Source: Bigelowiella natans CCMP2755 | Taxonomy: Eukaryota; Protista; Cercozoa | Assembly: GCA_000320545.1 (NCBI GenBank) | Contig: ADNK01001163.1 | Span: 1 to 64,000, forward strand | Reading direction: 5' to 3' | Length of the DNA: 64,000 nucleotides | Shown: positions 1 to 64,000 of the stretch, in pieces | Numbering within the stretch: position 1 is the stretch's first letter | Layout of the letters: every line of letters starts with the position of its first letter | Program-made: the position numbers and the translations under genes | The notes under the pieces: model-generated | Seen by the model: only the letters and a program-made list of their open reading frames with translations | Told to the model about the DNA's origin: nothing | Database searches by the model: none

Positions 1-643
1 GAGGGGGGGGGGGGGGGCGAGGGAGGGGGGTTTTTTCTCCTCCCCGGGGTAAATCACAACAAACAAACGCCCTTTTCGGGAAAATAAGGCTCCTCTAAAT
101 CCTCCCACCCCCACCGAGAAGAATTAACACTTTTCATAACCCGCCGGGGGTGGCTTTTCTAAACCGCGATTGGAAAATTTTTGTTCCCCACAAAAAATTT
201 TCAGGGAGCTGCGACGGGGTTTTTTTTCCCACCTGGAACCTTTTTTTTTTTTTTTGGGTGTGTGGGGGGTGGGGGGGGGGGGTGTTGGTGTGTGTTGGTC
301 TGTGTAGTACTGTAGAAAAAGTGGAGGAGGAGGATAAGAGATAAGTTGTATCTTATTTCACATCATTAAATTCACTAGTAAATGCTATCTCCCTCCTTTC
401 CTCCCTCTCTTTTTGCTTCGATCTTCTTTTAGTTTCTCCCGCTGATAAAATTAAAGCCTTTTGTTGTCTCTTTGTCTCCTTTGGTTGCTAAAACATGGAT
501 CAACATCATATGTGAACTAAACATCACAGTTGAGCATTGGAATGCGAGGAATGGCGTAGCTGCAGTACATGATGACGACGACGATGCTTTGCGAGAGTAA
601 GTAATATTGTACTAGTAGTGAAGCAGCATGGAGAATTCATGAT

Positions 644-1105
644 ATGATGATGACGATGATGATAATGTTGACAACTGAAATAGAACTTGGAATCAATAAA
701 GGAAGAAAAAATGTTGAAATGCCTTTAGTCGGACGACACTTTGATAAAATAGAACATTATCAAACTCCTTCTCCTTATAGATCGAAACGACCGTCAAAAC
801 GTGCAAAACCTTCTGCTGTAGCAACAGCAGTACAAGCGCAATTATCACCAAAATCGACAGATGCTGCTTGTGGGCGAGAATCTATTACTATCACACGAGA
901 CGACCAGTCCTTGTCAAGTCAACCTTTCCCAAAAGAGCAGCAGCAGAAGCAGGCCCCAGTATTAGCATATCCTGGATGTTATGATGATATGATGCTGATA
1001 TATGCACAAATGCACAGTCGTGCTGCAGGTCATGGGGGGAGTGAAAGCAGACTTATGCCTAGGCATTGGACTGCAGCTACCATGATCGACGAAAAGGAGC
1101 TATAA
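644..1105 (+). CDS. Hypothetical protein (probably the 3' part of a gene)
   Basis: 153-aa ORF with ordinary coding composition and no recognisable domain; it ends just before a partly TpA-poor stretch (about 1200-1500). Confidence 0.3.
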   Translation: MMMTMMIMLTTEIELGINKGRKNVEMPLVGRHFDKIEHYQTPSPYRSKRPSKRAKPSAVATAVQAQLSPKSTDAACGRESITITRDDQSLSSQPFPKEQQQKQAPVLAYPGCYDDMMLIYAQMHSRAAGHGGSESRLMPRHWTAATMIDEKEL

Positions 1106-1550
1106 CCGAAGCCAAATTTTATTTATAAATGTTACGTCAAACAGATTTACATATTGATCATGAGCATATCGAAAGGAAGAAGACCAGCAGTCTAAGCGTT
1201 ATGTAGGTGTTTGTCATGCACGTACACTATTGCATCTCATAGCATGCACGACATGCGTGAGCATCTGTTTGGTTAGTCGCTCATGCAATGCCGCCTACGA
1301 CTGTGGTACATGAGATGTCCTGCTATATGAGTCACTAGCGACTATGGAAGCAATTCCCATTTTGCAAATGTTTCATTTCCGCCGGAACCCAATGCACATG
1401 CGCATGAAAGAAGTTGAAAAGTAATTACAATTCAAACCAACTCATATAGCCACCACTAGACCACGCGGCTCATGCATTCATGTGGGTGCACTGTAGCTAT
1501 GAAGGGCGCGCAATCGAATCAGCTCTTATTGTACATAACAAATATAATTT

Positions 1551-1640
1551 GAGCGCTATAGCCGCAGCTTTGCAAAGCTACATTAGGATGGTTTTCTGTT
1601 GAATAAAATTAAAATGTTCATTACATCCGTCTCATAATAT
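1551..1640 (+). repeat. Least-mutated copy of a ~90-bp dispersed repeat (GAGCGCTATAGCCGCAGCTTTGCAAAGCTACATTAGGATGG...TTCATTACATCCGTCTCATA)
   Basis: Aligns by eye with copies at about 41335-41490 (+), 42231-42600 (-) and 43400-43630 (+). Confidence 0.75.
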
Positions 1641-1917
1641 AAAGCTGATCGAACGGTATGTGTGCCACATGTGGCTAGGTCAGTGTACACAATTTATATA
1701 AATGTATCGTAGGTAATACGGTTATTTGTTTGAAAAGGATAGAATTGCACATTAGTGTATAGCACAATGGAAAAGCTATACGTACATAAAAAGCGTACTA
1801 GGTGCTTATTACTTGCTAATCACATACATCGCAGCAACATTTATGCGACAGGGCTGAGCTCAGGATCTATCGGCAAATTCTTTAAATTACATGACTAAGG
1901 AATATAAGGATGTCAAA

Positions 1918-2897
1918 CTATGATGAAGTTTCCTTCTTCTCCGTCTCCTTTTCTATGTACTCCTCGTCAGTGGATTCCTGGATTTAGAGAGATAATAATA
2001 TGATGGTGTTTCCCATTAGCTGGTTCAAATGGATAACTTTTGGTGGAATATCTTCATCATACCGCATATTCTTCGTCGACTTCTTCCGTCTCTATTACAT
2101 CTCCAGATTTCATTTTAGATTCTTGTTTATCGGAGAGTGTGTCTTCTAGCTTCTTAGAAGAGGATTTGAGTTGCTAAAATGCAAAATAAGCATGCATTCA
2201 ATAAGAGATTCTTCTAGAAATTCATAAATCACCTTCACAGAAACTCTTAGTTCTTCTTTCTCGTTTTTCCAGAGGTCGCTGGGTAGTATTATTGTTGTAA
2301 AGTGTTCAATATGTGACCAGCAGCATGTAAGATATCAAGCTTGTTGTGTTGTTGGAAAAGATACAATAGCTGCTGCGGCATCATTAGGAATACAAGTATA
2401 AACGTACCGTATCATGAGCGGATCGGCCATCAGAGTTTCCCCCATGTATAATTCCTTTTGTGATGGAGAAAAGCGAAAAGGTAGTAGCAAAAGTTATCTT
2501 ACATCTATTGATTAAGATCTTTATATCAAGAAAAGTCTAAAATGAGTTTATATTACTTGGTCTTCAAATGGAATATTGCTTTCAGACTGAACTGCAACCT
2601 TCAGGTGTTCAACCAGATTTCCCATTCGAAACTGCATGTGAAGACGCAAAGTAATGAGATAGAATTCTTGCAAGCCAAACTTTTTTTGAAATGTAGTCCT
2701 CATCCAGCTAGCATTTAAGGGTTACTTGTATCTCAACAATCAGTGAGCATTTGGTCTACTTTATCGTTTACCGTCTTTGTGAAAGATTTCTCTGATGGCA
2801 GCACAAAACAAACTTGAACCTCTGGCCCCAGCATTTTGAGTTCCTCCTGTTCACTGGGTGAGCGGTATTTATTACGCAGAGGCGTCTTAGCAGTCAT
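1918..2897 (-). CDS. Multi-exon ubiquitin-like domain protein with an acidic C-terminus
   Basis: Manual GT-AG splicing gives MTAKTPLRNK...PEVQVCFVLPSEKSFTKT|FRMGNLVEHLKVAVQSESNIPFEDQ|ELYMGETLMADPLMIR|DLWKNEKEELRVSVK|...ESTDEEYIEKETEKKETSS*, a UBL-type pattern (TV..LK.....IP..Q.L). Further 5' exons up to about 3511 are possible. Confidence 0.65.
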
Positions 2898-3886
2898 TAT
2901 GAACTGACATAGAAGTAATAAGTACCGCAAGCATCTTGCTGCCTCCGCATCCTTAAGATCCAAAGAAAAGTTCATACGTCTGCAATCAAGTGAAAAAGTT
3001 GGGAGTGTCATTTTATGTAATTCTATGTGCATGTATACGTATAATGTTCGCTTTGTTCATTAAATTGATATTCTGATGAACTGCAAGCAGAGCCTCAATT
3101 GTAACAGAAGCTCATATAGCAGTGTTGTACAGTCTGAACTCAACGAAAGTGTGCGTAGGTTGGGACCTTGGTGGAGGTCCCTGAGAAAGGCAGGTAGGAC
3201 ACGAAGATGATGATAAACTAATGTTATTATTGCTTGAGTGTGTTCCTTCGATTTTCTTCGTAGAACACCCATTTTGTTCAAGTCGCAGATTCAAAATGTG
3301 GATCATTTCATATTTTTACCGTAAGACTGCAGAGTTCCCTTCTTTGATCGGCTACACTCCGAATAAATTCCGAGATTTTTGGATCTGCTGTGATTGTAAC
3401 ATTTCGACCGTATGCATTTGATTTGTTCTGAGCCTTGTGTGTATGTCTCTCTGGACAAATACCCATCGTATTACTTCCTAAGCCATGGAATCCAAGGCTG
3501 GGAGTTCCCACTTAATTTGAGATGTTTTAAGTACCGTATTTCTTGTTCATTTGAACAATTCTATTTTGTCTCAATAGTTTAAAGTAGGGGAAGTAGAGCG
3601 AAGACTACACAAAGCACTACATTTTTCCCACATTAATACTGAATCTTGCTATACGCTATTAGCTTGTGGTGAGGAACAGGAAAATTGTTGAAAGTACGAC
3701 AACAAAAATATGTTTATTTTAGATTAAAATGTAGGGTAATTCTACCAGTACGACAGACTTTTTAGTATTCCAGGTCTACAAATTAATTTTTGAGTGCTTC
3801 TTCGCATCCCCCTCCCAGTAGAATTACAAACAAGTCAGGTGACATTTGGAAGAATCGTTGTGCAGGGAACAGCGGAGAACGTAGGG

Positions 3887-6191
3887 ATGGCGTCATACCA
3901 GGGTTATTACGGTTCCCAACAGCCGCAACACTCTGAATCTCAGCAGGCAAGGGGAGGGCAGCAAGGTTACCAGCAGCAGCAGCAAACTACTCCATATCAA
4001 TACCAGCAATACGGAACACAGGCAGCAGGCGCCCAGGGACAAATCTATGGGCAACAACCTCCACAACAGGTTATCAAGGACCTTTAAACCACCATTCATT
4101 TTTATGACATCCTTCCAAGCTTAATAGATAGGAAGCGGCAACAAATTTACCTCATCGTACTCACATTACTCTTTCTGATATAATTTGTGACTATGATCAA
4201 CAGGCCGGCGCCTTTGCACAGCAGCACGCTGGTGCTTATGGACAACACCATAATCTGACCACGTCCACTTCTACTGGATATGGCAGCCAACATAGCAGTG
4301 GTGGTCACGGTGTGGGGTACAACGTTTACGGTGCATCATCAATGTCATCTGCCGCCGGGAATGGACCTGGATCTTCCCAGAGCTATGGATTGAATAATGC
4401 CTCGCAGCATGAACGTAGGCGAGAATCTCATGGCAGCGGAGGCCATCATAATCCGGAGTATATATCCGTTTCTCGGATCCCAAGACCACCAGCCAATCCT
4501 AGTGGTCCAACTCTTCCTCCCACACTCGATACCTACAACAACAACAACAACAATAATAATAATAGAGGAGGAGGAGGAGGAGGAGGAGGAGGAGGAGGAG
4601 GAGGACGGGACAACTATGACTACCAACGTCCATACAAACGTCCGCGTTACAAATCTCAACGTGGACGTCGTTATCGAGGTGGTGGGGATAATAGAGGGGA
4701 GCGGGACGGTAGTGATTACTATCACTCTCGTAACAACGGCGGTTATCATCAAGGTGGTGGTGGCGGCGGGGGTAGTAGTGGTCGTGGTGACAACAGAGAT
4801 CATCATCATCATAATCATAATCATCATCACCGTCGTGACCGTAGTGACTATCGAGATGGAACCCATAGAGATAATAGCAGCGGCCGGGACCGCTATCGGG
4901 ATCACCGTGGAGATAGAGGAGGAGGATCGTTGGAAGGAGACTCTCCACGCTCATCATCAAAAAGTGGTGGTTCAAGATATATTAGAAGTTTGTCTCCGTC
5001 ACCTCTACTTCGCCCTCGGAAAAACAAAAATCTTGGTAATCTCGGCACGCTTTCGGAGAGAAAAGCGAGAACATCAAGCAGGGGTGAACTAGGTGGAGGG
5101 GGAATAATACGGCCAGTATTGGAAGCCATTTACGATCTGATAGATGCCAGGAAACAAATGATGCGGGTGGCTAAACAGCAGCGAGCGTATAAACCTCGAT
5201 CATCTTCTTTGAAGAGAAGGAGAAGGAGAGATCCTGACTTCAAAGTTGAAAATAGTAGTAGCACCAATGCAGCACCACCAGCACCAACCGTAGAAATAGG
5301 CGTGAAAAGTGAGGGTGGCGACGAGAAGAGGAAGAAGAAGAAAAAGAAGAAGAAGAAGAAGGGTATGACTGACAACGCATCAGCAGATACGAATGGAACT
5401 GGAGGAATGGGTGAAGATGGTGGTGGTGGTGGTGGTGGTAGTGGTAGTGGTAGTGGTAGCGACATCGACGGGGAAAAAAAAGGAGGAGAAACTCAAATCA
5501 CAGCAGCAGCAGCAGGAGGAGGAGGAGGAGGAGGAGGAGGAGGAGGAGGAGGAGGAATGACTGATAAAGATCTCGTTGATGATGATGCTGTAAGAAATGG
5601 CGTGAAGGACAAACAAGGGTTGGGAGATGTGGTTGGCATCAAGGTTGATGAGGCAGAGGAGGAGGAGAAGGGCCAAGAGGAAATGGAAATAGAAACAAAC
5701 GCCCAAAAAGAAGTTGACGACGACCATATTCCTAGTCTTTCAGATGGCCATGGTTCACCAGCAGCTGACTCAAAAAAAGAAGCATTGGTGGTACCTGAGG
5801 ACAAACAAAACACCAGTGTCAAAAAGGAGGAGGAGAAGGGGGCAGAAGAAGAGAAAGCAGTAGGGAAAATGAAGGAAGAAGGGATGGATGAAGAAGGTAT
5901 CCATGACTCTACTAGTGATCATGACGGCAACAACTTTGGTTGGAGCGTTGAGAAAGTACTAAAAGCTTATCGTTTGGTGAAACTTGCTTTGGATCAAATC
6001 ACATCCCCAAGACAAATCAAGCATGTAGATCGAGATGCGGTATTAATATATCCATAAATTCCCTAATGTTTAGTAGATTATTAGACGATTAGTAGCTTAC
6101 TGCTACCTTTCTCCTCCTACTACATTATTGACAGAGAGAAAGCTTTTCTCATCACATTCTCATCTGTAGTTCGGAATATCTACACCATGCA

Positions 6192-6226
<35 letters not shown>

Positions 6227-6978
6227 ACTCTCGATTCTCCTTCTTTCTCTTTCTCTCCCTCTCTCTCTTTCTCTCTCTTTCCCCCCCTCTTTCCTCTTTC
6301 TGTCTTGTTTGTCAGCACTATTTTTATCTCACCATACTTTTCCATCGTTATTGGTTATCAATGTCGCGGTGCTGCCCCCCCCCTTCCAATTAGCTCTACA
6401 TATGTTTCACGCGGAGAATCTTCGTCCCTGCGGTTGCTGGGTCTTCATCGCTTCTATGGGCTGCTACTGCAGATATTCTTGACAAGCTAGGAGAACGGGA
6501 TTTCTTCACTCCCAATCAGGTAGTACCAAGAGGAGGAGGAGGTGTATATGATGTTCAGTATTAGGCTAGTGATGACGATCCTGCTTATCTATCTTTTTAA
6601 TGTTGTTGTAATAACAACAAGTTATTCTTTCCTAACAAAAGAAACGGGTGGTAACGAATTTATCTCGATCTTGCCAATGGTTGGGAGATGGGCTGGGGAC
6701 CTTGGAAGAGGAAAAGGAGGACGGTGACGACGAGGAGGATGCTAGTAGAACGGCTATGGAAACTTCAGACATATTTGACAACGCAGGATGGATAATAGAT
6801 AAACTAGCGGATGTAATAGCATATAAGTTCTCCGCAACTAACATTCAAGGGGGAAATAAGGTGGTACTACTTACTAACTTCACTACTTCAAGATATGTCG
6901 TTTGGTGGTGGTGCTTTGTCTATCAAAAGTAGGAGGACTCAATGTACATGTTGCTTGTTCTCCCCTCCGCCCCATTCC

Positions 6979-7027
<49 letters not shown>

Positions 7028-7091
7028 CTTGTTGTTATCTGTTTCTCCATCATTGTCTTCTTCATCCTTATCGTTGTTATATATAATGCAC

Positions 7092-7122
<31 letters not shown>

Positions 7123-8765
7123 GATTGATGTAGACGAGTAAGGCACAGAAGAAAAGGAAACGGAAGGCACGAGAAGCCGCGAAGGTTGTAGTCAAAAAAG
7201 AACAAGCAAGGGAGAGAGAGGGAGGAGTCAGCAAACACGACGAGGATGGCGGGTGGAGGGAGGAAAGTGATTATTTATAATAGAAGGGGAATGAACATTG
7301 ATGCTTCGACAACAAACATCATCTTCAAATATTACACACACACACACACACATCAACACATAATCATCACCATCATCATCATCTTCGTCGTCATCGTCAT
7401 CGTCGTATATTCTTGCTCAGGCTGGAGCCGACCGTTCAGGCATGAATCCTCCTCTTATTCAACCGACTGAAAATCCTGAGGAGCATACGTTAGCAAGTGT
7501 GCATCAGCTCTTACGCGTTATTTTCTCCCTTCAAATCCCGGCATTGACTCAGCGGTATCTGGCTTTTCTCTCCGATCCAAATCTCACCCATTTGCAGATG
7601 CCATGTAGCAGTGGTCCACCTCCTAAGCGTATATCATCACTGACTTACCACAATAACGTTCATATTCCAATTATGGTAAATAGTATAGACGATGACGGTG
7701 ATAGAAAAAAGAGAGGGTTACTACCTCATCAGCGGCGGCAGAAACAACAAGCAAAAAAGACTACTACTGCTACTGCAGATAAATCATCTAAGGAATGTTA
7801 TTCTTTGGAGGATGCCGACCACCCTGAAGGCAATCTTGCAGCTGCGACATCATCAAATGAGAAAAAAACTTCCAACTTAAACGATGGCTTAATTTTTCCT
7901 CGACATTACAACTCTAAATTTGCCCTTGCGGTACTGTGTGAACTTTATGAAGCTCCGGAAAGACTACGACGCTCAGACCCTTGGCTGTTACGGCTACGGG
8001 ATCAATGGGAGATGGCTATTGCAAGAGATGGTGATTTTGTAATTCCTACTTTCTCAATGAGCTCAAACACTATCCCTGGAAATTCGAATCGTGCAGCTTC
8101 CCCAAGAACTGTTTACTCATTTTTGAAGATAAGTGCAGGGCCTACTTTGGCCCGAAGTGAACGCCTGCTTAATCTATGCTATACTGATTTCTCGAGATGG
8201 CTTGTTAAGCAGCGCAAACTTGTAGTAGCAGCTGCTCATTCAGGTGGTGGTAGTGGTAGTGGTGGGACAACAGCAGCCAGAGGAGGAGGAGGAGGAGGAG
8301 GAGGAGGAGGAGGAGGAGCCTATCAACCTTCATCTTCTTCTTCTACTACTACTGCTTCTACTACTTCATTCGTATCACCAATGACGGTCTTGCCACCGCC
8401 GATATCAGCACCACCACCACCAAGCTTAGAAAATAGACATTCATGTGTTTGCAATTATGATCCAATCCAGCGGCTACTAGCTCTAAGATGTGAGGGTCTA
8501 CCTGAGGAATGGGCAAATCATTTAAAAGCTAAACCATTGGCAGCAAGTCGCTACTGCCCACTCACCCCTCCAAATGTCTTCAACTGGAAAATCCCTTCAA
8601 AACGCTTGCAAGCAGCCGTAAAAGCTGCGAAGGAGCTTGCAAGAGGAGGAGGAGGGAAAACGACGAGGAAAAGCAAGATTTCCATACCATCAGTGGTCTT
8701 TGATGCATGTGGCTTTCGATGGTTCCTACAAGTTAAAGCAGCGGTTTATAATCATAATAACAATG

Positions 8766-8799
<34 letters not shown>

Positions 8800-8856
8800 C
8801 TCAGCAACTACAGCAGCAGGTGATGAACGCAAAGCAGTGGGCACAGTAGGAAGCAG

Positions 8857-8890
<34 letters not shown>

Positions 8891-10465
8891 GCCACCACCA
8901 CCAGAAACACAGCAGCAGATGGCGACGAGGAGGAGGAGGAAGAGCTGGGTAGTAAAGGCTGTTTCTTGATATACCTTCACCGCGAGAAGTCACCCGCGCT
9001 ACCTGCGACTTGGGTAGCTCCTGTGGATTTACAGGTTTCGATTATAGACCACTCATCGTCATCGTCGTCGTCAGCAATGTCGCAGGAGGGTGGGGGAGGA
9101 GATATGGTGAGAAAAACGAGTAGTAGTGAAGGTAGTAATATGGATAAAAGAAAAGATGGCAAGAACAAGCAAACTGTGGAGAAAACCAAAGATGGTGACA
9201 ACGAGCAAGCTTTGGGTAAATCCACCAGCACTGGCACCATCAATGATGTCGAGGCGAAGCAAAGCAATGTTAGCAACAACACTACTACTATTACTACCAC
9301 TACCACTGAGACGACGACGACGAGTCCTCCGGAGCCAAGCACTTGTTCTTCCACTACCGCCGCCTTCAAGTGTGAGGGCCAAAATTCTATGGTTGATGGA
9401 CTGTATGGTTTCTGTGCGGGTGAATTTGATGCCAGCATAGTTAATTCGAATTCAAGGTGATGGTGATGGTGGTAGTGGTGGTGGTGGTGGTGGTGGTGGT
9501 GGTGGTGGTGGTTAACCCTAATTGATGAATTTAGAACTGATGCACACTAAATGCATCTAAATACATGCAATACAATGTTTACCCGCTCCCTAACCCTTCT
9601 GCTCCTCCTCCTCGTCGTCGTCGTTTATAGGTTCGTGAGAAATGGTGATGGTCTTGTTCACCTTCGACTTGAAATAAGTCTTGATCCTGGACTGGCCATT
9701 ATAATCAATCATGCGATTGGGGATTTCGCAAACCACGCACAACAACTTAAAACATGGGTGATCAAGGTGGAAAAGGCATCTGGAAAGAGTGATATCAACG
9801 TATTGGATTCTCCATCTCCACTATCCGAAGAAAATAACAAAATTCTCCAAGCACCTGGTCCATTATTTGCGTATCTAGACCTTCCTTCGATGTTAAGAAT
9901 AGCGCGAAATGATGCTTTGAACGTCCGCGACGAAGGTCAAATTCTTGAGACTATGGTCGTATGGGTTCAGCATTCAATTCCGTTCAGAGATGTATCCGAG
10001 GCGACGCGTAAAACAGCGTTATCCAAGCTCATAGGTTATATTCGTTTCAAAAATATGAGTTACGCCTCCCTGAAGGCAATAGCAAGTTGTCAGTTGCTAC
10101 GGGATCAAGATTTGGTGAAGAAATATGGCAATGATTGTCTGACAAGGGACGAGAAACAAGGGGGCATCATCTTCAGTACCCAACAAGGAGAGGCAGCAGT
10201 CCTTGAAGGTAAATCAATAGTTCCAGGTTGCGACTCTCAGATTGGAGCAAGCACTGTTTTTGGATCCAAGTACATCGAAATGAAAGCTGAGATCGATTCA
10301 TTAAAAAAGGCCAAAATTAAGTTGGAAGATCAAGTCAAAACCATGGCCAGCGCACTGGTACATGTAATGACCACACCCAACGGCTCATTGAATAGCGAAG
10401 GGAAGAAGTTGCTTGGCAAATTAAAGGAGGTTACGATGCAAAATTGTAAGCATGATGCACATTGA
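3887..10465 (+). CDS. Large multi-exon protein with a Q/G/Y-rich N-terminus, MATH-like and BACK-like domains and a C-terminal coiled coil
   Basis: Chain of long + ORFs (4312-6057, 7442-9460, 9551-10465) linked by GT-AG introns. FDACGFRWFLQV and FLIYLH are MATH-like; RNDALNVRDEGQILETMVVWVQH...LIGYIRFKNMS is BACK-like. Confidence 0.65.
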
Positions 10466-10469
10466 GATG

Positions 10470-11680
10470 TCAACAAAATAAGATGTCAAGTGCCGTGATG
10501 CTCAGAACGATCCGAGGTTCCAAATGCAATGGCAGTGCACCTGGCTAGCATGGTTCGGCAGCGGTGTTTAACCATGCGCCAAAGTGTCTCGCAGTCAGCT
10601 AAATGCAATGAACGAGTGAGGACCATCTGCATCCACCGAGCATTGCTAGATTCTAGGATTGCTAGATTGTGCGTGCGCGCCACAATGATTAGCTCCAGTC
10701 TGGCTAGCTAGTCTTGCTAGCTTGCGCATCCATCGATCCACATCATGATGCGTTCTAGCGTTTGCACTGCTAGAATGATGGACATGCAATGTGACACAAC
10801 ATGCACATGCATCGATCATGTGCACCATGTTGCTGTGTCCATTGTTGGACTGACATGCAAATCTAGAAATGCGATGTGTCGCCCTGTCATTGGCCTGTCT
10901 GCCTGAGTCTACGATCGACACTCTAGCACTTCCCATGTCGCGCGCCAGCCATGCATGCAATGCAACACAGCCTGCTGCAGCTAGCGCGGCTAGCTAGCTA
11001 GGTGGCAAAGTGCGAAACTAGGAAAGAAAAAATGAGTGAAATTGAGCTCATGCAACGGATTCTCTCAGCTTTCGCAACTGGGGAACGCATTGCTGTTAGG
11101 CGATTGACTCGGTCAGTGAGAACACGCTAGCACGCAAGTACGCCGCTCGATGAAGCCGGCCATGCTTTCTTTGGCGTTTTGCGCACATCGATTGCTGGAT
11201 TGCTAGATTGATCCGATGATTGCGATCGTGCGCAGCCATTGCATGAACAAGTGAATGCTGCAACGAGATGCAATCGAGCAGCCATTCATGCATGGTTGAT
11301 TTGATCAGCTTCAACAGCGCACGCGCACGGTCTCAGCAAGAGCAGAATCGTGGATGCCATCTTCGCATGTGATGATGTGTTTGTTGTGATGGATGGGCAT
11401 TGCACAAATGCCATTGCGGAGTCGTGCTAGCATGCTTCATTCAATGTTCATTGTTTCGTTTGCAGATTCACAATTTGGTGTTATTGAGAAGGCGAGCTTC
11501 TGTGCCCTCTGTGATCATATTTCAAAACATTCATTTGAGTCAATACTCGATTGGAATCAATTCCAATGGAATTCCTTTGTATCAACGCTTAGTGACAAGA
11601 AATGGACAACATTCTCTGCGACAAGACGCATGCATGAGAATGCCTATGAATGTGCTCTGACTGGGTGCTTGCGAGGCCTA
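10470..11680. other. TpA-depleted, CTAG-retaining intergenic island between convergent 3' ends
   Basis: Most surviving TA dinucleotides between about 10500 and 11460 are in CTAG, often in tandem (10989-11001); CATG, TGCA and GCGC are abundant. Confidence 0.8.
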
Positions 11681-11684
11681 CTAT

Positions 11685-12059
11685 TCATAGGTGTCTCCCT
11701 AAGATAGTCTTTTTTTGGTGGGTACGCAGCTCCTCATAACGTGCTTTTCCAAAACGTCTGAGTGGATGATCGTAGTACTTTTTGACGTTTTCTGTGTCTT
11801 CGTGAGTTCCTTCTTCGATTGTCATTGCACGTCGTTCCTTGTTCCATGTAAGCTGAGGTGCTTGAGAGAAGACCCGAATGCTTGCCAGTGTAGCCATGGT
11901 AGCTGCACCAGAAATAATTAGGATGATCGGGTAGGCCCCTGCGTCAGACATCCAAACTTTTCTGTGCTCCCTTGGGGGGACATAGTTACCACCGGTTCCC
12001 ATTGCTCTCCGGAGAGGATTGATAGTGGGGCGGAGGTAATTGATAGCTGAGCGGAGCAT
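11685..12059 (-). CDS. B12D / NDUFA4 (MLRQ)-family mitochondrial membrane protein
   Basis: 124 aa from the ATG at 12059. R/S/L-rich presequence (MLRSAINYLRPTINPLRRAM), then KVWMSDAGAYPIILII, a TM helix, ...PQLTWNKERR... and YYDHPLRRF, matching the family pattern. Confidence 0.75.
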   Translation of the reverse strand: MLRSAINYLRPTINPLRRAMGTGGNYVPPREHRKVWMSDAGAYPIILIISGAATMATLASIRVFSQAPQLTWNKERRAMTIEEGTHEDTENVKKYYDHPLRRFGKARYEELRTHQKKTILGRHL

Positions 12060-13124
12060 GGCTGACTGAAGTTTGTACAGATTATCTCCTGATGAGAGGT
12101 GCTTTGAGTTGTGCGATGGTGGATCTGGGTTTCTTCTTCGTCCTTCGGCTTCAACATAGGTGCAGAAGAAGAAGAAGAAGAAGGAGGACTGTGCATTGTT
12201 CCTAGGAAATGTCAATGTCGCGCCAAGTAAATGACATTCGTTAATTTGTTGATTGACCAGTGACGTCGTCTCATGATGTACTAGATCTACCCAGGCGAGC
12301 AGGTGGGTAGTCGTAGTGTCGTAGTCTACCTACCCACCTGCCACTGTGAGAAGCTCCTGACGACGTCATGCTCTTACGCAGCATAAAACTTGATTTTTTT
12401 AGGTTTATTGCATGTCGCGGATCAAATATGCCTTGTTGTCATTTACAAGATTGTTGATGGATGCAAGAGTACAATCGTGTTTTCCGCAGTCTGCAGTGGC
12501 AAGTGGCAACTGCTCAGTGGTTTTAACAGCCTGTTCTCTCATCGCTTGTGATGAGGATGCCACTAAAGCTCACTCGCCCCTCTGGAGGAAAGTGTGCATA
12601 CTCAAAGCGTTACTGAGCCAAGAGAAAGTCTCCTCCAGATGCTACTTTTCTCTACTTGTGATGCTGTTGTCAATGGGTCATTGGATTTTGTTCCTTCTTA
12701 ATGTACATTTTTGAACGTTTTTCTGGATCCAGTAAAAGTTCTAAGAAGATCTTTTGCATCATTGTGATTTACCATCATCATCATGTGATCACAAGTCATA
12801 AAACAATTCATCAATGTTCCCAATTCCTACAGTCAAAACGAACAGCACGCACTATTTTGATCTTTCTTCCTTGAGAGACTTTCTTCCTAGAGAGAATGTG
12901 ACTCTTGCGGAGCTTGGAGAAGCATTCTATTCACACCTACACGGTGTCTGTTGAAATGTGGACAATGCATCAACACTGACATTGAACATTGAACTGCAGT
13001 CTTTGCCGCAGCAACGTACATTGATTGGAATGTGCAGAATTCAGATCAACAACCATGACACAAAATGTACCACTCCAAATTTTAGAAATGATTCTAATGA
13101 ATGCATTCGCGCCATTACGTACCG

Positions 13125-15179
13125 ACCGAAAAGTGACATCACACATTCAACAATCCATCTCCTGAGTTGAATGTCGAAGTGTCGATCGACAGCTGAAAGC
13201 ATGGTTTCTCACACTCTCTAGCTCTGTCCACTGCACTCGCAGCTCATTTGGCAAACCCATGACAAGGAGCGCACTGTCTAGACTGTCTTCATTGTTGTTG
13301 CTCCTCGCTGTCGCCGCAAATGTGATTCTGAGCCATTGCCATCAACGTGCATCACATGTCAATTGACACGCGCGCTAGCTAGCTAGCGTGTGCTAGCGCA
13401 TGCGCATGTTGTGGAGACACAAAGTCCATGTGCGTGCGCATGCATTCGCATGCGTGCGTGTGCAACAGATGCAGTCACATTGGCACACGTCTGCGTCTCA
13501 GCATGATTGGATGAGTTGCACTGCTAGACTGCACACAAACCCGCCAAGTCCAAAAATTTCAGCGAAATGACAGACGTGCTAGCTAGCTGCGACGTGCACC
13601 AGTGCAGCGTGCAGCGCTCACACTTGCGTTTGCATGCAAATCAAAATTGTGACCAATTTGCATGCAACAAAATTGGCAAATTCCATTTTTGCACAAGCAG
13701 ACACCGATTTGGAGCAAAACCGACAGCATGGAAACCGATTTTGCAATGTCAAAAAACCGATTTTGCTTGCACAGCGATTTTGCGGGGAAGTCACATGCCA
13801 GCATGCTCATTGACAGCCGTGCACGTGCACAGTTGGAGCCAGAGACGTGATGAGTCCGCACGTGCATGGACACACGCACAGCACTGGAGCACCAGAGTGG
13901 TGTGTGATGCACGAATCGAACGTGTCAATTTTCGATTCAATCTGGCAATGCTGGCCACTGGGCCAGCTAGCTAGCTGGCAATCCGCCATGCCAGCCAGCA
14001 TCGCTTGCATGGTCATCCCTGCATTCTGATGTGTTGTTGCAAGTCACAAAGTTGTGCATGGCTCCAGAGCTGCGACTGAGCAGCGCTCAAGTTGCACACG
14101 TTGGTTCTGGGGTTTCCAGGTTTCTGTGATCATTCATTGGTTGTCAGCACCAGAGCATTGATGTGTTGATGTGTGTGCCAGCATGCATGATTCCAGGATT
14201 GTGAAAGTGTCATCGCATCTTCTGGTGTTGTCGCCACCAGCTGGGTGCGAGCGGCGAGCAGCCATTCCAGTCACACGGCTGTGCTAGCTGTGACACGTGC
14301 AGACTTCACTGGTTCATGGCTCTGTGCGTTGCTAGCGTGTGCACTGTTTTGGCACACACGTTGTCGCGCTCACTCTGGAGTGCACATCGCCCTCGTCAGC
14401 GGCGTGTGCCAATGGGGATGTGTCATGTGCCGAGCGCGCATTTGCTCTCAGCTGACGAGTTGAGAGACGTGGCCCTGCCGACAGGAGGTTCCCGTGCTTG
14501 CTGTGCCTTTGCACCGGGCCTGTCGAGACAGCAATCCACGATTTTGTCGTCCTGCGCTGAATCGGGCATTGGGGTGCACGCATGCATCGCTGCTGCGTCA
14601 ACAAGAGGCGGTTGAACGTGGCTCATGAAAGCGTTGATGAAACTTGAACTGTTGTTTGCAGTTGTGGTGTTTGAGTTGTGTTGTCTTTTGAGTTGTTGTT
14701 TGCATGCAAGCAGGCTCAAGTTGCGCGTGCGGCTCCGAGAAAGCTTTCACTTGCAATGCAATCATGCGTTGTTTTCACTGTGCGTCGTTCCGACGCCTTT
14801 GTCGTGCTGCACGAACGCTGTGATGTGCAGAACGTTCTGTGACAGTTCCTGGACTTGTCCAAGAACGCGGCCAGTCCAAGGAAGAACGAAAGAACTTTCC
14901 CATGACACAAGAACTCTCGCTGCGCGTTCTCAGACTGTTCCGCATGCGACGCAGCGCGTCGCCATGGGACGACTCAGGACGCTGCGTTGTCGCGAGTCGC
15001 ACACAAGGTGGGACGCTGTGGCGTGCAGAGTGAGCGCCACAACGTGCAGTGCATGAGTTGTTTCGCCAAAAGCGGGGTTTGTGCATGTGCAGAAATGAAT
15101 CGAAAGACCATGCTGGCACACGTGTGCAAAGTCAAGACACACACACATGCGAAGACATTGGCGTGGTGAAGAAAGAATG
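13125..15179. other. TpA-erased island (core)
   Basis: Manual count: 13 TA in about 2055 bp, all 13 within CTAG; none at all from about 14335 to 15179. Confidence 0.9.
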
Positions 15180-15629
15180 TAGACAAAGCGCAGAGTTAAC
15201 GATCAATTAATTGACCCTGTCCATTTCATTGGTGAATTGCATGTTGGAGTTCATGTTCTCACGATTGGCACATGCGTGTTTGTGCGCGCATGCACACGTA
15301 CATGCACATAGACTTTGTTTCTCTATGCTTGTATGTAGCATAACACAAATAATGAGCGCACACACGCAGCACTAGCAGCTACGCTAGAGAATGCTGCACG
15401 CGTGCACACGCTAGTACGCATCAGCATGCTAGCATGTCTAGACGGAGCCACGGATAACGCATGATTGCGTATTTTTGCACAATTAATAGGCACCAATGTT
15501 TTTGTGTTCTAGAATTGTGCATTATGGCAGCATGCTGTGCAACGGATTTTGTCGCGTTGTTCATCGAAAACTTATATGTGGCATGAATTACTTGTACATT
15601 TTACTACTATGTGTGTCGCGTGTGTGTTT

Positions 15630-15674
<45 letters not shown>

Positions 15675-16009
15675 GGAATTTCGTCCGTGTTGCTAGATCA
15701 TCATGCTGCTTGTGTCCCCCGATCTTGAGCAGCCGCAGCAGCAACATCGCACAGCAACTGTCTAAACTTATAAAACGCTCATAATCTTATAAAAATCACT
15801 TCAGTTTGGAGCATCTGCAATATGGACATGATTACGACAGCAGCGACGTATTAATTGTCGCTCATTGGTCATTGTATACTTCCTCCTCAGTAGGGGGACA
15901 TCACCACGTCCGCTTGTAGTACATTTAGTAGTGCTACAGCGGTAGCAATAGCAGAATGCGTACAGCTTGTAGTATATTCACCGTGTCAGCTACTTCATCA
16001 TTTCTGGAT

Positions 16010-16582
16010 CTAATTCTGGAATCCATATAGAGTCTTCCCTTGTTTTTTCAAGGCTTGAACTACATCCATCGCAGTAACAGTTTTCCTCTTAGAGTACTCC
16101 GTGTATGTTATGGTGTCACGCATGACTTTTGTTAAAAACTCCTTAAGCATTTCCCGCGTGTTCTCGTATACCAACCTGCTTATTCTCTTCACCCCCCCTC
16201 GACGTGCCAAGCGTCGAATTGCTGGATTCGTAATGCCATCAAGGTTATCCCTCAATACTTTCCTTAGACGTTTCGTTGATGCCTTTCCTTGTGTCGTTTG
16301 TCCTTTTCCAGCCGCGCTGCTTTTCCCACTTTGCAGTGCAGCCGATTTCCCTGCTCCCATGCTCTTTCCCGCCATCGTAGATTTACCCCCTGTATCCATT
16401 CCAAGCAAAGGATTATGATCTCCAAATTGAGACTCTCCATTTCCCATATGAGTTATGGCCAAGTTGAGAACCAGTAACAGAACAGCTATTGCGACAACGC
16501 GAATTCCCCCCCTCCCAACCACATCCAAAACCCCTCTCCGCTGTCGTGCTAGATTTTGCTTCAACAATCTTTGATACTGCAT
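16010..16582 (-). CDS. H4: Divergent histone H4 with a long N-terminal extension (hydrophobic leader plus extended GK-repeat tail)
   Basis: Core [29 protein letters not shown]...[24 protein letters not shown] is clearly H4. The intronless ORF extends upstream in frame to the ATG at 16582; alternative starts at the downstream Met codons (MDTGG, MAGKS) are possible. Confidence 0.9.
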
Positions 16583-16943
16583 TGATGAATCAAAATTGTA
16601 AAACTAATCTGCTTTAAAACGGAAGTGAACCAAGCTTAGGGGGGTACGATCTATGATTTTCCCCGCCGTCCTGATTTGGGTGGCGGATTGTAATTGGATG
16701 TGGATATACAGTCTTTTTTTTGGATGCGACAATGGATTTTGAAGAGATTATTAAGATCTTACTTAATATTATTTTTAAGACTCTTCTACCTAACTTACGG
16801 TTTGTTGAATTGGTCGCTCATCCTCCTCGTTTCATCGGTTGCACCCTCAGTGTTTTGTTGGTCGTAGAGGATTCAGGTAATAATAAGAGGATAACTTACA
16901 GCCTCCTCCTCCTCCTCCTCTTCCACATGATACGCTATAATGT

Positions 16944-16975
<32 letters not shown>

Positions 16976-17319
16976 TGTCTGTCTAATGATGACCATAATG
17001 ATGGCGATAACCAGTATCACACCAAAAAATTGCAACTCCCTCCTCCACTTCGAATTTTTCTTGCTTGTTCTATTAGTAGTCAGTAGAGTAATAAGTTGAG
17101 CACTGTGTCGTCGCTACATGTTCGCAGCAGGAGATACAATGAACGAGCGACACATTCGCCATCATCATCAGCAACGTTCCTCTTTCTATCTGCCTGGCTG
17201 TCACCAGGGGTAGTGGCACAACAGCTTCTAATCCCAACTACATATATTTTCGGCAATAGCGGAGTTATTACCTCAGTGCGCTATCATTATCATCAATCGG
17301 CACTAGATTGTCTACCATC

Positions 17320-19723
17320 ATGCCGAATAATGCCACATCATCAGCAAAGTTCCCGATAAAAACTTTGCAACCGAAGAACGTAGTGCTTGGTGTGGTCGAA
17401 CACGCTCCGTCGTTTTCTGCAAAATCACAGCTGTCGTCAACGCCTTTGTTATCTGCGGCCAAATCATCACCACAAGACAAATCGGTCAGTATTAAGTCAT
17501 TGAAGTGCTCTTTGATACCCCCCCCCCCTCCTCTTTCTTCAAAAACCAAAGGGGCCGCAACCAAGTCAGCCCCTTCTTCTAAGAGGGTGAAGAGACGACT
17601 CAAACCGTCTACTACTTCAAATTTTCATAGCAGCGGCTATTCCTCACAAAACTCTCGCCAGATGAATAGACGAGAGCTATCGACTGGCATATTGTTACCG
17701 AAGAAGAAAGCTGCGCCGTCCCTAGCGCGTAATAGACTTCAGAGAAGTCCCAGCAATGAATTCAAATCTAAACCTCGGGTATCATCATTGCGTAATTCAC
17801 ATAAATCTCAGGGATTTAACTTCCGAAATCCCCACCCGCCTTATGATCGACATGCTAGCATGGTGGATGAAGTCAACGACAGAGATGATCATACCAGTGC
17901 AAACTACCACTCTTCAAGACCCGATGCATTACTACCACACACCGAAGCTGATGAAGCAGCAGCAGTAGCAGCAACACACCTTTTTAGAGAATCCAAGGCG
18001 TCATCTTCGATGGCAACGACAACGATTAGAGTGGCCTCCTCTCCCATAATCATCCCCGGCTTGAAAAGTGAAGATGATTTATCTACCTCATTTGTCACTG
18101 TAGGTAGAAGAAGCAGTAGTAGTAGTAGCAGTACACCTGAAATAGGTAACAAAACACTTGGCTCTAGATGCTATACACTTGATGAATCTGAAGGCAGTTG
18201 GAGAGCTGTGATCCGACATTGTCGGGAGGATTCTATTGTAGACGATGAGGAGACAAGCAAATCTTTATGTAAGATGATGCCATCACACCACCACCTCCAA
18301 GAGCAAGACTCTTCTTCCTCAGCAGTAATTCAGGGAGCAGAAGTGAATACGGAGATAGAAAGAAAAACAGAACAAGAGAAAAGGGAAGGAAAGGAAGAAG
18401 TTGCACTTAATAGAAATGAGATTCCTTCTCTCAATAACTGGAAGAAAGTTCAGATAAGGCAAAAAGCTGCATTAAAACAAGAGAGGGAGGAGAATGGAAT
18501 TTTTAATGATGATATCCACCGTTCGATGTCGGCAAGAATATCGTCTACCGGTTACAGTAATGTCCACCAACCCATGTCGGCAAGAATGCGGTCTACCGGT
18601 TACAGAGCACCAGCAACTGACTCGAAAAAGACGAACAACAACAAGAAGAAGAAGAAGAAGCTGTCAACGCGTAAATTTACTTCATTCTCAGCAAGAAAAA
18701 GCAGCAAGCCAATCCCCGTTATCAGACGACCACCCCATCATCGATACCAAGGAGTTACTAAATATAATTCATCAACCAGTCTACATACGAAGAAGAAGAA
18801 GAAGAAGAAAAAGAAAGAACGTTCTATGTACCCAACTCGGATGCTACTTTTCGGCTCTAAAACAGTTGTAAATACCCCCAAACCGAGCTCGACTTGTGTC
18901 ATTCCGATGAGGAAGTCTGCCTTACGAAATCCTCGATTACAGGTTGTAGCATATGACAAGATGGATTGCTTGATGATGATGATGATGACGATGTTTGCAT
19001 TGATGATTAAGCATGGTATTTATGTTGGAGCTATGTTGCATGAAGCACAATTCAACAATTGTTGACCCAATTTATCGAGCACAGGATTGGCAGAAAATAC
19101 ACAAAAAAATGTGTGTGTGTGTGTGTGTGTGTGCCAGCAGTCGATTATCATCATCATCATCATTATCATTATCATCATCACCATTCTATCATTATAAATT
19201 ACATAGACTGGGTCTGAGGATGGCCACCATCACCAACAAAACCACCCTGATTATCGTGCAACGACAAGATCGAGTCACAGTATCAAGAAGAAAACGATAG
19301 TTGCTCTACCCCCTAAAGAGCAACATAATAATGATGATGATGATGATGATTTCCTTGGTTCTCTTTCCACAAGTCCTCTTCCCCACTCTGATGCTAACAC
19401 CACTAATAGTAGTATGATGTTGCCGACGAAGAAGAAGGAGAAGGAGAACAAGAGGAATAATCAGCATTCTAAAGAGATACTACGTGTGGACATTCGTTGG
19501 CAGCCTGCTTCTTGTGGTGGTGGTGGTGCTCAAGACAATAGTAATTTTCCTCCTTCTCCGATTGTAGTAGCTTCTGCTGGTGTTACTGGTACTTCTGCAT
19601 CTATATCCTCGCCGTCTTCGTCGTGTCATCCGTCCCCACAAAGAAGAGGGTTCACCAGATCTTTTCAACCCAAGCTCAGGCTTTCGCCTTTACAATCTTA
19701 CCTGCTCCTTCAGAAAACGAGAA

Positions 19724-19758
<35 letters not shown>

Positions 19759-22437
19759 AAGCAAAAGGAGAATCATTTGAATAAAATGGTAACGTCCAGA
19801 AGCACACTTGTTGCAAAAAGAACATCCGAAGAAGGATCTGAGTCGGCCGTTTCACCACCTATATCTACTACACCTTCAAAGCAGCCTTCAGCAGTCATTC
19901 AGACCAGTGTTATTCCAAAAGATGATCAAGAAGATGATGGTAGTGCTCACACAAGGAGAGCAAGGAATCATCGGTTATGGCCAATATCAAGTGAGCATAG
20001 TGCTTCTCCTAGCGTAGTTGTAGGAGGTGGTAGTAGTGGCAGCAGCATAGATCAAGATATTACTCCTCCTGATGCTGCTGCTCATTCTTTATCCTCTGCC
20101 CAAGTACCAGCAGCAGCAAGATCGACATCCTCGTCATCACCATTGCCATTACCAAAACAAATACAAAATCCCAATGAAGACATCACCAACACTTCTGTTA
20201 CCACTACGTTAGACTTAATGAAGAAGATGAAAAATTCTGCGACGATGAAGAAGACCGCTTCTTCGTCATCTTCTTCAAAGCCCAAAATAGAGAGCAGTAC
20301 AGGAAAGAACAGTTCAATGTCATCAAAACCATCAGACAATAATGATACAGCAGTAGCACCAGCAGTAGAAACGATGGTAGGAAAAGAAAAAGAAGAAAAA
20401 GAAAAGAAAAAACAATTGAGGCGGAGCGAAAAAGAATGTCATTACTATTCGAGCAATGATTGCACTACCTCCCTCACTGTAAATACTACCTCCTATGAGA
20501 ATGGTAATGATGACGCTATATATCAACATAATAAATCAATTTTGAAAAAGGCGGGTTCTTCTGATGACTCTGCTACTACAAGTAGCGGGGTTGGCGAGGT
20601 GGCAGCACAACAACTGCTTGTATCATCTATGGCAGAAATGGATCATTTTCAAACCTACTCCTCCCCCTCACCGATGAAACATCTCTCATCAGTAAAAGTT
20701 GTTTCTAAAGTAAATGACTATGATTCTCAAAGTAATGATCACATAAATGATGTCTTGAAAGAAGATAGTGAAGATAAGTCATCAGGTAACACCGTACTAC
20801 TAGGGAAAAATAGAATCCTTACGGAAGAAGTAGTAAAGAGAGATGATGATGATGATCATCCAATAGCTGCTGCTTCTTCGATAAAGAAGAACCATATATT
20901 GCGTGTTCCTGATTCCTTATCATCGCCACCATCATCGTCATCATCACCATCATCATTATCATCGAAGCAACAACGTCCAAATGAGGAAATTGCTTGCTCA
21001 TTACCACAAACGATGATGATACTATCAAACGCACTCGTTCTTGAAATCATATCGAGCATACGCAATACATCGAAGCATGAAGTACGATGTCTGAGCATGG
21101 AAGGATGTTTGGAGGAGTTTCAAAGGGTTACTCAATGGGCATATGCTTTTATAGTCGATCGAATGACACCAAAAGAGGCTGCCACCTTCAGAATGGATCT
21201 TCGCAAAATCGGCATATCCTCTTTAACAACAGCACCACCAGCAGCAGGTCCAATGATAAGAAGAAGACGAAGAGCTCGAAGAACCGGTGGTGGTGGTGGT
21301 GGTGGTGATGATCATCACAATGATAGGAAAACCATAAGTAGCAGCAGCAAATGTCATCTACAAGTTGCAATGCTAATACAAAAACAGGCGCACTTCACCT
21401 CTAATGATCAAATGCGGTGGTGTAAGCAGCAGCAGCAGCAGCAGCAGCAGCAAAACGATGACGACTACTTCCTTGAAGAACAACAGATTATGGAGGATTG
21501 GCAGAAAATTAAAGATGCTTTAAAAAAGAATAATAGCAAGGGGGAAATAATGAACCATGGTTCTCTTCCTTCTCCAACTAGCAGTGCTGCTGGTACTGCT
21601 GAAAAGAATGTGATATCATCAAAAAGCAATACTCGCCAAGAGACAGCAGCAGGTCAAATAAACTCAAAGTTGTCAGCTGCCGTAGTATCATCCAAATCTC
21701 CATCTTCACCACCTGCAGTAGTGAATCTAGAATTTGAAGAAGCTTTAAGTAAAGAGCTCAGAATTCCTCGTCATATCACTCAAATACAACAGCAACAACA
21801 TTTAAAGGAAGAAGAGGAGAAAAGGTAACAGTATGAATGTAAGAATCAACCAATCAATATCTATTTGGTACTACTACTACTACCACTACTACTACTACTA
21901 TCACTACACTACTACGTATGATAAATTTAAGTGTTATCGCTATTATTATAAGGAATGGCCCTTCACAGCCTCCTCTTCCTTTGGGGGTTATTATCATCTA
22001 ATGAGGATTTTGTTTTTGATGATATGCTTCAAACATGGTATTACAATAATCTCAGAACGAATGCCTTAGAACAGCAAGGACATCGGGGATTCTATGATGG
22101 AAAGATAAGTGATAGCGACAAGAGGATCAAAGATAATGAAGCTTCACTGGCGCGGAAATTACCGTTCAATCTTAAAGAAAAAATTACAGAACTTGAAAGA
22201 ATGTCGTTGCCACCGGACTATCATCACAATCATCGTCATCCTCATACTGAGCGTACAAATGTCAAAAAATATTTTGATGGTTTTCCTTCTTTTTCTTCTA
22301 CTACTTCTACTACACCTACTACTTTTAAGGCTGGACCGAAGGTTGTTTACACCACCACCACTTCTGCAGCAGCAACGGCTAGATCATCGTCATCATCTTT
22401 CTCCAATTTGAAGCTGGTATCCTCGTTAGCAGCCCTG

Positions 22438-22468
<31 letters not shown>

Positions 22469-22559
22469 TTGATACGTCACGTTCTAATGCATCATCATCT
22501 GCAGTGGGAGGGGGGAGAATTTCGGGTGAAACAAGTGCTCTAACGACGGCAAGAGAAGA

Positions 22560-22590
<31 letters not shown>

Positions 22591-23874
22591 GGTCCTTCTG
22601 CTCGTCTTGATAGTAACGACAGTAATGAAAGCACTAGTGCCATCTCTTCTTCTGAGAAAAATAAAATCTATGCCAAGGGAATAAGCACAGATACCATAGC
22701 TTCTATTGGAGCTGCTACTAGTAGCAATACTGGTAGTTCTGCTGCTAATTATGGCCACCATAAGAGTACTACAACAACAAGCACCACCCAGAATACCAAA
22801 CTAGAAGATGATCATCATCATCCGCAAGAAGAAGAAGCAGCAGTAGCAGCGGCGGCACTAAATGAGGCATTTAAGGGCCTTTCTGTAGAGCAAGCGCAGT
22901 TGCTCCTCAACGAGGCTATAATAGGTGCTGGTGGTGGTGATGGACAACAGCACACGACGACGGCAATTCCTCCGTTGTTGTTTTCAATCATCCAGACACC
23001 AGCTGCTACCGCAACAATAGCAACAACAAGAAGAAAAGAAGTGGGGGAAGCTGCTGCTTCTTCTTCTTCTTCTCGACGTCCATTACATCCGTCTGATAGG
23101 GATTATGTGCAACAAGCTCATCTCAAACGGTTAAGACGGCATCGTCGTGAAGAGCAAGAGGGTGTAAGATCTGCTCGGATTCCTCATATTCAAACTAGAC
23201 GAAGAAACTCCAGTAGGGATCACGGATCACATTTCACTCGAGAAATTAAAGATATAGCTTCTCTCAAAGCTCTGGCTCAGTTTTCACCTCAAAATGTAAC
23301 AAAAACTATGTCGGCGAGAAGAGCCAGACCCGTAGATGTAAAGCAGAAAGAGCGTTATAAACCAGTAGCTTCAAGTCACCTTTCTTTTCTCTCTGCACCA
23401 ACTTCTGCTAGATTTCACCGCCGGCCTTTCGACAATAATAGCGGCCATAGTAGAAATACTACTCGTAATCCATGGCTACAACACCCAATTGCATCAATAA
23501 AGTATTCCAAACTGCGCCAGCTCAAAGATAAATGGAAGGGAACTTTTCGGAAGGGAAAACACAAAATTCATCTCAGTGAATTTCAGCAGTCACTTCAAGT
23601 AATGGACATTCATATTCCCATGAGTTGTGTTTGTGAGCTTTGGAGGGCTACTGGAACAGCAGACCAAAGAGGCACCATTAAATTGACGACACTTGAACAA
23701 AAGCTAAACGGACTCCTTGCATATAAAAAACGGACATCATCCTCTCTTGGGGCCCATACCGAAAGTCAAATCGACAAGAATTCTCAGCAATCACCATCAA
23801 TACAAGCGTTGGCATTTTCGTTGTCGAAGCATCTCATCGGACAAGGTCAAAACTTTGATATTCTCGCTGAATGA
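17320..23874 (+). CDS. Very large low-complexity (S/T/K/Q-rich) multi-exon protein with a possible C-terminal EF-hand-like pair
   Basis: Consecutive long + ORFs (17308-19065, 19414-21828, 21955-23874) separated by microsatellite-containing introns. GKHKIHLSEFQQSL...TADQRGTIKLTTL resembles degenerate EF-hands. Confidence 0.55.
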
Positions 23875-23899
23875 TCAATCAACACTAAACCTATAATGA

Positions 23900-25000
23900 T
23901 GAACTTGGGAGAAGCAGTTCTGCGTTGTGTGTTGCCCGTACATGCGTAAAATTGTGCGCCAGATAAGAAGTAGTCAGCAAGATCAATTGCGCATATGTAA
24001 CTGATCCTTGTATGCAATGCGTAAGCATGTTGACCTGTGCAATGCTAGCGTGTCAAGCAAAATTCATGCGTACGTTACATGCGTTCGTTTGCACGATGTT
24101 GCAAATTTTTGTTCGCATCGATCGTGCTGCGACGATGCATGGTGGCATGGGACGGATGCTTCATTGAAGCGGTTGAACATCTTCAATTTTCATCCTGCTT
24201 GTGCAGCGTTCTAGCGTTGTGCAATGCCTCAGCTGCAACGCCTGTTGTGTCATGTCCACTTGTTTATTCAACAATTGTAATGCATGTCTTTCGATCTCGC
24301 GACAAGCTTTCCGACGAATCGCTCACCAACAAATCTAAAAAATCTGAAACCCACATAGCAGCTAGTTGTCAAATGAAAATTTTGTCGCGCTGCATGCTAG
24401 ACGTCGCACTGGCAGCAGCAGGCGCGGCGGCTTCATTGTTGAATGCCTCATACGTGCGCGCGCGCCATCGAACAGATGGAAGCGCTTGCTAAAACCGCGG
24501 CATTGCTATTGCGCAAACTGATCAATTGAAATATCACTGCTCGCTCACTTTGCGACGAAGGACATCACCAGAGCTTGCATGCACGTGCAAACATCGACGT
24601 CATCTGCGTCTTATGCGATGCTCGTTGCCCTAGATTGTGCTTAGTGCAGTGCGCACAAGGCTACATCTAGCTTAGTTGACAGTCAGCAAGTCATGCAACA
24701 ATATTTCGCACCAACAAGCTAAGCCGACTATTTCATCATGGCGAGAAATGACAGTAGTTTCTACGATACGCAATGCACATTGCTAGAATTAGAACGCAGC
24801 AGCGCGCATGTGCGCACACCGCTGCTGAGTATGATGTGGTATCGAATTCCGACACGATGCTACGTGCAGCAGCGTTGTTTAACATGCGAAGGAGCAGCAG
24901 AGCAACGTCGAATGTCACAATTGATACATGCCAATGAGCATGGCCATTGACCCATCCAGGTCCCTGCTAGCCTGAATCATGTAGCAGCAGGCAACTTAGC
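23900..25000. other. Partially TpA-depleted intergenic island
   Basis: Rich in TGCA, CATG and CTAG with reduced TA; less extreme than the other islands. Confidence 0.55.
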
Positions 25001-25299
25001 TTGGTGTCTATCTAGCAGATGCAGTCACATTAATTTTCTTTGTTTGCTACTACACCATGCTTATTGAATATTTGGGCGCGGGTCGGCTACGCGAGAGGCC
25101 CAATGACATACACGTACAGCCTTGCTAACAGTGTTGATAAAGTAATCTAAAATAAATTCGTGCAAACCTAGCCAAGTAGCAAAGTGACATGCAATGACAC
25201 CAGAGAAGTGTTTTATGAAAAAGAACATCAACATGCACCACACTACTACTGTGTTCTACTACAACTATATATGAATACTGAGAGTGTTTCTAAGAGATC

Positions 25300-25353
25300 G
25301 GAGCAAATGCTGCATGACAATGAACTTATTATTATGTCTTTTGAATGACTATC

Positions 25354-25390
<37 letters not shown>

Positions 25391-25802
25391 AGTAGCACTC
25401 CCTTCTGTCCTCTTCTTTTCTTTCTATACCTCATCATGTAGAGATTTTATCGAAAATAGAGACTTGAGTGGGAGAAGCTTGTTTGGATCCAACACGCTTG
25501 GCGTAAAGTCTAGATGGCAATTCCAGATGTGGATCCTAACCAGTCATTCATTAATTATAGATTCTTAATCATCGCAGCACAACTGATGTAGAATATTCTA
25601 CAGAGGATGATCAAGATCTTTATGCAAATCATTATTTGACTTCCTTACTTTTGTTTCGCTTTACTACCTCTTTGTGACAAATAACGATGGGTTTTCCGCC
25701 CTTTCGATGGTGAAGAAATGATTTGGTTTGATCATTTTCCAATGCTTTAAACTTGCTCACTTTCTGCAAAATATGTATATGATTGAATACCATGGTGATG
25801 AC

Positions 25803-25833
<31 letters not shown>

Positions 25834-27130
25834 GTATTGTGATGATAGTGATATCAACAGCCTAAACAAGTTGACCTAATGGCAATGATGACTGAGACTG
25901 AGAATGTCGATACGGATGATGACATTTCATCACTTTTTGAGGGTAAGAATATTTGTTCTGACAACGACACTAACACGCCCCTCCCCGCTCTCGCTTTCTC
26001 TCGCGCAAGCTCTCTAATGTACACACTTTAGGAGAAGAATTTGGCAGTAGAAGATTCTTCTTATTAATTGTAAATTTTGAGCTTTGAATCTTCAAAGACA
26101 TCGGAGACAGTGGTGGTTCCTCCTCCTCCTGCTTCTGCGAGATGGGATACATAAACAAGAAGAAGACAACAGGATATATAAGAGTAATCAATTTGATGAT
26201 CATGGTACCTATATCAGCAAGATGCATCATCATCATCATCATCATCATCTGCTGCTGCTACTGCTGCTACTACTACTGCCGCACTATTCATCTTAATGTC
26301 AATTATACTTAAAGGAAAGGTAGTAGTTATAGTAGTGGTTGTAGTAGTAGTAGTAGCAATAGTAGTACCGTGATGATATCCTCGTCGTCCTCCTTCTCTC
26401 CCTTCTCGTCTCCATGCAACTTATCGATGCTGTCACTCGAATGATTACTAATCAGCAATTTTTGCTTACTTTCGCCATGTTTTCCCTCTTTTGTAAAATT
26501 CACGCAAACACAAACACACACACCATAGAGAGATAGAGATACAAATTTAGCCTGTCAATAAATAAAATAGCGGAATTACAAATGTCGGACCTTGTCTAAG
26601 TGAGAAGGTATGACGAGAAAAGAAATGTGTGCTCCTTCCTCCAAATGAAGTTGGCGATGATTTCACGATTGGAGACGATGCATTTCCTTAGTCAAGTAAA
26701 TTAAAAAAAAAAACTTGTGATTAAATCTGTTGAAAATATGACTAGCTTAATTTGCGTGTCACCAGCACCGTTGAATATTACTTATCATCATGATCCTATC
26801 TATCTTTGTTACCAGCTCGTACATTCTTTCTTTTACCCTGCTCAGCAATTTTTCTTTCGATCTATATCATTACAGCAGCAAAAATACATAAATAAATAGC
26901 TCGCAAACTGAGCACCATTCTGTATAGAATCAACGTGATATGCAGAACTGTAGTTCATAATTTTACACATTCAGGGACAATCAATAATGACCGACCGCTG
27001 AGAGTCTAGTACTTTTCATTTGATACACAGATGATCGCTTGTAGAACCGAACCTAAGAAAGGAGGAGGAGGAGGAGGAGGAGGAGGAGGAGGAGGGATTT
27101 TCAGCAATTAGAACACACCAACAGAACCGT

Positions 27131-27224
<94 letters not shown>

Positions 27225-27381
27225 AGGAGAGAGAGGGAGAGAGAGAGAGAGAGAGAGAGTGAGCAACACAAACCAAATGAAAGTATGTGCTTCTACTACT
27301 ACTACTACCACTACTACTACTACTGCTGCTGCTGCAACTAAAATCCTAATTAATAGCACCTACCGCACCAGAACTTCCGAA

Positions 27382-27420
<39 letters not shown>

Positions 27421-28338
27421 CATATGCAATCAAACCAAGCCCTCACGCTGATCTTTTTCGCCATCGTTCTTATTCCTTTCTACTTGTACTACTGCTGCTA
27501 CTCACTCTGAATTCCAGCTTCATCCGCATAATATTCTCCATGATCTGCAAGCACATCACAATTAGCAGCATCATCAACACCACTACGACTACTTCTACTA
27601 CCCACCTATCTCACAATCACATGTTTAAGAACAACAGGCATAATCTATTCTCCATTATTATGATCAGTAACATGTGCATAATCCCAAAATTACCACTCTC
27701 CTCTCACCTCATGTATTACAATCATTCGTTATCATCATCTGGAATATATGTTTTGTGGTCAAAATTCTCAGAATATTCTTTTTTGCATTCATCACCTTCT
27801 TTGTTGTCATTAAGTTGTCGACCTGTAATTGTTATAAACAAACAAAGCACGATCAACAGAAGAATAAGAGGAATTACAGAGTAAAAGAGAATAATCACAA
27901 CATTCGATTGTTGTTACATGATTATGGCATTATCTTTCCTAATGATTCTTCATGTGAGTAGTACATATAAGTACTTAACATTAATATTCTTATTATTATC
28001 ATTCTTATTAATCATTGTTATATCTGAAGAGGGTCTTACCGTGTGCTCTATTAATCGGTAAATGTAGTAATAATTACGTGTGTGAATATTCCAACATCAA
28101 AGTAGTAGTGCTAGAAGTGCTATTTAAGTAAGTAGTCTTTTTGTCAGGTTAGGTATCGTCTCTTTTTCCACTTGCTTTCTGCTGCGGTAACCTACCACTA
28201 CTACTACTACGATGAGCTGTCTATTCTATATCTACCTTCTTGTCAGAGATTTGCACCACCTTCCAACCCTTTAACGAATCAATCAATCATTGGTCTTGGT
28301 AAACATCCTCAATACTATTATGGATGCCTCCCAATATT

Positions 28339-28382
<44 letters not shown>

Positions 28383-29067
28383 TGTATAATATTGATAATT
28401 TCACTAACAACTAAGGAGTGCAAATAATAAATCCACATCATCATCTCCATTAAGCAAAGAAGACTACTACTAGAAAAGCAGCTACCTATTTGCCTACTAT
28501 TATTATATCTTTGAATAATCTCTTAGCACCCTCCTCCTCCCCATTCTTCATCAGTAGACTACTACTATCAAATTATTAGTATTACCTCAAGAACACCATG
28601 CCTTTCTGCTTCAGAGCCTTTTATAACCTGAGATCAACGATGTGACAATATTAATTGTTGGTGGTAATACTATTCCATAAATTATTAGGGTTGGTTACAT
28701 GTGCGTGAATAGGTATGTACACAAAAATCACAAAGTAGAAGCTCATGCTAACGATTGACAACGCTTTGCAGTGGTAGCAGTAGTAGTAATTGTAGTAGCA
28801 GATTATGATGATGATGGTGATGATGATGATGATGATGACAAAACGACATATTTTGATTTCCCATTCTGTATATTATCACCTTTGTAACGATCATCCGGTA
28901 ATCGATTACAAAACTAACTTTTACGGTCTTTACATCGATAGCAACATGGAATGAAGACAGACGTTTAAATGAAAATGTATAATGAGTTAAAAGCGCTTAA
29001 ACGATGCACGATGATTAGCCTTATAATATGGACAGTATGTGTGCATCTTTAGCACATAATGTGCGTA

Positions 29068-29098
<31 letters not shown>

Positions 29099-30600
29099 AT
29101 GTGTACATAAAAATAAAGAAAAATAAAGATTGCAAAACTTGTGGTACAAAATTACACTAAATCTGTACTCCGAAGTGAAACCTAAAGATATGTAACATCG
29201 ATCAGATGATGATGAAAATTTGACATCCTTAATCATTGTTGTTGGTTTGATCTTCTTATATTACCGTTCGGTACTGTTGGGTTTTATGTTATGTGAAACC
29301 AATAATATTATTACTTTCTGCTTTTGTCTTAATGACTTAGTGTTGATACATATTTGTTGTTGTATGTAGGAAGTATTAACAAAAGTATTGATTCTATCTG
29401 ACCATCTCCAAGAATTGTAGGTTTCTCTAACGTGAATCGAACATCCTTAGTCTTTTCCCTTCAATGTTGAAGAAAGTTCAGTAAGTGATGATGATAAATT
29501 CAAGAAAAACATCAAATATATGAAATAAACACGTGAAAAGATGGTGGTTAGGTATTCAATAAGCTTTAGTTGTCATTGTCATCGTTGTCTTGAGATGGAA
29601 ATAAATGATGTAGATTACTTCTCGCGCTCCAGGTTGAGTGAAGTGTAGAATTCTACGGAATAATAAGTAGCGTATAAATAAATTTGTTGTCATAAATAGC
29701 AACAGTAGGAAAAGTGGAGAAAGTTGAACAATAACAACAAGAAGAAAACAAAAAGAAAGAATTTAACGAAGTAGTGCGAAAAGCAATTGGTCAGAGAAGG
29801 AAATGATAGCATTGATATTTTTCTCCCTTAACGAATAAATATAGCAAATGATTGTTAACTTTTTCCTACTACTACCACTACCTTTAACATCTGAGATAGT
29901 CTTATTTCCAACCGATATCACCCTACAAACGAAGAATTATACGATGCGAGGACAACGATGATGAAGAAGAAGGAGAAGAAGAAGTTGATGATGGTGGTAA
30001 GTGGAGGGATACGAATGAGTATTAAAAATACAACGATGAGATATTAATAATACAACGATGATTTACACAAACAAGGAGGGGGAGGGGGGGTAAATAGGGG
30101 TCAGGTCTAGTAGTAGCGATATTGCAGTAGCAAATTGAGGTTTCGAGCCATTGAAGAAATGAAATCAAATCTCAACGATACATCGATGATGCTTGAAAAA
30201 ATGAAATGAAATCTCAAAAATACATCGATGATGATAATACGATTAGATTCTGCCAATTAACAACTGGCAAATAATAAATAACAGATATAAGATGTATTTT
30301 GAGGATCCATCATACACAAAAAAGAATGAGACAATTACTTCCATCCAGGTTTAAACTTTGGGTGATCAAGGTACACTCTGCGGTCAAAATTTGACACCTA
30401 ATTATCGATAATAATGATGATAAGAAGAAAGAGGAGGACAAAGGAGATGATGACGTAAGCAAAATCATGATGATTCAATCGAGATATCAATCAATCTCTT
30501 GACAGAAGATGTAAGGACATGGTAAGTGGCATCATTATTTGCATAATAACTACTACTTTAAGAGTTTTTTCATCGATGATAATCCAATGATTCTGAGAAG
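25300..30600 (-). CDS. Probable multi-exon hypothetical gene region; exon structure not resolved
   Basis: Scattered AG...GT-bounded minus-strand open segments (YRSKEKLLSRVKERMYELV near 26800, EGKHGESKQKLLIS near 26480, EKTKDVRFTLEKPTILGD near 29440) among microsatellite-rich intron-like DNA. May continue the gene starting at 34105. Confidence 0.3.
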
Positions 30601-30889
30601 ATGAACAATAACGTTGATCATGATCCATTTTTATTTAACTAGGAGAAGGTTGCAATTTGCATCTGATAAATACGTTATTTCTTCTGATGATAATACGTCT
30701 CTTCTCGTTAACTATACAGATTATTCTTAGCATTAACATATGTGCAGCTAAATGCTTAAACCACATCAAAAGAGGGCCTTTACAACCTTTGATACTAACA
30801 CTTGTATAAGCTCCGAGTTTTCCTTTGGCTGCCTTATTTGTTGCTCTAATGATATTTATCTTCATTTCAGCCTTGGCTATTATTTTCAT

Positions 30890-32711
30890 TATTTCATTGT
30901 TGATTGTAAAGGTTCTATCATCATTGAAAGAGAAAAAAGAATGATGCACATTATCGAATACTCCAAGAGTAAGTCATCACTTCCTACCTGAATTAGGGTC
31001 TCTTAAGATTTTATACCTGCAAACCATTCGGATATCATCACTCTCATTATTCTACGCAAAGCCTCTACTCACGACTATTTAGTACTACAAACATTCCCCA
31101 GAAATTTACTGCCACGACAAACCCAACTTTACACAGGTGGTTCTTTTCATTTATTGTGTCAAGGCACGCACCATTTTATGCAGGGAATTTCAGCGAAGAA
31201 TAAAGATTCAGCCACTAAGATGAACATGGCTCTCATTCCAACATCCTATTTCAATATATGAAAACAAGTATGTTATCTAAATATGGTTAGCATTTATTAT
31301 CATAATCTTTTAGACCGACGCCAACAATCTACTCTTACACACCCTCTAGTATCACAGTACCATTAGTGATAAAGATAGAAAAAGATATACATACAAATGC
31401 AAGAAGAACAAGCTGGCCAAACGCAGAAGTTTGAGAAGCCAACAACAACACGCAGAGCGCTCCTAAGACCAGATAATAAATCTTAAATAAGAATGAAACA
31501 CCATACTCTCGAAGTAGTACACCTAGAACTACCAGATAGTACTTCTGCAAAGTCACTTCTGCTGCTGTAACTACTTATAGTTTGACATTCTCTACAACAC
31601 CAATTATGCTACCACCCATTAGGCCGAAGAAAATAGCAACCATTAGCCCTGCTACATCGTATATTGACAACCTAATATATGAAAAAGAAGGAGTGTCGTA
31701 AGTAGAAGTGGCGGGGCTATTAACAACTCGAACGTCAAAGCATCTTCAGTGATACTGAACATATCATTTAGCATGTTGTATAGTGCTGCCATTCTTATTT
31801 AACTGGTTTTGAGGTAGCTGCACTGTGTCCACAGGGAATCCTAGAACAACGTATTCAAAGGTGGTGGAAAAACAACATCATCGATAGCCTATACAGAAGA
31901 TATATCATAAGAATGGATTTGTAGTATATTATCGTACCAAAGCATTTGTCCCATTCTTCCGTTGGCTCAAAGTCAATTAAGTCCGGCTGAAAAGAAGATA
32001 AATTCGAAGAAAGAGCGATCAGTAACTCTTCTCAGTAAATCTTTCTTACTCATCTCAATGTGTTTAAGTACATGTTGCCCTTGGAAACAAGCAGCACTGG
32101 AAAACAAGCAGCACTGGCACTAATGATTACCGATGCTATCTCCAAAGATTTCAGGCCGCCTAAGATAACAAAATGAAGTCGTTGCAATTTGTAAACATTG
32201 GCTGCCATTCATATTGAATACATTCAACACATGAGATCTTTAAAGGAGGTATGAGGAAGAAGAAACCAACATGTTTTGAGTTCAAACGGTGCTTTTCTTG
32301 GAGTGATCTTTCTCCTTAACATATCATCGTCTTTTGCTGTGGAAACCCCAACTTCTTTTGAATCGTCGTTTATTTCAAAGTCATCTCCTGTAATATACGA
32401 CGATAGAAGTCATTGATGGAAGAAGAGGGCAGCATCAGTATTGATAAGCAATAAGAGGGATAATACGTAGATAATCAAAACCGGAAAAGAAGCAGACTTT
32501 GGCTGTTCATACCATACTCTAGTACTAACAACACGCATCTCCCGTCGCTAGCTACCTACCCTACTACCGATTATCATATTCACAAAGCTGTTGTATAGAG
32601 GCCAATCGTCAGCATTTCTTCCACTTAATCTATCGCTTTTGCGTAGCCTGACATAGTAGTATATCATCCTGTGTGCGTCGTTGTGCTGGAGAGGATCTAT
32701 AACTATACTCT

Positions 32712-32747
<36 letters not shown>

Positions 32748-34105
32748 CTCTCTTTACTACTATTACTATACTGCTACTACTACTATGTATCTATCTTATA
32801 TATTTCTGTTATTTAATAGAACCTATATGAATATAAACATATTACCGTAGATATATTTATATACGTATATTATATGATTAATTTACTACCTCATTTTACT
32901 CGGGGGAACTCTCTTGAAAAAGAAAGTGAATAGCGAGTTTGTTGTTATATATCCAACTATGAGACCCAAAATGTAGCTTGCCGGCGTGCTTATTGGCAGA
33001 AATGCTAGCGCAATGACGTAGACGCCCATATTTACACCAATGCCTATAACGACAACACCAGAAGAAAGGAAAATCAAGGGGAGAAGGAAGAAAGATGACA
33101 AAAATGAGGAGTAGGAGAAGAGGGAGAAGGAGAAGGTCAACAAGAAATGGAGGAGGAGGAGGAGGAGGAGGAGGAGGAGGAGGAGGAGAGAAATATTCAC
33201 AGCAGCTTTTGACTTTGCTAGTTTCTCCTCCGACAAGCAGCAGATCGAGGTAAAATATTCATCCAAGTAAAGATTCGTACGATAAAACAAGACTATAATA
33301 AAAAATCACAAAGATTGTTTAGTTATAATCTTACCAGCGAAGAGCAGAGCAGAACGTTTTACAAATCCTGAAAACAGTATAACTTTAAGAATTCTGGACG
33401 AAAGGTATAGGAGGAGTTGAGAAAATAATAATTTGGTCCATTTACTCATCAGATAAAATATGTCACAGCAGAATCGTTTTGATGAAATACGACAACACAC
33501 ACCCATGTAGTCCCCGGTATGGTGCAATGGTAAAGAGAACCAAGTGTGTTGGTGACGAAATTGCCACACCAACCTGAAATAGGTTTACATATAGTAGAAA
33601 TCATTAACATCGCAAGATTATAACACCACCATGGTATCAATTTCTATTATTTGAGACAAATACAGCCTCCTTACAGCAGTCAAAGTATCAAAAACTTTAT
33701 ATAGCATCACCGCTGAAGGAGATATTTGGACTCACGAGGACGGTGCCTAATATTATATTGCAATTATTTGGCCAACTGCTCGGTCAAAAAATATGTATGA
33801 TTCAGATGTTAGATATGAAACCACCTCATTGAGTTCACATAGTTAAGGTTGCGCCAGAAAGGAATATTCTGAGAAATTATTTGATCGTCATAGAGACGAC
33901 ACTATCGATAACACAACATATGGACCTGATATTGGAGAGCATAAGCGTTGTCCCGTTTCTTTCCAAAGCATGCAATGACGATGAAAAATACTCCAATCAC
34001 CAGAAGCAGAAGGTACACCTAATCACCAACGTCGAAGCAATCATATTGGATGGTGGGCAGGATACAGATGCACTTCATCTTACTCACCCCAGCGACCTCC
34101 GCCAT
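30890..34105 (-). CDS. Multi-exon multipass membrane protein of unknown family
   Basis: ATG at 34105 (MAEVAG|VYLLLLVIGVFFIVIACFGKK) followed by many hydrophobic exons (VIGIGVNMGVYVIALAFL..., LSIYDVAGLMVAIFFGLMG, YYLVVLGVLL...). The 3' end is uncertain. Confidence 0.5.
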
Positions 34106-34715
34106 TTCGCTTTACCCAACAGACTGTTCGTCCAGCGTGTTATTTAATGAGGCCAGGAAGGATCAGCTAACAGTAGATCTGCAACTGCACTCGATCTAGA
34201 TCTATGAGCTGATAATGATGAGATGAGTAGTCCTAGTCAGTGAGATGAGGATAGATGATATACATGTTCCTACTACTTACTACAGGCGGCTGCTGCATGA
34301 TGTGCTAGTAGATCTAACAACTAGATGCATGCACCCACCACTCTTATTACATTTAGATCTGCGTTACACTAGGAACTACTAGATCTACGTTCCTAGATCT
34401 GTGCAAACTGCTGCACTCCAGCAATAAATAAGAAATAATGGCAAGTAGTTGTCGTAGTAATGCAAATCCACTACGTATAAGATGGTACGACTAACACGAT
34501 AGAACATATACATGTACCGGTATTTATATATAAATATAAATATATATTACATAATAGAAGGGATAAACACCCGTACGACAACAATATTGACATGGAATTC
34601 TTATTATAATTACTCATAATTTAACCAAGTACGACGACTTTGAACAAAGAGAAAAAGAGAGTACAGTAAGCATTCGTCGTCAACTTCCTACCTGTACTGC
34701 TGCTGTGCACTGATA

Positions 34716-35411
34716 ATGGCGTTCGAGGATGATGTGTTGACGATCTTCGTTATTTATACCCTTGCTCTTGTTCCCATTCCCTTACTCATCATACAGTTTA
34801 CGTTTCGTCCAGGGCTACGTTGGATATCTGCCGTCTATGGATACAGCGTTTTTCTTTGCGCTGTTGGTTGGGAAATCTGGTGGACATTTGGCATCCTAAA
34901 CGGTGATCCGGTGAATGTGAGGCGTGAATCTAAAACGCTTAATAAATTCATACCGCAAAGCATCAACTGGCTCGTCAACTCTCTCGCAGATGGCACAGTA
35001 ACCCTCCTTGGCATACTACTTCTCTCTTTGTATCGGGCGAAACCTTTAGCAAAGTTCAGTCTCATTGATTTTTTCGTTCTCTACATTTGGTTTAACTTCC
35101 AAGATATCCTTGCTAGCGCTTTATTATTTGCCAATCAATTGGACACAGGCACGCTTAGTCTCGCTCCTTTCGCTCCATTTCATGTAACATGGAACCCTGT
35201 TGCGATGATAGGACCTGTTGCAGTCAATATTGAACTACCATGGCTAATTTCTCCCTTTTTTTGGTATCCTGGTGCACTCTACTTACGAAGGCTATATTCC
35301 GTCCATTCGATTCAACTTAGAGGCAACGATGTCCGGGTTTCTGGAAGCCAAGGCAAAAGGGAGCAATTCGACAATTTGACTGAGTACATTGCACTGACGC
35401 AGTACGTATAG
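34716..35411 (+). CDS. Intronless 231-aa multipass membrane protein of unknown function
   Basis: Clean ATG-to-TAG ORF with several hydrophobic helices and motif-like segments GWEIWWTFG..GDPV..RR, INWLVNSLAD and LSLAPFAP. Confidence 0.8.
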   Translation: MAFEDDVLTIFVIYTLALVPIPLLIIQFTFRPGLRWISAVYGYSVFLCAVGWEIWWTFGILNGDPVNVRRESKTLNKFIPQSINWLVNSLADGTVTLLGILLLSLYRAKPLAKFSLIDFFVLYIWFNFQDILASALLFANQLDTGTLSLAPFAPFHVTWNPVAMIGPVAVNIELPWLISPFFWYPGALYLRRLYSVHSIQLRGNDVRVSGSQGKREQFDNLTEYIALTQYV

Positions 35412-36420
35412 ACAAAAGACCGTTAGAGTAGACATTTAAATCGATTTAATCAAATAGAGTTCCCTAATTCATCCGTAGTGTGCATTTATGTCTCCTCCCT
35501 GAGAGTATTTATGCGACGAAGGCGAATCAAATTGTAGTAGCTAGTGTATTGAATGAAACAAAGGTCCTCTGTAGAATATCGCTCTGACACGCATCAGAAT
35601 TTCACTATCGTTTTATAATATAACAACTTAAGAGTTTGCAACATCAAAATCCTAAGCTTTGAAGATATAATTTCTTGTAATCGTCACGCGTGCGCTCATC
35701 TAGTCATTGCAACATGAAAGACAAGCAGCGCAGAAGTCAAGTAAGTTTGCGAGCTGGCTTCATCTCTTTTGATCTATCTCGCATGCACATCGTCTCATAA
35801 ACATGCTACACCCACTTTCACAAAGACCATGCATTTCTGTCAGCAAGTCATCACTTGCTAGCTTGGCCACGCAAACTAGCATCGTCAGTCAGCGACGGCT
35901 AGATTGATGTCTCTAGCTAGCTAGCTAGAAAGCTAGTGTTGTGCATCGTCACATGTCGCTAGGTCGGTCTATCGGTAAACAAATGATCGGAATGAGATAT
36001 TCCTACCAGCCTTCGTCGTTTCTTCGATTTATTTTTGTTCTGATGACAGTGAATGTGTCGTCTGGGTGTGCGGACGGACATTGCTGCTAGATTGTGCCAT
36101 ATGCTAGCATGTGTTCCGGCATCCATGCATGCATCGCTCGCTCCGGTGCCGTGCCGGACAACCTCGTGCTGGCTTGCTTCTCTAACTAACTACATATTAA
36201 AGTTTATTGAAAAAAAAATTGCATGTATGAAAAATTAAATCTAAATAACAGACTCTAATACTAATAATCGAACAACCGCTTTTGTTGAATTCTTGAACCT
36301 CTCTGTCAGATAGACTGTGCAGTCATATTATCGATAATAAAGTTTGAAAGGCGGCGTTTTTAATTTGGATATTGCTGGAATTCTTATTTATATACTGAGG
36401 GTATCCTATGCCGCTTCGTA

Positions 36421-38037
36421 TCAGTTGGTGGAGTGTCCTCGTCGTTCTTGAAGGCACCATGTCTTGAAAGTTGAATTGGAGCCTAGAATAACATCACACT
36501 CAATATAAACGCCGTGTATAACGATGTAATATTGTACCTGCACGCGATGGATCAGGTAACTGATCAATATAGTCAATGCTGCCCCACCTTCAGCGACTAG
36601 CACTGATAGTATATGTCAGAAGAATAATCTCAAGAAGATCAAATTGGAGCTCTTTCTCTCCTAATTCATGACGGACAAGTTACCGCCAATAAGCATCCAT
36701 GCGTGATAGCGATTTTGAGCCCACCCTGATAGCACTCCAAAGCCTACGTAAATGATCGCGAATAATGTGGAAACCATGTGATGGTTTTCCGTGTTCATTC
36801 TGTGTTGTAGCAGCATTACAAGGAGTTGATCACTAATGGTTGTACTGTTCTCATGTTATCGTCATCACTCTTGTCATAATAGTACCCAAGCCGACAAGAA
36901 ATGCTTCTGCCAATCCAAATCCTTGGTATACCATAATAACTTCCTGCCAACCTGAATTGAAGAAGGGAGATATGATGACATTATTATTGATGGTTCGAAA
37001 AAATGTTGATTGCAACCCCAATTAAGCTGATCTTGGGAATTTATCGGCACATCCTATTGTTAATAAACTTAATGTTAGCTTGAGAACAATTCCATGTAAG
37101 AGGGGTTTATAATGTATTATCTACCGCCAAAAAAATCCTGTGTAGTGCAACCATACACCAGAACTTGTCTGCCAAACAAAACATACATCAATGAGTTGCA
37201 ATGGATTTAACACACCAAGGCGTTCAAACACAGCAGCTTAGTGGTACCTTCGAAAATAAATGGGAAAAGGACAAGGGGTGCCAGAACAACAGCCACCATG
37301 GCCTAAATATCAAAACAACATTGAGCCGATAATGAGCTCTTGGTTGTTTAGAATAGTATGGAGTACTACTAGTACCCCGATCTCCACGTCGAACAAATAT
37401 GTCATTATATATGTTATCCCTGAAAACAACAAGACGACCACTCATCACATCAAATCAAATCATTTACTACAAGAGAATCTGTCGTCTCTTTACTGAAAAT
37501 ATGTCGTTCGTTACCTAATGCACACCAGAAAGCCGCTTGATGTGCTACTATAGCCTTTGCTACCTGAGATAATTTTACGGTGTGACGCATATACTTATGT
37601 TCATCATACATTGCTTCAATAAATCATACCATTTTGGAGTGCTTTAGACATGAGGGAAGGGCCTCCGTATCAGCAGTTCCATTTAGAAAATCAGTTGATG
37701 CTGAGCGACTTAAATAGTCCTAATACCAGTAATTATTGACGTATCTGATCATGTCACCAATAACTCGAGCAACACATAGTACACATTCTTTTCCCTTCGC
37801 ACGACTTACTACCTTCCTTGATTCATCAAGATACATTTGATCTGCGAGGCTGGCATATGTCAATGAAGAGAGATTGTGATCAGCTGGTGTGGTGAGACTA
37901 AGAGAACTCCGGTTTAGCGAGAGTTCGCCTTCCCTTCCTCCGCTCCCAGGGGTAGTTGTCGAAGAAGACGTCTCTTCAAAGGAACCATAAGTGATAAAAT
38001 TACGGGGGCTTTTGGACTTTCCAGATGCTGCCGCCAT
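36421..38037 (-). CDS. Multi-exon membrane protein with a Ser-rich N-terminus
   Basis: ATG at 38037 (MAAASGKSKSPRN...) and GT-AG-bounded hydrophobic exons (GFGLAEAFLVGLGTIM, LFAIIYVGFGVLSGW, GGAALTILISYLI); stop at 36421. Confidence 0.55.
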
Positions 38038-38660
38038 GAGGCGGTCGGGTTGAAAGGATGTTCCTTCCTCCCTCCTAAATCTTTTTCTTTTTCTCTTGTT
38101 GTTCTTGTCCTCTCCTCCTCCTCCTCCTTTCCATGTATATTTATATTCTTCCTCCTCCCCCTTCTCCTCCTCCTAGCTCTCTCGTCGTTCGTAGATATAG
38201 TAGTTCTCCTCCTCCTCCTCCTCCTCCTCCTTCTCTTGTTCTTTTTCTTCCTCTCCTTCTTCTTCCTCCTCCTCCTCCTCTTCTTCGTATCTGAGTTAGT
38301 TTAAGTTGTTCTAGTCGCATCCTTGACTTCCCAGCTATGTTGTTGTAGTAGTTGTTGTAGTTGTTGTAGTTGTTGTTGTTATTACATGTACTACTACAAG
38401 CACTTCAAGTCTAGAAATTCAATCATGGAAATTATTCCCAAAATGTCTAAACTTTCGATGAGACAACATCCACTATTAAAATTACTTCAGCTAATAATGA
38501 ATACAGACTAGCTGGGCAATAGAGGATGCGACTATAATAATTAGGTATCTAAACTAAATAATGGGGGATGAAGGGTGCGACTAGAATAGGTAACTAGATC
38601 TTAAAACTACAAGTAGATCCGAACTACTACTACTACTACTAGTAGGACCACCCTACTACA

Positions 38661-38691
<31 letters not shown>

Positions 38692-38797
38692 GGAAAAGGA
38701 GGAGGAGGAGGAGGAGCAGGAAGAAGAAGAAGAAAAGAAAGATAGGAAGAAGATTCAAAAAGAAGAACCACGATACACGCAAAATAGTAGTAGTTGT

Positions 38798-38830
<33 letters not shown>

Positions 38831-38905
38831 GATCAGGATACTCGTATACGCTGGTATGGTGTTTTGCTAGCTCAATTATGTACCTTCTGTCTATTTTACT
38901 TGACC

Positions 38906-41297
38906 ATGAATACAACGCCAAATTCTTCTCACACAACGAGGTTGCTGGCAGTTCTCTCAAGCGTTCTATTTCTTTTCACGTTGATATTATTATTATCGGA
39001 TAGCTGCTGCACTAGTTCCCACAATATGCGAGCTACAATAGCAGCGAACGTGCATAGATCACACCTGCAGCGACGATACTTGATAGGAAAGAAAACCTGC
39101 AATATTCGCAATCTATTATGTATACGTTCTCCAACATGTAGCGAAACAATGTCTAGACCGAAAATATGGATTGAGGGGGGAAATCGAGATAGATCAAAGC
39201 TCTTCTCTTTCAATGCACAATCCCCTGAAAATGGCGATGATCATCTACGAGAATATGATCCTACAGCTCAGCAAAAGCAGCACCACCTTGTCGTTATAGG
39301 TGGGGGAGCCGCCGGATTTATGGGTGCAATTGAAGCTGCTAACGTTATTGCAGACAACAGCAAACTCAAAGTATCTATTCTAGAAGCTACTTCAAATCCT
39401 TTGAATAAGGTCAAAATTTCAGGAGGAGGCCGATGTAACGTTATGCAAGATGCAACGAAATCGGCACGACTTATCACAGAAGGATATCCTCGGGGACGTA
39501 AGCCACTTATTGGGCTCTTAGAAAGTTTTGGTCCTTCACAGACATATCAATGGTTCGACAACCATGGGGTACAGCTTAAAACTGAACCGGATGGACGAAT
39601 GTAGGAGACCAATGATCATCATAACAATTATAATACAACACTACAAAAATTATCTTAAAGAGTTTATCGATTACAATACCATGCATTATCATAATATTGC
39701 AACTTCAACAACAACCAACAACAATTTCTTACTAGTACTTTATTGCCAGGTTCCCTATCACAGATAAATCTCAGACTATCATAGATTGCTTGCGTCAGCT
39801 TGCTGATACGCATAGCATAGCGGTTGAAACGCGCACCCGTGTCGAAGATATTCGAGTAGTTCAAGAAGAGAAGGAGGGCGGAGCGGGAATGCTTGATGAT
39901 GATGATCATTTTTTTGAAATAACTTGTAAAGTTCCCAAGATGGACGGTGTAGTGAATGATAATAATAAGTTGCGGAGAGCAGCTTCTGACATAAGGAAAA
40001 TACGTTGTGATTACGTTCTCCTAGCGACAGGATCTTACCGGCCCGCGTAAGTCATGCTCAATTTGCAGCTATCTAACAGCACTTATTATTACTCTTATTA
40101 TTATTAGCACTTACTACTATACATATACCCTTATTGTTATTAGCACTTATTATTATTATCATTATTATATTATTATTATTATTATTGTTATGGGACTACT
40201 AAGCTTCTTCGTTGATATCATGATCAGATACCAATGGGCTAAAAGACTTGGGCATGCTATTGAGCCACCAGTTCCTAGTTTATTTACCTTCGAGACGAAG
40301 GATGATCATGTAATGGAAATAATACCTCCTCCTCCTCCTGCTGCTGCTGCTGACAATGCAACAGACTTCAAATAAGAAGATCGTCGTTATGATGATGATG
40401 ATGATCATGAGAATGATTATGATGATGATGATGATATAAACAGGAATCGACCAGAAACAGGGAGATAAATAGTAATGCCGTGGTCTCTGCATCATCATCA
40501 TCTTCTTCTTCTTCATCACAGTCATTCTCTGCTTCGTCGTTTAAATCCTTGGCTGGCATCAGTGTTGAGGATGTTGATCTCAAATTACGTGTGATGGAAA
40601 AAGAAGAAAACGAGGAGGAGGAGGAGGAGGCCCCCCCAAGAGAACTATCAAATCTAAGCACGAGTAAAATATTAAGCAGCCACGCACAGAAGAATCGGCA
40701 CCGTAAGCAGCAGCAATATCGTCGTCGTAAGGAGTATAAGTTGAGTGATAGAGGCCCCGTACTTTTTACACATAGCGGACTCTCAGGACCTGCCATTCTT
40801 AGGCTATCAGCTTTTGGTGCACGATATCTCCATGATAGCAAGTACAAAGGAACTTTGATTATAAACTGGTTGGCATCCATAGGAGTCTCGAACCAGGAAG
40901 AGGCCAAGAAGACCCTAGAGAAAGTCAAAGGAGAGCAGCGAGGAAAGAAGCTAATCGGAACATACTGTCCTCTTGGCTCAACAACAACCTCCTCCTCATC
41001 CTCTATTCTCCCAAAGCGATTATGGGGGTTGTTGTTAGATCAAGCAGCAATACCAAAATCAAAGCAATGGTCAGAAATCTCAAAGAAGGAGATGCAAAGA
41101 TTGAGTCAAATTCTCACTTCCCACACAATTAAAGTCACAGGAAAAGTGAGCAGCCATATGCATGATTAATTAGATTAGCGCTGATCCATGAACTAGTAGG
41201 AGATAGACCTATATCGTACTACTACTGCAGCAGCAGCCTAAATCAAAAATAGGGTTGTTAGGCACACACACATATATCTAATCTATCTGTTATCGTC

Positions 41298-41334
<37 letters not shown>

Positions 41335-41368
41335 TTGAAAATTTTTAAACATTTCATTACATCCGTCT

Positions 41369-41406
<38 letters not shown>

Positions 41407-41957
41407 GCATACGTGATTGTGTTTGCATGGCTACGTTAGGATAGCCATTCAAAAAATGGAACTATTTACATTACATCCGTATCGTATGTGTGTGTGTGCG
41501 CGCGCGCGCGTGTTTGTGTGTGTATGATATATATTTTATTATACCAGGGATACTATTGAGCTGTCACCATTATCGTATTTGTTGTTTATTAGGGTACATT
41601 TAAGGACGAGTTTGTGACTTGTGGTGGCATATCCCTCAAGAATGTTAATACAAAGACCCTACAAAGTAAGATAGTATCCAGGTTGTTCTTCGCTGGCGAA
41701 ATACTGGACATCGATGGAATAACCGGAGGCTATAACTTTCAATCAGCTTGGAGCAGTAATATAATACACATTTAGATTTTGAGCGAAGTTTGCGTTGGGG
41801 AAGTTGTTTGGTTAATATTTTTTTTCCCACATTATGATTCACCCTTCTCCTGCAATGAATTATTACAGCTGGATGGCATGCTGGAAATACTATTGGAACT
41901 CTTGCAGCGGCATCGTTTTCGAATTTATCTGATACAGAGAAGAAGGAGAACAGTTGA
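38906..41957 (+). CDS. HI0933/YhiN/BaiN-family FAD-dependent oxidoreductase with a bipartite (signal plus transit-like) leader
   Basis: Motifs [54 protein letters not shown] and [19 protein letters not shown] are spread over about 6 exons. The leader has [19 protein letters not shown] followed by an R/S-rich segment. Confidence 0.9.
41335..41490 (+). repeat. Two intronic partial copies of the ~90-bp repeat, flanked by (TA)n and (TG)n
   Basis: TTCATTACATCCGTCTTA near 41353; GCTACGTTAGGATAGCCATT...CATTACATCCGTATCG at about 41430-41485. Confidence 0.65.
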
Positions 41958-42190
41958 TGCCGTATGCCAGGATGATTGGCGGCACAACTTATAAAGTTGG
42001 TACAGTAGTAGTAGTAGCTCGAGAAAGAATATCATTGTAAGACCATACCATCGTCGATATTTGAACAACATTTGATTGTTAGACACTATTCAATTCATTA
42101 CTGATACTTTGGCTATAAATTTTCTGGTGCAAATATCCACTAAATACGAATCTGTATCTCAGTCGTTTTATTACATTAATATTTACATAT

Positions 42191-42230
<40 letters not shown>

Positions 42231-42233
<3 letters not shown>

Positions 42234-42600
42234 CGAGAAAGATGTAATGAAATGCTCATATTTTTCAACAGCCATCCTCATGTAGCTGTGCATAGCTGCG
42301 GTTACAGTGCTTCAATGTGATATATATATGAGACGGATGTAATGAATAAATTGAATTCGTTCAATGGTAATAATATATGAGACAGATGTTATGAAATGAA
42401 TGCATTTTTCCAATACTAGAGTGGTCAGTCCAATGTAGCTATCTTGCAGTGCAAAGCGGCAGCTGTAGCGCCAAGATTGTGAGTTTTCTACATACATGTG
42501 AGAGCGGATGCAATGAAACGACTGCATCGCATTTGTTCGCAAATGGTCATCCCAATGTAGGCCATGCAAAGCAGCGACTGCAGGGCTACACGTGCACATC
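42231..42600 (-). repeat. Tandem cluster of about 4 degenerate copies of the ~90-bp repeat
   Basis: Repeated GA(GACG)GATGTAATGAA...ATGTAGCT...GCGG units, the reverse complement of 1551-1640. Confidence 0.7.
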
Positions 42601-44250
42601 AGTGTGGACGTGTTTTGCATGCTGGCATGCTACACGAAGATTGCGTAACTTGCGCTTGACAAAAAGTGAGCTGCGCGTGGCAATGGTGATGCGATGGTTT
42701 TGCGAAGGCAATCGATTTGAGTTGTGATTTGTCTGTCGTGCGCAACGTGCGGCTACATGTTTCTCTGCATGCATGGAATGCATGCCTTGGCGTTAGCGCG
42801 ACGTGCAACAGCGTGCAATCCGCATTGCGCGTTGCACGAAATCTCCCTGTGTTCTGCTTCCGCGACGTCCTGAATTTCCCGTCGTTGTGACCACTGGACC
42901 ACACGTGCATGCGCGCCGTCGACCAAGCCAACTCAGCAGCCGCATCACTGCTGTTCCCGATGTTGCATGCTAGCATGCAGCATCACGCACGACAAAAGCA
43001 ACAGTTTTTCATCACATCTGTCTCACTCACATTGCTGACAACTTCAAACTTTGAAGAGGATTGTGCACTGTAGACGAAGCACGCTGCGCGCAGCGTGCAA
43101 AGTCATCGAAGATGTGGATCATTTGCTTTCTTGCCCATCATGCACACCACACATCAATGCCGCTGGAGGAATCAGCTCACTGCCACAGTCTAGCAGTGAT
43201 GCGCGACGATGAAACGAAAAGTTTGTGCAATGAGAAGAAAACACGCACTCACACACTCCAGCACTGCTGCGCGAAATGCGCGACATTCAAAACTGGAAGA
43301 CCGAAGCAACATGCACATTGATTGCATGAAACACATCACATGGCGGGCACCATGGACATGCACTGTGTCCATTGTGGGCGACCAACAGATTCAACATCAC
43401 AGCGCTGTCTAACTGTGGCCGCTGCATTGCACAGCTACACGCGAGGATTGCACGACCATTGAACAAACTTGATTCAGACTCATCACATCTCTAGATCTGT
43501 CTTGCGTGTCTAGCAACATCAGTGCTGTGGCCGTCGTTGCATTGCACACCTGACAGCTACGTGAGGACGACCATTGAACAAATTCAATTCAATTCAATGA
43601 TCATTTCATTGTCACATCCGTCTCTTGTCATCTAGTGAACACGATGCAGGCAAGCATGTGCTAGCATGGCTAGATGGTCTAGTGGTGAGCACAAGAGCAT
43701 GTGCTCATCACCCGACTAGCGCACGAAAGCGTCCACAACTGTTGAAGTGGGAAGTGCTAGAGTGCATGAACAGCCGCACGCACCGCCACGCTCTAGCGCT
43801 TGTGCGCAGCGCTAGAGCGCTTGAGTCCTTCGATTCAATCAATCTCGCACTTCACTTGTGCGTGCCTAGCTAGCTCTAGAGCTAGCAAATGCGTCATGGC
43901 TAGACATGCTAGCATGGCACGCACTCGATCGATCATCACTGCATGCTATTAGCATGGAGTGCTTGCGATCAGCGCGCATCGCGAATGCACATGCATCTAG
44001 GCTAGCACAGCTAGGTGCAGCTGGTGACTCTGGACTGCATGATAGCATGCACTAGTTGCACAGTGCAACTGAGTTGCTCATGTTGTCACAATTATCACAC
44101 TCTAGCACTGTGCTCAGCTAGTCAGCTCAGTTAGCTAGTTATTAGAGCTATGTATGTGTCCATTAGATGAGTAGCTACACTTTGAACAAAGAGTCTAGAC
44201 TAGTAGAGTCGCTGCAGCGCTACGTCATGGAGAACCAAACAAGTGCATCT
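42480..44250. other. TpA-depleted, CTAG-rich island between convergent flavoprotein and cathepsin genes
   Basis: Few non-CTAG TA sites, mostly CTAC/GTAG/TTAG types; very dense CTAG at 43630-44120. Confidence 0.85.
43400..43630 (+). repeat. Two heavily TA->TG/CA-mutated copies of the ~90-bp repeat
   Basis: CTGTGGCCGC...GCACAGCTAC...GAGGA...CCATTGAAC...CATCACATC / CACATCCGTCTC. Confidence 0.65.
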
Positions 44251-44521
44251 GAGCTAGAGATCCATGCGTTTGATGCGATGGACATAGCAATGCGTCAATG
44301 ATAGAATGGGGCATTGTTGAGACAATAGTTGAGCCAATGATCTAGCAATGAATAGCGATGCTGGTGGTGGTACCAATGTGCGACAATTCTCTTGCGAATG
44401 CAAGGCAGAATAAATTCCTCTGTGTATGAGCAATGTCACACGAAATACACGAGTCATTCTATTATGAATTCGTATGCTACGACTAAATGCATGCGAAGAT
44501 GAGCAAGCATATTCATTAATA

Positions 44522-48169
<3,648 letters not shown>

Positions 48170-48548
48170 GATGAGGAGGAAGGGAAGGGGTTCCTTCCTT
48201 TTATTCTATCGTTAAGACCTAAAAGACTATCAACTTCAAAACAATAATTGTATTATTATAAGATAAATCGGTGCAGAATCATTGTCGCTTAAACAAAATC
48301 TAGTGTGTTTTCCACAAGATACTCTCGCATAGCAGTCATCCTGGCAAATGGAATGCCAGGGATTCTTCGGTAGTACCGGCACTGACGACAACAACAATCA
48401 ATCAATCAATCAATTGAGTTTTGAATTATTTGAAATAACACAACACAGCAGAGATGAGCAAGGAGGAGAGGGGAGATGATGATGATGATTATTAACAGAG
48501 AATAGGCTGGAACAACGAAGAAATAACACTTGCAAGAGGAGAACAATA

Positions 48549-49981
48549 ATGGGATCTTGTGAGAGAAGCAGTTTGACGCTTTTGCCTCTCTTTCTGGCTT
48601 TAACGACCTTCCTCACAACAGGTGTTCAGGTCTCATTTGAGATACCTGCTGTAACACCAAAATCTTGTCATTTTCTAAGGTAAGGTCATTAAGGAGAATA
48701 ATGCAATGGAAACTTATTCCCAGAATATGCATAATACTGTTGCCTCTTCTCGTCGAATCCAGGTCAATTATTCTGACAGTATCTGCAATTAACAATTAGA
48801 TACGAATTAAGGCTATGATATCACCAATGCAGGCAATGAAGGCGAGATCGTCCCCAGCGCAAATGATGACGGATGCTGATACGGCTTGTGTTTCCTGCCA
48901 GTATTACAATTTTATTCACTTATGCTATAGATAAATTTATAATCTTGATAATTGCAGATACTTTCTTGAGCGTGTTGCGGCAATGCTGCTGACTGGGGCT
49001 CACACTCAAGTTGCAGCGGAGCAACAGACCATTCCTTCCCCGAAAAAAGAGCCCCCCCCGCAGCAAAACGTCAATTTCCTTGAATTGGACCAAAGAAAGA
49101 GTAATGTAAATTTCGGGGAAATTGATTCTCTTGCTACGCTGGGGCCAGCCGCGGATATGCGAGGGGAAGGAAATATAACGACTCTACCTACACCATTTAG
49201 TCTCTCTAGGAATGACAGTATTCTTGCTCTTTCTCATGAACTCGCACGTATTAACGGTACCAAAGAAATTGGACACTCCTTCGATGGGAACATTCCGAAG
49301 AACTCCAGCATATTAATCGAGCTTTCCAGCAGTTCTCCGTCTGAAAACCCATATCTAAGGGGAGGGTTCATGCGCGATTTTCTCCACTATAGACCAGGAT
49401 TGGCACGTTTCTGGAGACGGTGATACTCTTTTCAACAATATATTCGACTCTAATTAATTTCGATTTTATAGTCCTACAGCTCAAATCGCGACGATGGCGG
49501 AGCAAGAAAGAATTCTCATGTTGTTGGAGGAGGTCATACAAATCTGAAATCTCCCGTTGAACGAATCTCATTTTATACTGGTAGCTTTGCTCTGGACGAT
49601 GGACTGCGCCTTACTTGCAAATCTGTCTCACTATTGTTTCCAAGTTTCAACAGGTCTGTTGCCACTCACCATCAAAAAATTTCAACAAAGTAATGCGTGT
49701 TAGACATTCTGGAGGTAGTCCTATATTACTCAAAATATAGGTTTCCGATCTGATCCAAACAGCCCGAGCCGATGAGATTTGCCAAAGAATTAACTTGTGC
49801 GATACGGTATGCTGGGGAACATATATGTGTGGCGTTCCAATTTAATCAAAATCTTATTTTATGGTCTTACACCCAGACGTCATACGTTGCAAATTCTGCC
49901 CATGCTCCTGTGGTTGGACTAGATGCTGGTGATACCACAATGGGCGCTCAAAATATGGCTGCGAACGCTTTATTCGGCTGA
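48549..49981 (+). CDS. Secreted saposin-like (SapB) protein with a long internal insertion
   Basis: Manual splicing gives a signal peptide (MGSCERSSLTLLPLFLAL), then ACVSCQYFLERV, an insert of about 150 aa, and LLEE|LCSGRWTAPYLQICLTIVSKFQQ|VSDLIQTARADEICQRINLCDT. Six Cys in saposin spacing. Confidence 0.7.
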
Positions 49982-50089
49982 GTTACACACAAGAACTTAA
50001 GTAGAATACATTGCATGAATCGAACACGTGAAGAAATTGTACGACATCGCATTTGCGAATATTATCCTATGCATTAAAAATGCTATGCA

Positions 50090-51480
50090 GCCAGGGTGTG
50101 CATGCACAATGACAACCATGTGTGGCGTCGACATCACGCGACTAGTGTCATTTTCGCACGTGACTTGCACGCTCCTTGTGGCTCAGTCACATGCCCCAAA
50201 CGAAATGGGCTGAAAAGAAATCCAGTCGGATGGTTTGGCGATGTGGTCCTGAACACCACAGCAGAGACTTCACATGCGCAGTCTCCAAACTTGCACACGC
50301 ATAAAGAACTCAGAACAACGTACCAGCAGTTGGTTCACGTGTGGCACAAACTCACATTCATCGATCAGGTGCACACACGTGCCTGGTACGTAGCTTGGTG
50401 CACACGTGGAAATGAATTGTCAGGTGTGCATGACAAAAGACAAAAGGCACACGTGAGAACACAAACAGATGCGTGCAGAGCTTCGTGTGCGCACATGCAC
50501 GTGTGCACTATATTGTGTGCACGTGCAGAGACTGACAGAGACGCAGAGACCCAGTCTCTGAAACACACATGCACAGTTGTGGCGACCATGCACAGTCCAG
50601 CTAGCAGATCTAGAGCTGTTGTTGCAATCACTGCATGCCCATCGTATCCACGGTGACTCTGCACATGCATCGACTGCAAGCAGCCAGTTGTGTCATTGTT
50701 GCACACATCAAATTCGAGCGTGCACCACCACGACGCGCTGGTCCATTGTCACAGACTGATCGATGCATGCGATCATGCCTAGATGCATGTACACGCATCA
50801 TCACCCCCAGCTCAGCTGACCACAGCACGTTCGTTGCACAAATGGGCGAATTGCTCAAAAATTCCAGGAGAGCAAAAAAAGGCAGAACATTCTCTTGTTT
50901 TCGGTGCAATCCACTGCGGCCACGTGCGATCAAAAAGTGAATTTGAAAACATCATGCTTGACCACATAAAGAGGGAAGAGACTAGATGACCACCCGCCAT
51001 GAAGAACAGCCGGGAGCACCAGGCATGACGAAAATGAGAAAGCTGCAAACTTTGAGTTCAGTGACTTCGAAGCTTTCTAGCTTTGCGCTTTTTTTTCAGG
51101 CCTCAACTTTTGTCTATTTGTCACAAGTTGACCTCTGTCGCTAGCTAGATCTCTAGATCTAGAGATCGTCATTGTGCAAGCAAACTAACGTGATGATCAA
51201 TTTTTTTCAGTTGTCATCGTCCGGATAGATCTAGAGATGCATGTTCATGGTGCGCACTGCTAGCGCACGCAGTTCTACAGTGTGCAAAACAACAGACACA
51301 CAGAGTACGCATGCTATGACATTGCATGATGTGCACTAGTGCACGCTAGCTAGTGGTGTGCGTGCACAACGTCCGCCCAGCACTGTCATGGAGCACAGTC
51401 ATGCACTAGTGCATGCAGTGTCCATGGTCGAATGTGCCATGTGTGCATGTGCACTGCTGTGCACACATCATGCAGACATT
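50090..51480. other. TpA-depleted island between convergent saposin-like and IscU genes
   Basis: Rich in CACGTG, GTGCAC and GCATGC; surviving TA mostly in CTAG (e.g. GCTAGCTAGATCTCTAGATCTAG at about 51140-51162). Confidence 0.8.
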
Positions 51481-51914
51481 CCAGGTCATATGCATTTTTC
51501 TAAATTATATTTGCGCTGTAGCTTACGCAGGAACTGTTGCATTTTCATATAGCACAACGTACAGGCACTGCTGTGTCGTAGTTAGTGGTGCACTTGCATC
51601 GTAAACAACATGCGAATCGCATGCGCGCCCAACCATGATCAAAACTAAGGAACACAAGATGCAGCTTAAAACCATGGACGTGAATAGAAAGACTAGCAGA
51701 TACTTTGTTATGTGTAGCACACTGGACATGCACACTATCTAATCCAATGACGGAAGAATTCGTCCGATTGACATCCCTAGGTGAGGATGGCCGTGGTGAA
51801 CTGTTTATGGGCACCAGCTTCGAAACTAGGCCACAAAATTCATAGATAATAGGTTACATTTACGACACTATCTCCGGAATTCAGCAAAAATACTGATTCT
51901 GGTACGATATAGCC

Positions 51915-52568
51915 CTAAGATGATTCCGACTCCAAGCCCTTTTTCTCTTTGTAGTTCTTTATTGCTGCTTTCACTGCATCTTGGGCCAACATGCTACAGT
52001 GAAGCTTGACAGGGGGTAAATTAAGATGCGAAGCGATCTCAGAATTTTCCAGCTTAGCAGCCTCGTCAACCTTCTTTCCTTTCAACCACTCCGTCGCATA
52101 TGAACTGTGTAGGGGAGGAATCATTTCAAAACTAAATCAAAATACCAATATTTTTTTTCAAAAAGAGTTGTTTTTAAACCTTGATGCAATTGCTGAACCG
52201 CAACCAAAGGTCTTGAATTTTGCCTCCTCAATATTTCCTTCCCCGTCGATCTTGATCTGCAGCTTCATGACATCACCGCAAGCGGGTGCGCCAACTAGTC
52301 CTAGAAGATCATTTCAAAAATTAGTGATGTTTCGGGTGAGCCAGAGCTACATACGAAAAGTCGAAATGCGGAATTGTGTGAATATAGTGAAGATTTTCCT
52401 AAATGTAATTCCGAACATAGAGGTACCTGTTCCGACGTTCTCGTCTTTGTCATCAAGGGATCCCACGTTCCGCGGGTTTTCGTAGTGGTCCACAACGTTA
52501 GGATGGTACATTCTACGAGAAGTTACCGTCGCAGTACTGCGCAGAGACCTGCAGAAGCTCCGAAGCAT
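51915..52568 (-). CDS. ISCU: Mitochondrial Fe-S cluster scaffold IscU/Isu (3 exons)
   Basis: Presequence plus YHPNVVDHYENPRNVGS, GLVGAPACGDVMKLQI, FKTFGCGSAIASS and LPPVKLHCSMLAQDA. Confidence 0.96.
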
Positions 52569-53326
52569 ATTTCTTCTTCTCTGGCAATAGGGTTATGATC
52601 GAAGAGTTTTAAACACAGAATGTAATTTTCGAATTCTCGAAATGAAAAGCAAGGTTGGGTTAGGTTGGGAAAACGTATTCACTTCTCAGTAAATTCTATT
52701 TACTTCTCAATGGAACGAAATATTGCAACTGTCAAATCTTCCAATGAGATGAGGAGGACAATGTGCTTTACATGTACCTCCAAAGACAGCTGGTGAGGAG
52801 GATGCGGTAGGAAATTTCAGCACTGGTTGCGTTACGTACGAAAAATTATGGAGCAGAGATCTATCTAATTTCACATAGATTGAAGCCTCATTTTGTCTTG
52901 TCTCTAATAATAAAAATAGGTCTTTTTGCCTTTTTTGCGATGCAAGTGTAAAAAAAAAAATACATCTGAGGATGAAGAAAGCAATGTGCGGGTGCTTTCA
53001 TGGTGCGTCACGCTCTTAATCTCAAAAAGCAAGGAATCACTTTTTTCTGAAAGGCGATTTTCTCTACTGTAAGTAGCCGCTAGTGTCAGGATTCCTGACA
53101 GAGCTCGCTCGCACATTGGGAGTGCTCTCCGATGGCAGTCCACTCCACCCAACCAGCCAAGGAACCTGTGAACAAACCATTCATGCCTGAAGATTTTGAA
53201 GGAAGCCAAAGTACACGCTTTGAGTTAGTTCCCACTTTGAGTGGATGTCTGCAGCCCATGGGGGCTGCACAGCGCACGCGTGTGCGAACGTGTGTGGTTT
53301 GGTGCACCTGTCCTTCACCGTGCACG

Positions 53327-53652
53327 TGTAGCGCGTACCACTACGCGGGCACGAGGCGCTACGTGCACAAGTAGGCAGGGGGGGGGAAAGGCACGTTTGC
53401 TTCCTTTTGAAGAGTTGTGTTTATTTTTATTAAAGATTATATTTTTATTAAATCGTGCACTGCGTAATCATTCGCGAAGCTTTCGCGAATGCCGCCGCAC
53501 GTGGGGCAGCACACTTCCGGTGTGCTGCCATGAGTCCCGCCGGAACCCACGTGCCTATGCTGTATTAATATCTACGTTATCTATATTCTATATCCGCGAC
53601 AACCCCTTTGTTGTCGCACGTGACTTGTGCCCGCGTAGTGGTACGCGCTACA
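53327..53652 (-). repeat. 3' LTR, carrying its own perfect 26-bp inverted termini
   Basis: TGTAGCGCGTACCACTACGCGGGCAC at 53327-53352 and its reverse complement at 53627-53652. Confidence 0.93.
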
Positions 53653-53660
53653 CCTCCCCC
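53653..53660 (-). promoter_or_regulatory. Polypurine tract
   Basis: Minus-strand GGGGGAGG immediately upstream of the 3' LTR. Confidence 0.8.
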
Positions 53661-53703
53661 AAGTCACGTTGCTCCTTCCTTCCTTCCTTATTCCCTTAGA
53701 CCT

Positions 53704-56700
53704 TCATCGCTTTCGGAACTTCACCAACCACCAGGTAATAGATTCCTCTCTAACCTTATCTCCTTTGTCGCTTACCCAGAACTCACCTTCGTCCTTAGGT
53801 TCGTGTCCATACCAGCCCTCTGCATCAAGGTCCCCCAGGACCTTATACCAGTGCTCAAAGGGTAAGTCGGGAACAGCTAGGTAGAGTAGCTGATATTTTC
53901 CGTCCTTTATTTTCATAGCTACCCTCTCCATATTTCGTAATCCAGGGTAGCCTAGATAGACAATCTTCATGCGCCAATCGTCGTTCACCCTGACCTTATT
54001 GTTTCCATATTCCACATCGAACTTAGGTCGGGGTCCTAAACAAGGCATTGCTCGCTCCCACACAGTAGGGTTTACTTTAACATCCTCTAGGAGCTTCTCA
54101 CCGATATCATAATTCTTTAGGTGACTGATGTGGCGCAAGGTGACCCTGTTCCCATCATAGATGTAGTACTGCTTCCTCCCCTTCCTCTCGGTAACCTTTG
54201 CAACGCCACCCCAGAAGGGGTCTTGTTTATTTCTCGATCTCAGATTTACCTTGGCCCTAACATACTGTCCTTCCTTTAGAACTCGGCCATCGTACGGGAC
54301 CTTCTCGTCTTCGCTCTCGGTATCGTCGTCGTTGTCGTCGCCTTCTTCCCTCTCCTTATCCTTGATACCTCCCCCAGACGTGAAGGTGTCGTTTACTAAC
54401 CCTTGTATCTTGTCTGGTGTGGTGCTATTTATCCTGCTTAGGTTGGCCAAGGTGCGGTGGAGTCGCTCTACCTTGGAGTTGGACTGGGCATAGTATACAG
54501 GTGAGGCATCAATATTAGGGTGTGGTAGCTGTAGAAGAGAGGTCTCATTATCCACATGTAACTTCTTTGGTATCTTGTTTATGCTAACTTCATCAGGGAT
54601 AGCCTGGAGCTCAGACTCCCAGGTACGGTAGCAGTTAGTAAGCCTCTGCTTATATAAGCCTTTGTTCTTCTTAGCAACGTTGACCTTGATAATCTTTTTA
54701 ACCCAGCACTTTCCAGTGGCCACATCAACGAAGGTAAGGTAGTGATAGCCATCGTACTTATAAACATCAATTTGCACGATATCTAAGAAGTTCCTTGCTT
54801 TGATTTTCTTAGATGCACGGCTCTTGCTGGACTCCTTGGTGGCGACGCCTGCCGCCTTCAAGCTGGAGCACCTGCAGCCACGCAGGTATGTCCTTATCTC
54901 TTTTAGCTTGTAGGGCCAGTAGTAATGGTAGAGTAGAGCAGTGATATGGTTTTCTCCTACGTGTGCAGGTCCATGGGCGGTAAAGAGAAGGGCTCCCCTG
55001 GTCCGCCGTGGCACGTAGGTACGCCTAACATTATTAGTGTATACATATATCCTATCACTAAGTACCTCATGCTTGTGTTTGTATTTATCCAGGTGTTCTT
55101 GAAGGTGCTGGAGCTCCTCTGGCTCAGGCAGGAAGTCGCCGTCCTCGAAGGTAATCGCGTTAACCATAGGGGTGACCTGGGTAGGGACTTTCTTTTCGAA
55201 CAGCCTGCTGAAATAGTCAGCAAGCTGCTTGTCTCCTGGTGCGTAGACCACTGTCCTCTTGTCCCTAAACTCTTCCGTGTCCGCCCTCATAGCTGCATAC
55301 TCATCGTTAGGCGCTTCGAGCTTGCGGTCGATGCCTAGGAGGGGCTTGTGGTCAGTCATTAAGGTGAAGCTGGGCACCGACAGCAGGTAGTATCTTAGTT
55401 TCCTCTGCGCCTCAGTCATGGCTTTATACTCTCCTTTTGTAGGGCTGTACTTGGCCTCAGCTGCTGTGCAGGCCCTGCCCCACACCCGTATGATCTGCTG
55501 GTCTTGGGTAAGTACAGCAGCCATACCTAGCTTAGACCAGTCTGTCCATAGGGTAGCTGGTCTAGTAGTGTCTAGCTTAGCATTCAATAGGGTGTTGCTG
55601 CATAACTTTATTAGGTTATCGAAGTGGGCATCAAGGCCAGCCTTGGCCCACACCTTAGCGAAGCTGAGGCCTACAGAGTTCTCCTTCCGGTAAGCAGTAG
55701 TAAAAGCAGCTGCAGTCCTAGCGTAGGTAGGGGAGAACCTACGTAGTATCCAAGCTGGAGTCTGCAAGAATGACTTTAACTCCTTTGCATTCTTAGGTTT
55801 AGGGGCTTGCTGTAGTGCTGCTACTTTCTCGGGGTTTGGGGTGATGCGGCCTTGCTCCAGGTAATATCCACACCACTTGATTCTTGTAGCTAGGAATGTA
55901 CACTTCTGCAGTCTAATAGTAAAACCGAAGTGTGCAAACCTAATAAATATATTTTCCAGGAGGAAGATCTGAGCGACGACTGTGTTGGTACATATTATGT
56001 CATCATCCACATACACAAACACAAACACCCACAACACAGACGCCATCCCATCATGTGTGTATGCCCTGTAGTTCTGACTACTGAACGCATCCCCTGATAT
56101 GCTTAGGCCGTAAGGGAATACGACGAAGTGCCACTTCCTGTGCCTGCTGGAGAACGCGGTAATGGGGCGGGAGGTTTTGTGGATGGGTGTCTGCATGTAT
56201 GATTCATTTTTATCTAGGGAAGAGTAGTATTTGTATCCTATGACGTGTTCAATAACGTCATCTATCCTTGGTGTAGGTGTCTGGATCCTCTTTATTACTC
56301 GGTTGTGGCGGATGAAGTTGTGCGCCAGGCGGAAGAAAGGGTAAGTAGGTTTCTTAGCTAGCACATGTCTCACGTTCCATGGTGAGTTGCTTGGCTCTAT
56401 CTTCCCTTCCTTTGCCCATTCATTGATCTGCCACTCTATCTTTTCCCAGTCCGCTTCCGGTCGCCTATGTTCTGGGTCATTGATGATGCACTCTTCGTAT
56501 CCCTTCTTTAGCTCGATCTTTACTGGGGTAAGCTTGCTGGAGGGCTTCGTCGTCGGCTTGGTGATGTCAGAGTACTTCTCGTTTAATATTTTATTAATGT
56601 ACTTTTTGCCTTTGTCGATATCCCAATCATCAGCTGGGGGGGTCTTGTCCAGTAGCTCCGTTATCTGTCGGATGGTCTTGCCGGGGTTCTTCTTCCGTAG

Positions 56701-58677
56701 CTCGGTAGGTGTAGGTAGCTTGTTGTCCGCTAGGTCCATAAACTCTAACGCATTAACGCTTGACTCAGAGGTCCACTCGTCAAGCCGTATCATGTTCTGG
56801 CTGATGGTCCTGCCTGACTTCTTTGGCAACTTAGCAAAGTATATCTTGTGATTGTAGAATGATATGATCCCCCCTAATTTTTCTAGGGCATCCTGTCCGA
56901 GGAGTAGTTCCATGGATAAAGTCATGGCTACTCGGGTCTTGATTTGGGTCTCCGCGTCGCTGCCAGGTATCTGTAGCTTTAGCATTAGCTCACCGACGGT
57001 CTTCATGGAAGAGCTTCCGTCTGCTTGAGCATATTTACGTTCTTTCTTAGTCACTTGATCCAATAGTCCTAACCTTCTTACTGTGCTTAGGCTTATGAAG
57101 GACTTCGGCATGCTGCCACTATCCCAAAGGGCAGGTAGTTTCTTGTAGTCTCCGTAGCTGTCTTTAACTTTAACCTTGGTCATAGCAACTTTGATAGTCC
57201 TGTTAGCGTCTTCGTCATTAATGTTGCATACTCCTAAGTTCTTTATGTCGTCTAGGGTCATGGGCTTGTCTTGGTCCTGCGTTGCTGGTACTGCTGTCTT
57301 CGTCGGCGCCTGCTTAAGGTGATCTAATATTCCGTTTATCTGCTGCTGTATAGCATTGATACTGTTCTGCTTTTTGTTCTTATATTTATTGTTCTTCCCG
57401 TTGTTGCTGCCTTGCCATTTGCTGTTGTTATATCCTTGTCCTCTGCCTTTCTTTCTCTTTAACTTCTCGTAGTGTTCGTTGAGCTGCCTGATCGTCATCC
57501 TGGGTCGTCCTTCTTTCCTGTCTCTGCAGTCTTTAGCGGTGTGTTTCCCTTTACGTGAGCAGTATCCGCAACGTCGGTTACCTTCCCTGTCCTTGTACCA
57601 GTCTCGCTGCGGCTTAATAGCGTTAATGTTTCCTATGCCAGGTACCTTAGGGCTGGTAAACTTGCGGTCCTGCTCCTGCTCGCGTAGGGATATAGCCTGC
57701 ACTGCTGCCTCCATCGTGGTGTAGCCTTTCTCCGTAACGTAAGTGGATTCCTTTATCTTTAACTTGAACTCTTCAAACCTTGCCTGATCATCACCTGTGT
57801 TGTAATTAAAATCATGTAGTTCGTCGATCATATCCTGGAAGCGCGTGGCAAAGTCTCTAACAGGTTCTCTCTCATGCTGCATCATTGCTCTGTATTTTCT
57901 AATAGCCTGGGGTAGGGAGTTAGCATCCTGTTCATTTACAAAAGCCTTCATTATCGCCTCAACGTCTCGTAGCCCACTAACTGTAGTGTGTATTTTCTCT
58001 AGCTGCCTGATCCGGGTCCTGCCTGTCTCGTAAAGGTCCATGGCTTGCTTTATTATAGCTAGCCATTTGAGCTTGTCGTTTTCGGTGGGGTTAGGGGTAA
58101 AGTCGCAGAGTATACTCCTAGCGTTCTTCCACCACCTCCTTGCCTCACCTCTTTTCCCGTTGTATTTCGTTATCATAACCGGTGCTGTTTTAACAGACAT
58201 GAACTGGGTGTTCCGCTGTACCGGCTGCTGCTGCTTGACGGTGCTCTGGGTCGTCCCCCGCGAGGCGCCCAGACCCCCGTCGTTCCTAAACAAAGCTGCC
58301 CACTCTGGAGGTAAGTCTGCTTCGTAATCCATGATGTCCTGCATGATAGCTGCCCAAACATCATGTGTCTGATACTTGTATTCTATCGATACTTTCAGTT
58401 TGGCGTAGTTGCTCGCCCTGGGTCGCAAGGCTCGTAATGCCATTACGACCTTCTTGCTTTCGGCGGCCACGTCCTCGTCGTCCGCCTCGTAGAAGTTCTC
58501 CAGTGCCTCTGCTGCTGCATCTGCTTTCTTAATCCCGGGTGCTGGTCCCGGCGGTGCCTGTGGAGGTGTTCCTCCTCCTTCCTTAGCGTCCGTATCGCCC
58601 TTCCTTTCCTGTTTCTGCTCGTGCCCTTGCACGGCCTGCGAGCCAAAGTCCTGCTGTTCTTCTAGCTGCTGTGACAT
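53704..58677 (-). CDS. Gag-Pol polyprotein (Zn knuckle, protease, RT, RNase H, integrase, GPY/F-type module, C-terminal Dam-like domain)
   Basis: CGYCSRKGKHTAKDC; ALWDSGS; YVDD; TDWS...TDHKPL...ADYFSR; H-x3-H...CRC; IDVY...VDNE...VERLHRTL; 1657 aa uninterrupted. Confidence 0.96.
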   Translation of the reverse strand: MSQQLEEQQDFGSQAVQGHEQKQERKGDTDAKEGGGTPPQAPPGPAPGIKKADAAAEALENFYEADDEDVAAESKKVVMALRALRPRASNYAKLKVSIEYKYQTHDVWAAIMQDIMDYEADLPPEWAALFRNDGGLGASRGTTQSTVKQQQPVQRNTQFMSVKTAPVMITKYNGKRGEARRWWKNARSILCDFTPNPTENDKLKWLAIIKQAMDLYETGRTRIRQLEKIHTTVSGLRDVEAIMKAFVNEQDANSLPQAIRKYRAMMQHEREPVRDFATRFQDMIDELHDFNYNTGDDQARFEEFKLKIKESTYVTEKGYTTMEAAVQAISLREQEQDRKFTSPKVPGIGNINAIKPQRDWYKDREGNRRCGYCSRKGKHTAKDCRDRKEGRPRMTIRQLNEHYEKLKRKKGRGQGYNNSKWQGSNNGKNNKYKNKKQNSINAIQQQINGILDHLKQAPTKTAVPATQDQDKPMTLDDIKNLGVCNINDEDANRTIKVAMTKVKVKDSYGDYKKLPALWDSGSMPKSFISLSTVRRLGLLDQVTKKERKYAQADGSSSMKTVGELMLKLQIPGSDAETQIKTRVAMTLSMELLLGQDALEKLGGIISFYNHKIYFAKLPKKSGRTISQNMIRLDEWTSESSVNALEFMDLADNKLPTPTELRKKNPGKTIRQITELLDKTPPADDWDIDKGKKYINKILNEKYSDITKPTTKPSSKLTPVKIELKKGYEECIINDPEHRRPEADWEKIEWQINEWAKEGKIEPSNSPWNVRHVLAKKPTYPFFRLAHNFIRHNRVIKRIQTPTPRIDDVIEHVIGYKYYSSLDKNESYMQTPIHKTSRPITAFSSRHRKWHFVVFPYGLSISGDAFSSQNYRAYTHDGMASVLWVFVFVYVDDDIICTNTVVAQIFLLENIFIRFAHFGFTIRLQKCTFLATRIKWCGYYLEQGRITPNPEKVAALQQAPKPKNAKELKSFLQTPAWILRRFSPTYARTAAAFTTAYRKENSVGLSFAKVWAKAGLDAHFDNLIKLCSNTLLNAKLDTTRPATLWTDWSKLGMAAVLTQDQQIIRVWGRACTAAEAKYSPTKGEYKAMTEAQRKLRYYLLSVPSFTLMTDHKPLLGIDRKLEAPNDEYAAMRADTEEFRDKRTVVYAPGDKQLADYFSRLFEKKVPTQVTPMVNAITFEDGDFLPEPEELQHLQEHLDKYKHKHEVLSDRIYVYTNNVRRTYVPRRTRGALLFTAHGPAHVGENHITALLYHYYWPYKLKEIRTYLRGCRCSSLKAAGVATKESSKSRASKKIKARNFLDIVQIDVYKYDGYHYLTFVDVATGKCWVKKIIKVNVAKKNKGLYKQRLTNCYRTWESELQAIPDEVSINKIPKKLHVDNETSLLQLPHPNIDASPVYYAQSNSKVERLHRTLANLSRINSTTPDKIQGLVNDTFTSGGGIKDKEREEGDDNDDDTESEDEKVPYDGRVLKEGQYVRAKVNLRSRNKQDPFWGGVAKVTERKGRKQYYIYDGNRVTLRHISHLKNYDIGEKLLEDVKVNPTVWERAMPCLGPRPKFDVEYGNNKVRVNDDWRMKIVYLGYPGLRNMERVAMKIKDGKYQLLYLAVPDLPFEHWYKVLGDLDAEGWYGHEPKDEGEFWVSDKGDKVREESITWWLVKFRKR

Positions 58678-58693
58678 TGTTAGTCAAATCGTT

Positions 58694-58711
58694 TCCCGTG
58701 TGTGGAAGCCA
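58694..58711 (-). promoter_or_regulatory. Putative tRNA primer-binding site
   Basis: Minus-strand TGGCTTCCACACACGGGA lies 5 nt from the 5' LTR. Its complement ends ...GGAAG-CCA with C at the tRNA position-61 equivalent. The cognate tRNA was not identified. Confidence 0.6.
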
Positions 58712-58716
58712 AAGGT

Positions 58717-59042
58717 TGTTGCGCGTAAGGTGTTCACAGGCCGAGGCGCTACGTGCACAAGTAGGCAGGGGGGGGGAAAGGCACGTTTGCTTCCTTTTGA
58801 AGAGTTGTGTTTATTTTTATTAAAGATTATATTTTTATTAAATCGTGCACTGCGTAATCATTCGCGAAGCTTTCGCGAATGCCGCCGCACGTGGGGCAGC
58901 ACACTTCCGGTGTGCTGCCATGAGTCCCGCCGGAACCCACGTGCCTATGCTGTATTAATATCTACGTTATCTATATTCTATATCCGCGACAACCCCTTTG
59001 TTGTCGCACGTGACTTGTGCCCGCGTAGTGGTACGCGCTACA
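58717..59042 (-). repeat. 5' LTR
   Basis: 58742-59042 is identical to 53352-53652; 58717-58741 differs from 53327-53351. Confidence 0.93.
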
Positions 59043-60920
59043 ACGCTGGCACGGTGCAAAGTGCGCACGTTTTTGCCCGTGCGCTCCGTGGCCCACGGGG
59101 GCCACACAGATGCTTTGCGTCGACGCCACATTGCTGCTCTGGTGCTGGTCTGGCAGTTGCATTGCTCCACAACAGTCAGACACCAGTCTCAAGTTCCTGC
59201 GTCAGTGGGCGAACTTGCTTGCGAAACCAGCCTTGGTTTCGAGGTGGTCCTGGAGGACAGAGAAGGCCACGTGCCCTGCCTCACGTGCGTTTGACTGTTG
59301 CAGCGGCAGCGCCATCAGTGCTCACTCACGACCACACGAAGCGTGCACTCTCGCACATTGTGCAAGTTGAGTCGTGGTGGTGCGGATCGAAGTTGCGCGG
59401 CTGTGCAAGCTGACTGCGCAGCTTGCACAGCCGCACAATTGTCCGGCGATGATGGGTTTGACCACCTAGACTACAGACACAGTGTGTGCAATGTGCGTGA
59501 TTGTCTAGCTGGTGCAAGACTCCGGCAATGCGTGCGTGTGGCGTGCACAGCGCACACTTGCTTCGATTCCACGTGTGCCACTCGACTGGCCACACGTGGC
59601 ACCTGCGTCCTCACGTTGTCCCCGCTCTGCTGGCGACTGCTGAGCTGGCCCGGGACAACGTGAACGCTTCAAAGGTTGCCGACCTGTCCCCTCAAATGGC
59701 ACGCATCCGTGTGATGGCAACACTCGGTGATTTCACTTTGACACCAGCAGCGCGAGAGGGTGAAAAAAACAAAGTGTTTCGGCTGTGCAGCTCTCATCAA
59801 ATCGTTGGACCATGCACTTCTTCGAAGTTGGACAAAGCAGCACCAGAGCAGGCCAGCAGGTTCAATGCTGCACCAATGGCTTTTTGTGGTGTGGAGACCT
59901 TTTTTGAGTGCTGATCTTGTCGTTCGAACAGCAGGAAGTTCAGCACGCAGTGGGCTGTTGGCTGTGCGTGCTCTGTTCCGTGGGTTTTTTTGTTTTCGTT
60001 CCACTTCACACTGTTTTGTGCCTCAACTTGCAAACTGGCTCAACGTGATGACCGTGGCAACTCCAATTGAGCACTTCGTCCTCCATTGCGATGATTGCGT
60101 GGCCGTCACCATGGTGGCAGTGTGGCAGCATGGCAGTGAGAACACAAGGAACATCGTTGGGAACGGACCCCGGCAGTCCCACGTCCAAAGTTCTTTTCAA
60201 AGCTTGTGATTCCATGGAGCTCTGCCTGTGCACGTTGTGTTCGCTGTTTTCGTTTTTCCGAGATCTCCACACGTTGGAGCCACGTCTAGCACGTGCCTGC
60301 TGGTCGCCACGTGCCAGCGTGCCAGCGATTTGCAATGCTTCAACCTCACACTTGACAGCACGAGAGGTGTCGAACAACGTGCACGATCAGACGACCTCAA
60401 AGGAAACTTTCTCTTGCTCCGTGTGTGCAATTTCAGCCAGGTGCGGTGTGCAGAAAGGCTGGAAGGGAGTGTTTTTCAAAAGTTGGCCTTGCCACCACAG
60501 ACCAAGCACCAATCCCAGCCAGCCAGACACGTTTCCAGATGCTCCCATTTGAATTTTCCTTGCAGGTTCAGGGAAGTGTTCCGCCATGAAGCTTGTTTCT
60601 GGTGGGCTGCTTTGCCTTCTGTCAATGATTGCTGGCATTGTTGCGACGAGCGCTCGCAGCGCTCTGGCGCTGGCGCACGCAGTGCTGGAGTGGTTGGATT
60701 GGGGGAATCGAACGGAAGTGCGCTGTGCACGAGCACTTGAGAACCACACGCACAAGTGCCATGCTCTGGTGCTTGGACAGAATCATCATCGTGGTGATGA
60801 TCTGGATGCTGGAATGATGATTTTGAACAGCGTGAACCATGCATGCTAGCATGTTGACCACATCACCACGTGGCACGTGCAGTGCCAGAGTGCCATGAAA
60901 AGTCTAGAGTGTCCCAACAG
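59043..60920. other. TpA-erased island, the target region of the LTR element (continues at about 53090-53326)
   Basis: Manual count: 6 TA in about 1880 bp (5 CTAG, 1 CTAC). Confidence 0.9.
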
Positions 60921-60981
60921 TAAATGAAAGACATTCGATTCATGCTTCAAAACTTTTGACGGACACTTTCATTCACTGCGA

Positions 60982-62290
60982 TCATTTCCCTTTTTTGGCA
61001 AGCTTCAAGGCTGTTTGTGCAGCCTTGCGTGTCTCATGAACGAAAGGTGCAGGTTTGTTCTTTTTGCGTGTTTTGAAGCCCTTTGCAATTACACCCGTGG
61101 GACTACAACTTGGCCTTCCTCCTGAACTCCTACCTTCTCCACCTCCCATAGGATGGTCAACAGGGTTCATAGCTACACCACGAACCTGCACAGCATTGTC
61201 TATGAGAGCACAATCGAAGGATTTGAGTCTCGGAAAATGTTGCGTGTAAACTCACATGAGGCCTCCTTCCTAGATGCCTTTTTCTCCCAGCCTTTCCAAG
61301 CTTGCGAATTTTATGAAGAGGATTCGATACAGCTCCTAATTCGGAAAACCAATTAGAGCGGAGAACATTGAGAACAGTGCAGACTGTTGAGCATACCCAC
61401 GGTGCAGAGAGAATCAAGAGGTACAAATCTTTTCTCGCCAGACTGCTGCCGAACAAGTGCGTATCCTTCTTTCATTTGTTTGTCCAACATGGTTAGATAT
61501 GTTCCTGCGGCCCTTCCGAGTTGTGCTCCTTTCCCAGGTTCCATTTCGACGCAGCAAACACTGGAATATTCAAACAAATTAATGATACCCTCGCCGACAG
61601 AATTTGTCAAAATATCTGTGAAGTTAGAGATAGTTTACTCTTGTCCAAGGGGGATATGCTTGAGTGGCATACAGTTTCCTGTCTTTATTTTCAATTCCTC
61701 CATCGAAGTCATAATTTCATCACCGGGAGTCAGGGCTTGCGGAGCGATGATGTACTGATTGTGATGGGGATGTTAATATGCTGGCAATGGAGTAAAAAAT
61801 ATAAACAATCCCTACCCTAAACGCCTCCTCGCCCTCTAGGTGAGGATATCTCAATAGAGCTATCTCCGCTGATCGATTTGGATCATACTCGATACGTTCA
61901 ACAATTGCGGGCATGTCAAATATATTTCTCTTGTAGTCTATGATCCGATAACGACGCTTATGCCCCCCGCCACGATGGCGAACGCAGATCCTTCCCTTGT
62001 TGTTTCTTCCAGCTTTTTTCCTAATTGCCTCCGTAAGATGCATCATTGGCTTCCCTTTCCAAAGATGGGATCTAAAATAATTTAGTACAAGAGGAGACAT
62101 TAAATTCGGATATAATCCCTAGAAAATCTACAAATACCGGTCTATCCTGACTTGATGGCGCACACCAGGCGAGTAAGGCCTCATCTTTCGGACTTTTCTG
62201 TGATAATAAAAGTTTGCATTCTTCACCTTCATAACATCTAAATTAAACAATAATATACACATACATGTATGTGTATACATATTATATACG

Positions 62291-62340
<50 letters not shown>

Positions 62341-62606
62341 ATACTAGTACATTTAGTATTAACATACGCGCTAGTGATACTGCTTGCAGGTCCACTGCTC
62401 ATCATCTTTCCAAGTTCGCTTGGAGTTGGATCAGGAACAATATTTGTGGAGAACGAGAATGATGATGTTATTTCTGAGCCTCGTCGAGATTGTGGGGAAA
62501 AGGGGGTAGATCTTTTCGGAAATATCAGGTAATTTGTAGAGGTTGCTCGTACATGCTGTTTGAAAACACTCTGAAGAGAGAAGCGCAACGACGCGAAGGG
62601 GGGCAT
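60982..62606 (-). CDS. rpl2: Nucleus-encoded ribosomal protein uL2, probably mitochondrial, multi-exon
   Basis: [52 protein letters not shown] and [18 protein letters not shown]; S/R/F-rich presequence without a signal peptide. Confidence 0.92.
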
Positions 62607-62857
62607 GATGCGGTGCGCAGCCTGAGAGAGTGTATGGTATGATCTCTGATAACTCTCAAGAAGTCTCCACAAAGTCTCTGTAACAAATGTGCCTTTTCCT
62701 GTCGCAGGGTGGATTTGCCCTTCATTAGACATAGACGACTAGTATTCAAACACTAATATTAAAAGTAGTAATATCAGGAGATCCATCATCACAAAGGGCT
62801 TCCCTCGAAAACAGGCTCCTCCCTCCCGCCCAAACATCCAGCTCCTGTTTTCGGATC

Positions 62858-63793
62858 ATGAGGACGATGGTCCAAGACCAATACCAATCTTGTAAATGTT
62901 GTCATTGCTGTTGTCCTTGCTGCCACAGCTATTGCAAGTGCCAGAATTCAAACATCATATTTAGTAGTAGTCGGCGGGACACCATTAGCAGCAGCACTAG
63001 TGCCAGCACCGGTAGTAGTAGCAGAAGTAGTAGCGCCACCTTACGCGATTTTGTTGATAGCGAGAGAGCTAGATGGTCGCAAAGATATGAAGAAAAAGAA
63101 TTTGCATTTGGATGCAGAGCTTCAAAACCTCCTCCGGAATTAACTAAGCGAGATAGACTAGTACTAGAAGGTCTCCATTGGCCTACCTTCATGAATCAGC
63201 AGAGATACGAAGAAGAAGACGAAGAAGAAAAAGAGGGGAAAGGAGAGATTCTCGCACCAATCCAGTCTACATTTTCAGAATCATTTCGAGATACAATCTT
63301 GAATGATAAAGCAGACTCATCTAGAGATCATCAAATTCTCAAGCATAGAGAGTCTTTGAGCCCTAATGCACCCAGATATAAAAGTAGTCAGTTATCATCC
63401 ATACACAGCGGAAAGAGGAAAGTGTTGCAGCATAGCCCATCATCAACAAAATTAAATTATTTGGAAATGCTTAGTGGATTCAGTTCACCAGATCAAAGTT
63501 CTGCCTCTACATTGAGATACATCAGTCCTTTGAGCAAATGCCCACCAACGAGCGTAAGAAAGGGAAAATCTACATCATCCAAAGTGGGTGATGAAGTTTC
63601 AGATTCAACTCTGCAGCAAGTATTATTACTACCGAGTATGACAATTACTGAATCAGAATGCCCTTCTTCGGGGTCGTCTCTTGAGCATCCCAGCTTTAGG
63701 ACAAAGACGATGAGCAAGTTTAACAACACCACAATTTCGTCAAAACTCGTTGAAATAGAGTCATTGCGATTTACTAGTGTTATTGATCGTTAA
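62858..63793 (+). CDS. Hypothetical Ser-rich protein with a Cys-rich N-terminal patch
   Basis: 311-aa ATG-started ORF divergent from rpl2, containing CKCCHCCCPCCHSYCKC. Confidence 0.5.
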   Translation: MRTMVQDQYQSCKCCHCCCPCCHSYCKCQNSNIIFSSSRRDTISSSTSASTGSSSRSSSATLRDFVDSERARWSQRYEEKEFAFGCRASKPPPELTKRDRLVLEGLHWPTFMNQQRYEEEDEEEKEGKGEILAPIQSTFSESFRDTILNDKADSSRDHQILKHRESLSPNAPRYKSSQLSSIHSGKRKVLQHSPSSTKLNYLEMLSGFSSPDQSSASTLRYISPLSKCPPTSVRKGKSTSSKVGDEVSDSTLQQVLLLPSMTITESECPSSGSSLEHPSFRTKTMSKFNNTTISSKLVEIESLRFTSVIDR

Positions 63794-64000
63794 AATTCGC
63801 CTGCTCTTCTGTAGCCCTTTAAAATCTCGGCTGCTACTCTGTGGCTAGCTTTATTCAACTCCTTTCTTTCTAGGAGCATCTTATGCGTGGCTTCATGAGC
63901 GCGCGCACCCATCTTTGCAATCCATGTGTTCTTGGGTCAAGTTCGGTACAAAGTTAGCCATTCATCATCTATCTCTAGATCTGTCTTGCACTGGAGGTAA

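Follow-up and report, generated by a model that had tools for sequence, protein, structure and literature searches.

A full-length retrotransposon in the window (the 64,000-nt stretch of Bigelowiella natans CCMP2755 DNA analyzed here) carries, at the outer end of its 3′ long terminal repeat (LTR), a 25-nt segment that has been swapped for the reverse complement of the opposite end of the same LTR. We consider it likely (probability of about 0.8) that this swap arose in one template-switch event, a quasi-palindrome-type mutation confined to the window copy. On this reading, it is a private copying accident of known kind and not a new mode of LTR replication. Because genomic RNA does not include the U5 portion of a 3′ LTR, the swap is not heritable by daughter copies; it is a dead end, with no part in the life cycle of the element.

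The element was recognized from its LTR pair, its single open reading frame (ORF), and the match of its reverse transcriptase (RT) to that of Ty3. Its parts are listed below by window position.

53327 to 59042, minus strand: LTR retrotransposon, full-length, Ty3/gypsy-like, 5716 nt
53327 to 53652, minus strand: 3′ LTR, 326 nt, with an aberrant outer end
58717 to 59042, minus strand: 5′ LTR, 326 nt, with the family-normal sequence
53327 to 53351, minus strand: 25-mer swapped in at the U5 end of the 3′ LTR; it equals 53628 to 53652 in exact reverse complement and takes the place of the family's normal 25-mer
53352 to 53355, no strand assigned: CGAG, the inner microhomology (C.AG) with CTTG at 53624 to 53627; start of the proposed copied tract
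53628 to 53652, minus strand: U3 nt 1 to 25 (minus strand, TGTAG...), proposed as the source whose complement was copied
53618 to 53627, no strand assigned: 10-bp stem, arm within U3 (U3 nt 26 to 35)
53653 to 53659, minus strand: polypurine tract GGGGAGG (minus strand), abutting the 3′ LTR and conserved at 311 internal/LTR junctions
53660 to 53669, no strand assigned: 10-bp stem, arm immediately upstream of the polypurine tract, within the 3′ untranslated region
53704 to 58677, minus strand: Gag-Pol ORF, 1657 aa, uninterrupted, running from 58677 down to 53704
58694 to 58711, minus strand: candidate primer-binding site, TGG-initiated, TGGCTTCC... (minus strand), 5 nt off the 5′ LTR
53324 to 53326, no strand assigned: ACG, left copy of a 3-nt flank duplication whose right copy is at 59043 to 59045

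Both LTRs are 326 nt long and have the termini TGT...ACA. The Gag-Pol ORF contains an RVT_1 domain (aa 798 to 939) followed by an RT_RNaseH domain (aa 1036 to 1118), and its best solved relative is the Ty3 RT/RNase H (E value = 6.9e-25). Downstream of the RNase H domain, we observed a weak match to Integrase_H2C2, a zinc finger (E value = 7e-4), and a weak similarity to PFV integrase (E value = 0.01). The order of RT, RNase H, and integrase in pol fits Ty3/gypsy elements, with weak evidence for the integrase, and domain searches of the ORF returned no match to a tyrosine recombinase. An exact pattern search of the assembly found no tRNA gene whose 3′ end matches the candidate primer-binding site, and a literature search returned nothing specific to the family of this element. 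Two exclusion patterns placed at the primer-binding site retrieved no tRNA read-through copies but did retrieve a variant with a 1-nt deletion.

The two LTRs are identical over 301 nt (53352 to 53652 and 58742 to 59042; a repeat-finding program gives 300), and the remaining outer 25-mer of the 3′ LTR (53327 to 53351) differs from its counterpart in the 5′ LTR (58717 to 58741) at 14 of 25 positions. This outer 25-mer is the exact reverse complement of the other end of its own LTR (53628 to 53652; 25/25 nt), and the 3′ LTR thus has a perfect terminal inverted repeat of 26 bp (53327 to 53352 versus 53627 to 53652). The repeat reaches 27 bp when one flanking base is counted and 30 nt at 97% identity when extended, continuing as C.AG past the 25-mer. 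A reading made earlier from the sequence alone (here, the sequence-only reading) had described the 301-bp identity, the reverse-complement end, the 26-bp inverted repeat, and a perfect 10-bp stem enclosing 25 nt and the polypurine tract (53618 to 53627 and 53660 to 53669), and all four descriptions proved exact. Fourteen simultaneous reverse-complement matches at the outer 25-mer cannot be due to chance.

An imperfect inverted repeat is already present at the ends of the normal LTR. Pairing is possible at 10 of the outer 11 positions (TGTAGCGCGTA versus TGTTGCGCGTA), and farther in, CGAG (53352 to 53355) is able to pair with CTTG (53624 to 53627), one G-T pair included; the 14 mismatched positions lie between the outer and the inner pairing, with equal length on each arm. 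When the normal LTR is folded as single-stranded DNA, its two ends are predicted to pair, and the predicted panhandle is much stronger after the swap (−88.6 kcal/mol for the swapped LTR versus −65.9 kcal/mol for the normal LTR).

To place the window copy within its family, we searched its own assembly (91 Mb in 3736 contigs). The LTR query gave 40 scored matches, all 100% identical, and the alignments began at query position 26 in every match except the window's 3′ LTR. Likewise, the base preceding exact matches to the LTR core is C in all copies but that in the window. In 30 fetched loci, the normal 25-mer was carried by all 24 of the other 3′ LTRs inspected (recognized by the polypurine side next to them). 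Pattern counts across the genome gave 665 normal U5 junctions and 1 swapped junction, together with 311 LTRs adjacent to the polypurine tract and 628 exact U3 starts. Since 326 of the 665 normal junctions adjoin the primer site and are those of 5′ LTRs, ~339 belong to 3′ or solo LTRs. The family therefore has ~326 5′ LTRs adjacent to the primer-binding site and ~666 LTRs in all, equivalent to ~330 copies.

These copies are strikingly uniform. The LTR pair is identical in 19 of 20 other full-length copies, and 16 of the 20 have perfect 4-bp target duplications. The 15 other copies of equal length are mostly identical over 5716 nt (pairwise difference, median of 0 and maximum of 6), many full-length copies being identical across this length with the 1657-aa ORF intact, and many contigs end inside the element. 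These features point to an extremely recent burst that is probably still ongoing. Apart from the 25-mer, the window copy departs from the common sequence only at base 55758, and therefore the 14 clustered differences are not the result of gradual accumulation. Matching 4-bp duplications are absent from 4 of the 20 full-length copies, all with normal LTRs (L042, L044, L045, and L052; C159, C249, C265, and C554, respectively), which suggests either that copies have exchanged sequence or that the assembly was mis-joined across the identical repeat.

The sequence-only reading had offered two explanations for the asymmetry, namely, a programmed step (template switch or fold-back) by which the end is rebuilt in each cycle and, as a fallback, a one-off quasi-palindrome correction. 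It had also named fully identical LTRs in other full-length copies as a result that would refute its idea, and this is what was found; a programmed fold-back or DIRS-like step is therefore out. The census refutes the programmed step, with identical LTR pairs in 19/20 copies and 1 swapped junction versus ~665 normal ones, and supports the fallback, as the change is private and all data fit. We thus regard as extremely improbable a replication variant in which a fold-back or switch, guided by the hairpin or by something like an internal complementary region (ICR), would rebuild an asymmetric end every cycle. Such a variant could draw on a hairpin that is thermodynamically strong and present in all copies and on the fact that the putative copied tract begins at the stem base, but just one LTR among about 312 next to a polypurine tract is asymmetric, the clean 4-bp duplications and TG...CA ends indicate that an integrase inserted the copies in the ordinary way, and there is no tyrosine recombinase signal.

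The swap might alternatively be an artifact of cloning, sequencing, or assembly, with the genome normal at this site and the inverted 25-mer having arisen in a clone, in an amplified library, or during polishing. The swapped junction is unique, quasi-palindrome correction occurs in Escherichia coli hosts too, and the assembly is fragmented, with contigs that often break inside the element and nonmatching flanks in 4/20 copies that could include mis-joins. However, the contig is at least 64 kb long, and the site is far from its ends and directly beside unique flanking sequence; the covering reads would therefore be anchored and could not come from other copies. Moreover, the collapse of repeats would remove a private variant rather than create one, and other private single-base variants have been kept by the assembly. 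On balance, we consider an artifact unlikely. A pair of insertions followed by a deletion is very improbable. It would involve an inverted copy or solo LTR starting at 53327, the first 25 nt of which became joined to an element lacking its last 25 nt; nested insertions are indeed present in the genome (e.g., at loci L007 and L012), but the breakpoints would have to be exactly symmetric to keep a 326-nt LTR, and the remainder of the inverted copy would have to be lost without trace. Furthermore, the right flank is not LTR sequence, and ACG is common to both flanks, as for one insertion.

In the template switch that we propose instead, the strand being synthesized through the U5 end would quit its template at 53352, prime on the C.AG microhomology, copy U3 nt 1 to 25 in complementary form (perhaps with one more base on the polypurine side), and regain its template via the 11-nt terminal homology. 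One such event would produce both the 14 “substitutions” and the perfect 26-bp terminal inverted repeat. The derived state is present in one copy and the ancestral state in its relatives (1 swapped versus ~665 normal ends), and the pre-existing imperfect inverted repeat (10/11 plus CGAG/CTTG) brackets the converted tract. In the classical model, one intra- or interstrand switch converts a near-perfect inverted repeat into a perfect one, giving a cluster of differences (PMC5453318). Some points speak against a template switch: the first jump would rely on a weak microhomology (3 of 4 bases, of which only the last is adjacent to the junction), the LTR arms are 276 nt apart, a longer distance than in textbook quasi-palindrome hotspots, and the 3-nt target duplication is accounted for only if a one-base slip is assumed.

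In the standard scheme of LTR reverse transcription, the U5 end of the 3′ LTR alone can be altered at only two stages. The event may have taken place in the last step of reverse transcription, during the final plus-strand extension that finishes the 3′ LTR. In this case, the plus strand would switch onto the single-stranded plus-strand 5′ end, so that it would run off exactly at U3 nt 1, and the product would be a heteroduplex end with the last 11 bp still paired and with CA as the terminus. Alternatively, the event may postdate integration and have occurred within the same LTR, either at a replication fork or in the course of repair. The shortened target duplication of the window copy fits the postintegration timing slightly better, and the other accidents in the family fit timing during reverse transcription slightly better.

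The flanks of the window copy share only 3 nt (ACG), versus 4 nt in other copies. If the nascent strand copied an extra base on the polypurine side and was shifted by one base when it rejoined its template, a base would be missing from the target duplication. This one-base slip is an assumption, and the 4/20 other copies that do not have clean duplications appear to owe this to unrelated reasons. The assembly contains no second, uninterrupted copy of either flank that would represent an empty site, and no ORF spans the insertion site as a host gene would. The host flanks carry an 8-bp inverted repeat (CACCGTGC and GCACGGTG, at 53316 to 53323 and 59050 to 59057), such that the element sits in the loop of a small target hairpin. 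An alignment of this inverted repeat gave no convincing extension, and because such repeats occur at about 2.4% of random sites, we take it to be probably a coincidence.

The 10-bp hairpin stem (53618 to 53627 and 53660 to 53669) is perfect and encloses the 25-mer and CCTCCCC, which is complementary to the polypurine tract. Folding of the stem region is far stronger than that of shuffled sequences (z score of −5.5 as RNA and −8.8 as DNA), and the element contains five perfect inverted 10-mers with short loops versus 0.2 expected, a number reached by 0.4% of shuffles. The hairpin is a fixed feature of the family, present in every copy (311 polypurine-adjacent junctions). A search of the genome for diverged relatives in which covariation of the stem could be followed found none, all copies being near-identical; an LTR on C557 that had scored as “85%” identical was rejected as a diverged relative, as it is a rearranged copy. 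The hairpin is real, yet it is not needed to explain the swap, although a different accident, on C3394, is located at its arms. The boundary of the putative copied tract coincides with the stem base because the CTTG microhomology is the end of the stem arm.

Two further LTRs in the family have undergone one-off accidents, and we count these in favor of a template switch in the window copy. A solo LTR on C3394 (about 3011 to 3532; L070:1221-1742), flanked by a clean 4-bp duplication (GGCA), contains a 196-nt insertion between LTR nt 301 and 302. This insertion is the exact reverse complement of window positions 53660 to 53855 (the other stem arm and a further 186 nt of internal sequence), and the 10-nt stem arm is found at its borders as a direct repeat. 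In the simplest reading, nascent plus-strand strong-stop DNA would have snapped back onto the stem arm that lies upstream of the polypurine tract and copied it. In the 5′ LTR on C557 (C557:2702-3001; L007:1051-1400), which BLAST scored as 85% identical, ~85 nt have been replaced by a direct copy of LTR nt ~13 to 85; this is another one-off template-jump product. It is conceivable, although we hold it to be doubtful, that the architecture of the family, with a 10-bp hairpin that encloses the polypurine tract and the start of U3 together with panhandle-forming LTR ends, makes reverse transcription unusually prone to inverted switches, the window copy and C3394 then representing at least two independent accidents. 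If so, these two copies would be integrated “fossils” of fold-back errors made by a retrotransposon reverse transcriptase, and such errors would offer a route for the terminal inverted repeats of LTRs to lengthen.

The swap resembles the quasi-palindrome or short-range template-switch mutations described by the Ripley model and by the four-point model of Loytynoja and Goldman (PMC5453318), in which the reverse complement of nearby sequence replaces a stretch of DNA and an imperfect inverted repeat is made perfect, leaving a cluster of substitutions (here, 14 in 25 nt) and possibly a 1-nt indel. It differs from them in that its arms, located at either end of an LTR, are separated by 276 nt, more than in typical hotspots, and in that the reverse transcriptase of the element, instead of a replicative polymerase, could have been responsible. 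The element itself is similar to Ty3/gypsy elements (Metaviridae) in its TG...CA LTRs with short imperfect terminal inverted repeats, its 4-bp target duplications, the polypurine tract beside the 3′ LTR, the order of RT-RNase H and integrase, and the identity of its closest solved relative, the Ty3 RT. In contrast to Ty3/gypsy elements, its integrase core is too divergent for the Pfam rve model, and its LTR is unusually rich in perfect palindromes.

The likeness to DIRS and Ngaro elements, which have an internal complementary region, is superficial and consists of a terminal sequence complementary to other element sequence. Those elements encode a tyrosine recombinase, of which there is no signal here, where an integrase-type similarity is found instead; they make no target duplications, whereas 4-bp duplications flank 16/20 copies of this family; and their unusual repeat layout is present in every copy, whereas the asymmetric end studied here is found in 1 of about 666 LTRs. 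Inverted chimeras are also products of snap-back (hairpin) synthesis by reverse transcriptases and strand-displacing polymerases. In this process, a nascent 3′ end primes on a single strand of like sense and copies it in inverted orientation. Snap-back synthesis would fit the C3394 insertion and may represent one possible timing for the window event, although the products discussed here differ in having been fixed in the genome after integration.

Attributing the swap to a copying accident removes the tempting false lead of a new replication mode. It also leaves the window copy as a clean, datable example of a multinucleotide template-switch mutation, the ancestral state of which is exactly known, the family being so young. 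Dating by LTR divergence would read this single event as 14 substitutions, and the copy would be badly over-aged. More generally, the window copy hints that palindromes at LTR ends can drive template-switch errors.

The LTR holds three further perfect or near-perfect palindromes (53469 to 53491, 53505 to 53529, and 53596 to 53617), which are the same in the 5′ LTR; one of them is 23 nt long and centered on AAGCTT. Many ACGTG cores are also found in the LTR, and these cores and the palindromes may be transcription factor sites or structural elements. Upstream of the stem is a purine-rich run of 26 nt (AAGGGAATAAGGAAGG... on the minus strand; 53670 to 53699), distinct from the short polypurine tract directly beside the LTR.
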